DNA of 64,000 bases from Mobula hypostoma. Taxonomy: Eukaryota. The stretch spans positions 15,376,001-15,440,000 of the forward strand of contig NC_086097.1 of NCBI RefSeq assembly GCF_963921235.1, given 5' to 3'. Position 1 is the first letter of the stretch; each line of letters starts with the position of its first letter. A program made the translations under genes and the position numbers. Below the pieces are notes generated by a model, which saw nothing but the letters and a program-made list of their open reading frames with translations, did no database searches and had not been told where the DNA came from. This document shows, one piece after another, positions 1 through 64,000 of the stretch.

Positions 1-689
1 CAAGGACTGGATTCTCATCATCCTGTTTTTCTGTCATTCGTCTTGTCATTGCTTGACCATTCCTAACAAGCCCGACTGCTTTTTTTGCTACTTGGTGACT
101 TCACATACATGTGATATTTCTCAGTTATATTCGCCAGTACGGGTGAATGCATTGTTTAATTAAGTCAAAGCGGACCCCATCGTTTTCACTTGATTAAACA
201 ATGGGCCAACGAGGACCCTTTTGTGCGTTTGTTTATGACAAGAGGCTGAGAAAAGAATATTGGTTGGGAGTTTAACTTACTCAGAAACAACTCTTTGACA
301 GCAGGGAGAGTCGGCTGCTGTGTTAGAAAGCTGAGCTTGGCAAAATGGCCCCTTAAGCCCTGGACATTGATTATCCATCACAATGTGAGTCAAGATGGTG
401 AGGGGTCAAGGGTAACTCTGGCAGTAGGAGTGAAGGACAGAGTGCTGGGCACTACAGGGATTTGCTCAATGTAATGGCACGATACCATCTGTACCACAGC
501 TGTGTAATATGATGATCTACCCTGGCACAGACTGCGATCTTCAGCCAAGCGGTGAATGAAACAATCCTATTACTTCTGCTTCCAGTGCCTTGATCAGGAT
601 TTATCCCCTAGACAACATCATTAAAAGCAGATTTATGGGTTCAACATCAGATTACAGTGGCAGTTGTTGTGCCTGTATAGGTTGGCACT

Positions 690-1232
690 CCTCCTGCAGA
701 AGGACACAACAGTTACTTCACCCAATCATTCAGTCTGATCAACACCTCCACTCATTAGCACACCCCTACTGCCACTACATCCACATCCCTCCACAGCCCC
801 TCAGCACGCTTCATCCCCTATGCACTGCCACGTTACGCTTACGCTCCACGCTTCATGCCTATACTGACACAGTCACCGTTCTGCTAAGTTTCCATATGCC
901 CTGCTGCTACTAGAAGAGTTCCTCTTGCCAAGAGTCACTTTATCATTTCCTGTCAGAGTCACCTTATGTACAGATACGCCCGTACTTAACGTTACTTTAT
1001 GTACATACAACCTGTCCATGTATATAAGATAAAATTATGTATATACGGCCACACTCAGTTACTTGTACATTGTGATTTGTAGGATTGTTTTTATAATTAT
1101 ACAGTATTAATAGTGTTCTTTTTTTGCATTCTTGTTTTTTTTTATGCTACATCAGATCCAGAGTAACAATCAATTTGGTCTCCTTTACACTCATACAGTA
1201 TACTGAAGAATGACAATAAACCATCTTGAATC
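690..1232 (+). mobile_element. Rex1/Babar-type LINE 3' end fragment
   Basis: Its 3' part is the reverse complement of the repeat at 28915-29450 (tcctttacact...tactgaagaatgacaataaaccatcttgaatc). Confidence 0.55.
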
Positions 1233-1855
1233 AATACTGACTGTAAGCACTTTTGCCTATCTAGAAGTCATGGAAAATGTTCCAGAAATTAAACTTCCCT
1301 TTTTCTTCCTGATAGGATCCGGAACAGGGGGAATCAGAGTTGATTTTGCTTTCTCCCTTCACTCTGGGGCCTTCAGGCCTGAGGCTAATTAAAATGGTCA
1401 AGGGAAGGAGGAGGCCTATTGGGATGTGATGAATGACCAGATGTTTGCTCACCAGTTATGCCAAATTCAATATCAATTATTTGAAAATGAATTAAGTTCT
1501 TCTCACTCTCTTGAAAGACTTCCCTACAGATCCGCAAACATTACAAAATAATATTCCTGAACTGATTCCAAAACCTATGGACTCACTTTCAAGGACTCTA
1601 CAACTCATGTTCTCAATATTATTTATTTATTATTATTATTATTATTGTATTTGCACAATTTGACTTATTTTACACTTTGGTTGCTTGTCACTCTATTTCT
1701 GTGTTGTTTTTCATTGATTCTATTATATTTCTTTCTTCTACTGTGAATGCTTGCAGGAAAATGAATCTCGGGGATGTATATGGTGATATATGCATATTTT
1801 GATAATAAATTGACTTTGAATTTTGAATTACAAAATATATACAATGTAGCAAATG

Positions 1856-2190
1856 GATGCACCCCTTCCCTCCACTAGCCTCAGGTCACCTGTGGGCAAG
1901 GTGTAGCACCTGCTTAGCCCCTGATCAGGGTCACGTGAAGCCCTGGGAGCAGGTGGTGGATAGTCGTATGAGCAGCTGGTGCAGATCACAAATCCTGGTT
2001 GTGCGACCACTGACACCAGGCAGACAAACTCTGATGAGAATTGATAATGACGGGTCACCCGTCTTGAAAAGACACTGCCCAGAAAAACGACAAGTCACTT
2101 TTGTAGAAAAAATTTGCCAAGAACAATCATGGTCATGGAAAGACCATGATCACCCACGTCATACGACACAGCATGTAATGAATGAAGGAT
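1856..2190 (+). mobile_element. Non-autonomous RTE-derived short element
   Basis: GC-rich RTE-like 5' part plus a short 3' part ending in an (AATG)n tail. Confidence 0.45.
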
Positions 2191-3556
2191 AGAATGCAGA
2201 ATAACTTTGTGACTCTGTATAAGACTTAACAAACACAGAAGATATTTAAATACAGATACCATCACCCACCTTTCGAACCTCATTTACAAAATGCTGGTGT
2301 GTCAGTGAAAGGAGTACAAGGATTTTGGTTCACCTGCTGCAGGTGTATTACATGGTCAGAGTACTAATGGTTCAAACAGGTGAACCGCTCCATTTGCCTT
2401 GCATTCCTCCATCTTATCATCTAAATTCCAGCTACAGACTTGACTGGCCACATTCCTCCCGCTTACATTTTTAACGTCTTCCTTTCAGTTCATGCATGAT
2501 GTCATCGGTGAGGCATACCAGTGGCAGGAAATAGAGTAAAATATGCAGTGCCCTTACTGACACAGATTCCTCCTTAACATTTCCAGTCCTGTCACAAAGA
2601 AGACAAGCTGAAATCAATTTCTCTAAAACCTGCCCAAGAACCTGTCTGGTGTGATTAACGTGACCAATGCCATCACTTTCAAAGTAAAGTTAATCATTTA
2701 TTTTCTCCTTGTGTTTATTTTCTTTGCCTCTCCACTAACAGCCCCCTCTAATGTCCTTACTTTGACCTCCTTTATTAATACAAGTCACCTCACCATCACC
2801 CCCAGAACTCTTTGGAATCCAACCTCTGTTAATCGTTGAAAATGCCAAAGTTTTGCCTCTCTTTTATGAGGCTTTTTCTTAGAGAATCCCCTGGGATCAC
2901 AGATGATTTGCTCCCACTCCAGATCTGTGGGCTCAGAAATGACCTAAGAGATGAAGGTAGGAACTGCAATCTCTTTCACAGATGGGGAAGGTGGTAGATG
3001 ATAGGGTGGTGTGCTCTAAAGATTAAACACAAGAGATTCTACAGCTGCTAGATGAAAGGTCTCAGCCAGAAAGGGCAGCGGTCAAGTGTTTCTATTTAAT
3101 ATCAGAGCATGTACACAGTATACAACCTGAAATTCTTACTCTTCGCAGAAAAACCCCAAAGAACGAAGACTGTTTATTCATTTCCATAGAACCTGCCTGA
3201 CTTGCTGTGTTTCCCCAGCAATAAAAGTGGCTTGCTCTAAAGATTAGCTTAGCTTTATTTATTTATTTATTTATTTGTCACATGTACATTGAAACATTAA
3301 TGTTAATGACCAACACAGTCTAAGGATGTGCTGAGGGCAGCCCATAAGTGTCGTCCTGCTGCCATAGCCCGCCCGCAATTTACTAATCCTAACTCATTCA
3401 TATTTACAACATGGGAGGAAATCAGATAATCTAGAGGAAACCCATACAGTCACAGGGACAATTGTGGCAGGAATTGAAACTCAAATGCCGGTGATATGAA
3501 ATGTTATGCTAATTGCTACATTACTGTTGACACTGACCCTTTGCCTGGTCCTGGTG

Positions 3557-4109
3557 CAGACATCCCACCCTGCAAAAACTCATTTCAGGGAGGTAGCACC
3601 ATCAAATTGCGGGAGACTCCCGGAACTTCCGGGAGGGGTGGGATGTCTGCAATAGAGTAACTCCTTAGCAGCTAGCTAGCTAGTTCAAATAATGTTAGCT
3701 ATGCTAATGAACAAATGACACTTGTTAAACTCACCTCAACATGTCTTTTACAGTCTTAACCCACCATAGGCAATAGAAAAGTCACTGTTGCGAACAGTGC
3801 AGCGAGCAACATTGTCATTAATTTGACCCCTATTAGGCAGGGGTACAATTTAGTGCAGTCTGGGGTGAAGTACGTTTTATATTTTCATTTTTTGGAACAC
3901 TCTGCCTTGGCGCACTCTCGCTCTCTCTCTCTCACTTGCGCTCTCTCTCTCTCGTGGTCGCTCTCGCGCTCTCTCTTGCTTTCTCTCTCTCGCTCGCTCG
4001 CTCTCAAAAAAATTGATTTCCATGAAATTGTATATAATTTGCAGGCATCAGGGAGCCACTATTAATATGCAGGAGACTCCTGGAACTTCCAGGAGAGGTG
4101 AGATGTCTG
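3557..4109 (+). mobile_element. MITE family A, copy 1 (TIR CAGACATCCCACC, 6-bp TSD CTGGTG)
   Basis: ctggtg|CAGACATCCCACC...GGTGAGATGTCTG|ctggtg; internal (CT)n-rich tract; homologous to 9467-10038, 47560-48949 and 57395-57658. Confidence 0.9.
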
Positions 4110-5388
4110 CTGGTGTATGGACCAGGGTTTTTGCTGTCAACCCTGAATACTTCCTCATTTTTGACAGTCTAGAGCCGGAGTCAGCACAACATTTTTTGTT
4201 CAATGTTTTGAGGAGATTCTACTTTTCAGAGTCTTATCAGACATGCAAATAATATGTCTGGGCATATTCTGGAGTTATGGTGGTAAACAGCAAATACCAA
4301 TTTCAACTGCAACCTGAACGTGGATTGTAGATTGAATTTAAAATGCATCCAGAACAAATGTGTTCTTGGAGCTGCATTTTGGGGTTGGTCGCAAACAAAG
4401 AAACACCTCATTTGACCTGAGATGTCTGCAAATGCATGAATGCAGCCCAGAGCGAGTGGGGATTAGCATTCATTTTGGGTATCTGGAGTGTGGGTGTGAA
4501 GATGGAGGTGTTGGAAAATTATATGTAATTCAAAGCAAGCATTGTGGATACATCATAACTATAGAATTGTCCTGCTGTAACTTTGATCTTTAGCATATAA
4601 AGATGTCATGTAATATTGGGCCAGGCAGGTCTCTTCTTCCAAGAGAGTCTCCAGAATGATTCCAGCTTATTTGACTGAATAAAGACTTCTATATCCACGA
4701 GCTTCAATGTCTCACCAGTGACTTTGATTACAGTCACAAATGATATAGTTTGTGGAATGAGGATAATTCAGACCTCAGCGCTGAGGTTGTTAGACTGGGA
4801 GAGGACATAGATGTTGGATCATTTATCATTTTTGTTTCTGTTGCTATTTTGTGCGAGTTTGATCGGGGTGGTCTGCAGATAACAAATGACACACAGCACT
4901 AGATTGAACTGAACTGAGCTGAACTGAATATGTCTGGACTCTTTCGATGATGACTTCGTGGCTTAGTCTTTTATATTCTGTGTTTCTCGTTTGTTTTTTC
5001 CATTTGTGCGATTTTATTTTGCGTGTGTGGGGGGGGCGGTTGATGTTTTTCTTTGAGCGGGTTCCATGGTTTTCTTTGTTTCATGGCTGTGGAAAGATGA
5101 AAACTTTGAGATTAAATGTATTTTGAACTTCCAATCTTTGAATCTCTTGAATTTATCTTTCCAGTGGATTTGGAAGACTTTGTGAAGATGATGGTATCTT
5201 TCCAATGCCTTGAACTCTCTGCCAGGTCTGAAGGTGGATTTTCAGATATCTTTGTATCTCTATGCCAAGTTAAATTGAGTTTATTGTCATGTACACAAAC
5301 ACAGCAAGTTCCATCACAATGACAAACTTGCTCTAACAGCAGAGGCAAACAGTGTGTTGGTATATGATGCAAAGTTCAAAGTAAATTA

Positions 5389-6174
5389 CAGAGAACAAAT
5401 ATTTTTCGGTGTATCTTGTGGATTTTGGGCTGCTGATTATGAAAATCACTCCGAAATTTCCCTATCATGCATCATTTTTTAAAATTGCCGATATTTGATA
5501 TTTCAATTCATATTTCAAGTAAGAATAACTGATGCCAAGATTAAGGAAGGCATTTTTGTTCGTCCACCAATCAAACAGGTCATCAACAACAATCAATTTG
5601 AAGAACTTCTAGTGGAGTCAGAGAAAAGCACATGGAAAGCATTCAAGGGTGTTGCTGTAATTTCCCTTGCCAACTATACAGAGCACCAAGGTATGTGCGG
5701 CTGGTTGACAACATGTTTCAAGCATAGAAAACCATGAAGTGCAACATGTCACTGAAGATTTGTTTTCTGCATTCGCTTTTAGATTTCTTCCCTGCAAATC
5801 TTGGTGCTGCCAGTGACGAGCATGGTGAAAGATATCACCAGAACATATGGAGAAACAGTATCAGGACAACTGGAATCCATTAGTGCTGGCTGATTATTGT
5901 TGGACTCCTAAATGAGAAGCCTCAGACACTGAGTACAAAGAAAAATCATCAGCAAAACCTTTTTAGCTTGGTTTACTATTGCAAAGCATCAGCACCATTC
6001 TGCAATTAAACACATTACTGTATACTCAATAAAAGTTCATTTATTGTTTCTCCAAATTCCTATGCGATACAAGCAGTCTGAGTTTATATCTGTGTTCAGC
6101 TTCAAGCAGTCTATCTTGAACAAAAAAAAATTCTAAGGAAGCAACACTTTCAAAAGAAAAATTGCTGTCCAGTG
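5389..6174 (+). mobile_element. Chapaev3-like (CMC) DNA transposon deletion derivative with a degenerate transposase C-terminus
   Basis: Motifs read across frames: ITDAKIKEGIFV, MKCNMSLKI..LHS.LDFFPANLGA.SDEHGERYHQ, LADYCW. Right end ...TGTCCAGTG followed by TTA; TTA also precedes the degenerate left end at 5389. Confidence 0.65.
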
Positions 6175-7073
6175 TTATCATCAATGTTATGATGGCAAGT
6201 GTGGAGGAAATGTTGTTTTCAATCTATACTACCTGGGGTCTGCCAGTGAGAAAAATGAGGATCCAGTTGCACATGGGAGGTACCAAGGCCCAGTTCTTGG
6301 AGCTTAGTGATGCGTTTCAAGGGGTAATAGTGTCGAGTGCTGAGCTGTTGTCATTGAAGAACATCCTGACGTATGCATCTTCATTGTCCAGATGTTCCAG
6401 AGATGAGTGAAGGGCCAATGAAATAATAATCTGTGAATTTTATCACCTCTGTCTACCTTTATAGCTTCCAGAGGTAGAGCCAGGGATAATCGACCTAAGC
6501 GCCTGATAAAGACTAATTCCTGATTGGCACAGAATCTATTAATTCCATCATCCACACTCAGCCCACATAAAATTCCTTTGATCTCTTTCCCAACTGCAAA
6601 GACTAGTGAACCTCCACAGTTTACTTGTCAGAGTCTACCAACTATAATCCTTCTCAATTTCAAGATATACCTACCATGAACAGTCTCTCTCTAATTTCTT
6701 GTTGTTACCGCCTTCTACATTACCAGTTGTTTGAAAGCCTGTGGATAATTCTCACCAATGTATTCTGCCCTTTAGTCCTTCCTAGCTCTAACACAGATTG
6801 ATATTCTAAGCCAATGCTAAAATATGAACTTATTTCATCTTTTCATCATAATATCCCAAACTACTTCAGTACGGTATTTGCACTTTGTCTACCTGTACTG
6901 TAGTTTCTCTGTAACCGTGACACTTTATTCCGTGTTCTGTTTTCTTTTTTACTACCTCATTGTACTTAAGTGTGGCATGATCTGTTTGGGCTGCACACAA
7001 ACAATAAGCTTTTCACTATATTTCACTGCGTGTAAGAATAATAAATCAATACTAGTATATTTTTTCCATTTGA

Positions 7074-7358
7074 GGCACAGTAGCGTAGTGGTTAGCAAAA
7101 CACTTTACGGTACTAGTGACCCGGATTCAATTCCCACCACTATCTGTATGGAACATTCTCTCCATGACCATGTGGGTTTCCTCCGGGTGCTCTGGTTTCC
7201 TCCCACAGTCCAAAGACGTACCGGTTGGTAGGTTAATTGGTCATTGTAAATTGCCCCACGATCAGGCTAGGGTTAAGTCAGGGGTCGCTGGGCGGTGTGG
7301 CTCGAAGGTCTGGAAGAGCCAATTCTGCACTGTATCCCAATACATAAATAAATAAATA
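7074..7358 (+). mobile_element. tRNA-derived V-domain SINE (HE1-like)
   Basis: A-box/B-box-like head, core gtgggtttcctccgggtgctctggtttcctcccacagtccaaagac, (AAAT)n tail. Confidence 0.8.
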
Positions 7359-7849
7359 ATGCTTTGTTTTATTGGTTTTAACCCAATTCCCTTTTTAAGA
7401 CTGCAGGGCAGAAACTGGAGCACAGGATTCAAAGCAAAGGCTATGTTTATACCAGAATAATCACACAAGCATATCAATGAGGGTAACATCAAACACCAGA
7501 GCTTAGAGAGGACCCATCATTACTATGGAGATCATAGTTGTAAACTTAAATGTTTCTTTGCCCAATACACTGGGTATTTGAATATACTCAGTGTAATCCA
7601 TGGATAAACAGCATAGATTAGATAAAACTGGCTAATAAGATCATAGTGAAGCTTTTTTTCTCATGAATAACTGTTTCAAGATAAAATGGCAATGCAGCTA
7701 AAGACTATTAATCTAACAATCAAAATAATAAAGACCTTAATTTCAACTGGGCCTGTTCAGAATCTTAGATTATCCCAACAAAATATTTTTGTCACAAATA
7801 AAATGCATTACATATATGTACATATCTGACACAACTCACCAGAAAAACG

Positions 7850-8160
7850 CCCCCCTTTCCTCTATTCCCAACTCACTTCTTCTCACCTGCCTATTACTTC
7901 CCCCGGGTCCCCTCCTCCTTCCCTTCCCTCCTCTCCTATCAGATTCGTTCTTCTCCAGCCCTTGACCTTTCCCACCCATCTGGCTTCACCTTTCACCTTC
8001 CCGATAGTTTCTTATCCCTCCCCCCCACCTTTTCATTCTGGCATCTTTCCCTTTCCTTCTCAGTCCTGAAGAAATTTCTCAGTCTGAAACATCAACCGTT
8101 TTCCATAGATACTGCCTGACCTGCTGATTTCCTTCAGCATTTTGTGTGTGTTGCTTCCAA
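7850..8160 (+). mobile_element. Penelope-like 3' UTR/pLTR fragment with a degenerate hammerhead
   Basis: Pyrimidine-rich tract followed by agtcctgaaga...gaaacatcaac and ctgcctgacctgctga. Confidence 0.7.
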
Positions 8161-8529
8161 AAAATATAATGTTGCTTTAATTTTGCTTTTGAGGAACAAA
8201 CAATGAAATAATTAACAAACATTATAATTTGTTAAAGTAAATGAATATTGGTTTGAATTCATTCAACACCAATGTAGACAACCTCCATGTTAATAAATAA
8301 AACTGTCCAGACATTCATCTACACAATTCTATTTATGTTTGTTCCTCATTTGAAGAAGGGACATTTGGAAAACTTGTGAAATGTCTGGGTCACTAAACTT
8401 TCAGACTTTCAGGAATAGGAATCAGCAGTTACAAAGGTTAACAAATATTATTGTGATGTTTACTCTCTCCTTTGTAAGGGGACCTCAATACTCATCTCAG
8501 GTCCCTTGGAATGTATCTTCTATAGATGA

Positions 8530-8952
8530 GTTTGAGAATGATTAACAAGTCAGTCTCCAACCTGATAGCATGAATATCGAGTTTTCCTTCCAGTTAAAAA
8601 AAAATTCCCTCTTCTTTTATTTTCACTTTGGCTTCTTACCTCTCCTCAGCTGCCTATCACGTCCCCCTGGGTCCCTTCTCCTCCCCTTTCTCGTATGGTC
8701 CACTTTCCTCCCCAATCAGATTCTTTCCCACCCACATAGCTTCACTTATCACCTTCTAGATATTCTCCTTCCTCTCCCGCCACCTTTTTAATCTGGCATC
8801 TTCATCCTTCTTTACCAGTCCTGAAGAAGGGTCTCAGCCAAACATATTGACTGTTTATTCATTTCCATGGATGCTGCCTGACCTGTTGAGTTCCCCCAGC
8901 ATTTTATCTGTGTTGCTTTGGATTTCCAGCATCTGCAGAATTTCTCATGTTT
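8530..8952 (+). mobile_element. Penelope-like 3' fragment
   Basis: End of the GIY-YIG region (ctccaacctgatagcatgaatatcga), pyrimidine tract, agtcctgaagaagggtctcagcc, terminal ttggatttccagcatctgcag. Confidence 0.75.
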
Positions 8953-9466
8953 AAGTCAGTATTGGGATGTTTCCTGCCTCAGCAAGCCTAGAACCAGGAC
9001 ACAGGGGTTCAGCTTTATTTGTTTTTCGGCATCGGTGCTTGACTGATAATGCCAAAATTTATTCCCCATTCCTAATTGCCCTTGGGAAAGGAAACAGCTT
9101 TCTTGAACTGCTGCAATGCTTCTTTTGTAGGTATTCCCACAGTGCAGTCTGGTGGGGCAATTGGTATCTGGTTTATTTCATTGTCACATCTACTGAGGAC
9201 CAGGCATGACAGCACCTCTACTTTCTTCGGTTTGTGTAAATTTGTCATGTCATCAAAAACTATGACAATCTTCTATAGATGCACAGTGGAGAGTATCCTA
9301 ACTGGCTGCATCATGGCCTAGTATGGAAACACCAATGCACAGGAACAGAAAGTGGTGAACACAGCCCTTGTCACCTTTAAGCACATCTATATGGTGTGCT
9401 GCCACAAGAAAGCATCATCTATCATCAAGGACCAGCACCATGCTCTCTTCCCACTACTACCGTTAT

Positions 9467-10038
9467 CAGACATCCCACCTCTCCCGGAAGTTCCGCGAGT
9501 CTCCCACATACTAATAGTGGCTCCTTGATGCCTGCAAATTACATACAATGTCCCGGAAATCAACTTTTTTGAGAGCAAGCGAGAGAGAGACAGAGAGAGA
9601 GAGAGAGCGTGAGAGAGAGCGAGCGACCACGAGAGAGAGAGATAGCGCAAGAGAGCGAGTGCACGCACGAGAGAGAGAGAGCGCCATGGCAGAGTGTTCC
9701 AAAAAAAGAAAATATAAAACGTAGGTCACCCCAGACTACACTAATGTGTACCCCTGCCTAATAGGGGTCAAAAATAATGACAGTGTTGCTCGCTGCACTG
9801 TTTGCAACAGTGACTTTTCTATTGCCCGTGGTGGGTTAAGACTGTAAAAGACATGTTGAGGTGAGTTTAACAGGTGTCATTCGTTCATTAGTATAGCTAA
9901 CGTTATTTAAACTCGCTGGCTAGTTGCTAAGGAGCTACTCTATTGCAGACATCCCACCTCTCCCGGAAGTACCTGGAGTCTCCCGCAAATTTATGGTGCT
10001 GCCTCCCTGAAACGAGTTTTTGCAGGGTGGGGTGTCTG
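9467..10038 (-). mobile_element. MITE family A, copy 2 (6-bp TSD cgttat/cattat), inserted in a Rex1-type LINE fragment
   Basis: TIRs at both ends; the flanks differ by one CpG-type change; host LINE sequence continues on both sides (9190-9466 and 10045-10200). Confidence 0.88.
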
Positions 10039-10244
10039 CATTATGCAGGAGGTAAAGAAGCCTTAGGTCCCACGGCACCAGGTTCAGGAACAACCATCAC
10101 GCTCCTGAACCGGTGTGGATAACTCCACTCACCATAACTCTGAATTCTACAACCCATGTACTCTTTTCAACTCATGTTCTCTGCATTATGTTTTTATTTG
10201 CATATTATTTTCTTTTACACATTTTACACTTTACTCGCTTTACA

Positions 10245-11210
10245 GGTATGACCCTGTGGCCAAGCATAGCTCCAGTGCGTCTGCTGATGACACTACTGTC
10301 ACAGGCCGAATCAAAGGTGGTGACAAATCAGCTTATAGAAGGACACTGAAAATCTAACTGAGTGGTACCACAGCAACTTCTTACTCAATGTCAGCAAGAC
10401 CAAGGAGATAATTATTGACTTCAGGAGGATGAAACTGGGAGTCCATGGCCCAGTCCTCACCAGGGGATTAATTTATTTCAGGGACCTGTCCTGGGCCACC
10501 CAGTATGTAAGTGCAATTATGAAGAAAGCACGGCAGCACCTCTACTTCCTTGCGAAGATTTGTCATGACATCTAATAAATTGACAAACTTGTATGGCTGT
10601 GTGGTGGAAAGTATAATGACTGCTGCATCACAGCCTGGTATGGAAACACCAATGCCCTTGAACAGAAAATCCTACATATGTAGTGGATATGACCCAGTCT
10701 ATCACAGGTAAAGCCCTCCCCACCATTGTGCACATCTACATGCAACACTGTTGCAGGATTGCAGCATCCATCATCCGGGACCACCCCTACCCCACCATCC
10801 AGGCCATGCTCTCTTCTCACTGCTGCCATCAGGAAGAAGGTACAGGAGGCTCAAGACTCACACCACCAGGCTCAGGAACAGTTATTACCTCAACCATCAG
10901 ACCCTTGAACCAGTGGGGATAACTTCACTCAACTTCACTTGCTCCAGCACTGAACGGTTCCCAAAACCAAATGGACTCACTTTCAAGGACTCTTCATCTC
11001 ACGTTCTCCGTATTGCTTATTCATTTTTTTTCTTTTTTCTTTTCACAGTTTGTTGCCTTTTGCACACTGGTTATCTTCCCTGGTAAGTGTGGTCTTTCAT
11101 TGGTTCTATTATGGTGATGGGACTTACTACATATGCTGGCAAGAAAATTAATCTCAGGGTTGCATATGACGACATAGCTGTACTTTGATAATACGTTTAC
11201 TTTCCACTTT
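10245..11210 (+). mobile_element. Rex1/Babar LINE 3' portion (degenerate RT C-terminus and UTR)
   Basis: [50 protein letters not shown] motifs. Confidence 0.8.
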
Positions 11211-12009
11211 AAATTTTCATTATTTGTCTGTTTTTGTTATGTATACTTTTTCATGTAAGTATTTATTTTCCTGTAAAATAAATATTTTTTAATATAATAA
11301 AATTACTATATTTCAATGTTACAAATTAATTAATCTGTATGAATATAGGGTAAGGAGTCTTTATATGCAATTTAGCATAATGTATTGATTTTTTTTCTTG
11401 TACTCTGTATTCTTATATGTAAAATTAATAATAAAAATATTGGAAAAGAAAGGAAAATGAATTTCAAGGTAGTACATGGTAACACATTCATACTTTGAAA
11501 ATAAATTTTAAACTCTCCACTGTACATCAATAGATTTCAAGATGGCACTGATGAGTAATGGCAACATTTGCATGCAACTCACAAAACTTCCAGATATAGT
11601 AATTCTGATTCTGCCCTGTTGGAGATGCATAGTAAATTCAGATTTAAAGTAAATTACTTGGCAAGTTGGTGGCCACCAAAGATTACCAGCCACCTAGCAT
11701 CTTCTGGAGAATTGCAAATAAAATTGAACAATTGTACAATGATCATTAATTATCACCAATTCTGGACTCCTGTTGCAAAGAAGGTCATCAGTGAAATGTA
11801 TGGTTGGAGTTCTCCTCCCCAGGGCTTTGGGTACTCAATTAGTGAGTAATAATAAAGACTAAAATAATCAGCATTATCGGCCTGGAAAGGAATTAAGGTG
11901 GGAAAGTGGATCTGAGATGGAGGATCCAATCTTTTTAAGTATTTGGACAGCCTCAAGAATCAATGCATAACTTACCCTCTACCTGCTTAATGTTCTTTAC
12001 TTAACTCAT

Positions 12010-12300
12010 TTAGAGATACAGCATGGAACAGACCTTTCCGCTCAAAGGGCCACACTGCCCTGCAACCCTCCTATGTAACGCTAGCCTCATCACAGGACAG
12101 CTTATGGTGGCCAGTTGACCAACTAACTGGTACATCTTTCGACTGTGGGAGGAAACTGGAGGACCCAGTGGAAACCTACACACTCACGGGAGGAACGTAC
12201 AAACTTTCTTAGAGAGGACATCGTAATTGAACCCCGAACACCAATGCCCCGAGCTGTAATAGCATCACGCTGACACCGCAGCACTACCATAACATCCTTA
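12010..12300 (-). mobile_element. V-domain SINE
   Basis: Reverse-complement core gactgtgggaggaaactggaggaccc. Confidence 0.65.
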
Positions 12301-13790
12301 TACCCTAATGCACGGAGCGTCCTGTTCACCCAGTAACCTGGTGCGTTCTGACTCACACAAGTTCCCAATTCACCAATTTCTTCCCCATCTTCAACACCTT
12401 ATTCCTGTAATTTTCTCAGCGTAACCTTCTCTATATTCGCTCTCTCCAAACAGTTTCTCTATGATTATGGCTCCTGCCATTTTCTCCAATTATAAAATCA
12501 CTGCCAGGACCCAGAAACTTCCCTAAATTATCTGCTCAGCCTTTTTATTCCTCTCTCCACCTACAAACTTTAGGCTCCTGAACTGGCATTAGTAACTTCA
12601 TTCACCACCACTCTGCACTGATTCTACGACCTACAGACTCACTTTCAAGGACTCTTTAAACTCATGTTCCCAGTATTATTTTTATCTGCACAGTTTGTCT
12701 TCTTCAACACATTGGTTGTATGTCTGTCTTTGTTCATGTATAGTTGTCCAAAAAATTCATTGCACTTCTTTTATTCTGTGAATGCCTGCAAGAAAATGAA
12801 TCTCAAGGTAGTAGGACTGAGAGGAAAAATGAATTAGCCAAGATGAAAGGAGGAACAGACTCAATGGACTAAATGGCCTAATTCTGTCCTTATGTCTTAT
12901 GATGTTATAAGGTAACACATACCTACTTTGATAATAAATTTACTTTGAACTTCGAATTTTTATGACACCCCTCCTAACCACTTTAAGCAAGCTTGTAGCC
13001 ATTTATATTAATACTGCTTTGATTCAGTACCCTATTTGTTTGATAATCTCCCTATGAATTTCATTGTGTAGTTACATTTGAAGGGTGAGTCATAAGCAAA
13101 AATTGTCGTGGGCATGCAGTGTCTATATGAACTATTACCAGCATCTTGTTGTGGGATGCTAGAAGATAAGATAGCAAAATTACTGCAGGGTCTACACTTC
13201 AGAAATATAGATATAGGAAACTCATACTTTGGCTGACTTGTCCCCATTCCCCAATGTAACCTAACAAATGTCAAATACTGTTCATATTGCCCAGACTTTC
13301 AGACCAGCACAGATCAAAGATCAAAACTGCTGCAAAGGTGCTTTGTATCAACTGGTATCACTCTTGGCAATCCATTTATATCTAAGCCATCGCAAAATTC
13401 ATTCTTTAAAAGAAATACTTCTCATGCCAAGAAATTACTTTTCGATTTTTTTTTCTGTTTCCTCCAAAGGAAGATCTGGAGCTGTCAGGACAAATCATTC
13501 CATGCCACATAGACATGACGTGCATCGTGAAATAACTGAGATCCTGCACTTAGCTATCTCCTCAGCCTGAACCAAACTGATAGGCTGCTCTAGTCAGTTA
13601 TGAGAGTGCGCAGATTTTTAATGTTATTCACGTAACTTTTCTGAGCTTTCTTTTATAGAAAGTATAACAAACTGTAATATTAAATTCTATTTGTTCCAAG
13701 GTTAAGTTACTTCTACAAAGTGTTGAAGTTTTGTCACCTGGGAATGCTCGGTTTTGAATGAGGCAATGAAATTTTGAAACAGGTGGTGTG

Positions 13791-14121
13791 CTGTGTTCCC
13801 CCTGAAGTGTGAGCGCGCACACATCTTTTGCTACTAGCGTGCAAGAGAATTTAAACTGCGCACAAAAGGTTGTCACCCTCTGCCTCGTTGGCATGTTAAG
13901 CTCATTTCACGATCATACACAATCACATTTCCGTTTCAGGTTTCTGATGCAGGCGGTGTTGACAACATAAAGTTTGCAATGATTTGTCTGCAGATTTTAG
14001 AACTGGCTTACTTATACTGCTTTTACTGAAGAAATTATTCAGTGTGCACATGTTCTTGTTACTGGGGAAGAAATCGCACAGCACAAGATTTTTGTGCACA
14101 CTCATCACATTACAAACATTG
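13791..14121 (+). mobile_element. hAT-type MITE family B, copy 1 (8-bp TSD gtggtgtg/gtagtgtg)
   Basis: Degenerate TIRs ctgtgttccc / aaacattg; homologous in opposite orientation to 39769-40095. Confidence 0.75.
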
Positions 14122-15904
14122 GTAGTGTGGTATGAAAGACTTAGTTCCCTACCACAGGCAGGCTACTTTTAAGGCAAAAATTGATACCTTAATTCAAACA
14201 AATATAAAATCCTACTTGATTCTTAAGTTTAACTTGCTAAAACCATTTCTGCAATTAAACTGTTAAAACAATAGAGTCTTGCATTGCATTATTGACCTTC
14301 TCAAGCACCAGGTACTGTTTACCCAGGAGAATACTTCAGAGAAGTCTGCTAAACTTTGCAGAAGTAGCACAATGAAAATTTATGATGAAAATTCAATTAA
14401 AGGACAAAATAATTCAATTAAAATAATCAGCCATGATTCTGCAAAAGGTGGAAATCCAGAGCAACATACAAAAATGTTGGAGGAATTCAGCAGCTTAGGC
14501 AGCATCTATGGAGAGGTATTAACAGCAGAAGAGATCTTGCAGATGCTGAGTCCCAGTGAAGGGTCTTGGCCCAAAACGTCGACTCTTTATACTGTAAATG
14601 CTGCCTGGTCTGCAGAGGACTATACACTCAGCCAGATCTATCATGGGTGCTAGCCTCCCTACCATTTAGGACATCTTCAAATGCCTCAGAAAGGCAGCAT
14701 CCATCATTAGGGACCCCCCCCCCCCCGGACGCCACCATCAGGGAGGAGGTACAGGAGCTTGAAGATACACAATCAATGATTGAGGAACAGCCTCTTCCCA
14801 TATGCAACACACACACAAAATGCTGTGGGGACTCGGCAGGTCAGGCAGCATCTGTGGAAATGAATAAACATTTGACATTTCCGGCCGAGACCCTTCTTCA
14901 GGACATCCCCTCTGCCATCAGATTGCTGAATGGACAACAAACAGTACCTCACTATTTTTGCTTTTCCTTTGTACCAGCTATTTAATTTAATTTATGTATA
15001 CCTTATGGTAATTTATAGAATTTTTTATATATTGCACTGCACTGCTGCTGCCAAACAACACATTTCAGGATAAAAAGTCAGGGATGATAAACCTGATTTT
15101 GATTCTGAGTTTCTCCAGCATTTTGTGCGAATTGTTCCAATAAAAATGCGTTTTATGCTTCTTCCATTCCAGATGCCAAATACTGTGTCTGCTATGAGTT
15201 TCCAAACTGTGAACCGACCACATGGATTGTCCACCTCCCTAAATGACAGGAACTGCAGGCTGCAATCAAGTATGTTTTAAAGTAAACTAAAAAAAGTGTA
15301 CTTTTGCACACCATGGGAAAATATGAATATCTCAGATAAGAGATTACTGGGAATATTTTTTTAGCTGATGGATAACGGCTAATTACAAAGATGGAAAATT
15401 TCTGTAATGTTGAAATTAATTTATTATTTGGAAAGGACTCATGTTATATTTATTTCAGATATTCCATTTTTTAAATACCCTCCAGCAAGAAAGATACAGG
15501 AAATTCAGCAAATCAGTATTTATACAGGGAAAGGAAAAAACACCACAGAGGTTAAAATGAAAGCATTAACTACTGATAAGGCAGAGGTCAGACAGCATCA
15601 GCAGCGACAGTTAACGTTTCACTGCGGTCAAGTTGAACATTACCACTGTTTTTCTTGCCACAGATGGAGCCTGACCCTCTCTGTATTTCCAATACTTAAT
15701 GGTTTGATTTGGTACCAAATTATATTTAAATCAGATAACAGTATCTTGAAAAAGGAAAATGTGAACACAATGTCTAGACTTACGTAATTCGGTCACTGGA
15801 AAACTACAGAGTAAAACAGAAATGTTGAAAGTACTTTGGTCAAGCTGTCACTCATAGGTTGAGTCCTCAGAAAATCTCACTGCTTGTCTAGCTGATGGCT
15901 TCCA

Positions 15905-15908
15905 GACA

Positions 15909-15947
<39 letters not shown>

Positions 15948-16310
15948 GCAAAATACTGGGGGAAATCAGCAAGACAGGCAGCATCTATAGAAATGAATGA
16001 GCAAGCCTATATTTTGGGGAGAGACCCTGCTTCAGGACTGGAATGGGAAAAGGAAGAAAACAGGATAAGGAGGTGTGGGGGAGGGGGAGGAGGGCAGTAC
16101 AAGCAAGATGATGCCAGGTGGATCGGAGAGGGCAGAATGAAGTGAAAAGCTGGGAGGTGATAGGTGGAAAAAGTAAAGGGCTGGAGAAGGGAGTGGACCA
16201 TGGGAGAAAGGGAAGGAGGAAGGGCACCAGGGAGAGGTGATAAGCAGGTGAGGAGAAGAGAAGAGGTAAGAGCGGAGAACTGAAGAAGACGGAAGGAGGA
16301 GGGTGACTTC
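15905..16310 (-). mobile_element. Penelope-like 3' UTR fragment adjoining a (CA)n microsatellite
   Basis: Reverse hammerhead remnant gagaccctgcttcaggactg, purine-rich tract, (CA)n at 15905-15945. Confidence 0.7.
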
Positions 16311-16994
16311 CAGGTTTTTTTTTCGGCGTTTATTTCCGTTTTCCTGATTCCCCGGCACTTTGCTTTATTTCTCAGTACATGTTCTGAATGTTTCAACTCC
16401 GCAACATATAAATGTACTCCTTCAGTCAACACAGTAAGAACTGAAAAGCTCTCAGGCAACTTTTAACAGGTACGCTCCACTTTCAGACATATGGAGATGA
16501 CACTCCTTCGTGATTATGACGGATTTCACTTTTCATGCAAATGGTTAATTCTTCAATAAGAAACGTTTGCCCAAGCTTAAGCACTGAAGTTTATGGTGAC
16601 AGCATTTCCCGCAATTTCTAACATTGTTGCCACGGAAAGGATAACTGTTCAGATCTCCTGGCAACACCGACCATTCCGATACATCTTAGTCTTCAGACTT
16701 GCCGACTCTAAAGCACTAACCCCTCCTCTCCCTCTCTCTCTCTCTCTCTGTCCTCGACACTTGTAAACTCGAGGTCATCCAGAACTCAGTGACTCAGTGA
16801 CCCATGTCTAACTGGCCAGGTTACTCTTGTACAATACCTCTCGGTCCTCAGTCCTCTGCCACCCTCCACTCTGACTTCCTCGTCATCCAGGGGTTTAGTC
16901 ACCCCATCGGCCAATGCCTATGGTCGGAACACCTTTCACCCTCTCTCTCTGTTTTAATGTTTTCCTTCAAATCTGCCGCCTTAGTCTTAGAGTT

Positions 16995-17270
16995 ACGCAG
17001 AACAGCAGCAGGCCCTTCGGCCCAACCAAGTAGCAGGTGAGTCCCATTTCCCGCATTTGCCCCTCATTGCTCTAACCTTTTCTATCCTGCACCTCCCAGT
17101 GTCATTGTACTCGCCTCAAGCTTCCTCTGTCTGGCTGCTCGCTCCATCTATCAAACACCCCCTGTGAGAAGCAGTTGCCCCGTAAACTCTTCCCTCTCAG
17201 CTTAAACCAACATCCTCTTATTTTAGTCCCTCCTACCCCGGAGGAAAAGTTCATCCGTTTCAATGTCTGT
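16995..17270 (-). mobile_element. CR1 LINE 3' end fragment
   Basis: Minus-strand translation KIRGCWFKLRG...RGNCFSQGVFDRWSEQP resembles a CR1 ORF2 C-terminus. Confidence 0.6.
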
Positions 17271-17355
17271 CTCAGCTTTGCTCCGCTAAATCTGCCTTTG
17301 GAATGCTCGTAATGAAGGCTCATATAAGCGCGAAAACAGGCCAATCGGCCCATCA

Positions 17356-18830
<1,475 letters not shown>

Positions 18831-19659
18831 AGAATTAAAGGCAGGTAGACAGAGCGATTTGGACAGTGTTTGTGTGTGTGTGTGTGACATTCTCTCTCTC
18901 TCACACACACACACTCACTTTCTCACACACGCACTCACTCTTACTCTCTCTCACACACACAGGGACTGGGCTCTCTCTGTTTTATCATGCGTGGGGCATC
19001 ACCCAGACTATTCCCACATTAACCATTTGACCAGTTTATCCAATTCTGTAGCGCGGAGCAGAAACAGAGTAAATTGCAACTTTCGTTTTGGTGTTGGTTT
19101 ACCGAGATACAACGGAAAGCTTTTGTTAGCGTGGTATCCAGACGCATCAAGCCATACGCCGATGCAGTAACAAGTGAAACAGAGCTCGGAATACAGAGGA
19201 AGTGCAGAGCAGGTCAGTAAATAAAGTGCAAGAGATATGAGGTAGAATAGATCAGATTTCTGAATGGACAATGAACCCAAGTACACCACCTCACTGTTTT
19301 TTTCTTGTTGCTCTATTTGCACTACTATATACTGTCATTGTAATTTAGTTTTTTTTAAATTATGTATTGTAATATCCTGCGGCAGCAGTACAATGCAATA
19401 CATAATAACAGAGAGAAAACAGTACAAAAATAGAAATTAAAAAAGTAGTGAGGTCGTTCTCATGGGTTGAATGTCCATTCAGAAATCGGATGGCAGAGGG
19501 GAAGAAGCTGTTTTTGAATTGTTGAGTGCGCGCCTTCTGGCTTCTGTACCTCCTCCCTGATGGTAAAGGCATGACCTAGGTGATGGGGGTCCTTAATGAT
19601 GGATGTTGCCTTTTTGAGGCTTCGCTCCTTGGAGATATGCTAGATACTGTACTACGATC

Positions 19660-20520
19660 AATCTGACATTTCTTTCAACCAACCGGAACAGTCGCGACGG
19701 GCCGAATAGTTCCCCGGAGCCACGGGAGAATGAAGATGCTGGGATTCGGATCAAAAAAAGAGAAACTGTCTTCCGTCCATTTTGTTGCGAATGACCCTTT
19801 GAAACAAAGTAAATTTTCTATTCACTCAGATCTGCTGTTTTGGGTTTCCTCTCGTCGCCTTCACGTTATTAAAGCGGGATTCCCTAATTAAATGCGGATT
19901 AAAACGAAACTGCTGGAGTAATTCAACGGCTCCAGCAGATTCTGTGGGGATGGGGTGGAGAGAAGGGGGAGAAGAGGTCGCTTCGCGTCTCCATTCCCCT
20001 GGTTTCAGATTCAGGAATCGTCCTGGGCCAGGTGTGAAGAAGGAGGGCGGAACTCCGTGGGAAGGTCGGGCCGAAGACAGTCACTCTCTGGTGGCCGGTC
20101 CCGCTCTTAAATCTCCACCTTGGCCACCTTGTTCTGGAGAAGGAATAATGTTCTAAATGTGACCCGGTCTGAAACCGGACTCAGGCGCACCTGTTAAACA
20201 GAAGACCGCTGAGAATTTTACAGTTCCCGTCCTTGGCCTCCTGCTGTCTCCTGTGACGGCTGGGGGCGTCTTGCTTTCTTCTCTCTGTTATGCTGATAGC
20301 TGGGATTATTTATTGAAATCGGTGACGCCGCGAACCTGTCTCCGTCCAAAGTGGAATTAATTTTTCCTGTCATTGCAGGACAGGGTTACAATCCATCCGT
20401 GACCTTTCGCCATTATTTATTGAGCAGGTTGGAAACTTATTCCCTCGCTATCTTCCCGCCTCGTTCTCTAATGAGGGAGCTCTAAGTGACTTCTTCAAAT
20501 GCTAACGCGCACGGATAAGA
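19660..20520. promoter_or_regulatory. Second CpG-rich unique segment upstream of CCDC85C (possible enhancer or alternative promoter)
   Basis: CpG retention, a GGGCGG box near 20045, no recognisable repeat. Confidence 0.35.
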
Positions 20521-22606
20521 TTAATTTCTCACGTCTGGTAAATTAGGTTTAGGGTGGATGTGTTATCTTCGCACTATTAACCCTCCCAACTACATCTACA
20601 TGGAACCCTGTCACTGGAAGGCAGCATCCCCGCCACCCAGGCCATGCTCTCTTCTTGCTGCTGCCAGCAGGCCGAAGGTACAAGAGGCTCACGACTCTCA
20701 CCACCAGGTTCAAGAACAGTTACTACCCCTCAACCTTCAGGCTCTTGAATAAAAATGGATAACTTCACTTGCCCCGTCACTGAAATGTTCCCATTTGCGT
20801 GTGTTGCCACAATCTATGGAATCACTTTCAAGGACTCTTCATCTCATGTTTTCAACATTCATTGCTGCTTTATTTATTGGTATTATTGCTTCTTTTTGTA
20901 TTTGCACAGTTTGTTGTCGTTTGCCCAAGTTGGCGGGGTCATTCATCGATTATATTGTGGTTATTATTCTATTACAGATTTATTGAGTATGCCCACAAGG
21001 AAATGAATCTCAGGGTTGTATATGGTGACATATATGTTCTTTGATCGTAAATTTACTTTGAAGTATTAACTTTAATACACTTCAAAATACCCACAGAACA
21101 GGGTGTCAGAGAACTTAGCTTCATGGTTTAATTTACTGGGCAACAGATGATACAGTGCTCAATTTAGAAAGGAATACACATTCCTTCTGGTTGACAGCGC
21201 AGGACTGCAAGACGTTCCACTTGCCAAGATGTCCGTTTGAAAGGATAATGTGATAAAGTTACTTAAACAAACAGCTGACAGGCTACACTTAAAAGCTGCA
21301 TCTTGGGGCTGGATGTTGTCAGGGCTAACATGGAGAATTCACTTGTTTGATGTAGTATCTGTAAAGATTGTAGAAAAATGCCTCATTATCTTGGAATGAG
21401 CTAAATGGATTTCTTGCTGTCAGTCGTCTCACCACCATCCTTCACTCTCCGCCCCCCCCCCCCCCATTTTTCCTATTAATTTGTTGACGCACACAAAATG
21501 CTGAAGGAACTCAAAAGATCAGGGAGCCTCCACGGGAATGAATAAACAGGTGACATTTTGGGCCAAGAGCCTTCACTCAGTCCTGAAGAAGAGTTTTCGG
21601 CTGAAAAGCCGACAGTTTATTCCTTTCCATAGATGCTGCCTGACTTGCTGAGTTCCTCCAACATTTTGTGCATGTTGCTCTGGATTTCCAGCATCTGCAG
21701 ACTTTCTTGTGTTTATGATTTGCTGACAGTTGGTTGTCCCTTTCCCTGTATGCTCTCATTCCCTACCTGACACTCTCTTCAAAAGTTTGAAGTAAATTCA
21801 TAATCAAAGTACATATATGTCATCGTATACAACCCTGAGATTCATTTTCACTCAATAAATCCAAGAGCCATAACAGAACCAATGGAAGACCACATTCAGC
21901 AGGTGGACAAGCAACCAGTGTGTAAAAAATAACAATCTGTGCAAATACAAAAGAGGAAAAATAATATATATATAAGCAATAAATATTGAAAAGATGAGAT
22001 GAAGAGCCCTGAGGTTGTGGGAACAGTTCAGTGATGATGGGGCAGGGAAAATTGAGTGAGGTTATCCCCACCGGTTCAAGAGCGCGATGGTTGAGGGGTA
22101 ATAACTGTTCCTGAACCTGATGTGAGTCCTGAGGCTCCTCTACTTCCTACCTGATGGCAGAAGTGAGAAGAATATTCATTCTTGATCAAATGGGAAAAGG
22201 TTATTTGACCCCATTCAGACGCCTGTCTACCGTTCATTGAGATTTTCACCTCTATGATCCTCTCCTGCACTAACCTTATATGCATTGAAGCAGCAATGCC
22301 CAAGGATGAAAAAGCCTACAAAATGTAGTGGATACAGCCCACTTCTTCACAGGAAACACCCTCCCCACTGCTGAGCACATCTACAAAGAACCCTGCCACA
22401 AGAAAGCATCATCCATCATCAAGGACCCCCACCACCATCCAGGCCATGATCTTTTCTCATTGCTGCCATTGGGAAGGAGATTAAGGATCCTCAGGACCCA
22501 CACCACCAGGTCTATGAACAGTCATTACCCGTCAACCATCAGGCTTTTCAATCGACGTGGATAACTTCACTCATGGCAGCACTGAACTGATCTCTGAACA
22601 CAACCT

Positions 22607-23944
22607 GTGCATGGTAGGTCATGTTTGACCAATCTATTTGTGCGTGGTAGGTCATGTTTGACCAATCTATTGTGCGTGGTAGGTCATGTTTGACCAATCT
22701 ATTGGAGTTTTTCGAGGAGGTTACCAGGAAAGTGGACGAAAAGCAGGCAGTGGCTATTGTCTACCTGGATTTCAGTAAGGACTTTGACAAGGTCCCGCAT
22801 GGGAGGTTAGTTAGGAAAATTCAGTCGCTAGGTATACATGGAGAGGTGGTAAATTGGATTAGACATTGGCTCAATGGAAGAAGCCAAAGAGTGGTGGTAG
22901 AGAATTGCTTCTCTGAGTGGAGGCCTGTGACTAGTGGTGTGCCACAGGGATCAGTGCTGGGTCCATTGTTATTTGTCATCTGTATCAATGATCTGGATGA
23001 TAATGTGGTAAATTGGATTAGCAAATTTGCTGATGATACAAAGATTGGAGGTGTAGTAGACAGTGAGGAAGGTTTTCAGAGCCTGCAGAGGGACTTGGAC
23101 CAGCTGGAAAAATGGGCTGAAAAATGGCAGATGGAGTTTAATACAGACAAGTGTGAGGTATTGCATGTTGGAAGGACAAACCAAGGTAGAACATACAGGG
23201 TTAATGGTAAGGCACTGAGGAGTGCAGTGGAACAGAGGGATCTGGGAATACAGATACAAAATTCCCTAAAAGTGGCATCACAGGTAGGTAGGGTTGTAAA
23301 GAGAGCTTTTGGTACATTGGCCTTTATTAATCAAAGTATTGAGTATAAGATCTGGAATGTTATGATGAGGTTGTATAAGGCATTGATGAGGCCGAATCTG
23401 GAGTATTGTGTTCAGTTTTGGTCACCAAATTACAGGAAGGATATAAATAAGGTTGAAAGAGTGCAGAGAAGGTTTACAAGGATGTTGCCAGGACTTGAGA
23501 AACTCAGTTACAGAGAAAGATTGAATAGGTTAGGACTTTATTCCCTGGAGCATAGAAGAATGAGGGGAGATTTGATAGAGGTATATAAAATTATGATGGG
23601 TATAGATAGAGTGAATGCAAGCAGGCTTTTTCCACTGAGGCAAGGGGAGAAAAAAAACAGAGGACATGGGTTAAGGGTGAGGGGGGAAAAGTTTAAAGGG
23701 AACATTAGTGGGGGCTTCCTCACACAGAGAGTGGTGGGAATATGGAATGAGCTGCCAGGTGAGGTGGTAAATGCGGGTTCTTTTTTAACATTTAAGAATA
23801 AATTGGACAGATACATGGATGGGAGGTGTATGGAGGGATATGGTCCATGTGCAGGTTAGTGGGACTAGGCAGAAAATAGTTTGGCACAGCCAAGAAGAGC
23901 CAAAAGGCCTGTTTCTGTGCTGCAGTTTCTATGGTTTCTATGGT
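22607..23944 (+). mobile_element. CR1 LINE, 5'-truncated young copy with an open RT C-terminal ORF (22654-23859)
   Basis: GRSCLTNLLEFFEEVT, YLDFSKDFDKVPH, GVPQGSVLGPLLF, KFADDTK; tail (tttctatgg)2; AACCT duplication at 22602-22606 and 23945-23949; inserted in a Rex-type 3' UTR. Confidence 0.95.
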
Positions 23945-25059
23945 AACCTATGGACTCACTTTCAAGGACTCTACAACTCATGTTCACAGCATCTTTTTTA
24001 CTTATTTATATATTGTTTTTGTATTTGCTCAGATTTTTCTTTTGCATGTTGGTTGTCCATCTTTGTGTTAGTTTTTTATTGATTCTGTTGTATTACTTGT
24101 ATCTACTGTGAATGCCCACAAGAAAATGAATCTCAGGGTAGTATATGGTGATATATATGCACTTTGAACTTTGTTATTTATTTGTTTATTTTTATTGTGC
24201 TCTTTATGCTTATTGTGTTTTGTTTTTTATGCTGAATTGGATCTGAATAGTAGTAATTTCTGTCTCCTTTACACTTGTCAACTGATGAATGACAATAAGT
24301 AATCTTGAATCTTCAATTGATACCCTCAATATCTAAAGAAAATCCTTTGATTCTCTGTTGAATATATGCAGCAACTGAGCTCCACAATCCCTTTTGGGTA
24401 GAAATTTACAATAGCTTTTGGGTAAAGAAATCTCTTTTTGATCATGTAGTCTGGTCTATCTGATTAAGGAGTTTAAACAAAAAAAAAGGAAATAGAGTAA
24501 GATAAAATAAGATAAACTTTATTTATCTCAAAAGAAATTATTGTTGCAAGTTTGCTCAGTCGGAAATATTTACTTTAAAGTACAAACTGTAAACATTGAG
24601 GTATGAGTATTCAGGTCAGGCAGCATCCATGATGGGAGAAACAGTTAATGTTACAAGTCAATATATTTCCATCAGCAGCATTGGGACTCACTACTGATGG
24701 ACAAAGTGGTCCAGGATTCAAGGATTTCAGCAAGTAATAATATCCTTAAATTTTTCTTCCGTTCACTCTAATCTACAGATGCAAAAGGACTTCTCGGCCA
24801 AATTCTAAGTCAGTATCAGAAAACCAGACTGCTGGAGGAACACAGTGAGTCAGGCAACATTTGTGGAGGGAAATGGGCAGTCCATATTTCAGCTTGACCC
24901 CTTTATCTTGACTTCCCATCTAGGGACACGTTCCACCACTTGGCAGAACTTGTGCAGATCCTGAATAGCTTCTCTTCATGTTCCAATCACTATTTAAGAA
25001 AAAGAACATCCCAGAAGAAGGATCTAAACCCAAAACGAAGGCCATACACTTCCCTCAGA

Positions 25060-25820
25060 ATGAGAATCAAGTTTACTATCACTAACATATGCCATACAAA
25101 TTGTTGTTTTACAGTAACAGTACAGTACAAGACATAAAAGTAATCCAGTACTGTGCAAATAGCTATATATTTGTACCTAAGGATTTTGCTGCACAGTGAT
25201 GTATGCCATAACTTATTATAAAAATATCTATTTAAAAAATAAGTAGGGCAAAAAGAGAGCAAAAATAGTGAGGTAGTGTTTATGGGTGCATTATTCATTC
25301 AGAAAACTAATGGCAGAGGGGTAGAAGCTGTTCCCAAAGTTGAGAGTCTAACTTCAGGCTCCTGTACCTCCTCCCTGATGGTAATAATGAGAAGATGGCA
25401 CATCCCGGTGATGGGAATCCTTAATAATGGATGCCATTTAGAAGTATCGCCCTTTGAAGATGTCCGTGATGGAGAGGAGGCCAGCTGAGTTTGCCACCTA
25501 CTGTCGCGGTGCAGTGACCCCTCTGTACCCGACCACGATGCAATCAGAATGCTCTCCACGGTACACCTGTAGAAATTTGCGAGTGTCGTTGGCGACATAC
25601 CAAATCTCCTCAGACTCCTAATGAAATATAGCCATCAGCATGCCCTTTTCATAAGTGCATCAATATGTTGCACCAAGGATAGATCTTCAGAGACGTTGAG
25701 AATCAGGGACTTGAAACTGTTCACTCTTTCCACTGCTGATCCCTCGACGAGGACTGGTGTGTGTTCCAATGATTTCCCCTTCCTGAAGTCTACAAGCAAT
25801 TCCTTGGTCTTACTGATGTT
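25060..25820 (-). mobile_element. Rex1/Babar LINE 3' fragment
   Basis: SKTKELLVDFRK...VERVNSFK and LANFYRCTVESIL motifs. Confidence 0.8.
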
Positions 25821-26543
25821 GCCTCCACAGATGCTGCCTGAGCCATTGAGTTCCAGCATCATTTTTAATTTTGCTGCAGATTTCAGCACCTGCAGTCTAT
25901 TCTTGTCCTCACCACTCCATGAATTGTAGAATTCTCGCTCTCTCTGCTCACCAGTGCTGATCAAACTGCTGCAGATTTCCAGTCTCACCACGGACTGAAT
26001 TATTCATACACGTTAGCTATCAAAGTACATCTGAAACCTGCCTTTCAGTTTGCAGTTAACAGTCAATTTGCAAGCTCAGGCTACCTGTGCTGGAAGTACT
26101 TGAGGTGAATGATGATTCACACAGGATATGCTTTGAAACTACTTTACCATCTCATAAAAACAGCGAATGCTGCGGATACTCAGCAGGTCATGTACCATCT
26201 GCAAGGAAGCTCAGTTAATACTTTAGTCTCGGCCTGAAACATTGACTGCACCTCTTCCTAGAGATGCTGCCTGGCCTGCTGCGTTCACCAGCAACTTTTA
26301 TGTGTGTTACTAGATTTATTTGCTGTTTTTAAGAACTGGAAGAGTTGGGAGTTGCTTACGGTATAAACAATTCTCAAAATGCACATAACATAAATGGAAA
26401 GGGTATGAAACTGCCATGAAATCATTCATTAGCAGATTTAGCAATGAAATAAAAATGCTTTGAAGATAAGTGGCATCCTCACTTTTTCCTGGGAATACCC
26501 TGACCTATAGGCAGCTGGTGGTTTAGTGACATCAGCACCGGAC

Positions 26544-27178
26544 TGGACTGGTCCAAGAACACTGAGGCTGTCTACAAGAAGGGTCAGAGCCGTCTCTATT
26601 TCCTGAGGAGACTGAGGTCCTTTAACATCTGTTGGACAATGCTGAGGATGTTCTACGAGTCTGTGGTGGCCAGTGCTATCATGTTTGCTGTTGTGTGCTG
26701 GGGCAGCAGGCTGAGGGTAGGAGACACCAACAGAATCAACAAACTCATTCGTAAGGCCAGTGATGTTGTGGGGATGGAACTGGACTTTCTGACAGTGGTG
26801 TCTGAAAAGAGGATGCTGTCTAAGTTGCATACCATCTTGGACAATGTCTCCCATCCACTACATAATGGACTGGTTGGGCACAGGAGTACATTCAGCCAGA
26901 GACTCATTCCACCGAGATGCAACACTGAGCGTCATAGGAAGTCATTCCTGCCTGTGGTCATCAAACTTTACAACTCCTATCTTAGAGGGTCAGACACCCT
27001 GAGCCAATAGGCTTATTTCCTGGCAGAATTTACATATTATTATTTAATTATTTATGGTATTATATGGCTATATTTATACTCTGTTCTTGGTTGGTACAAC
27101 TGTAACGAAACCAAATTTCCCCCGGGTCAATAATGTATGACTATGACTATGACTATGGCTATGACTATGACTATGACT
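26544..27178 (+). mobile_element. Rex1/Babar LINE 3' fragment with an (ATGACT)n tail, nested in a tRNA SINE
   Basis: KKGQSRLYFLRRLRSFN, MFYESVVASAIMFAVVCWG, TERHRKSFLP; flanks 26515-26545 and 27179-27342 rejoin to match the SINE at 58244-58441. Confidence 0.85.
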
Positions 27179-27539
27179 TCAAGGCAACTTGTCCTCGGTT
27201 CGAATCCAACCAGCAACTTACACACTTCCCATCCATGGGCTGCGCAGCGAGCTAGCAACTCTGCCTCGTAGAAAAACAGATAAATGCTAAAGAAACGGTA
27301 AGGTTGCCGCCCGGTGCATCAGAAAGCACGGAGAGGAACAAAAATCCTGATCAAACTGGCCTGTAAGTGACAAAGGAGAGTTTAGGATGAAATTGAGAAT
27401 CTGGACTTCATGCATTGGGAATTCATAAGAACTCTGTATAAGTGATGCCATTTGATCCATTTATGAGGAATCTGTAGTTCTCAGATTCATCAGCCACTCT
27501 GTCCATATGGTCTCAACCCAAAACATCAACTGTTCATAG

Positions 27540-28660
27540 TTCAAAGTTCTTAAACTTTATTATCAGAGTACATACATGTTACCTCTTACAACCCTGAGTT
27601 TCTTTTTCTGTGGTCATATTTAGTTTATCTATAGAACAGTAACTACAACACACATAAAATGCTGGAGGAACTTAAAAAAGGAGGGCCACAGAGATCACAG
27701 AGGGGGAGCAGTGAGAGGGGGTTTCACTGAATTCCCGTTGAAGGGATGATTTAAACTTCTTCAGGATAGTGTGTGTTGCTTGGATTTCCAGCATCTGCAG
27801 ATTTTCTCTTGTTTGTGAACAGTAACAATGAACAGGATTAATGAACAACAAACTGCAAATGCAGATATAAATAAATAGCAATAAATAACGAGCAGGAAAC
27901 AACAAGATAAACAGTCCTTAAAGTGAGACCTTCCGTTGTGGGAACACCAGAAGTAGAACATGTGTAGCTATCCCCTTTTGTACAAGAGCCTGATGATAGA
28001 GGGGTAGTAACTGTTCTTGAACCTGCTGGTGTGAGACCTGAGGCATCTGTACCTTCTGCCTGATGGCAACAGCGAGAAGAGAGCATGGCCTGGGTAGTGA
28101 GGATCTTTGATGGTGGATGCTGCTTTTCTATGGCAGCATTTCACGTAGATGTGCCCAAAGGCTCAGAGGGTTTTACCCCTGATGTACTGGGCCAAATCCA
28201 CCAACTTTTGTAGGATTTTCTGCTCAGTGTTCCCATACTAGGCTGTAGTGCAGCTAGTCAGCACACTTCCCACCACTCATCTACAGAGGTTTGTGATGAC
28301 ATGCCGAATCTCCACAGAGACCTGAGGAAGTAGAGGGGCTTTCTTTGCGATTATATTTATATGATGGGTCCGGACAGCTCCTCTGAGGTAGTGACACACA
28401 GGAATTTAAAGTTACTGACCCCCTCCACCTCTGATCCTCCAATGATCACTGGCTCATGGACCTCTGGTTTCCCTCTCCTGAAGGCAACTATCAGTTCCTT
28501 GGTCTTATTGACATTGAGTGAAGGTTGTTGTTATTACAATACTCAGCCACATTTTCAATCTCCCTCCTGTATGTTGATTCATCACCGCCTTTGATACGGC
28601 CCACAACAGTGGTGTCATCAGCAAACTTGTATATGGTGTTAGAGCTGTACTTAGCTTCAC
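27540..28660 (-). mobile_element. Rex1/Babar LINE 3' fragment, interrupted at 27644-27816
   Basis: Reverse-strand [10 protein letters not shown] and LTLNVNKTKELIVAF motifs. Confidence 0.75.
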
Positions 28661-29857
28661 AGAAGCCGCCTGTTCATAGATAGAAAAGGTTTAAGGGCCG
28701 AAGGGCCAAATGCAGGCCAGCTCAGGAATGCACTTTAAGTCAACATGGACGTCTCAAGTTGAAGTGATTGTTTCTGTGAGGTAATAACTCTTACGTCTTG
28801 CACTGTACTGCTGTCACAAAACAACAAATATTGTGGCATAAGTGAGTGATAATAAACTTAATTCTAATTCTGACTTTATAATTCACAAAACTGAAGTAGG
28901 AATAAATTACCCTTAATTCAAGATTCAAGGTTGGTTAATGTCATCTCCAGTACACAAGTGTAAAGGAGAATGAAATAATTGTAACTGCAGATTCGCTGCA
29001 GCACAAAAAAAATGCAATCAGGTAAAGAACATAACAATAAAAAACACAATAAATATAAACACATAAGATAGCTAACATACATAGATTGATTATATGTCCA
29101 TAAAGTGATGCTAGGCACAGGAGTGTCTGTACATAAGGAGACTGACACAAAATGATAAAGTAGTGGTGTTGGGGGTGTGGGGGGGGGGGTGGTGGTTAGC
29201 AGGTGGAGGTGTTGATCAGCCTTACTGCTAGGGAAAGTCTACTGTCTTTGAGTCCGATCGTCCTGGCGTGGATGTTACGTAGTCTCCTTGATGGGAGTGG
29301 GACTGTGTGCAGGGTGGTGGGATCCTTCATGATACCCCTTTTCCAGCACCTTTCTGTACATATGTCCTTGATGGCGTGTAGGCTGGTGCCAGTGTTTTGT
29401 TGGAAGTTTTGACTACCTGTTGTGGTGCCTTTCTGTCCGCCTCAGTGAAATACCCAAGCAGGTTGGTCTGGAAATCCCTGCAAATCAGTTATAAAACAAA
29501 AGAATAACAACTTTTCCCGTGCTTCTTTTATTTTTGGGGGGCAAAATATAACTCTTGCAAAGAAATAAGAGAAAAAACGTTGTACACTTTACAAAAATGA
29601 CGGTTTATCCAAATTGCCTTTCGATGGATTGTGTACATTTTTACATTAGTGCCCCCTGGTGGGAAATGATGACAGTAACACATAATGGGGATCCTATATC
29701 TGTAAGAATTGGGCCACACTAAGCCTGCTGTTTGGGACAATACCCTCTGTAAATAGGAGGCCTCAACCCATTGTTGCACTAACAATTGTGTTTGATTTGT
29801 GGAGTATTTGTTGAAATGTCTTTGTCATTTGCACAAATCTAACATTTATATTTTTCC

Positions 29858-31125
29858 AATCAGAATCAGAATCAGGTTTATTATCACCGGCATGTGTCGT
29901 AAAGTTTGTTAACTTAGCAGCAGCAGTTCAATGCAATACATAATATAGAAGAAATAAACAAACAAATAAATAAATCAATCAATTACAGTACACGAATATT
30001 GCATAGATTAAAAATTGTGCAAAAAACAGAAATAAAACATATATTTTAAAAAGTGGGGTAGTGTTGAAGGGTTCAATGTCCATTTAGGAATCGGATGGCA
30101 GAGGGGAAGAAGCTGTTCCTGAATCACTGAGTGTGTGCCTTCAGGCTTCTGTACCTCCTACCTGATGGTAACATTGAGAAAAGGGCATGCCCTGGGTGCT
30201 GGAGGTCCCTAATAATGAACGCTGCCTGAGACACCGCTCCCTGAAGATGTCCTCGGTACTTTGTAGGCTAGTACCCAAGAGGAACCGACTAAATTTACAA
30301 CCCTCTGCAGCTTCTTTCGATCCTGTGCAGTAGCCCCCCCCCCCCCCACAATAACAGACAGTGATGCAGCCCGTCAGAATGCTCTCCACGGTACATCTAT
30401 AGAAGTTTTTGAATGTATTTGTTGACATACCAAATCTCTTCAAACTCCTAATGAAGTATAGTCTCTGTCTTGCCTTCTTTATAACTGCATCAATACGTCA
30501 GGACCAGGTTAGGTCCTCTGAGATCTTGACATCCAGGACTTGAAACTGCACGCTTTCTCAACTTCTGATCCTTCTATGAGAATTGGAATGTATTTGTTCG
30601 TCTTACCCTTCCTGAAGTCCACAATCAGCTCTTTTGTCTTACTGACATTGAATATCAGGTTGTTGCTGTAACACCATTCCACTAGTTGGCGTATCTTGTT
30701 CCTGTACGCCCTCTCTTCACCACCTGAAATTCTACCAACAATGGTTGTATCGTCAGCAAATTTGTAGATGGTATTTGAGCTATGCCTAGCCACACAGTCA
30801 TGGGTACAGAGAGAGTAGAGCAGTGGGCTAAGCACACACCTCTGAGGTGCACCAGTGTTGATCGTCAGCGAGGAGGATATGTTATCACCAATCCGCACAG
30901 ATTGCCGTCTTCCGGTTGGGAAGTCGAGGATCCAATTGCAGAGGGAGGTACAGAGGCCCAGGTTCTGTAATTTCTCCATCAGGATTGTGGGAATGATGGT
31001 ATTAAATGCTGAGCTATAGTCGATGAACAGCATCCTGACATAGGTGTTTGTGTTGTCCAAGTGGTCTAAAGCCGCGTGAAGAGCCATTGAGGTTGCATCT
31101 GCTGTTGACCTATTGTGGTGATTTT
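29858..31125 (-). mobile_element. Rex1/Babar LINE RT fragment
   Basis: ORF 30509-31087: [18 protein letters not shown]...[20 protein letters not shown]...[10 protein letters not shown]; (TCTGAT)n tail. Confidence 0.9.
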
Positions 31126-31824
31126 TGCCAGTCTAGACACAGAGTAGAAGAACAATGGATCATATTGGTAGTTTCCAACCTGGTGGCATCAACATTGGAT
31201 TCTGTAACTTCTGGTAATCTCTCCATATTTTACAATAGGGACATTTAAATGCGTTTGAACAGAAAAATCCTGATCGTCCCAGTAGATCACGGGTAAGTCC
31301 TTCCAATCATTAAGCACATCAAAATAAAATGTTGCCATAGAAGAGTAGCATTCATCGTCAAAGATCCTCACCAACCAGGCTCCTTTCTCGCTGCTGCCAT
31401 CAGGTAGAAGGTACAAGAGTCTCAGGACTCACACCACCAGGTTCAAGAGCAGTTACTACCCCTCGACCATCAGGCTCTTGAACAAAAGGGGATAACTACA
31501 CTATTCTATTTCTGGTGTTCCCACAATCAATGATCTCACTTCAAGGAGTTTTTGTCTTGTTATTTCATTCTCTCATTATTTATTGGTATTTATTTATATT
31601 ATCATTTGCACTGTTTGTTGTTCATTGATCCTGTTTACAGTTACTGTTCTATAGATTTGCTAAGAATACCTGCAGGAAAAGAACCTCAGCGTTGTATGTG
31701 GTGACATGTATGTACTCTGATAATAATTTATTTTACTTTGAACTTTAAAAGACTCTTAGATGGGGGCATGAATGTAAGAAAAATTGAGGGTTAGAGAATG
31801 CGTAGGAAGGAAGAGTTAGATTGT

Positions 31825-32179
31825 TGTTGTGTACTTAATATTTCAGTAATATTTGGGTAATATTGTAAATGTATTAGAGTCACAGAGTCATAGAAAAATA
31901 CAGCACAGAACCAGGCTCTTCGGCCCATCTAATCTGTGCTGAAACATTTAAACTACTTACTTCCATCGACCATTAATTGTTTGATTAAGCATTCCCGTTT
32001 GTTTAAATAATTCATTACAGGTTATATATAAAACTAAGTTGACTGTATTTGTCATGATGCCACCACATGATACGTGTGCGCGATTCGCAAAAGTAAAGAG
32101 CAAACTAGGAACGGTTCTCTTGAGCTCCCATATTTTTCATGCAATTAGCTTTTATGTTTTGGAGTTACAAATCTTAACA
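31825..32179 (+). mobile_element. Solo LTR (TG...CA, 5-bp TSD ATTGT) with an internal SINE/CR1-tail insertion at about 31876-31971
   Basis: attgt|TGTTGTG...CTTAACA|attgt; TATA-like tatataaaa near 32025 and AGTAAA near 32091; inserted in a CR1 3' end. Confidence 0.65.
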
Positions 32180-33674
32180 ATTGTGAAGTAGCTTTATACT
32201 GGTTGGCTCAACATTGTACTTCACTGTTTGGATGGGCGGTGTATGGAGGGTTATGGTCCCGGCAAGGTTCAATGGGACTAGGCATTGGGACGCCAGTGTA
32301 GCATAGCAGTTAGCATGAAGCTATTACTGCTCAGAGTGTTAGTATTCGGAGTTCAATTCAGGAGCCGTCTGTAAGGAGATTGTACATCCCTCCCATAAGC
32401 GCATGGTTTTTCTTCCTCCGCACATCACATAAACCAGCTTTCCCCGTGGTCTCTGTCTGCACTTCTTGCTGCCTCAGCAAAGTAACCAATAAGCAAAGAC
32501 CCTACCAACCCAGAACCCAGAACTCTCCTCAAAAACCTGAAAGCATGTACTTTCTCCGGGCTCAAAAACAGATTCCAGCCACTGTTATCGGACTCTTGAA
32601 TGGACATTTTGTTCAATGTCCTCACAACCTACCTCGTTGTGATCTAATGCTTTACTGTTTGCCTGCACTTACACTTCATTGTTATTGCTTTACCTTGTTC
32701 TACCTCAGTGCACTGTGTAATTATTTTTGGCTTGAAGTATATGTGACAATAATGAAACAATACAAATGCTATCTTCTTCAGCCCTTTGCCTCTCCCAATA
32801 TCTCACATCATTCCCACTACCCTACCCCCCCAAATCTGGATTTAACTATCACCCACCAGCTCATGTAACTCTCTCTCTCCTCTCCATTTATTACGGCTTC
32901 TGCTCTCCTTCTTTTCAGTCCTGTTAAAGGTCTCAGTCTGAAACATCAACTGTTCATTTTCCTCCAGAGATATTGCGTGACCCGCTGAGTTCCTCCAGTG
33001 ATTCGTGTGCGTCGCTCCAGATTTCCGGCATCTTGTGTCGGCCTTCTCAGGAAATCATGGAGGTAAATAATGTGCTGAAGGAGCTTATTAATTCTTTGCA
33101 TCCAACCACACCCAGGTAGAAATCCCCAGACTTGTATGGTTCTGCGAGTATGAGACATCCTGCGAGACAGATGTCAGCATTTCAGTCCATTACTCACCTA
33201 CACATCGAGTGCAGGGGAGGAGTTGGGTTGGGCTGGCACTTTTCAGCAATACATTGGGTAATCTGCTTCTCTGGCGCAAGTCATGAAATTTTTATTAACT
33301 GTATGGCAGCAGTGCAATGAAATACATGATAAATAAATACAGAGAAAAAACTGAATTACAGCAAGTATATAAATGTCTATTAAATGGTTAAGTCAAAATA
33401 AGCAGGGCAAAAAAAGACAAATTTTAAAAAGTAGTGAGGTAGTGTTTATGGGTTCAATGTCCATTTAGAAATCAGATGGCAGAGGAGAAAAAACATGAAA
33501 TATATTCAAAAAATTAAAACTAAATCCATTTTGGACAGAATCCAACTTTCAACCTGAACTTTGGCTTTATCAAAGGCTGCCAGGGAGGATGGCCCATCAC
33601 TGAACCCTGGCTATATCTCACCAGATATCTCCCGGGTTGCATATAGAGGTGTCAGCACTGATGTTGACTTATGT

Positions 33675-34624
33675 AAACACCTCCAACGGGATCCCACCAC
33701 TAAGCACATCTTTCCCTCCGCCCCTCTCTCTGCATTCCGCAGGGATCGCTCCCTACGCGACTCCCTTGTCCATTCGTACCCCCCACCCCTCCCCACTGAT
33801 CTCCCTCCTGGCACTTATCCTTGTAAGCGGAACAAGTGCTACACATGCCCTTACACTTCCTCCCTTACCACCATTCAGGGCCCCAGACAGTCCTTCCAGG
33901 TGAGGTGACACTTCACCTGTGAGTCAGCTGGTGTGATATACTGCGTCCGGTGCTCCCGATGTGGCCTTTTATATATTGGCGAGACCCGACGCAGACTGGG
34001 AGATCGTTTCGCTGAACACCTACGCTCTGTCCGCCAGAGAAAGCAGGATCTCCCAGTGGTCACACATTTTAATTCCACATCCCATTCCCATTCTGATATG
34101 TCTATCCATGGCCTCCTCTACTGTAAAGATGAAGCCACACTCAGGTTGGAGGAACAACAGCTTATATTCCGTCTGGGTAGCCTCCAACCTGATGGCATGA
34201 ACATCGACTTCTCTAACTTCCGTTAATGCCCCACCTCCCCCTCGTACCCCATCCGTTATTTATTTATATACACACATTCTTTCTCTCTCTCTCTCCTTTT
34301 TCTCCCTCTGTCCCTCTGACTATACCCCTTGCCCATCCTCTGGGTTTTCCCCCCCCTCCCCCTTTTCCTTCTCCCTGGGCCTCCTGTCCCATGATCCTCT
34401 CATATCTCTTTTGTCAATCAATTGTCCAGCTCTTGGCTCCATCCCTCCCCCTCCTGTCTTCTCCTATCATTTTGGATCTCCCCCTCCCCCTCCCACTTTC
34501 AAATCTCTTACTAACTCTTCCTTCAGTTAGTCCTGACGAAGGGTCTCGGCCCGAAACGTCGACTGTACCTCTTCCTAGAGATGCTGCCTGGCCTGCTGCA
34601 TTCACCAGCAACTTTGATGTGTGT
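33675..34624 (+). mobile_element. Penelope-like element, 5'-truncated: linker, GIY-YIG endonuclease, 3' UTR and hammerhead
   Basis: CKRNKCYTC...HFTCESAGVIYCVRCSRCGLLYIGETRRRLGDRFAEH...LRLEEQQLIFRLGSLQPDGMN; one in-frame TGA at 33906-33908; 13-bp TSD tgttgacttatgt at 33662-33674 and 34625-34637. Confidence 0.92.
34529..34564 (+). ncRNA. Minimal type I hammerhead ribozyme in the Penelope pLTR
   Basis: Stem I AGTC/GACT, core CTGACGA, stem II GGG..CCC, GAAA, palindromic ACGT stem III, GTC cleavage triplet ending at 34560. Confidence 0.8.
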
Positions 34625-34639
34625 TGTTGACTTATGTCG

Positions 34640-35628
34640 CTGGATCCTGGACTTCCTGTCAGATCACTGGCAGATGGCAAGAGTGGGCTCTCTCACCTTG
34701 CCCCTCTGACCCTCAACACAGGTGCCCCTCAGCGCTGCGTACTAAGCCCCCTCCTTTACTCTCTGTATACGCATGACTGCGTCACCACCCACAGCTCCAA
34801 TCTGCTAATTAAATTTGCTGATGACACTACACTGATTGGCCTAATCTTAAGTAATAACGAGGCAGTTTACAGAGAGGAAGTCATCACCCTGACACAGAAC
34901 TGTCAAGAAAACAACCTCTCCCTCAATGTCGCAAAGAAAAAATGAGCTGGTTGTGGACTAGTGAAGGAATGGAGACAGGCTAACCCCTATTGGCATCAAT
35001 GGATCTGAGGCTGAGAGGGTGAACAGCTTTAAGTTCCTCGGCATATACATCACCAAGGATCTCACGTGGTCTGTACAACAGTGCCTCTTTCACCTCAAGC
35101 GGTTGATGAAGTTTGGTATGGGCCCCCCAAATCCTAAGAACTTTCTACAGAGGCACAATTGAGAGTATCCTGGCTGGCTGCATCACTGCCTGGAATGGGT
35201 ACTGTACTTCCCTCAACTGCAGAACTCTGCAGAGAGTGGTGCGAACAACCCAGCCCGTCTGTGGATGTGAACTTCCCGCTATTCAGGACATTTACAGTGA
35301 CAAATATGTAAAAAGGTCTGAAGGATCATTGTGGACCCAAGTCACCCCAACCACAAACTGTTCAAGCTGCTACCATCCAGGAAACGGTACCACAGAATAA
35401 AAGCCAGGGCCAACAGGCTCCGGGACAGTTTCTTCCACCAGACCATCAGACTGATGAATTCATGCTGACACAACTGTACCTCTATGTTATGTTGACTGTC
35501 CTGTTGTACACACAATTTATTATAAATTACTATAAATTGCACTTTGCACGTTTAGACAGAGATGAAACATAAGGATTTTTACTCCTCGGGTATATGAAGG
35601 ATATAAGAAATAAAGTCAATTCAATTCA
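34640..35628 (+). mobile_element. Rex1/Babar LINE RT/3' fragment with a (CAATT)n tail
   Basis: [24 protein letters not shown]...KFADDTTLIG; FYRGTIESILAGCITAW; a sister 3' end lies at 44830-45238. Confidence 0.85.
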
Positions 35629-38394
35629 GGATGTTAATTGAGGGAGGGAGGTTGGCAAAATCAGACAATGCTAGAAACGCTGAGCAGGTCAGTGAGTATC
35701 TATAGGAAAAGAAATTGATGAAGGGTTCTCAGCTTGCTGGCTCTATTTGGCTTTCTACAAATGATGCCAGCATTTTAATTTCGGAATTCCATCAACCGCA
35801 GAGCTTCAATCTTTAGTTACTGTTGGTTGTCACTGGCCAGACTAAGCAGATGAAGCAAATCAGGCCTCTCCCAGTTTAGGCTGTGCGTTGGCTTCTGCCC
35901 ACGCTGGATTCAGCTTTAATTTTCTGAAGATACTTGATGCTCAGAAAAGCAGTGTACGGCTGAAAAATACCAGCCCAGCCAGATTCCTCCCCCTGGACTC
36001 TATGTGCAGGTGAGTAATGGTCCAAAGTGCTGGCATCTCTCTAGCTGCAAGTCGCAACCAGTAACAAAAAAAAAAAATCACCAGTATCCAACAGGTAGAA
36101 CTCAGCATGACTGTTCTTTGTTCTCATTTGGTTCCTCTTTTCCAATATCCCTTCACTCCTGGACATCAACACCTCAGAGGACATATCCTGAGCCCAGCAT
36201 ACTGATGCAATGACGAAGAGGGCATGCCAAGGGCTAGAGTTCATTTGGAGAGTGAGGAGATTTGGAATGTCACTAAAGGCTCTAGCAAGTTTTTACAAGT
36301 GTGCCGTGGAGAACATTGTGACAGGTTGCATCACCGAGGCTCTGATGTGCAGGATTGAAAGGGGCTGGTAGACTCGGGCAGGTCCTTCATGAGTATATGT
36401 CTCCCCACCATTGAAGAAACCTTCAAAAGGCGATGCCTCAAGAAGATGGCATCCATCAGTAAGGACAACGCCCTCCTCAATCTGGGACATGCCCTCGTCT
36501 CATTACTACCCTCAGGAAGAGGGTACAGGAGCCTGAATTTGCACATTCAATGTTTTAAGAACAGCTTCTTCCCCACCACCTCTAGATTCCTGAACAGTCC
36601 ATGAATACTTGAACACCAGCTCACTTTTCCTCTTTTGCACTATTTAAAGTGGAGGTTCATAGGTTATTGATGAGTAAGGGTGTCAAAGGTTATGGGGGAC
36701 GGCAGGAGAATGGGGTTGAAAGGAAAAAAGTAAATCAGCCATGATCGAATGGGGGAGCAGACTCAATGGGCCAAATGGCCTAATTCTGCTTCCACGTCTT
36801 ATGGTCTTATCTTCCCTTGACTGTTTCAAAAGAAAGATTCACACTTAAAGGTGCCTTTACACAACACCACAAATCAGTTTAAATGTTGGAAACACAAACA
36901 ATGTTGGAACTTTAGAAACACAGTTATTCTTGTGCCAATACATAATCTGTTGATAGATAATCTGTCCAGAAAGACTGATTGAAGGGTTAATATTGGACAG
37001 GACACCCAATGACTCACCTTCACTTAAAAATAGAGCCATAGGATCTTTCGTATCCATCTGAGAGCCTTGACTTTAGTGACAGCCACATTTCCCTGTCTGA
37101 ATTGGCCCAATCAATTTTCTGTAGATGTCAAAGTAATGTCTTAAACCAAACTCACAAATAACATTTCCTCTGAGTCTTATCTCCCTTTATTTTGATCAAT
37201 CCTCTGGCAACCTTTGACATGACCAAATCATCCATACTCTATGGGGCTCCTCTGATGTCCCAAATTGGTTTCACTCTGTTCAGAACCAGCAGCATGCCAG
37301 CTCCCCACCTGCTGTTCACTCGGACCACACTTTGTCTTCACTCATTCTGCCTCAAAATAGGAGGCACTGCAGTGTGGTTAACCCAACAATGGGCAATAGA
37401 TGTTTGTCCTTCCAGAGGCACTGCTAAACATGCCATGGTAACTATATCAGGTTGATGCTCTGCTGCTCCAGCCTTTCAACCTTGATCCATCCTTGTGCAG
37501 AGCAACTCTCTGTAACACATTATACTGGGAGGGAACTGATGGAGGATATTTCAGACAGAAAAACCAATAACAGGTTATCAGATGGTTATTAAAGCAGGTT
37601 TTATTGCCTAATCTCAGTTGGTACTGTTGGCCTGGCTTTATATTTCTGGTATACCCTTGCCACAACAAGACATAACTTGCACCAAGGTGTGTAGATGTTG
37701 GAAACATGAAAGTGCTTCAGCTATCCATAGGTCAGTCAACATCTACTGAGAGAAAAGCAGAGTTAGGTTGCAGGTCAATGACGTTCAACAGGTGGTCCCC
37801 CAAGAAAGTAGTCTCCATCATTAAATACCCTCACCATCTGGGACAAGCCCTCTTCCCATTGTTACCATCTGGGAGGACGTACTGGAGCTTGGAGGCCCAC
37901 ATGAATGTCTCGAGAACAATTTCTTCCCCTCCCCTGTCAGGTTTCTGAGTGGTTCATAATCTCATGAACACTACTTAACTATTCCCCTTTTGGACCATTT
38001 ATCTACTTTATTTATCTATCATTTATTTGTTTATTTATCTATTTATTTATTAAAATCAACAAATTTCACAACATATGTTGTAATAATTAACCTGATTCTA
38101 ATTCTGATTCTGATCTAAATCTACAGGAAGTGACTGTCCTTCCCCTGGAGAGAGATAATGGAGTGGCTGCAGGCATTTCTAATTTCATTCTTACTCCCTC
38201 CCTACTTTCCACTTCTGTTTCTTGTGAACAGTCCAGACCTTCCTAATTTTCAATATGAGGTCATCAAAATAATACTTTCCCTCTGCACAGATGCTGCCTG
38301 ACCTGTTGAGTATTCCCAGCTTTATTCTTGCTTTCATGAAAGCCTGAACTGCTCTCTACTTCATTATGGAACCCACAAATCATTAAAACCACAA

Positions 38395-38900
38395 AGTTCA
38401 GAGTAAATTTTATTGTCGGAGTACACGTATGTCACCAGAGAGAACACTGAGATTCATTTTCTTGTGGGCATACTCAGCAAATCTATTGAATAGTAACTAT
38501 AACAGGATCAATGAAAGATCAACCAGAGTGCAGAAGACAACAAACTCTGCAAATACAAATATAAATAAATAGCAATAAATAACAAGAACATGAGATGAAG
38601 TGTCCTTAAAGTGAGATCATTAGTTGTGGGAACATTTCAATGATGGGGCAAGTAAGTATAGTTATACTCTTTTAACCAAAACCTGATGGTTGAGGGGTGG
38701 TAACTGTTCTGAACCTGATGTTTGATCCTGAGGCTCTTGTACCTTCTACCTGATGGCAGCAGCGAGAAGAGAGCATAACCTGTGTGGTGGGGATCTCTGA
38801 TGATGGATGTTGCTTTTCTATGATAGCATTTCATGTAGATGTGCTCAATGGTTGGGAGGGCTTTACCCGTGGTGTACTGGGCTGAATCCATCACCTTTTA
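38395..38900 (-). mobile_element. Rex1/Babar LINE 3' fragment
   Basis: SIIRDPHHTGYALFSLLPSGRRYKSLR. Confidence 0.75.
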
Positions 38901-39244
38901 TAGAATTAACGTTATTGCCTGCTTCTAACTCAATATACAGTTATGCAAATGTAAAATTTGCATGCATTTTCAGCTGCCTGGTGTCAAAAGGTATAAACTA
39001 TTCATGGTGATGCCTATAAAGGCAGATTTCGTGCAGAGATCATCTGAGAATCAGAATAGTGCAGAGTTGTTTGTTTCTGTGTCTGTAGCCCATCACTTCT
39101 CTCTCCATGATGCAGTTACTGTAACAATACAGTCAGTGACAGGGAGCATTTGGGCTCAGACCTCAGTGGGTCTACCATATGGCACTTATGGAAATAATCC
39201 GTAGGGAACAGTACGTGAGTCCTGGAGTGTTTCATACATTGCTT

Positions 39245-39257
39245 TCTCTCTCTCCTG

Positions 39258-39298
<41 letters not shown>
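39245..39298. repeat. (CT)n microsatellite
   Basis: Direct observation. Confidence 0.9.
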
Positions 39299-39301
<3 letters not shown>

Positions 39302-39768
39302 CCCCCTCTCATTTTATGATTTAGCTGCTGCTTGTGATCAAGCCAGAGAATCCTCCCTGCTCAGGAAAGCTGAAATCTCTGGCTGTCAGCTGACAGCTTC
39401 CACTGGAGGACCACGGCTTTCAGTTGCTGAAACACTTCACTGTAGAACATGTTCAATGTCACTCACTCCTCCACTGAGGCATAGAGGCAGTTGTTAGCAC
39501 CATCTGCAATATGTGCTGCAGGAACTTTCCAAGATCCTCCATTCAGCACCTTCCGAACTCACCTGCTATACCAGCTGGAAGAACCAGGGCTGCAGAAATA
39601 TGGGGACTCCAACAGTCAGAGGTTGCTCCCCAACCCACACACCTTCCTGACTTGGTTCCTTCGCCATCATTGCATCAAATTTTTTTTTTTTTTTAGCTTA
39701 GAGATACAGCATAGTAACAGGGCTTTCTGGCCCAACAGGCCCGAATCACCCAGTTACACCCATGTGAC

Positions 39769-40095
39769 CAATGTTCCCTCAAGTGTGCACAAAAATCTTG
39801 CCCTGTGCAATTCTTTTGCCCAGTAACAACATAATGAGCGTACTGAATAATTTCATTAATAAAAACAGTATAAGTAATCCAGTTCTAAAATCTGTAGACA
39901 AATCATTGCAAACTCCATGTTGTCAACACTGTCCACATCAGAAGCTGGAAAAGGAAATGTAATTGTGTACGATTGTGAAGTATACTCAACATGCCAACGA
40001 GGTAGAAGGTGACAACCTTTTGTGCTCAGTTTAAGTTCCTTTGTGCGCTAGTAGCAAAAGATGCAACTGGCATGCACATCTTAGCGGGAATATTG
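39769..40095 (-). mobile_element. hAT-type MITE family B, copy 2 (8-bp TSD catgtgac/catgtggc), nested in a V-SINE
   Basis: TIRs CAATGTTCCC / GGGAATATTG; host SINE halves at about 39700-39768 and 40096-40280. Confidence 0.8.
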
Positions 40096-41219
40096 CATGT
40101 GGCTAATTAACCTAATGACCCATGCGTCTTTTGGAAAGTAGGAGGAAACAGGAGCACCCTGAGGAAACACTCACGGCCACATGGAGTACGTATAAACTCC
40201 TTAAAGACCATGGCAGAGATTGAATCAGGGTCACTGGCACTGTGATAGCATTACGCTAACTCCTACACTCCCATGCCACCCCAAACCTTGCAGCTCTCTC
40301 CCTAACAGCATGGCGCAATGCTTCAAGAAGGCAGCTAATTGGCACCTTCTCGAGGGCAACAGGCTGGCTCAGTCTGCAAAGCCCACAGCCCGCAATATAC
40401 AAAAAGAATAGGGCCCATGGACCTATAAACAACTAAATCTAGTTCTTTTATCTCTGTGGAAGAATGGTGAAGTCAACAAAGTGCAATGGCCTTCCATTTG
40501 CATCTGAGGTTGTCCTTTGGAATCTGAGATGAGCTGCTTTCATTTTTACTCTGCGGGTTCTGAGATGTGTTATTAGGCGAATGTTGGCTCTATCGTAGGT
40601 GGCAGGGTCGGGAGGGGTTGGGTGGGTGCCATGGTGGGAATAGGCTGGTACAGTGTGAAAATGGATAACATAATCAGCAAAAATGGGTTGTCAGAAAATT
40701 TAGAAATATGCCAGTAAGCGTCTCGAAGCGACTGAACCCAATATTTGGATGATGATTTAAGCACTGAGCCAAATTGAAAAGGTCAGGGTATCAGGGCCTG
40801 AGGCGAAGGATGGACTGGTTCAGCTAGTTGGTCCGCCCTGTGCTGAACGAAGGATCTGGGGACGGACTCTCTGTGGACTTTAATTCAGAACACTATTTGC
40901 TTGTGTTTATTGTTTGCATGGTTTGTTTTTTCTCTGCACACTGGGCGTTTGACAGTCTTTTTTAATGACTTCTTTTGGGTTTCTTTGTTTTGTGGCTGCC
41001 TTTTAGGAGATGAATCTCAAGGTTGTACAGTATATACATACTTTGATAACAAATGTACTTTGAGCTTTGAAGAAACTATTGTTCTTCCATGTGCAGGAGG
41101 TAATTGACACATGGGTGAAGAAGATGGGAGCTGGTGTGTTCTTCCGAGCAGTTTTGAGGGGTTTCCGCATGCTCCTGATGAAGAGGCTCTCATTGCTCTC
41201 AGTGCCAGCCTGGATGCTC

Positions 41220-42030
41220 TTTCTCCAGGGATTTGCTGTTTTGTGGCAGTAGTACAGTATAAGACATTAAAAATTACTGTAAGTTACAATTAAAAAGTAA
41301 ATAAATAAATTGTGTGGAAGAGGAATAGTGAGGTAGTTCATGGGTTCATGGACTATTCAGAAATCTGATGGTGGAAGGGAAGAAGCTGTTCTTAAAACAC
41401 TGACTGTGCATCTTCAGGCTTCTGTACCTCCTCCTCGATGGTAGTAATGAAATGAGGGCTTGTACTCTAGGGAGCGCGAAGCGCAGAATCAAATATCGCT
41501 GTGATGATTGTACGCTCTAGTATCAACTGTTTGGCAACAATAAAGTAAAGTAAGTAATGTCCCAAGTGGTGAGGATCCATAATGATGGATGCTGCTTTCT
41601 TGAGGCACTGTCTTTGCTAGTTGTCCTTAATGCTGGGTGGCCTGTGCCTGTGATGGAGATGGCTGAGACTACAACCCTCTGCAGCTTCTTTAGATCCTGT
41701 GGATTGGAGCCTCCGTACCAGTCAGAATGCTCTCCACGGTACATCTGTAGAAATTTACTCAAGCCCTTGGTGGCATACCAAATATCTTCAAACTCCTAAT
41801 GAAGTATAGCTGCTTTTGAGACTCCCTCATGATTGCATCAATATTTTGGGCTAACAGTAGATTTTCTGAGATGTTGGTGCCCATAAACTTGAAACTGCTC
41901 ATCTGTTCCACTGCTGGACCCTCAGTGAGGACTGGTGTGTGTTTTCCCAACTTGTCCTTCCAGAAGCTCACAGGCAATTCCATAGACTTATTGACATCGA
42001 GCGCAAGGTTGTTGTCATGGAACCACTCAA
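41220..42030 (-). mobile_element. Rex1/Babar LINE 3' fragment
   Basis: EWFHDNNLALDVNKS...FKFMGTNISENL...QLYFIRSLKIFGM. Confidence 0.75.
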
Positions 42031-42367
42031 TGGATTTCCACTTACTCCTGACGAAGAGGGCTCGAAGCATCCCAAATGCTCCTTCTCCAGGTCTTCAGAA
42101 GGTAAGGGTTAAGAGAAACAGACTGAAGCCAAAATTAGGTCCATCCTAATCTTACTAAACAGGGAGCCAGCTTGAGTATAGTCCTGCACGAACTTTTTCT
42201 GTCCTTAAGTTATCCAACCAAATGCCAAAGAATAGGTTTACTGACCAATTAGCCAGGAAGTAAACTAACTGAGGATGTAGAGGTGTTGATCTGTTTTCCT
42301 GGGCATGGCGTCTATATGCTTGGACCAAAACAGGCTACTGATGGCATTTAGTCCTCCAAACTTGAAG

Positions 42368-42668
42368 CATGGTAGTGTAACAGTTTGTGCAACGATGTTA
42401 TAGCTCGGGGCGTACCAGAATTCAACATTCAATTCCAGCGTCGATTATAAGAAGTTTGTACATTCTCCTCAAGAATCATGTGGGTTTCCTCTGGGTGCTC
42501 TGGTTTGCTCCCACAGTCCAAAGACGTGCCAGTTAGTAGGCTAATGGGTCATTGTAAATTGTTCGGTAGTTAGGCTAGTTTAAAATAAGGGGGTTACTGG
42601 ACAGTGTGGCTCATTGGGCTGGAAGGGCCTGTTCTGCGTTGTATCTCGAAATAAGTAAATAAATAAAA
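42368..42668 (+). mobile_element. V-domain tRNA SINE
   Basis: Same core as 7074-7358; further copies at 46325-46605, 47005-47292 and 61585-61860. Confidence 0.75.
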
Positions 42669-42934
42669 CAGAGGTGCTGGTGTGTTTTCATGGGCATGAT
42701 GTCCATACGGTTGGATCAAAACAGGCTGTCGATGATGCTTACTCCTCAGAACTTGAAACACTCCACCATCTTGACCTCATCACCTTTGATGTAAGCAGGA
42801 GTGGTGCCCTGCTTCGTGAGGTCAATGGCCAGTGCTTTTTGTATGAATGTTATGAAAATTGGCTTTTTGCAGCAGCAGTACAGACTTGAGTCCTTCTGGT
42901 GGTCAGGGTCGACTAGCTGTCGAGATACACAAGC

Positions 42935-43450
42935 CAGGGCAGTACCATATGCAGAGCAAACTGTTGCCCCCTGTAGCAAGCTCTCCCTCTCCGAGCAGCT
43001 GGTGAACCCAAAGGAACAGCAGAGACTGATGCAGTTTGGCACCAGTGGCATCGCAAGAGTTGCCAATTAGTATTGAACTCAATGTAGGACTGCCTTCGGG
43101 ACTCCAGGTCCAGATTTTTCTTTGGTTTACTCTCGAAGCCGTGCCCATGAGTGGGTACAGCTGCGAGGCAGCAGAGCATTGAGATCAGAGTTTTCCTTCT
43201 CCTAGATGAGCTGCCAGCCACGGCTGACGGGCCCCATCTGCCCGAAGCAACTAGTTTTAATGCGCCAGTAACCCGTGTTTGCCCCCTCTCCTGTCGGTAG
43301 AAATGGTTTCACTGGGTTTAGTAGCTAAGCAACACGTGAAGGGCAGCAGCTGGACTTGGTTTCAAGGCTATTGAGATTCACACCATTAGGAGCATTTAAT
43401 AGGTAGTGGGAGCTTATCCCCATTACCACCCCTGGTTATAACAACCCTAA
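42935..43450 (-). mobile_element. Non-autonomous RTE-derived element
   Basis: RTE-like 5'UTR motif ttccttctcctagatgagctgcc in reverse orientation; no long ORF. Confidence 0.45.
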
Positions 43451-44002
43451 GGACAGTACATTACAAGCAGGACAACATAAATTACATACACTTAAAATAA
43501 CATTGGTCTATGTCATCATTATCTCACAGTCACATTAATGCTGTTTGTTATATCAAACCAGGTCTTTAAAAAATAGATCTTTCTTAACTGATTGTTTCTT
43601 GTCTCTACAGTACAGTATGAATAGCACAGTACAGGCCCTTCGGCCCATAATGTTGTGCCAACCCTTAAACCCTGCCTCCCATATAACCCCCCACCCTAAA
43701 ATTCCTACATATACCTGTCTAGTAGTCTCTACCACTGACTCTGTGGTCACTTTCTCAGTTGGGAATGATACGCAGTATTGCATGTGGAAAGAAATGGAAT
43801 AATTCTATTACTTAGCTCACCTGATAACACCTTAGATCCACCGAAACACTTCTATTTTGTTTCTTGGATTTACTGTGTAGACTCACCCGGGAGGAAACAA
43901 ATCTCAGGGTTGTATGTGGCGACATATATGCACTTTGATAATAAATTACTTTGAACTTTAACTCAGAATCAGAATCAGGTTTAATATCACTGTCATAGTT
44001 CA

Positions 44003-44310
44003 CGTGTGGGCATGTGGCCAAGTGGTTAAGGCATTCAACTAGCGACCTGAAGGTCGTGAGTTCGAGCCCCAGCTGAGGCAGCATGTTGTGCCCTTGAGCA
44101 AGACACTTAATCACACATTGCTCTGCGACGACACTGGTGCCAAGCTGTATGGGTCTTAATGCCCTTCTCTTGGACAACATTGGTGTCGTGGAGAGGGGAG
44201 ACTTGCAGCATGGGCAACTGCTGGTCTTCCATACAACCTTGCCCAGGCCTGTGCCCTGGAGACTTTCCAGGCGCAGATCCATGGTCCCGCAAGACTCACG
44301 GATGCCTTAA
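44003..44310 (+). mobile_element. tRNA-derived SINE with an RTE-like tail
   Basis: A box tggccaagtgg, B box gttcgagcc, body tgtgcccttgagcaagacactt. Confidence 0.75.
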
Positions 44311-44392
44311 GATCATGAAATTTGTTGCTTTGTGGCAGCAGTACTGTGCAATATATAATAAAAACACTATAAATTACAATAAGATATATATA

Positions 44393-44642
44393 GAGGACCA
44401 CAACCTTGTTGTAGGGTTTGCCTCTTGGTAGGGTCACCCATGCCAAACAGGTTAAAGGGTAGAGGTCAGACCAAGAGTGGTCCACTAGTCCTCCAGGTTC
44501 GGGGTTCAGCTCAAGGCTAGCAGCCATGACTGGTCAAATGAAGAATACTTCTGCATCTGTGTGCAATGATATGTGCAAACAGAGATTGAGGACCTTCATT
44601 GCTGCCCTAAATGACAGCGGCATAATGGGCAGAAATGTAAGT
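44393..44642 (+). mobile_element. Bipartite RTE-derived short element
   Basis: RTE-like 5' part (ggtagggtcacccatgccaaacaggt) fused to a 3' end (tgctgccctaaatgacagcggcataatggg). Confidence 0.5.
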
Positions 44643-47600
44643 ATATAAAATTAAATTAAATACATTGTGCAAAAAGAGAGGGAAAAAGTAGTGAGATAGT
44701 GTAAATAGGTTCATTATCCATTCAGAAATCTGATGACAGTGGGGAAGGAACTGCTCCTGAAATGCAGAATATGAGTCATTCTTCCTTGATGGTAATATTC
44801 GGAAGAGGACATGTCCTCTTTACATGATGTTTACTTAATGTGGACACCTCAGCACATCTGTGGATGTAAACTTCCCACTATTCAGGACATGTACAGCAAC
44901 AGGTGTGTAAAAAGGGCCTGAAGGATCATTGGGGACCTGAGTCGCCAACCACAAACTGTTCCAGCTGCTACCATCTGGGAAATGGTACCGCACCATAAAA
45001 ACCAGGACCAACAGGCTCCGGGACAGCTTCTTCCACCAGGCCATCAGACTGATTAATTCACACTGACACAATTGTATTTCTAAAGGTATATTGACTGTTC
45101 AGTTGTATATCTTACTGTACATACTATTTATTACAAATTACTATAAGTTGCACATTCAGACGGGGACGTAACGTAAAGACATTTGCTCCTCACGTATGTG
45201 AAGGATGTAAGAAATAAAGTCAGTTCAATTCACTTCAAATATTCAATGGGTGTCAATGAGCATCAGTGAGAGAGGTGGGAGAGAATGAAAGAGTGAGTCT
45301 TGGCAAAGGAGAGATACAGCATGGAATATCTCTTTCTGACTCATGGATGATTGCACGTGTGTATGAGTCAGAGAGATCGCATGGGCTGGGCTCGTTTTCC
45401 TTGGAGTGAAGGAGGCTGATAGGTAACCTGTTAGAATTCACTTTAATCTACCTGTTGAGCTCTCAATGAATCTTATATGATTCAACAATATTATTTCTCA
45501 ATGATAAAAAACAAACGCCTGGTCTGCTCAATCTCTGCTCCTACAACACACCAACTGTCCTACGAAGCAGTCTGGTAAATCTTTGCTATCCTCCTTTAAT
45601 AACAAAGATTCCTTTTTACCACAAGGGTTCCAAAATAATACACAATATTGTCACACCAAGCGATAAAGAAATCCTCCAGAGAAGAGAATTTTAAACATCT
45701 TCCACTCTGAGTAAAGATATTTCTCTTCAATCTATTCCTAAATGGCCTACCCTTATTTTGTAATTGTAAACCCCATTTCCAGCCTCCACAGCCAAGGGAA
45801 CATCCTTCACATATCTAACAGCTGAGCTCGATAGTCTTGTGCTGGGCTTTTGCAGTAAAGATTATGTATGTGAAAGAAACTTAAAGGGAGAACACCTAAT
45901 TGGAAGGTTAATCAGCCACTGTAAATTGTGCCTAGTGTGGAGGGAAGGGGAATACCTGGGAGACTCGATGGGAATGTGGAGAGAATACAACTGGATTAGT
46001 ATAGGATTATTACACACAAAATGCTGGAGCAACACAGCAGGTCAGGCAGCATCTATGGAAAGGAAGAAAGAGTCGATGCTTCTGGCCAAGACCCTTCATC
46101 AGGAATGGAAAAGAAGGGGGAAGAAGCCAGAAATATTACAGGATCATAGTAGTTCTAGTATATAATTAGTGTGAATGGATGCTTAATGGTTGGCATGGAT
46201 ATTGTAAACTCTCAAGCCTGTTTCCATGTTCTGTATGGGAGTGTGAAGGAGAAAAATGTTGTGAATATGTGGCATACCATCATACTTTAAAAAGTGAAAC
46301 AAAGGAAATGGGAAAACTAAAACATGGGGCAGCACGGTAGCACTTTACAGTACAAGTGACCAGTGTTCAATTCCTGCCACTGTCTGTAAGGAGTTCGTAC
46401 TTTCTCCCTGTTACCATGTGGGTTTCCTGATCCTCCGTGTGCTCCGGTTTCCTCCCACAGTCCAAAGTCATGCAGGTTGGTAGGTTAGTTGGTCATTGTA
46501 AACTGTCCCATGATTGGGCTAAGATTATTTTGGGGGATTGCTGGGTGCTGTGACTCAAAGGGCCAGAGGGCCTATTCTGTGTCGTAGCCCAATAAATAAA
46601 TAAATATTGGAATGAGTCACCAAAGCATAAACACAAGAGATTCTGCACACAGAGTGCTGGAGGAACTCACAGGTCTGACAGCATATATGGAGAGAAATAA
46701 ATAGTCAGTGTTTCGGGTGAGACCAAAAGAAGGCCTCATTAGATCCGTTTATTCCTCTCCATGGATACTATCTAACCTGCTACGTTCCTCCAGCACTTTG
46801 TGAGTGTTATCTGAGCACATCAAAGCTTCATCTGTACAGACAATTTAGTCTGCAGTGATGTTCATCATTTCTGCAATTCATTTGATCTAATTATGATATT
46901 TCAAGCTAAGCAGTAGTTTATAGGCCTCAGTGGATTTAATTTAATCTTTAACAGCAAGGTGAAGATAAGTGGATTTTTAAACCTTTAATATTATCACATG
47001 AAAGTAAAGTAGCGGTTCGGGCAACATTATTACAGCTCATGGCATCAGCGTTCAGTGTTCAATTGCAGCATCCCCTGTCAACAAGTTTGTATGTAACTTC
47101 CCATGTGTGCGTAGGTTTCCTCCAGGTGCTCTGGTTTCCTCCCACGGTCCAAAGACGTACTAGTTAGTAGGTTAATCGGTCATTGTAAGTTGTTCTGTGA
47201 TTAGGCTGGGGTTAAATTGGAGGTTGCTTGGTAGCACCACTCAGTAGACTGGGAGGGCCTGTTCCATGCTGTATCTCTAAATGAATAAATAAACACAAAC
47301 CCAGGGCTCAAGTAACAGCTTCAAATTAGCCCCAAAACCAATGACTCTGTTTCGTTTTTGTACCCCACGTCCTCATCTCCAAAACTTCGATTTTGCACAT
47401 GGCCTTTGTGACTGGACGTTTCCCAAGCAGCCTTTCAAAATTTGCCAGAAGGTCTTTGCTATTGTTGTTGTTAGGTTCCACATCAGTCACAGACGAAAGT
47501 ACTGGGCAGCTAAACAATCCCAGAATGTTGCAACGAGAAAGCGAAAAACCTGCAGATGCCAGACATCCCACCTCTCCCAGAAGTTCCGGGAGTCTCCCGC

Positions 47601-47710
47601 ATATTAATAGCAGCTCCCTGACACCCGCAAATTATATACAATATCCCAGAAATGATAGGGAGAGGGAGGGCGGGAGCAAAATTGAGAGCGGGAGGAAGAG
47701 CGAGCATCCT

Positions 47711-47888
47711 ACATCAAAGTTGCTGGTGAACGCAGCAGGCCAGGCAGCATCTCTAGGAAGAGGTACAGTCAACTCGGCCCGAAACGTCGACTGTACCTCT
47801 TCCTAGAGATGCTGCCTGGCCTGCTGCGTTCACCTGCAACTTTGATGTGTGTTGCTTGAATTTCCAGCATCTGCGGAATTCCTGTTGT
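47711..47888. mobile_element. Fold-back Penelope mini-insertion with a 14-bp TSD
   Basis: About 63-bp near-perfect inverted arms; TSD agagcgagcatcct at 47697-47710 and 47889-47902. Confidence 0.85.
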
Positions 47889-48654
47889 AGAGCGAGCATC
47901 CTGATTGGTCTCTCTTTGTGCTAAGTAGACCTATCAGTTTTCTCTGTGGGCAGGCTTTACAGTCAACCTCTGTCTCTCCATCAGTTCAGTTTCGTGTCCT
48001 GCACCACCATGGCAGAGTGCTTCAAAAAAAGAAAATATAAAACGCACTTCACCCTGGACTACACTAAATTGTACCCCTGCCTAGTAGGGGTCAAAATAAT
48101 GTCAGTGTTGCTCGCTGCGCTGTTTGCAACAGTGACTTTTCTATTGCCCGTGGTGGGTTAGGACTGTAAAAGACATGTTGAGGTGAGTTTAACAGGTGTC
48201 ACTACAGCATAGTTAACGTTATTTAAACTAGCTGGCTAGCTGCTAAGGAGCTACTCTATTGATGTCCTACATGATGAGGCCAATCTCCCTGTAGACGTGC
48301 TTAAAGTTGTAATAGAATTAAAAAAATGACCCCATGATAATATATAAGTACATACTGTATTTTAATGACACATTTTCTGCATATACCCAGTTTACAGATT
48401 ACAGATTGGTTTACAGATTAGACAAAATCACTAAACAAAGTATTACATAAGACAATATAATAAGGATACACCTTATGCTTTTTTTTCTTTTAGGGACCAC
48501 AACATATTAGGGAGGCTATTCGCAGGGAAGGCTGCTCAAGTATTTCACAGTTCTTTTCAGCAGAGCCACATCACGGTACAAGGAAAGTTTGCAAAAGAAA
48601 TAGAAAAGTTATTTGCATTAGCATTGAGATTGCCAACAAAATACTCAACAAGGA

Positions 48655-48663
<9 letters not shown>

Positions 48664-48697
<34 letters not shown>

Positions 48698-48704
48698 TGT
48701 GTGT

Positions 48705-48755
<51 letters not shown>

Positions 48756-48762
48756 TGTGTGT
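48664..48762. repeat. (GT)n microsatellite
   Basis: Direct observation. Confidence 0.95.
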
Positions 48763-49774
48763 ATATATAAATAGTTTCAATATGTGTCAAATAAATTGTT
48801 GTGTTCTTTCATAATCAAATGTCCCATATACATGCGCCCTTGGAGGTTGACCGGGCGGGGGAATATGGGGTTGCGGGGGGCGGGGGTGCTACCTCCCTGA
48901 AATGGTGGTGAATCTCCCTGAAATGAGTTTTTGCAGGGTGGGATGTCTGAGATGCAGCAAATGTAAAATAAGGATGGGAGATGCTGGAGACATTCAACAG
49001 GTCGGACGGCAACTGTGGAACAGTTATTTCCTATTATTACTGAAATATGTTGGATTAGACCGTATAATTGTTATTTTCCTAATCCTGCTTGTATTTTATC
49101 TATGTAATTACCTACGTGCATGTAATTGTTTGATGTGCTCTCTGGTTACAGTTCTTTATATTATTCTGGGAGCTTCTCGGGTATTGCATTATTTGATTGG
49201 TTAGCTCATATCTACAAATTTAAATGGAATGTTTGCTCTCTATGGTATAAGAAGAGCTGAGTATGTTGGCTCACCATTTTTTCTTTCCTTTCTTCTCTCC
49301 TTCTCTTTGTTCTCTCCTGCCATCACTACTAGGCTCTTCCTTTCCGATCTCTTTGTTCTCTTAGTGATTAATGAAATGATTGTGAAGCAAAAGCTTTATG
49401 TCTCATTCTTGACTTCCGAAAGAATCTCAGATGTAAAACATCAGAATCTAACAAGTGTTAACTTCGTTCCTTTCAACACTAATGCTGCCTGACCTGTTGA
49501 GACCATAAAACCAGAAGATATTACAGAAGAATTAGGCCATTCTGCCCATCAAGTCGTCTCCACCATTCAATCATGGCTGATTTTCTTCCTCTCAACCCCA
49601 TGGTTCCACCTTCTCCATGTAACCCTCTTACCAATCAGTAACCTATAAGAATGAGGACAGGTGTGTGTGTGTGTTCTCCTGACATCCCCTTCCTGAAGTT
49701 CACAATCCATTTCTTGGTTTTGCTGACACTGGGTGCAAGATTGTTGTCGCGACATCACTCAACCATGCGATCTA

Positions 49775-52700
49775 TCTTAGAATCACTGGCCTATGCCATG
49801 AAATTTGTTGTTTTGCAGCAGCAGTCTATTGCAATACATAATAATAAAAGAATATAAATCACAATAAGTATATATAGGAAATTAAATAAGTAGTGCAAAA
49901 AGAAAGCAAAAAAAAATTGTGAGGTAGTGTTCATGGGTGAAGGAGAAGCTGTTCCTAAAATGCTGCATGTGTGTTTTCAGTCTCCTGTACCTCATCCTGA
50001 TGGTAGCAATGAGAAGAAGGCATGTCCTTAGTGATGTGGTTCCTTAGTGCTGGATGCTGTCTTTTTGAGGCATCACCTTTTGCTGGCATCTTCGATGCTG
50101 GGGGAGGCTAGTGTCCATGATGGAACTTTCTGCAGCTTTTTTCAATCCTGTGCAGTGGCCCCTCCATACCAGTTAGAATGCTCTCTATGGTACGTCCATA
50201 GAAATTTGTGAGTCTTTGGTGAAGTACCAAGTCTTCTCAAACTCCTAATGAAATATAGCTGCTGTTGTGCCCTTTTTGTAATTGCATCAATATGTTGGGC
50301 CCAGAATAGATTTTCAGAGATGTTGGCATCCAGGAACTTGAGGCTGCTCACCCTTTCCACTGCAAATCCCTCACGGATTGGTGTGTGTGCCCTTGACTTC
50401 CTCTTCCTGAAGTCCAAAAATCAATTGCTCTTATTAGTGTTGAGTACAAGGTTGTTGTTGCAACTTCATTCAACCAGCTGAGCTATGTCGCCCCTGTACG
50501 TCTCCTGGTCACCATCTGAAATCCTGCCAAGAATAATTGTGTCGTTGGTAAATTTATAGATGGCGTTTGAGCTGTGCCTGTCCCCACAGTCATGTGTGTA
50601 GAGAGGGTAGAGCAGAGCAGTGGGGCATCCCTGAGGTGTGCCAGTGTTGGAGGAGATGTTACTTTTGATTTGCACTGACTGTGGCCTCCTAGCAAGGAAA
50701 TCAAAGATCCAGTAGCAGAGGGAGGTACAGAGTTCCAGGTTTTGGAGCTTGTTGATTAAAGCTGAGGGTATGATTGTGTTGAACGCTGAGCTGTAATCAA
50801 TAAACAGGACATGAAATGGGTGTTACTATTGTCCAGATGATCCAAGGCTAAGTGAGATGACATCCACTGGAGACCTATTGTGGTGACAGGCAAATTGCAA
50901 TGGCTCAGGGACTTGCTGAGGCAGGAGCTGATTCAGGTCATGACCAACCTCTTAAAGCACCTCAGCATAGAAGAAGACTGCACAATGCTCTGCACCATTT
51001 GTGACTCCACAAAGAGTGAAGCAGTTTATACCCAAATGCCACAGGACTCGGACAATATCTAGGCTCGGGCTGACAAGTGGCAAGTAACATTTGAGCCATG
51101 AAAGTGCCAAGCAATGACCATCTCCAACACGAGAGGCTCTAACCATCGTCCCTTGACATTCAGTGGCATCACTATCACTGAATCGTCTACTATCAACATC
51201 CTGGGGGGGTTACCATTGACAGAAAACTGAGCTGGTCAAGCCATAGAAACACCATGGCTACCAGGGCAGGTCAATGGCTAGGAATCCTGTGGGAGGTAAC
51301 TCATCTCCTGACTCCCCAAAGCCTGTCCACCATCTGCAAGGCTCAGGTCAGGAGGGTAATGGAATGCTCACCACTCACCTGGATGAGTGCAGCTCCATCA
51401 ACACTCAGGAAGCTCGACACCATCCAATACAAGACAGCCCACTTGATTAGTACCCCTTCCACAAGCATCCAACCCCTCCACCATTGACAAACAGTTGCAG
51501 CAGTGTGTACTATCAACAAGATGCACTGCAACAACGCACCGAAGTTCCTAACGCAGCACCTTCCAGACCCACAACCACTACCATCTAGAAGAACGAGAAC
51601 AGCAGATACTTGGAAACACCAACACTTGGAAATCCCCCTGCAAGTCACTCACCAAACTGACTTGGAAAGATGTCACTGTTCCTTCATTGTCTTTGGGTCA
51701 AAATCATGGAATTCCATCCCTAACAGCACTGTGGGTATACGTACACCTCAGGATCTGCAGCGGTTCAAGAAGGCAGCCGATCACCACCTTCTCAAGGGCC
51801 ACTAGGGATGGGCAATAAATGCTGGCTTAGCTGGAGATGCCCACATCCCGTAAATTAATTTAAAAAGTGCCATTGGACGATAGTCATTGAGGCAGCTCAC
51901 CCTGCTCTTCTTGGGCACTGGTATGATCGTCACCCTTTTGAATCAGGTGGGAACCTCTGAATGCAGCAGTGTGAGATTGCAGATGTCCTTGATCACTCCC
52001 ACCAGTTGGTTGGCACAAGTTTTCAGTGCTCTGCCAGGTACACGATCAGGACCTGTCGCTTTGCGATGACTCACACTCTTGAAAGATGTTCTGATGTCAC
52101 TCTTTGAGACAGAGATCACAGGGTCACCAGATGCTGCAGGGATTCACACAGATATAGTTCTATTCTTCCTTTCAAAGTATGCATAAAAGGCGTTGACCTT
52201 ATCTGAGAGTGAAGCATCACAGACATTCATCATGTTAGGTTTTGCTTTGTAGAAAGTAATGGCCTGCAAACCCTGCCACAAATGACGTGCATTTGATTCT
52301 GTCTCTAACTTAATTCATAATTGCTTTTTTCACACATAAAATAGTCTTCCATAGGTTGCACCTAGACTTCTTGTTTAGTTCTAGATCACCAGTCTTCAAT
52401 ACCACAGATCTAGCACTCAGCAAACCATGAATCTCCTGGTTCATCCATGGTTTTTGGTTGGATACGTCTGGTATGTTCTCAAAGGCACAGAGCCATCCAC
52501 ACAGGTCTTGATGAAGTTGCTGACAACTGTGCCATATTCGTTCAGATTCGAATATTGTCCATGTCCACTGACTCAAAACAGTCTTGTACATGCTCCTTCA
52601 CCTCCCGTGACCATTCCTTCTTGGTCCTCACCATTGGTGTTGCAGACTGAAGTCTCTGCCTATACGCCAGGACTAGAAGTACAGTCAGGTGATCGGACTT

Positions 52701-53300
52701 GCCAAAGTGTGATTCAAAGTGGGATGGCATGGTAAACGTCCTTAATAGTGGTTAACAGTGGTCAAGTGTGTTGGCTCCTTTGGTTCCATAGGTGATATGT
52801 TGGTGGTTGTTGTTCAAAGGCTTCTTCAAGCTGACCTGGTTGAAATCTCCCACAATGATAGGGAAGGAATCCAGGTGCACTGTTTTGTGACTTCTGATCA
52901 TGGTGTTCAGCTCCTCCAGTGCCGGCCTGATGTTGGCCTGAGGTGGATAGTACACCACTACCAGAGTGATAGTGGAAAACGCCCTTGCAGATAAAATGGA
53001 TGCTATTTGACCACTAGATGTTCTAGGTCAGATGAGCAGTTTGAGACAGAGCCCCCACGCCTGTGCACCAAGATGAGTTAATCATAAAGCAGACTCCACC
53101 TCTACTACCTTAAAAGACTGAACTCCTGCCTTTGTGGAGAATAGTGAAGCCAGTGGGCTGTAGCTCTGTGTCTGAAATGGCAGGTAATAGCCATGTTTCC
53201 ATGAAGCAAAGTACACAGCAGTCCCTGATGCCCTCTGGTACTACAATCTTGTTCTGAGGTCTTCAATTTTATTTTCCAGTGACTGTACATTCAGTAGTTG
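49775..53300 (-). mobile_element. Long degenerate Rex1/Babar LINE (APE endonuclease + RT), split by a CR1/L2-clade insertion
   Basis: APE motifs VYYPPQAN, IIVGDFN, TLDHC and HFGKSDH (52540-52960); NQKPWMN; RT motifs TGTPQGC and YTHDC..YKFTNDT; many frameshifts. Confidence 0.85.
50970..51866 (+). mobile_element. CR1/L2-clade LINE 3' fragment
   Basis: ADKWQVTFEP.KCQAMTIS, CKAQVRRVMECSPLTW, WNSIPNSTV..LQRFKKAADHHLLKG; AATAAA and an A-rich end. Confidence 0.75.
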
Positions 53301-53603
53301 GGAGTGTGGGGGGGGGGGGTCTAAGGCGTCTGCATTTCAACCATACGTGTAGATCGGTGCACCTTCCCCACTTCCATAGTCATAGTCATAGTCATACTTT
53401 ATTGATCCCGGGGGAAATTGGTTTTCGATACAGTAGCAACATAAATAATTAAATAGTAATAAAACCATAAATAATTAATAGTAATATGTAAATTATGCCA
53501 GAAAATTCCATTTTCTAAATTGGGAACTGCACATGTGACTCGAGTCTGCAATCTGCAGATATTTAGTATTGATAGGTCTTTTAAATGACTTAAAATGACA
53601 TGC

Positions 53604-54257
53604 TTTATACTTCATACTTTATACTTTATTGTCGCCAAACAATTGATACTAGAGCATACAATCATCACAACGATATTTGATTCTGCTCTTCGTGCTCCCC
53701 GGAGTACAAATGGATAGTAAATTTAAAAATTTAAATTATAAGTCATAAATAGAAAATAGAAAAGGGAAAGTAAGGTAGTGCAAAAAAACCGAGAGGCAGG
53801 TCCGGATAGTTGGAGGGTACGGCCCAGATCCGGGTCAGGATCTGTTCAGCAGTCTTATCACAGTTGGAAAGAAGCTGTTCCCAAATCTGGCCGTACGAGT
53901 CTTCAAGCTCCTGAGCCTTCTCCCGGAGGGAAGAGGGACAAAAAGTGTGTTGGCTGGGTGGGTCGTGTCCTTGATTATCCTGGCAGCACTGCTCCGACAG
54001 CGTACGGTGTAAAGTGAGTCCAGGGATGGAAGATTGGTTTGTGTGATGTGCTGGGCTGTGTTCACGATCTTCTGCAGCTTCTTCCGGTCTTGGACAGGAC
54101 AACTTCCATACCAGGTTGTGATGCACCCCAGAAGAATGCTTTCTGGAGTACCGATGGCTGTGACTGGATTTCAGCTGTAGTTGTCCTAAACGGGAATATT
54201 TGATGATTCCCATTGGAGCTGCACGCTAAGAGTCGCCACTTATCGCCGCCATCTTAA
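53604..54257 (-). mobile_element. Rex1/Babar internal-deletion derivative (5' end joined to 3' end)
   Basis: Minus strand starts AAGATGGCGGCG (about 54256) and joins near 54146 to the ORF2 C-terminus (IIKDTTHPANTLFVPLPSGRRLRS); tail (AAAGTAT)n. Confidence 0.6.
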
Positions 54258-54269
54258 TATCGCTTTGAT

Positions 54270-54910
54270 CCACCACCTTGTCATCACCTGAGATTCTGCC
54301 AAGAACTGTGAATTTATAGATGGTGATTGAGTCGTGCCTGGCCACACAGTCATGAGTGTAGAGAGGGCAGAACAGTGGGCTAAGCACATATCTAGAGGCG
54401 TATGTGTGTTGATCATCTGCAGGGAGGAGATGTTATTAGCCATTCATACTGACTCTAGTCTCCCGATAGGGAAGTCAGGGATCCACTTGCAGAATGAGGT
54501 ACAGAGGCCTACATACTGAAGCCTGTTGATTAGTGCTGATGGGATGATGGTGTTGAATACTGAGTTGAAATCAATAAACAGCAGCCTGACGTATGTATTA
54601 CTGTTGTCCACGTGCACCAAATCCTAGTGGAGGGCTACTGTCATTGTGTCCACTGTAAAGCTGTTGTGTTGGTTGGCAAACTGCAGTGGGTCCAGGTCTT
54701 TGCTCAGGCAGGAGTTAATTCTAGCCGTGACCAATTCTTGAAACACTTCAGCGGAACAGTAGATGTGATTGCTACTGAGCAATAGTCATCGAGGCCCTTC
54801 TTAGGCGCCGGTACAATTGCTGCCCTTTTGAGGCAGGTGGGAACTTGAAGCTACAGTAGTGAGAGGTTTAAGATGTCCTTGAATACTCCAGCCAGTTGTT
54901 TTGCACAGGT
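54270..54910 (-). mobile_element. Rex1/Babar RT fragment
   Basis: Reverse-strand [18 protein letters not shown] and THDCVARH motifs. Confidence 0.75.
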
Positions 54911-54997
54911 TTATTTTTATTCTCCCTTTGAAAGTTCACATTTATTATCACCATATACAACCATGAGATTAATTTTCTTGTGGGCATTCACAGTAGA

Positions 54998-55502
54998 TAC
55001 ACCTGTACACTGCAAATATCTAATCAGCCAATCATATCGCAGCAAGTCAATGCAAAAAAACATGCAGGCCTGATCAAGAGGTTCAGCTGTTGTTCAGACC
55101 AAATATCAGAATGGGGAAGAAATGTGATCTAAGTGACTTTGACTGTAGGATGACTGTTGGTGCCAGACAGCGTGGTTTGAGTATCTCAGAAACTGCTGAT
55201 CCCCTGGGATTTTCACATACAGCTATCTCTAGAATTTACAGAGAATGGTGCAGAAAATCTAAAAAGATCCAGTGAGCAGCAGTTCTGTAGCCAAAAATGT
55301 CTTGTTAATGAGAGAGGTCAGAGGAGAATAGCCAGACTGGTTCAAGCTGACAGGAAAGTGACAGTAACTGAAATAACCACCAGTTACAACAGAGGCATGC
55401 AGAAGAGCACTGAACCTTGAAACAGATGGGCTACTGCAGCAGAAGACCCTGAACATACACTCAGATTTAGGTACAGGAGGTTCCTAATAAAGTGACTACT
55501 GA
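54998..55502 (+). mobile_element. Tc1-like non-autonomous transposon with a transposase N-terminal HTH remnant
   Basis: MGKKCDLSDFDCRMTVGARQRGLSISETADPLGFSHTAISRIYREW; TIR-like end gttcctaataaagtgactactga. Confidence 0.75.
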
Positions 55503-56079
55503 CAGCTTTTCCCATAGCTTGAATTATATAACAGCCCCTTATGTGGCACTTCATTAAATACCATTTGGAAGCCTCAATACACGACAACCACACATACCTC
55601 TTTATTAACTTCCATGCCATATCCTTAAAGAACTTGAGTAAATTTCAATACCAGAGTTAAAGTAAATTTATTATCGAAGTATGTCTATATCACCATATAC
55701 TATCTCTAGATTTCATGTTCTTGTAGGCATTTACAGGAAAATAAAAACATACAATACATTTATGAAAAACAAACAAAACAAAGACCGACAAGCAACCAAT
55801 GTGCAAAAGAAGACAAATTGTGCAAGTAAGCAATATGGAGAAAATGAGTTGTCAAGTCCTTGAAAGTAAACCTGATGGTTGTAGAATCAGTTCATGTTTG
55901 AGGTCAGTGAAGTTATCCACGGTGATTTAGGAGTCTGACGGTTATAAAGTGATAACTGTTCATAAACCTGGTGGTGTGGGACCTAAGGCTCCTGTACCTC
56001 TTGCCCAATGGTAGGAGTGAGAAGAGTGAACAGCCTGGAACGTGTGGATCATTGATTATGGATGCTGCTTTCCAGGGAC

Positions 56080-56600
56080 ATTTTCCTTACACTTTCCTCT
56101 AATCACCTTAAAACTATGCCTTCTAACATTAGCCACGTCTGCCCCAGGAAAAAAAGTTGCTGGTTATCCACTCAATCTATGCCTCCAATAATCTTATACA
56201 CTTCCATCAGTCATCTCTCATCCTCCTTTGCTCCAAAGAGAAAAGCCCTAGTTCACTCAACCTATCCTCATAAGACATGCTCCCTAATCCATGCATCATC
56301 CTGCCAAATCTCTGCAGCACCCTCTCTATAGCTTCAACATCCTTCCTTTAATGAGGCACCCAGAACTAACCGTAATACTCCAAGTGTGATCTAACCAGAG
56401 TATTACAGAGCTACAACATTACCTCATTGCTCTTGAACTCAATCCCCTATCTAATGAAGACCAACACAACATAAACCTTCTTAACCACCCTACTAATCTG
56501 TTCTACAACTTTGTAGAAACCATGGATGTGGATCCCAAGATCCCTTTGTTCCTCCATACTGTTATGAATCTTGTCATTAACCCTGTATTCTGCCTTTCAG
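56080..56600 (-). mobile_element. CR1 LINE fragment
   Basis: Reverse-strand LVRSHLEYY..FW.P and RLSELGLFSLEQR motifs. Confidence 0.7.
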
Positions 56601-57394
56601 TTCTATCCCTCTAGCCTGCAAAAGACTCATTTAGTCCAGCTCTCTGTTTTCCAGATGATAGCCTCACACTATTCAAAGAGCAAAGTTCAAAGTTCACAGC
56701 ATATTTATTATCAAAGCATGTATACATTATACAACATTATAGGAATCCCCCTCAAAAAAAAATCAAAGGTGGTCAAAAACCCAATGTGCGTAGCGAAAAA
56801 AAATACAAATCCTGCAAACAATAAAAGTGAGCAAATATCATACAGAGCTGAAGCTTTACGAAAGGCACAAAGCCAAGCATCACTGCAGCTGAAGCCTCAG
56901 TTCATTGCTGAGCCAAGCAAACATTGCAAGGCCACAGACATGATGGCAGATGGCAGCCTCGGTTCAGCGCAGAGCTTAGTAAATGTCACAGAGCAGGGGG
57001 CCAGTACCTCACCTCTGGTCCCGAGACCCTGACCTTTTGAATCTGGTCTGGTGCTTAAATATTCTAAACACGAGACTGCTCCTCACTCTTGGACCCCGAT
57101 ATCATGACTCGGCCTGTGCTTGACCTTTCCAATTCGGCCTGGCCTGGCACTTAAATCAATCTGACATCGGCGATCTCCTTGCTACTACCTCCATCTCCAC
57201 TTGCCTCCACCATGCCTCGCCTTCACCTCTGCCTCCGCCACCACATCCACTTGCCTCGAGCATGCCTCACCTGCGCCTCCAACTCTGCCTCCGCTCAACT
57301 AGCCTTGCCTCTGCTCGCCTCTCCATCATTAAGTGTGGTCGCATTTAATAAGGCGTTTGGTAGATTTTTTAAATTTTGTGTTGTGTCGCCAGTA

Positions 57395-57658
57395 CAGACA
57401 TCCCACCCTGCAAAAACTCATTTCAGGGAGGTAGCACCATCAGTTTGCGGGAGACTCCAGGAACTTCCGGGAGAGGTGGGATGTCTGCAATAGAGTAGCT
57501 CCTTAGCAGCTGGCCAGCTAGTTTAAATAACGTTAGCTATACTAACGAACGAATGACACCTGTTAAACTCACCTCAACATGTCTTTTACAGTCTTAACCC
57601 ACCACGGGCAATAGAAAAGTCACTGTTGCAAACAGTGCAGCGAGCAACACTGTCATTA
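57395..57658 (+). mobile_element. MITE family A, truncated copy 4
   Basis: Near-identical to 3557-3820; the right end is missing. Confidence 0.85.
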
Positions 57659-58243
57659 GTGCCTGAAACATAAATGCTGTTCATTTATTCAGAGCTGCAC
57701 TGGACTGCTGATTATCACCAGCATTCTGTGTATGTTTTGCCAGTGTGCTGTTAGGCCTGTTCACTGGGGATTGATTCATGGAGATGCTCCTTTACCTATT
57801 TCTTCCCCCATTCCTTTTCCTTTCTTCCTGCTTTCTCTCTCTTCTATTTTAGTTTTCTCTTCAGTACTGTGCACTTTATTTTTATTGCAGCGTACACTTG
57901 AAATAGGAGAGAGTGAGACGGAAAGTCAAATGACTTGCCTCAATCCCAGCATGACCAGGGGCAGGTCAGGCCGTTTATTGGATTTACATCAGAGCTTACG
58001 GATTCAAGAAAGCAAGAGATTCTTCAGATGCTGGAAATCAGAACAAAATACAAAAAAGGAGGAACTCAGCAGGTCAGGCAGCATCTATGGAGAAGAACAA
58101 ACAGTCAGCATTTCGGGCCGAGACCCTCCCTCCATCAGTCTTAATGAGGGGTCTTGGCCCAAAACGTCAACTGTTCATTCCTTACCCTAGATGCTGCCTG
58201 ACCTGCTGAGTTGCTCCAGCATCTTGTGTGTGTGTTTCACTGA

Positions 58244-58441
58244 GTTCCTAGTGTAGTGGCATCCACACCGGACTTCAAGGCGAGTGGTCCTGGGTTCGAA
58301 TCCGGCCAGCTCCTTGCACACTTTCCATTTGGGTTGGGTTGAGCGTTGAGCTGGCAACTCGGCCTCGCAAAAACACACACACATGCTGAAGAAGTAGCAA
58401 GGTTGCCACCCAATGCGCCACAAAGTGTGGAGAGGAACTAA
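58244..58441 (+). mobile_element. tRNA-derived SINE
   Basis: A box tagtgtagtgg, B box ggttcgaatcc; sister copy split at 26515-27342. Confidence 0.7.
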
Positions 58442-58600
58442 TTAACCACTGAATTCCTCCAGGTTTTGTGTGGATCCAGATTTCCGGAACCTGCGATCTC
58501 TAGTGTCTCCATTTTGTTAGTCAGCTGTCCTGATCACTCAGTTAGTTTATAGAATGTTATCTTGGTTTGAGCATTAGAACATACAGAGCAGGTGTATAAT

Positions 58601-59074
58601 CAGTCAGTCAGTCAGTGGGTGCCGTCCCAAATCCGGGGTTGGTGGCTATGCACCTCCATCTTCTTCGATCTTGCAACAGCACCGAGTACAGCCTCTCCTC
58701 CAGTTTGTTCTCACTGGCCGCCTTAGCACCACCCGCTGCCGCCCCCACCGAACTTGAGCCCAAGGCCGTGTCAGCCTCCAGCCGCGGCCGCTTCTTCGAG
58801 CTCGGCCGTTCCTTAGGCGGAGGCCTTGGGCAGGTCCAGGCCCACGGTGCAGTGCCCAAGTTCATTATATCTCTTCTGACTAAGTGCATAGCATACGATT
58901 CATAGATACGTGGTGAGGCTTTAATCTCTTCCACGGAAGATGGCCGTTGGCTCACAAGGAGCTCATCCACCCTTTGTCAGGTCTTGTATTTTTTTAGTCC
59001 TGCTGGGTGTCCTCACACCCTCCTCACCAGCCCAAGTCACCGACCAGTCGACCACGGCCCCCAGCCGAGCGCCG
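58601..59074 (-). mobile_element. Bipartite RTE-derived retroelement carrying a captured host-gene fragment
   Basis: 11-bp TSD aggtgtataat (58590-58600 and 59075-59085); (ACTG)n 3' tail; RTE-like ORF start (..RRDIMNLGT) and C-terminus (QDRRRWR). Confidence 0.8.
58676..58851 (-). pseudogene. ZFTRAF1: Permuted fragment of ZFTRAF1/CYHR1 exon 1
   Basis: KKRPRLE...[12 protein letters not shown] and, in another frame upstream of it, CTVGLDLPKAS. From memory, the vertebrate protein reads [25 protein letters not shown]. Confidence 0.75.
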
Positions 59075-59974
59075 AGGTGTATAATAGGGGCGTACAATTG
59101 ACATTGTCCTTGCTATTGTTGCCCCCAAGTCCTGATGAAAGATCTCGGCCTGAACCGTCAACTGTTTATCCCTCTCCATGGAGGCTGCCTGGCTTGTGAG
59201 TTGTTCCATTATTTTGTGTGCGTTGCTTGTGGATTCAAGGTCAGCTTTAGGACTTGGTCATTGAATGCAGGCTAAGGTTGCAGTGCAGATTTCACAAAGC
59301 ACTAGGTTGTTGGATTTGATATTTTTGACATGTGATGTTAAATTATGATGTTGTCTACACTGTTGCTACAGTTAAATCTTGTGGTGCTTTGTAGAAAAAG
59401 AGGAAATTATTCTGATTCCTTGCCCAACTTTATTGCCCTCAGAATGATTTAATGCTTATTTACACTCCGGTAACTTGGCTGCAACATAATTCACTGCATT
59501 AAGTGACTTCATTCATTAGATCTACAGCATGCCAATAAAAAGTACAACTGTAATTTATAGAAAATAGATTAGAAAGAGAACAAAAAACTGCTGTGGCTAT
59601 TGACCATATGATGAAACCTTCCAGCAATGGCAAAGCTATTACAGTATCATGTGGGTGATTCAAGTACTAGGAACCATTAAAAGTGCATTTTGTTATGTCT
59701 AAACAATTCATGATAACCCATTGAAGGTAGTCCATTTGCAACTTGCCCACAGCATCTTTACATGTAAAATTAATGTTGCTCTTGCCTGTGAGGCCTACAT
59801 TAAAGTATAACTGTCCATTCAAATCTCCAAAATTGTTTGTGCCCTTTAATATCTTTTACCATCCACAATCTGGGATAATATATAGAAAGTTAGCCCATAA
59901 TTTTAACTAATTAAATGTCTTATTAAACCAAAAGAACTCACAGAAAGAAAAGCTGCATTTTTGCTGTGTAAAGA

Positions 59975-60640
59975 GAAAGTCTGCAGATGCTGGAAATCCA
60001 AAGCAACACACACAAAACGCTGGAGGAACTCAGCAGGCCATGCAGCATCTATGGAAATGAATAAACGGTCGGCATTTCTGGCCGAGACCCTTCTTCAGGA
60101 CTGAGAAGGAAGGGGGAAGGTGCCAGAATAAAAAAGGTGGGGGGGAGGGGAAGAAGCTAGCTGGAAGGTGATAGGTGAAACCAGGTGGGTAGGAAAGGTC
60201 AAGGGCTGGGGAAGAAGGAATCTGATAAGAGAGGAGAGCGGATCATATAGAAAGGGAAGTAGGAGGAGACCCAGGGTGAGGTGATAGGCAGGTGAGAACA
60301 GGTAAAAAGTCAGAGTGGGGAATAGAGTAAAAGGGGGGGCAGATTTTTTTACTGGAAGGAGAAATTGATATTCATGCCATCAGGTTGGAGTCTGCCCTGA
60401 GGGTGGCCTCATCTTCGTACAAGAGGAGGCCATGGACTGACATGTCAGAACGGGAATGGGGATGGGAAGTAAAATGGTTGGCATCCGGAAAGTTCTGTTT
60501 TCTTGTAGATGGAGCGGAAGTGCTCGATGAAGCAGTCCCCCCATTTACGACGGGTCTCACCGATGAAAAGGAGGCCGCATCGGGAGAACCAGACACAATA
60601 GATGACTCCAGCTGATCTGCAGGTGAAGAGTTACTCATTT
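59975..60640 (-). mobile_element. Penelope-like 3' fragment (degenerate GIY-YIG, UTR and hammerhead remnant)
   Basis: ANHFTSHPHSRSDMSVHGLLLYEDEATLR; reverse ggccgagacccttcttcaggact. Confidence 0.85.
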
Positions 60641-60734
60641 CACAAAGGCAGACTGATTCTGCCGTTTTACGCCAAAACATTTGTACAGAGAGCAGTTGCT
60701 TGCATATTATACTGTTTAAATAATAAATACATAA

Positions 60735-61060
60735 CTGATAATTATGAGGGGCAAAGATAGGGTAACTGCAAGCAGGCTTTTTCCACTGATGTTACATGAG
60801 ACTACAATCAAAAGTAATGGGTTAGGGGGAAAGGTGCAATGTTTAAGGGAAACATGAGGTGAAAATGTGGAACGAGCTGCTAGCACAAGTGGTGAATGCG
60901 ATTTTGATTTCAACATTTAAGAGAAGTTTAGATAGGTGCATGGATGTGGGGGGGTATGGAGGACTATGGTTCTGGTGCAGGTCAATGGGACGAGGCAGGT
61001 TAAATGGTTTGGCAGGGACTAGATGGGCCAAAAGGTCTGTTCTTTGTGCTTTCTATGACT
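60735..61060 (+). mobile_element. CR1 3' end fragment
   Basis: MWNELLAQVVNAILISTFKRSLDRCMD. Confidence 0.7.
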
Positions 61061-62223
61061 TTTAATAATTTTTTAAAAATAGTGAGAAAAGAAACATTTG
61101 AAGCACGAAGTCCTCCAGGTTCCTCTTGTGGTCCAATGCTTGCTCTTCTGAAACAGGATACCCTCTTCTGTCATGACCACATATCATTTCAGCATGGTAT
61201 GTCTGCGTTCACTATTGCCTAACACCATGTCTAGTTAAGTTAGGTTAAGCCAGTCACCCCTGCTGGGGCATAGGTCACCAACGAAAGATCCTTCCCCTCC
61301 CAGGGTTGATATCTTTGGAGCTTCTGTTGGCGTTTCTGTAGCTCTGGGATTTTATGGGATGGGTTTGCTAGCCCCATGCCCAACCTCCTCCTCTGGCAGT
61401 CAGGTTTGGGACTGATAATGCCGGAGTTTCCCACACTCCCACCGACAGACCTCCAAACTGCTATCCCTGATCTCCGACTGCCAGGCACACTGACCCAGCA
61501 TGCAACACTGTATTCAACTAGTACTCTTGAGTCCACTGCTATGTTACTGGAACACTGTCCTTTATGTTAGGGGAGAAGTTTGAGGGCACTACGCTATTGT
61601 AGTGGTTAGCGTGATGCTTTTACAGCTCTGGGCATCGGACTTTGGAGTTCAATTCTGGTGCCATCTGCAAGGAGTCTGTACATCCTTGCTGAGAATGAGT
61701 GGGTTTCCTCTGGGTGCTCCCGTTTCCTCCCACGTTCCAAAGATGTACCAGTTAGTAGGTTAATTAGTCACTGTAATTTCTCCTCTGATTAAGCTAGAAG
61801 TTAAATAGGTGATTTGCTGAGCAGTACGGCCTGTTCCATGCTGTATCTCTAAATAAACATAAAATGAAAGTTATAATATAGCTTTACAAATTTTGGCTTT
61901 GGCCGCATCCTGTATATTGTCTTCACCTCTGGGTACTACATGCTAGATCATTGCAGAAGGGTACAGGGTTAATTTGCTTGGAGGTATTGCACAAAATAGA
62001 TTTGCGTTCCCAAACATTTAAATAGTGAGGAGACAATCTGAGCAAAGATCCCAAAGTCTAAGTGAATCTGACAGCATAGACAGAGGGAAGCTATTTTCAC
62101 TGCTTGGGGAGACAAAGGTAGGAAACAGTCCAAAATCGAAAGCATCTTAGGAGTTTTAGAAAGTACATAGCTTTAGAATTCTCTTCAACAAATGCCAATT
62201 AATGCCAACGACAAACTAATAGA

Positions 62224-62750
62224 AGAACTCAGTAGGTCAGGCAACATCTGTGGAGGGAAATGGACAGGGTACCTTTTGGATTGAGACCCTTCATCTGGAC
62301 TGAAAGAGTCGAGGGGAGCTGGCTCAAAAAGGTGAGGGGAAGTGGTGGGGCAAAAGCTGGCAATCGATATGTGGATCCAGGTGAGAAGGGTGACAAACAG
62401 GTGAAGGAGGGAAGGGTAAAATTAGTGACAGAAGCTGGGATGTGATGGGTGGAGACAATAAAGGGCTGCAGATGGTAGAATCTGATAGGGAAGGAAGATG
62501 GAGCATGGAACCAGGTGGGGTGGGGTGGGCAGATGGTGGCAGCAGGAGGGGGGGATCCTGTGGGAGGAGTGTGTGGGTAATAGGCAGATGAGCCAGGGGA
62601 AAGAAGCAGCATTTTCAGAGGGGCAGGTTGTGGAAGGAACCAGGTAGACCAGTTGCAGAGAGATAGGGACAGGCGGGAAGCAGGTTATCTGAAATAGGAG
62701 AATTCAACATTCATGCTATCGGGTAGAGCCAGACAGATAGGAATATGAGG
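62224..62750 (-). mobile_element. Penelope-like 3' UTR fragment
   Basis: Reverse gagacccttcatctggact, purine-rich tract, aattcaacattcatgctatcggg. Confidence 0.7.
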
Positions 62751-62842
62751 CAGATCACAATATTATAAAGTTAGATCACAAATTATTTGTGATGTCCGTG
62801 AACAATAGAACAAGTTTGAGTGGTAAATGTCCCCTTCCTATT

Positions 62843-63288
62843 TAGAACATAGAAAACCTACAGCACCATTCAGGCCCTTTGGCCCACAAAGCTGTGCCGA
62901 ACATGTCCTTACCTTAGAAATTACCAAGGGTTACCCATAGCCCTCTATTTTTCTGAGCTCCATGTACCTGTCTAGGAGTTTCTTAAAAGACCCAATCGTA
63001 TCCGCCTCCACCACCATCGCCAGCAGCCCATTCCAGGCCCTCAGCACTCTCTGCATAAAAAAAAACTTACCTCTGACATCTCCTCTGTACCTACATCCAA
63101 GCACCTTAAAACTATGCCCTCTCGTGCTAGCCATTTCAGCACTGGGAAAAAGACTCTGACTATCCACACAATCAATGCCTCTCATCATCTAAAACACCTC
63201 TATCAGGTCACCCCTCATCCACTGTTCTCCAAAGAGAAAAGGCCGAGTTCACTCAACCTATTCTCATAAGGCATGCCCCCCAATCCAG
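62843..63288 (-). mobile_element. CR1 3' end fragment
   Basis: MRGIDCVDSQSLFP..TRGHSFKV..FFMQRVLRAWNGL..SFKKLLDRYM. Confidence 0.85.
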
Positions 63289-63629
63289 GTTTCTAGGTCT
63301 TTAAAACTGTCTTTGTTGAACTGAACTGTTGCTGATAAAACATAGACTCTCCCACTATTGGAAACATCCTCTCCATATGGTAAAATACTAAATTAAATCA
63401 TATCTGTTCTGCCAGCACATTATTCACATCCATTCATATTCACTTATCTGCCTAAAAGCCTTGTAAACATCAATATTACACCCACATCCACCATTACCCC
63501 TGACAGATAATTCCAGACATCAGTCGAAATGCTCTCCATTGTACATTAATGGAAATTTGTTAAGAGTCTCTGGTGGCAGACTGAATATGACAAAGTAAAG
63601 CCTCTGGCATGCCTTCTTTGCAATTGCCA

Positions 63630-63882
63630 GTTTCTTACTTCATCCTCCCTCCGTTGGAGAGTCACCTATTCCCTCACCAGGTTTCACCTATTATCTGCCA
63701 GCTTGTATCTCACTATCTTATACCCGCTTCTATCCCCCTTCCTTTCCAGTCCTGATAAAGGATCTCAGCCCAAAATGTTGACTTTTTATTCGCCTCCACA
63801 GATGCTGCACGACTTGCTGAGTTCCTCCAGAATATTTTGTGTGTGTTGTTCCAGACTTCCATCATCTGTAGAATCTCTTGTG
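63630..63882 (+). mobile_element. Penelope-like pLTR fragment inserted in a Rex-type LINE
   Basis: agtcctgataaaggatctcagcccaaaatgttgact followed by gatgctgcacgacttgctgag. Confidence 0.7.
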
Positions 63883-64000
63883 CTTATGATTGCGTCGATA
63901 TGTTGGACTGAGAATAGCTCCTCTGAGATGTTGGCTCCCAGGAACTTGAAGCTGTTCACTGTTTTCACCACTGCCTGCAAGTGTCCCTGAAACTGCCCCT

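Follow-up and report, generated by a model that had tools for sequence, protein, structure and literature searches.

A circularly permuted piece of the first ZFTRAF1 coding exon as a fixed module of a SINE-like retroposon family in Mobula hypostoma

The stretch of DNA analyzed here (64,000 nucleotides of contig NC_086097.1 of Mobula hypostoma, positions 15,376,001 to 15,440,000, below called the window) carries on its minus strand a short coding fragment of the gene ZFTRAF1, also named CYHR1, with its two parts in exchanged order: CTVGLDLPKAS(A) is read first, then KERPSSKKRPRLE..., whereas the ZFTRAF1 proteins of both sawfish and skate have the two parts in colinear order. This raises the questions of how a piece of a coding exon came to be circularly permuted, and whether that happened at this locus. 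The first-pass annotation took the fragment for a microDNA-like circle of genomic DNA that had recombined into an older element here, leaving a direct repeat of TGCA at its ends.

The longer of the two peptides matches ZFTRAF1 of sawfish with E 2.2e-7 and 67% identity in a search against 5.8 billion proteins (33/49 in BLASTP), and the ZFTRAF1 proteins of sawfish and skate are its sole two matches among 202 candidates. A search with the sawfish protein against the 3.48-Gb assembly of the ray itself finds one ZFTRAF1 gene, on contig C5, with four coding exons that show 86–98% identity to the sawfish protein over residues 1–407. Exon 1 lies on the minus strand of the extracted locus L024; its coding sequence reads ...GAGCTGGAGGAAGGGCCGAGC...CTGTACTCGGTGCTGTGCTGCACCGTGTGCCTGGACCTGCCCAAGGCCTCCGTCTACCAG and is followed by the donor, ..GTCTACCAG|gtacag, while exon 2 begins cag|TGCACGAAT, encoding CTN. 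Compared with this exon by blastn, the element in the window gives two HSPs in swapped order: element positions 278–415 correspond to L024 1691→1554 (127/138, 92% identity, E 1e-54), and positions 239–277 to L024 1552→1514 (37/39, 95% identity, E 2e-13). The E-values rule out chance similarity. Directly before the second HSP, 23 of the 29 aligned copies of the family described below have G, identical to parent base 1553; the window copy has A. With this base included, the module consists of parent 1553→1514 followed by 1691→1554, i.e., 40 nt + 138 nt = 178 nt.

In window coordinates, the 40-nt part (segment B, 58814–58853; delimited by blastn and by the 29-copy alignment) reads on the minus strand (G>A)CTGCACCGTGGGCCTGGACCTGCCCAAGGCCTCCGCCTA, with the translation CTVGLDLPKAS, or (C)CTV(C>G)LDLPKAS+V when the edges are included. 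The 138-nt part (segment A, 58676–58813, minus strand) reads AGGAACGGCCGAGC...CTGTACTCGGTGCTGT and is translated as KERPSSKKRPRLE..., beginning (K)E(R)PSSKKRPRLE.... In the parent gene, segment B follows immediately after segment A, the last base of A being 1554 and the first of B 1553; the module hence makes one exact turn with zero bases lost or repeated, and its opening point lies inside the first Cys codon, T|GC. The earlier reading of a ZFTRAF1 fragment with the downstream piece ahead of the upstream one is thus borne out, as the two swapped HSPs abut in the parent; its bounds need a shift of 3–4 nt, since the internal junction had been placed at 58817/58818 and the length given as 176 bp, while the permuted module itself holds with the junction at 58814|58813 and a length of 178 nt. 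The parent exon, which matches the module, has the segments neither in the permuted order nor duplicated (blastn and the sequence of L024). A circular permutation of exactly one turn is what a circular, or topologically circular, intermediate predicts, and to this extent the circle-like origin proposed earlier stands.

The parental 178-nt stretch has 71.3% G+C and 20 CpG (CpG observed/expected 0.91), in agreement with the earlier attribution to a GC-rich CpG-island exon, here the first coding exon. Because the order is colinear in the sawfish and skate proteins, the direction of transfer was from gene to element; transfer from the element to the gene is ruled out by the same colinear orthologues. 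The remaining parts of the element (head, body, and tail) have no match in ~29 kb around the four ZFTRAF1 exons, where only the two module matches are seen; these ~29 kb are part of a ~180-kb locus, with most of the 91-kb intron 1 outside them.

The module is embedded in a longer insertion, a 474-bp copy at 58601–59074 (minus strand). It is enclosed by an 11-bp target-site duplication, AGGTGTATAAT, at 58590–58600 on the 3' side and at 59075–59085 on the 5' side. In an exact-motif count this 11-mer has exactly two matches in the 64-kb window, with a chance expectation of 0.02, and 0 of 100 shuffles gave two. Inside the duplication, the copy consists of a 3' tail module (58601–58675; 20-copy alignment) with an (ACTG)n/(CTGA)n microsatellite end at 58601–58616, the ZFTRAF1 module (58676–58853), and the body with a 5'-truncated head (58854–59074; copy alignments). 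The copy begins at approximately position 81 of a full-length element of ~571 nt, has an internal A-run at 58989–58995, and carries a private 23-bp deletion near 59030. It was the whole 474-bp copy, module included, that came by retrotransposition with its 11-bp duplication, and the idea of a separate integration event at this locus has to be given up.

Relatives of this copy are numerous. A 241-nt query over both outer junctions of the module gives 1157 first-look candidates in the ray's own genome; the best 40 scored of the 1157 are all 91–100% identical to the query and cover at least 1–235 or 4–241. The search with the sawfish protein gives 1234 first-look candidates, and among the best 102 scored, 98 matches cover only ZFTRAF1 residues ~43–113, the other four being the real exons on C5. 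The family size is at least ~1,200 copies in the 3.5-Gb genome. Alignment of 20 copies with their flanks gives a full-length element of ~570 nt, in which a head rich in G+C and containing an inverted repeat is followed in the 3' direction by an internal A-run, a body of ~140 nt, the ZFTRAF1 module, and a 61–75-nt tail. This tail is common to all copies, and the homology ends in a simple repeat. Five of 27 copies are full length and the rest are 5'-truncated at many different points (starts at reference positions 1, 2, 20–25, 48, 70, 78, 81, 92–108, 138–154, and 191–193); exact target-site duplications of 8–13 bp are seen at 12 of the 27 by a crude exact-match test, and all 27 end in (CTGA)n.

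Target-site duplications, variable 5' truncation, and a common 3' end constitute the anatomy of LINE-mediated retrotransposition. Segment 58601–59074 and its relatives are hence assigned, from insertion anatomy only, to LINE-dependent, SINE-like retroposons. We call them SINE-like rather than SINEs because no tRNA, 7SL, or 5S head was recognized and no partner LINE was found: ARAGORN gives no tRNA genes in the window stretch and eight further loci; Rfam gives no match at E≤1 except two chance miRNA matches; and in exact-motif tests for a LINE with the same tail, the tail motifs outside the family gave one truncated copy and zero matches, respectively. Neither was a second family with this tail seen among other (CTGA)n ends in 194 kb of genome sequence. 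The one match, to a tail start preceded by anything but CGC, is the copy in question, truncated to its last 61 nt. The family may already be catalogued under an existing name.

Two features of the head, both noted by eye, may be mentioned here. The full-length copies L003, L008, and L016 have a ~23-nt inverted repeat in the first ~125 nt (GGTCGCCGGCCGCTCGACCATGG and CCGTGGTCGAGTGGTCGGCGAC, ~20/23 complementary), and the head carries a box-A-like TGGTCGAGTGG with a 10/11 match; no known small-RNA family matched. On the minus strand of L017, near position 1041, a different, tRNA-derived repeat in antisense (..GGATTCGAACTCGGGACC..) ends beside CTGACTGA by coincidence.

If the module had been inserted into an older element, copies of that element with and without it might coexist. 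The same permuted module is found at the same place in 29/29 copies examined, and 39 further genomic matches span both outer junctions; the 29 aligned copies represent 28 loci and were drawn from the best-scoring matches, hence old subfamilies are under-sampled. In the ray's own genome, exact flanks of 12 nt and 13 nt at a spacing of 170–195 are found at 276 places (133 + 143), with 0 in controls, while the same flanks at a spacing of 0–12, as in an empty copy, are found at 0 places. The 29 places with spacing 13–169 all still open with segment B and are thus internal deletions. Shorter flanks at spacing 0–30 give one unrelated match, compared to seven in controls. The end of the body followed by anything but the module has one match, a copy with a 1-nt deletion; the start of the body preceded by non-A has 10 matches, eight of them in a palindromic, MITE-like repeat unrelated to the element and the other two in rearranged copies. 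Hence, the clean empty host element expected by the first-pass annotation is not seen, with 0 empty against 276 filled copies in this genome. Such tests need 18–25 intact bases and would not pick up a family whose divergence is much above ~15–20%; other species could have an empty ancestor, or one may have diverged too far for exact motifs.

The palindromic MITE-like repeat is itself abundant, being present at L032, L033, L035–L040, and in the window at ~59130–59200, just 5' of the element copy, with arms ..GCAGGCCAGGCAGCATCT..CAGTCGAC... Its center and the start of the retroposon body share 17 nt (CAAGACCTGACAAAGGG), either by chance or as another mosaic piece. Among deletion copies, a 13-nt deletion over the internal junction (..GCCCAAGG|AAGGGC..) is common to at least five (L043, L044, L045, L052, and C1:63981246–63981440); it sits between two AAGG repeats and may mark a small subfamily or recurrent slippage.

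The junctions of the module show the following. The TGCA repeats described earlier are indeed present in the window copy, at 58672–58675 and 58848–58851; however, they are not ancestral. The 3' outer junction is GCTGT|CGCAAG in 18 of 29 copies, with CACAAG in three and TGCAAG in eight, the window copy among them. As CGCA is seen in 18/29 copies, the TGCA/TGCA repeat represents CpG decay in a minority and not an integration footprint. The ancestral flanks are ..TTGGGC | module | CGCAAGATCG.., and at most GC or CGC is common to them and the module ends. The internal junction is G(T>C)CTA|AGGAAGGG, with GCCTA|AGGAA in the element where the parental bases would give GTCTA|AGGAA. It is 4 nt short of the exon-1 donor on one side and mid-exon on the other, in accordance with the previous statement that it does not look like a splice junction; the outer junctions are not splice sites either. 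In the parent, GTCTA precedes CCAG and AGGAAG comes after CTGG, hence the microhomology at the circle junction, predicted earlier, amounts to 0–1 nt and that prediction fails.

All 29 copies align end to end, 1(2)–177(178), with the permuted parent. Identity to it is 90.4–96.6% for 28 copies and 72.5% for one degraded copy, and the mean pairwise identity is 92.2% among 20 copies (190 pairs). The majority sequence of the 29 copies and the present-day exon disagree at just 3 of 178 positions (37 T>C, 85 T>A, and 150 G>A). These majority differences, together with the identities of the copies, indicate that the source was the ZFTRAF1 gene of the ray's own lineage and that amplification came afterwards; since then the copies have decayed, mainly at CpG sites. 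A few copies (L009, C1:85131719, C1:88857402, and C1:126812497) still have the T of the parent at module position 37 (..CCGTCTAAGG..), a non-CpG site; these may mark the oldest subfamily, predating the change of the master to C.

Taken together, segment 58601–59074 is almost certainly an ordinary 5'-truncated insertion of a SINE-like retroposon, with a constitutive module that was captured once, by the founder or master of the family, and received here ready-made. Given that the exact-motif tests revealed no empty relative, the family probably arose as a multi-part chimera that already contained the module, rather than by insertion of the module into an older SINE. The exact one-turn closure implies a single passage, by copying or joining, around the 178-nt stretch. 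Three paths give such closure by construction, namely an RNA circle, a linear RNA with one jump, and a DNA circle opened once; with two unrelated template jumps, or a window over a tandem duplication, it would arise only by coincidence, at about 1 in 100 or more.

As for the way of capture, the module lies between the body and the 61–75-nt tail, with its coding sense and the tail on the same strand. LINE-primed cDNA synthesis starts at the tail, and template jumps are known there. The sense orientation, the place immediately upstream of the tail, and the absence of empty relatives lean towards an RNA-level chimeric birth; sense orientation in itself is only two-to-one evidence. In such a founding event, a LINE reverse transcriptase primed on the tail RNA would have jumped to a sense RNA derived from ZFTRAF1 and passed once round it. 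The template may have been a small covalent RNA circle, copied once round with a stop at the 5' end of the enzyme's own cDNA; or it may have been a linear ZFTRAF1 RNA, with one intramolecular jump from 1691 to 1514 and a collision with the enzyme's own cDNA:RNA duplex at 1554. After one turn, a further jump would have carried the enzyme to the RNA from which the body and head derive. In the predicted fold, the two junction points of the parent RNA are not paired with each other (z –0.77), which counts against the linear version. We give the RNA-level origin of the permuted piece, whether circular or linear with a jump, an even chance; the explanation as a whole, single founder capture plus the RNA-level route, we regard as probable. 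The template switching that the first-pass annotation had kept as its alternative is thus favored by the orientation and the site upstream of the tail, with no decision between RNA and DNA: the module contains neither an exon–exon junction nor an intron, and its sequence suits both routes.

That the founder took up a covalently closed, non-splice circle of ~178 nt from a CpG-island coding exon, be it microDNA or RNA circularized by a ligase, is a tentative suggestion somewhat short of an even chance. Its DNA version, in which a microDNA-like circle of ~178 bp, excised from the CpG-island exon of ZFTRAF1 and cut open at a single point, became part of the founder or master DNA, which was then amplified, appears unlikely, although it is the strongest rival of the RNA route. 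MicroDNAs are ~100–400 bp long, GC-rich, and derived from gene 5' ends, exons, or CpG islands, and short direct repeats are typical of their circle junctions. The putative circle resembles them in its 178-bp length, about one nucleosome, its G+C and CpG content, and its origin in a 5' coding exon; the exact single turn in 29 copies and the non-splice nature of both the circle junction and the outer junctions are also as expected of a DNA circle. It differs from them in that the junction GTCTA|AGGAAG is without such microhomology, and in that the insert is seen in the founder of a retroposon family and not at a unique site. Moreover, a simple crossover within the GC common to both sides would leave GCTGT-GC-AAG, whereas the family has GCTGT-CGC-AAG, with one base extra; neither an empty master nor empty relatives were found by exact motifs in the ray's own genome; and the insert is in sense orientation immediately 5' of the tail, a place at which jumps between templates are expected. 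Circle-mediated germline translocations are discussed in print, with cattle color-sidedness as an example of such rearrangement (PMC12235870; also 10.1101/2022.06.22.497135).

A canonical back-spliced circRNA, a special case of the RNA route, is improbable. Here the true exon-1 donor would have been joined to a cryptic acceptor, AG|GAAGGG, the circle reverse-transcribed into the founder, and 2 nt then lost. The predicted junction ...GTCTACCAG|GAAGGG (GTCTACCAGGAAGGG) differs from the observed ...G(T/C)CTA--AG GAAGGG by two C's only, and the module would become circRNA-derived in the sense of Dong et al. (2016, PMC4897178). However, an extra 2-nt deletion is needed, while direct reading needs no indel; the CC is kept in none of the 29 aligned copies, nor in the listed exact-flank copies; and the proposed acceptor is preceded by a purine-rich stretch, without a pyrimidine tract.

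An origin without any circle, by tandem duplication of the exon piece in the source copy, or by a later duplication with trimming that left a B–A fragment, is very improbable. Tandem duplications are common, and a window over a duplication boundary does read B–A; but the fragment measures precisely one unit, and its two ends are neighbors in the parent (1554|1553), which a random window would achieve by the coincidence estimated above, the parent exon is not duplicated, and no copy with more than one unit is seen among 305 exact-flank copies with spacings of 0 to 195 nt. Recombination of a microDNA circle into a pre-existing element at the window locus itself by 4-bp TGCA microhomology has TGCA at both outer junctions of this copy in its favor and is scarcely credible, given a target-site duplication that encloses the whole element, an identical module in 29/29 copies, 276 filled and 0 empty places genome-wide, and CGCA as the majority junction. 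An assembly artefact is excluded by the target-site duplication and hundreds of concordant copies.

Single founder capture followed by amplification has several partial parallels. The retroposon SVA-F1 carries exon 1 of MAST2, and the gibbon LAVA, PVA, and FVA are composite retroposons with a captured host exon. They resemble the present family in that a non-autonomous element spreads a GC-rich first-exon piece of the host in hundreds to thousands of copies; their captures are, however, colinear and explained by splicing or transduction, whereas the ZFTRAF1 piece is permuted, internal to the exon, and without splice-site boundaries. To our knowledge, a circularly permuted one-turn middle piece is not a described feature of template-switch chimeras. 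In other respects chimeric retrocopies of the U6–L1 type are close: unrelated RNA pieces are joined in the same orientation, the 3' end of the retroelement coming last, target-site duplications flank the whole, and such chimeras can found non-autonomous families. Related reports deal with double template jumps in LINE reverse transcription and tripartite chimeras (PMC2104539), with SINE birth by template switching (PMC5729268), and with LINE-1 recombination with diverse RNAs (10.1101/2025.02.02.635956). Here, unlike in those cases, the partner LINE was not found. Pseudogenes derived from circRNA, e.g., the 33 copies derived from mouse circRFWD2 and flanked by LTR sequences, are similar in having a permuted gene fragment in many copies, a link to retroelements, and an order taken to reflect reverse transcription round a circle; jumps on open structured RNAs can give the same permuted pattern (Dong et al., 2016, PMC4897178). 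In contrast to their exon–exon back-splice junction, the junction of the ZFTRAF1 module is within a single first exon and is not a back-splice; and while those pseudogenes are free-standing, the ZFTRAF1 piece is a fixed module of a LINE-mobilized short element with >1,000 copies. Among the papers listed in a literature search under the name CYHR1, none links it to a SINE or retroposon. The ray's family brings together traits of all these systems, with a non-splice, one-turn permuted coding-exon piece as a fixed module of a >1,000-copy short retroposon.

The family is a case from nature showing that a circularly permuted part of a coding exon can be present in a retroposon family at its birth, and the one-turn closure leaves as mechanisms either a circular template or a reverse transcriptase that collides with its own product. 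If the founder did absorb a closed circle of ~178 nt, the family would be a fossil in the germline, multiplied over a thousand-fold, of a class of small circles otherwise known only from biochemical surveys of cells, and such circles could enter heritable DNA via a retroposon. The three diagnostic bases between the founder and today's gene could, with sister genomes, date the capture; they could also show whether ZFTRAF1 still makes such a circle.

There are also consequences for annotation. More than 1,000 copies of a 178-nt sequence that is 90–97% identical to ZFTRAF1 coding sequence, many of them in a frame of ~122 codons, will give rise to false "ZFTRAF1-like" gene calls, and circRNA callers will be confused in this and related genomes; for any read over the B→A junction, the repeat is a far likelier source than a true circle. 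In the window this stop-free frame spans 58601–58970 on the minus strand, running from the body through the module, in the frame of segment A, to a TGA in the tail; by eye count it is kept in roughly 4/10 of 98 listed copies, about what neutral decay of G+C-rich sequence would leave.

What the first reader, a model, noticed from the sequence alone, without database searches (positions are those of the whole stretch)
58601..59074. TSD-flanked bipartite RTE element carrying host coding sequence in a continuous 120-codon chimeric frame
Seen: an 11-bp TSD, a 4-bp repeat tail, an RTE-like 5' part ending just where the endonuclease GTWNV motif would begin (MNLGT), a host-gene insert, and an RTE-like C-terminus (QDRRRWR). 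An uninterrupted frame (58608-58970, GTG start with internal ATGs) runs through all three parts and keeps the ZFTRAF1 basic KKRPR segment in its native frame. CpGs are retained, which suggests a recent event. Inference: a non-autonomous retroelement able to carry host exon pieces, analogous to Pack-type transposons; if multicopy it would be a gene-fragment-carrying SINE family.
Basis: partly seen in the sequence, partly recalled or inferred. Interest (0 to 1): 0.7.

Follow-up and report, generated by a model that had tools for sequence, protein, structure and literature searches.

The report
Swapped host exon inside retroposon
A 474-base jumping-gene copy in a cartilaginous-fish genome carries a piece of the host gene ZFTRAF1 with its two halves in swapped order, as if copied once round a loop; it is probably one copy of a repeat family, and its long reading frame is most likely an accident.

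Summary
The anatomy is real: minus-strand element 58601-59074, exact 11-bp target-site duplication, (ACTG)4 tail, ZFTRAF1 insert. Sawfish ZFTRAF1 residues 114-124 come before residues 60-112 and in another frame; the unit is 176 bp here against 178 expected. The 122-codon frame exists but is not beyond chance (31% of controls), scrambles one block, and meets the QDRRRWR end only because of the 2-base shortfall. RTE origin of the arms rests on recalled motifs; no alignment to an autonomous RTE was obtained. Copy number, empty form, empty site and expression were not tested by reads. The scan found this before on other DNA: eight unchecked notes place the same permuted cargo elsewhere in this genome and estimate 700-1000 copies. 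Best reading: a young copy of a non-autonomous RTE-type family with one fixed cargo, captured once, probably by template jumps that also removed the LINE interior; a DNA-circle patch is the main rival. It is not shown to be a Pack-like carrier. New variant of a known kind.

The parts
58590..58600 (.). Target-site duplication, copy next to the tail (11 bp; its first base in element sense also continues the tail repeat, so 10 or 11 bp)
   Evidence: family D7, 100% identical
58601..58616 (-). 3' tail, four perfect copies of a 4-base unit (ACTG in element sense)
58617..58675 (-). 3' arm, putative LINE 3' end; reads QDRRRWR...TAP then a stop at 58610-58608 inside the tail; begins with one TGCA copy (58672-58675)
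   Evidence: RTE assignment from a recalled motif, no alignment obtained
58677..58826 (-). ZFTRAF1 block A, natively the upstream block (sawfish residues 60-112), in native frame within the long open frame
   Evidence: tblastn 74% identity over 53 columns, E 1.5e-14 against the whole window
58818..58851 (-). ZFTRAF1 block B, natively the downstream block (sawfish residues 114-124), placed first and in a different frame; starts with the second TGCA copy (58848-58851); one invariant Cys codon changed to Gly
   Evidence: 10 of 11 residues identical; next best among about 128,000 six-frame positions of the window is 7 of 11
58818..58826 (-). Overlap at the permutation joint: the end of block B, read in the frame of block A, gives R-P where batoid ZFTRAF1 has R-P; candidate microhomology of up to 9 bases
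   Evidence: inference, native DNA not seen
58852..59074 (-). 5' arm, putative LINE leader ending in MNLGT (ATG at 58865); no ribozyme or small-RNA head detected
   Evidence: RTE assignment from a recalled motif
59075..59085 (.). Target-site duplication, copy at the element's 5' end
   Evidence: family D7
58608..58976 (-). Stop-free frame of 122 codons across arm, insert and arm; judged incidental
   Evidence: no Pfam family; no hit among 1.84 billion representatives

Best explanation
This is a young, near full-length copy of a non-autonomous retroposon family built from the two ends of a LINE (probably RTE clade) with one fixed host cargo between them. Founding event (inferred, once, elsewhere): a LINE reverse transcriptase that had copied about 75 bases of its own 3' end jumped onto ZFTRAF1 sequence at a shared TGCA/GCA, copied block A, passed through a short repeated word onto the downstream block B (by looping back on a linear mRNA, or by running round a small circle), stopped after one round plus four bases, and jumped back onto the LINE at the start of the endonuclease. 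This removed the LINE interior and left a permuted cargo. The product kept the LINE leader and tail, so it could be transcribed and copied in trans by LINE protein (inferred). This locus is a later insertion by target-primed reverse transcription (shown: TSD and tail). The cargo is a passenger, and the long frame is a by-product of GC-rich coding sequence and a 2-base loss.
For: Shown: TSD and tail enclose the whole three-part unit. Shown: B-before-A order with block B starting where block A natively ends; arithmetic gives a 178-base unit against 176 observed. Shown: 5 of 39 residues invariant in five cartilaginous fishes differ in the cargo, among them a RING cysteine that is kept in all 8 full-length ZFTRAF1 proteins seen, lamprey included, while TSD and tail are perfect; this fits capture before this insertion, weakly (chance of 38 unchanged bases is 0.11 at 5.7% and 0.66 at 1.1%). 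Inferred: the cargo sits exactly where the 5' motif stops and the 3' motif starts, a coincidence expected if capture and deletion were one event. Indirect: 8 DNA runs of two organisms (two samples, two studies) hold 0.49-0.67 of the 57 sampled words, in a narrow range within each organism, as shared family words would give. Literature: bipartite RTE derivatives are common (PMC5786205, PMC7245038); double template jumps with TSD are described (PMC2104539, abstract). Leads only: eight notes at other places of this genome.
Against: No alignment of either arm to an autonomous RTE was obtained (51 protein; 30, 71 paper supplements; 31, 65 DNA motif). No second copy in the 64-kb window, and the look-up by sequence among earlier findings returned 0 look-alike windows, which sits oddly with many copies. 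The word shares stay below 0.73, the share that separate parts could supply without any chimera, so they do not prove the joined form. Four of the five cargo changes could be native to this host's gene; one lamprey also has KKRPR. The sequence cannot tell an RNA-level capture from a DNA-circle patch. No promoter or ribozyme that would explain transcription was found.
Confidence: 0.55

Rival explanations
1. Same family history, but the capture was at DNA level: a 178-base microDNA circle excised from the GC-rich ZFTRAF1 coding start by microhomology was opened once and patched into a LINE copy (into a break that deleted its interior, or into an existing empty bipartite element by crossover at TGCA); that copy then became the master.
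For: Exact permutation follows naturally from one opening of a circle; TGCA on both sides; microDNAs are enriched in 5' UTRs, exons and CpG islands and depend on microhomology-mediated joining (PMC9527254, passage); cargo GC 0.67; non-colinear eccDNA insertions are inherited in the human germline (10.64898/2026.09.03.749254, section 7).
Against: In that preprint 80 of 82 insertions lie on the source chromosome and 78 of 80 within 10 Mb, and enrichment was for terminal microhomology of 5 bases or more; here it is 4. Landing exactly at the junction of the two arms would be a coincidence for an existing empty element. The cargo is in mRNA sense relative to the element (1 in 2 by chance).
Confidence: 0.25
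2. One reading: an empty bipartite element of about 298 bp that repeatedly takes up host exon pieces at TGCA, Pack-like, with the chimeric frame expressed.
For: TGCA flanks the cargo on both sides; the frame is open; other notes report other host exons fused to RTE-type LINEs in this genome (OTUD5, galectin, unchecked).
Against: Frame length within chance; block B is out of native frame; the other two registers at the 3' junction also stay open for 9 and 20 codons, so the QDRRRWR register needs the 2-base shortfall; no protein like it in 1.84 billion representatives; all notes seen name one cargo.
Confidence: 0.08
3. One-off event at this locus: the chimera formed during or after this single insertion and has not moved.
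For: No other copy in the window; 0 look-alikes by sequence; high CpG retention.
Against: Notes at four distinct offsets on the same piece (7.6 and 2.1 Mb before, 3.0 and 72.1 Mb beyond) and four on other pieces describe the same permuted cargo (content unchecked); cargo carries a change at an invariant cysteine while TSD and tail are perfect.
Confidence: 0.06
4. The arms come from another LINE clade or from a SINE, not from RTE; the cargo story is unchanged.
For: No RTE alignment was obtained; no run of T about ten bases upstream of the TSD, a signature of many RTE-related SINEs (PMC6007223, abstract and passages).
Against: Short-repeat tail, 10-11-bp TSD whose first base continues the tail repeat, and both terminal peptide motifs in sense orientation fit RTE (motifs recalled); the same paper's figure legend notes that the animal RTE LINEs examined have TSDs starting with A, as here.
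Confidence: 0.06

Closest known systems
Bipartite non-autonomous RTE derivatives (Bov-A, RTE-N2_Lch, RTESINE2, hagfish RTE-derived SINE tails; PMC5786205, parts 1-2 of 5 read; PMC7245038, passages)
   Same: Short element made of a LINE 5' part and 3' end, short-repeat tail, TSD of 6-19 bp, no coding capacity.
   Different: Here a host coding fragment lies between the arms; in the parts read, added sequence in such families is a 5' head (tRNA, 5S, 7SL, 28S, snoRNA, GC-rich) or a SINE body, not an internal mRNA piece.
circRNA-derived pseudogenes (Dong et al. 2016, PMC4897178, part 1 of 2 read)
   Same: Non-colinear order of host exon sequence, no poly(A), many copies from one circle (33 high-confidence circRFWD2 copies), association with retroelements; the paper also allows reverse transcription across a folded linear RNA.
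   Different: Those joints are exon-exon back-splices of several exons and are flanked by LTRs; here a 178-base unit ends one base into a codon, and sits inside a LINE-derived element.
eccDNA-mediated germline insertions (Zhang et al. 2026 preprint, 10.64898/2026.09.03.749254; abstract and section 7 read)
   Same: Non-colinear insert, short homology at the ends, inherited.
   Different: Those are single, non-repetitive insertions mostly near the source; here the insert is inside a retroposon that has probably multiplied.
SVA_F1 (MAST2 exon 1) and the chimpanzee STK40-SVA subfamily (PMC6139936, abstract read)
   Same: A host first-exon piece became a fixed part of an amplifying non-autonomous retroposon.
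   Different: There the exon is spliced colinearly onto the 5' end; here it is internal and permuted.
Tripartite LINE template-switch chimeras (Gogvadze et al. 2007, PMC2104539, abstract read)
   Same: Three fused templates within one TSD, attributed to double template jumps.
   Different: Described as individual insertions with colinear parts; not LINE-host-LINE with a permuted middle.

Membership tests
Bipartite non-autonomous RTE element | 5' part aligns to the 5' region of an autonomous RTE | tested here: inconclusive
   No RTE sequence could be retrieved: protein searches blank for this arm, motifs absent from two papers' supplements and from metagenome and viral contigs. None of these collections is a eukaryote repeat library. 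MNLGT resemblance is recalled.
Bipartite non-autonomous RTE element | 3' part aligns to the 3' end of the same RTE | tested here: inconclusive
   Same searches; the arm alone was too short for the locus search. QDRRRWR resemblance is recalled.
Bipartite non-autonomous RTE element | Short-repeat 3' tail and TSD | tested here: met
   (ACTG)4 and 11-bp TSD; hagfish RTE TSDs are 6-19 bp.
Bipartite non-autonomous RTE element | Interior of the LINE absent, no enzyme encoded | tested here: met
   474 bp; no Pfam family in the long frame.
Bipartite non-autonomous RTE element | Consists of the two LINE parts only | tested here: not met
   176-base ZFTRAF1 insert between the arms.
Bipartite non-autonomous RTE element | Many copies of uniform structure with different TSDs | not testable with these tools
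   No genome held and no read-level result; unchecked notes say 700-1000 copies.
SINE in the strict sense | Head derived from tRNA, 5S or 7SL RNA | tested here: not met
   Rfam scan of 58200-59400 at E up to 5 gave 2 weak unrelated matches, none such; the copy may be 5'-truncated.
circRNA-derived pseudogene | Non-colinear order of host sequence | tested here: met
circRNA-derived pseudogene | Joint at an exon-exon back-splice | not testable with these tools
   Native gene DNA and exon limits were not available; the unit starts at about residue 60 and ends one base into the codon after residue 124 of the sawfish protein.
eccDNA/microDNA-mediated insertion | Exact single-cut permutation of a contiguous source interval | tested here: met
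   Met to within 2 bases at protein resolution: 176 observed, 178 expected.
eccDNA/microDNA-mediated insertion | Direct repeat at the two ends of the source interval | tested here: inconclusive
   R-P coincidence over 9 bases; native DNA not seen.
Pack-type transposon (Pack-MULE, Pack-TIR) | Terminal inverted repeats | tested here: not met
   No inverted pair at the element's ends among 12 pairs listed; ends are tail and TSD.
Pack-type transposon (Pack-MULE, Pack-TIR) | Different cargo in different copies | not testable with these tools
   Only this copy was seen; notes name one cargo.
SVA_F1-type exon-trapping subfamily | Host exon spliced colinearly onto the element's 5' end | tested here: not met
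   Cargo is internal and permuted.
Ribozyme-headed RTE (twister or HDV-like) | 5' end at a ribozyme cleavage site | tested here: not met
   No Rfam match, 0 hits of an HDV-like descriptor of my own, untested on a known ribozyme, fold z-score -0.26.

The most novel reading that the evidence does not exclude
A nucleosome-sized circle (microDNA or a non-spliced circular RNA) from a host gene's first coding region was captured in the germline as the middle body of a retroposon and then amplified to about a thousand copies shared by related ray or shark species. This would be a datable fossil of small-circle reintegration and a new route to SINE bodies, and it would scatter a CpG-rich ZFTRAF1 piece across the genome.
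Probability: 0.3. Interest if true: 0.7.

Novelty: new variant of a known kind. Interest (0 to 1): 0.45.

Why it matters
The origin of the middle bodies of short retroposons is an open question (PMC5786205). A family whose body is a recognisable, permuted host exon shows one way such a body can arise, and hundreds of copies would let the founding junctions be read to the base and dated across species, which could separate template jumping from circle integration. In practice the copies can mislead gene annotation, circRNA calls and ZFTRAF1 read mapping.

Tried and rejected
No whole genome is held, so no genome-wide count. No read-level result was obtained, which leaves depth, empty form, empty site, native junction and expression open. 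In one search no RNA holder was listed; 12 of 24 rows had shares of 0.07-0.25 and 4 had 0.00, none laid, so none is used. Protein searches for an RTE partner: only ZFTRAF1; 0 hits; 3 candidates, none at E up to 10. Locus searches with the arms failed on length. One 22-base motif of the 5' arm: 0 matches in metagenome contigs and viral contigs. Three short motifs: 0 in the supplements of PMC5786205 and PMC7245038. Ribozyme or special fold in the arms: none. Look-ups of earlier findings by sequence and in relatives: 0. No ZFTRAF1 protein of the window's own lineage was found, so native codons are unknown. Literature searches for this family or for an amplified retroposon with a permuted host exon (listings only) showed none; none of the 15 listed of 2,019 papers mentions CYHR1 or ZFTRAF1. 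The library lacks most subscription journals and Repbase/Dfam were not searchable, so a prior description is not excluded; supplements of the bioRxiv preprint were not seen. Rejected: the plus-strand reading (frame has stops); a functional chimeric protein; Pack-type and strict SINE membership (see tests).

Full report
Setting. The window looks like a cartilaginous-fish genome: the cargo's closest proteins are from sawfish and skates, and a CCDC85 exon lies on the minus strand at 17353-18180 (Pfam PF10226, E 1.9e-92), about 40 kb from the element. No whole genome is held.

Observation. The element lies on the minus strand. An exact 11-base repeat (58590-58600, 59075-59085) brackets 474 bases; one copy touches a tail of four 4-base units. 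GC and CpG rise inside and fall outside. Repeats of 11 bases at this spacing occur 22 times in the window, so the evidence is the coincidence with tail and composition step. The first TSD base continues the tail repeat, in line with the link between tail and TSD start reported for RTE-related elements (PMC6007223, abstract and passages); the T-run ten bases upstream described there is absent. The frame 58608-58976 is open for 122 codons and contains MNLGT and QDRRRWR.

The cargo. A search with the frame gave 4 hits among 1149 candidates, all ZFTRAF1/CYHR1. tblastn with the sawfish protein places residues 60-112 at 58826-58677 and residues 114-124 upstream of them, at 58851-58819, in another frame. 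The second block matches 10 of 11 residues; the next best position among about 128,000 in the window's six frames matches 7. So a native A-B stretch appears as B-A, with TGCA at both ends 176 bases apart. I saw this and noted it, before reading any earlier finding. Every full-length ZFTRAF1 retrieved has two cysteines at the opening point; counting them gives a unit of 178, so this copy is 2 bases short. At the B-A joint, the last bases of B read R-P in A's frame, where batoids have R-P, which suggests a repeated word of up to 9 bases at the ends of the unit; without native DNA this is inference.

The frame. Controls with the element's dinucleotide make-up reach 122 codons in 31% of 3000 trials; keeping the real block A, 17.5% of 3000. 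Block B is read out of its native frame. The three registers at the 3' junction stay open for 22, 9 and 20 codons; the one with QDRRRWR is reached because of the 2-base shortfall. There is no Pfam family and no similar protein among 1.84 billion representatives. I treat the frame as incidental.

The arms. Their RTE origin rests on two recalled motifs (endonuclease start, ORF end), their sense orientation, the tail and the TSD. No small-RNA head, ribozyme or unusual fold was found, so how the element is transcribed is unknown; an internal LINE leader or read-through is the default guess.

One-off or family. No second copy lies in the window. Five of 39 residues invariant in five cartilaginous fishes differ in the cargo, one a RING cysteine, while TSD and tail are intact; this hints that capture preceded this insertion, but weakly, and four of the five may be native to the host. 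Eight DNA runs from two organisms hold 0.49-0.67 of 57 sampled words (6 of 24 rows at half or more). The narrow range per organism suits shared family words and would mean 1-2% difference from the nearest copies; yet separate parts alone could supply 0.73, so the joined form is not proven there, and one sample may be the window's source. No read-level result was obtained. Earlier notes of this scan describe the same permuted cargo at four other offsets on this piece and in four notes on other pieces (some of these may be the same locus), mostly as 178 bases, with estimates of 700-1000 copies (8 of 12 and 8 of 20 fitting notes shown). I could not check them. They moved my odds for a family from 40% to about 90%. 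Against this, the look-up by sequence found 0 look-alike windows, unexplained.

Mechanism. Shown: the last step was target-primed insertion of the whole unit. Inferred: the cargo sits exactly where the 5' motif ends (one shared base) and the 3' motif begins, which is unlikely for a later insertion into an existing empty element of about 298 bases and natural if capture and loss of the LINE interior were one event. An empty form therefore need not exist. The cargo covers one round plus four bases and is in mRNA sense. Template jumps by the LINE enzyme, with a loop-back on linear mRNA or a run round a small circle, explain all three junctions in one reaction; Dong et al. allow such copying across a folded linear RNA (PMC4897178, part 1 of 2), and double jumps are described (PMC2104539, abstract). 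Unchecked notes report other mRNA-RTE fusions in this genome. A microDNA patch fits the size, GC content and exact permutation equally well (PMC9527254, passage; preprint section 7). The sequence of one copy cannot separate these; I give 0.55 and 0.25.

Comparison and novelty. It works like a bipartite RTE derivative (PMC5786205, parts 1-2 of 5; PMC7245038, passages) but has an internal host cargo, so I do not file it as a plain member. It shares amplified host exon sequence with SVA_F1-type subfamilies (PMC6139936, abstract) and non-colinear order with circRNA pseudogenes and eccDNA insertions. Each ingredient is known; the combination, a permuted exon piece as the fixed body of a LINE-derived family, did not appear in my searches (listings only; limited library). 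The leads to Dong et al., SVA_F1 and the preprint came from the earlier notes.

Verdict. Observation partly confirmed, interpretation partly supported. New variant of a known kind, already noted several times by this scan in the same genome. Interest 0.45; 0.7 if a true small-circle origin is shown (probability 0.3).

Noticed in passing
window 61240-61480, minus strand (approximate): A second short element unrelated to this one by blastn, with RTE-like leader and 3' end by eye (recalled) and a stretch resembling a twister ribozyme core. Rfam found no match at E up to 1. Earlier notes describe twister-headed RTE mini-elements in this genome (unchecked).
   Followed up: partly
window 17353-18180, minus strand: CCDC85-family first coding exon (Pfam PF10226, E 1.9e-92); the element lies about 40 kb upstream in the same orientation.
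   Followed up: partly
window 58058-58217: Two 69-base repeat copies in inverted orientation, 81% complementary, 22 bases apart; a third copy at 59128-59196. Probably fragments of an abundant SINE/LINE tail.
   Followed up: no
window 58255-58420 (approximate): A repeat with a tRNA-like box by eye, just left of the element; Rfam gave no tRNA match.
   Followed up: no
window 22651-23859, plus strand: 402-codon open frame with reverse-transcriptase motifs, CR1-like by recall; an unusually intact LINE fragment.
   Followed up: no
window 33558-34226, plus strand: Two adjacent frames resembling a GIY-YIG (Penelope-like) endonuclease end, by recall.
   Followed up: no
protein P0009 (Narcine bancroftii ZFTRAF1): The database model starts after the region captured here, so the GC-rich start of this gene may be missing from some ray annotations.
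   Followed up: no
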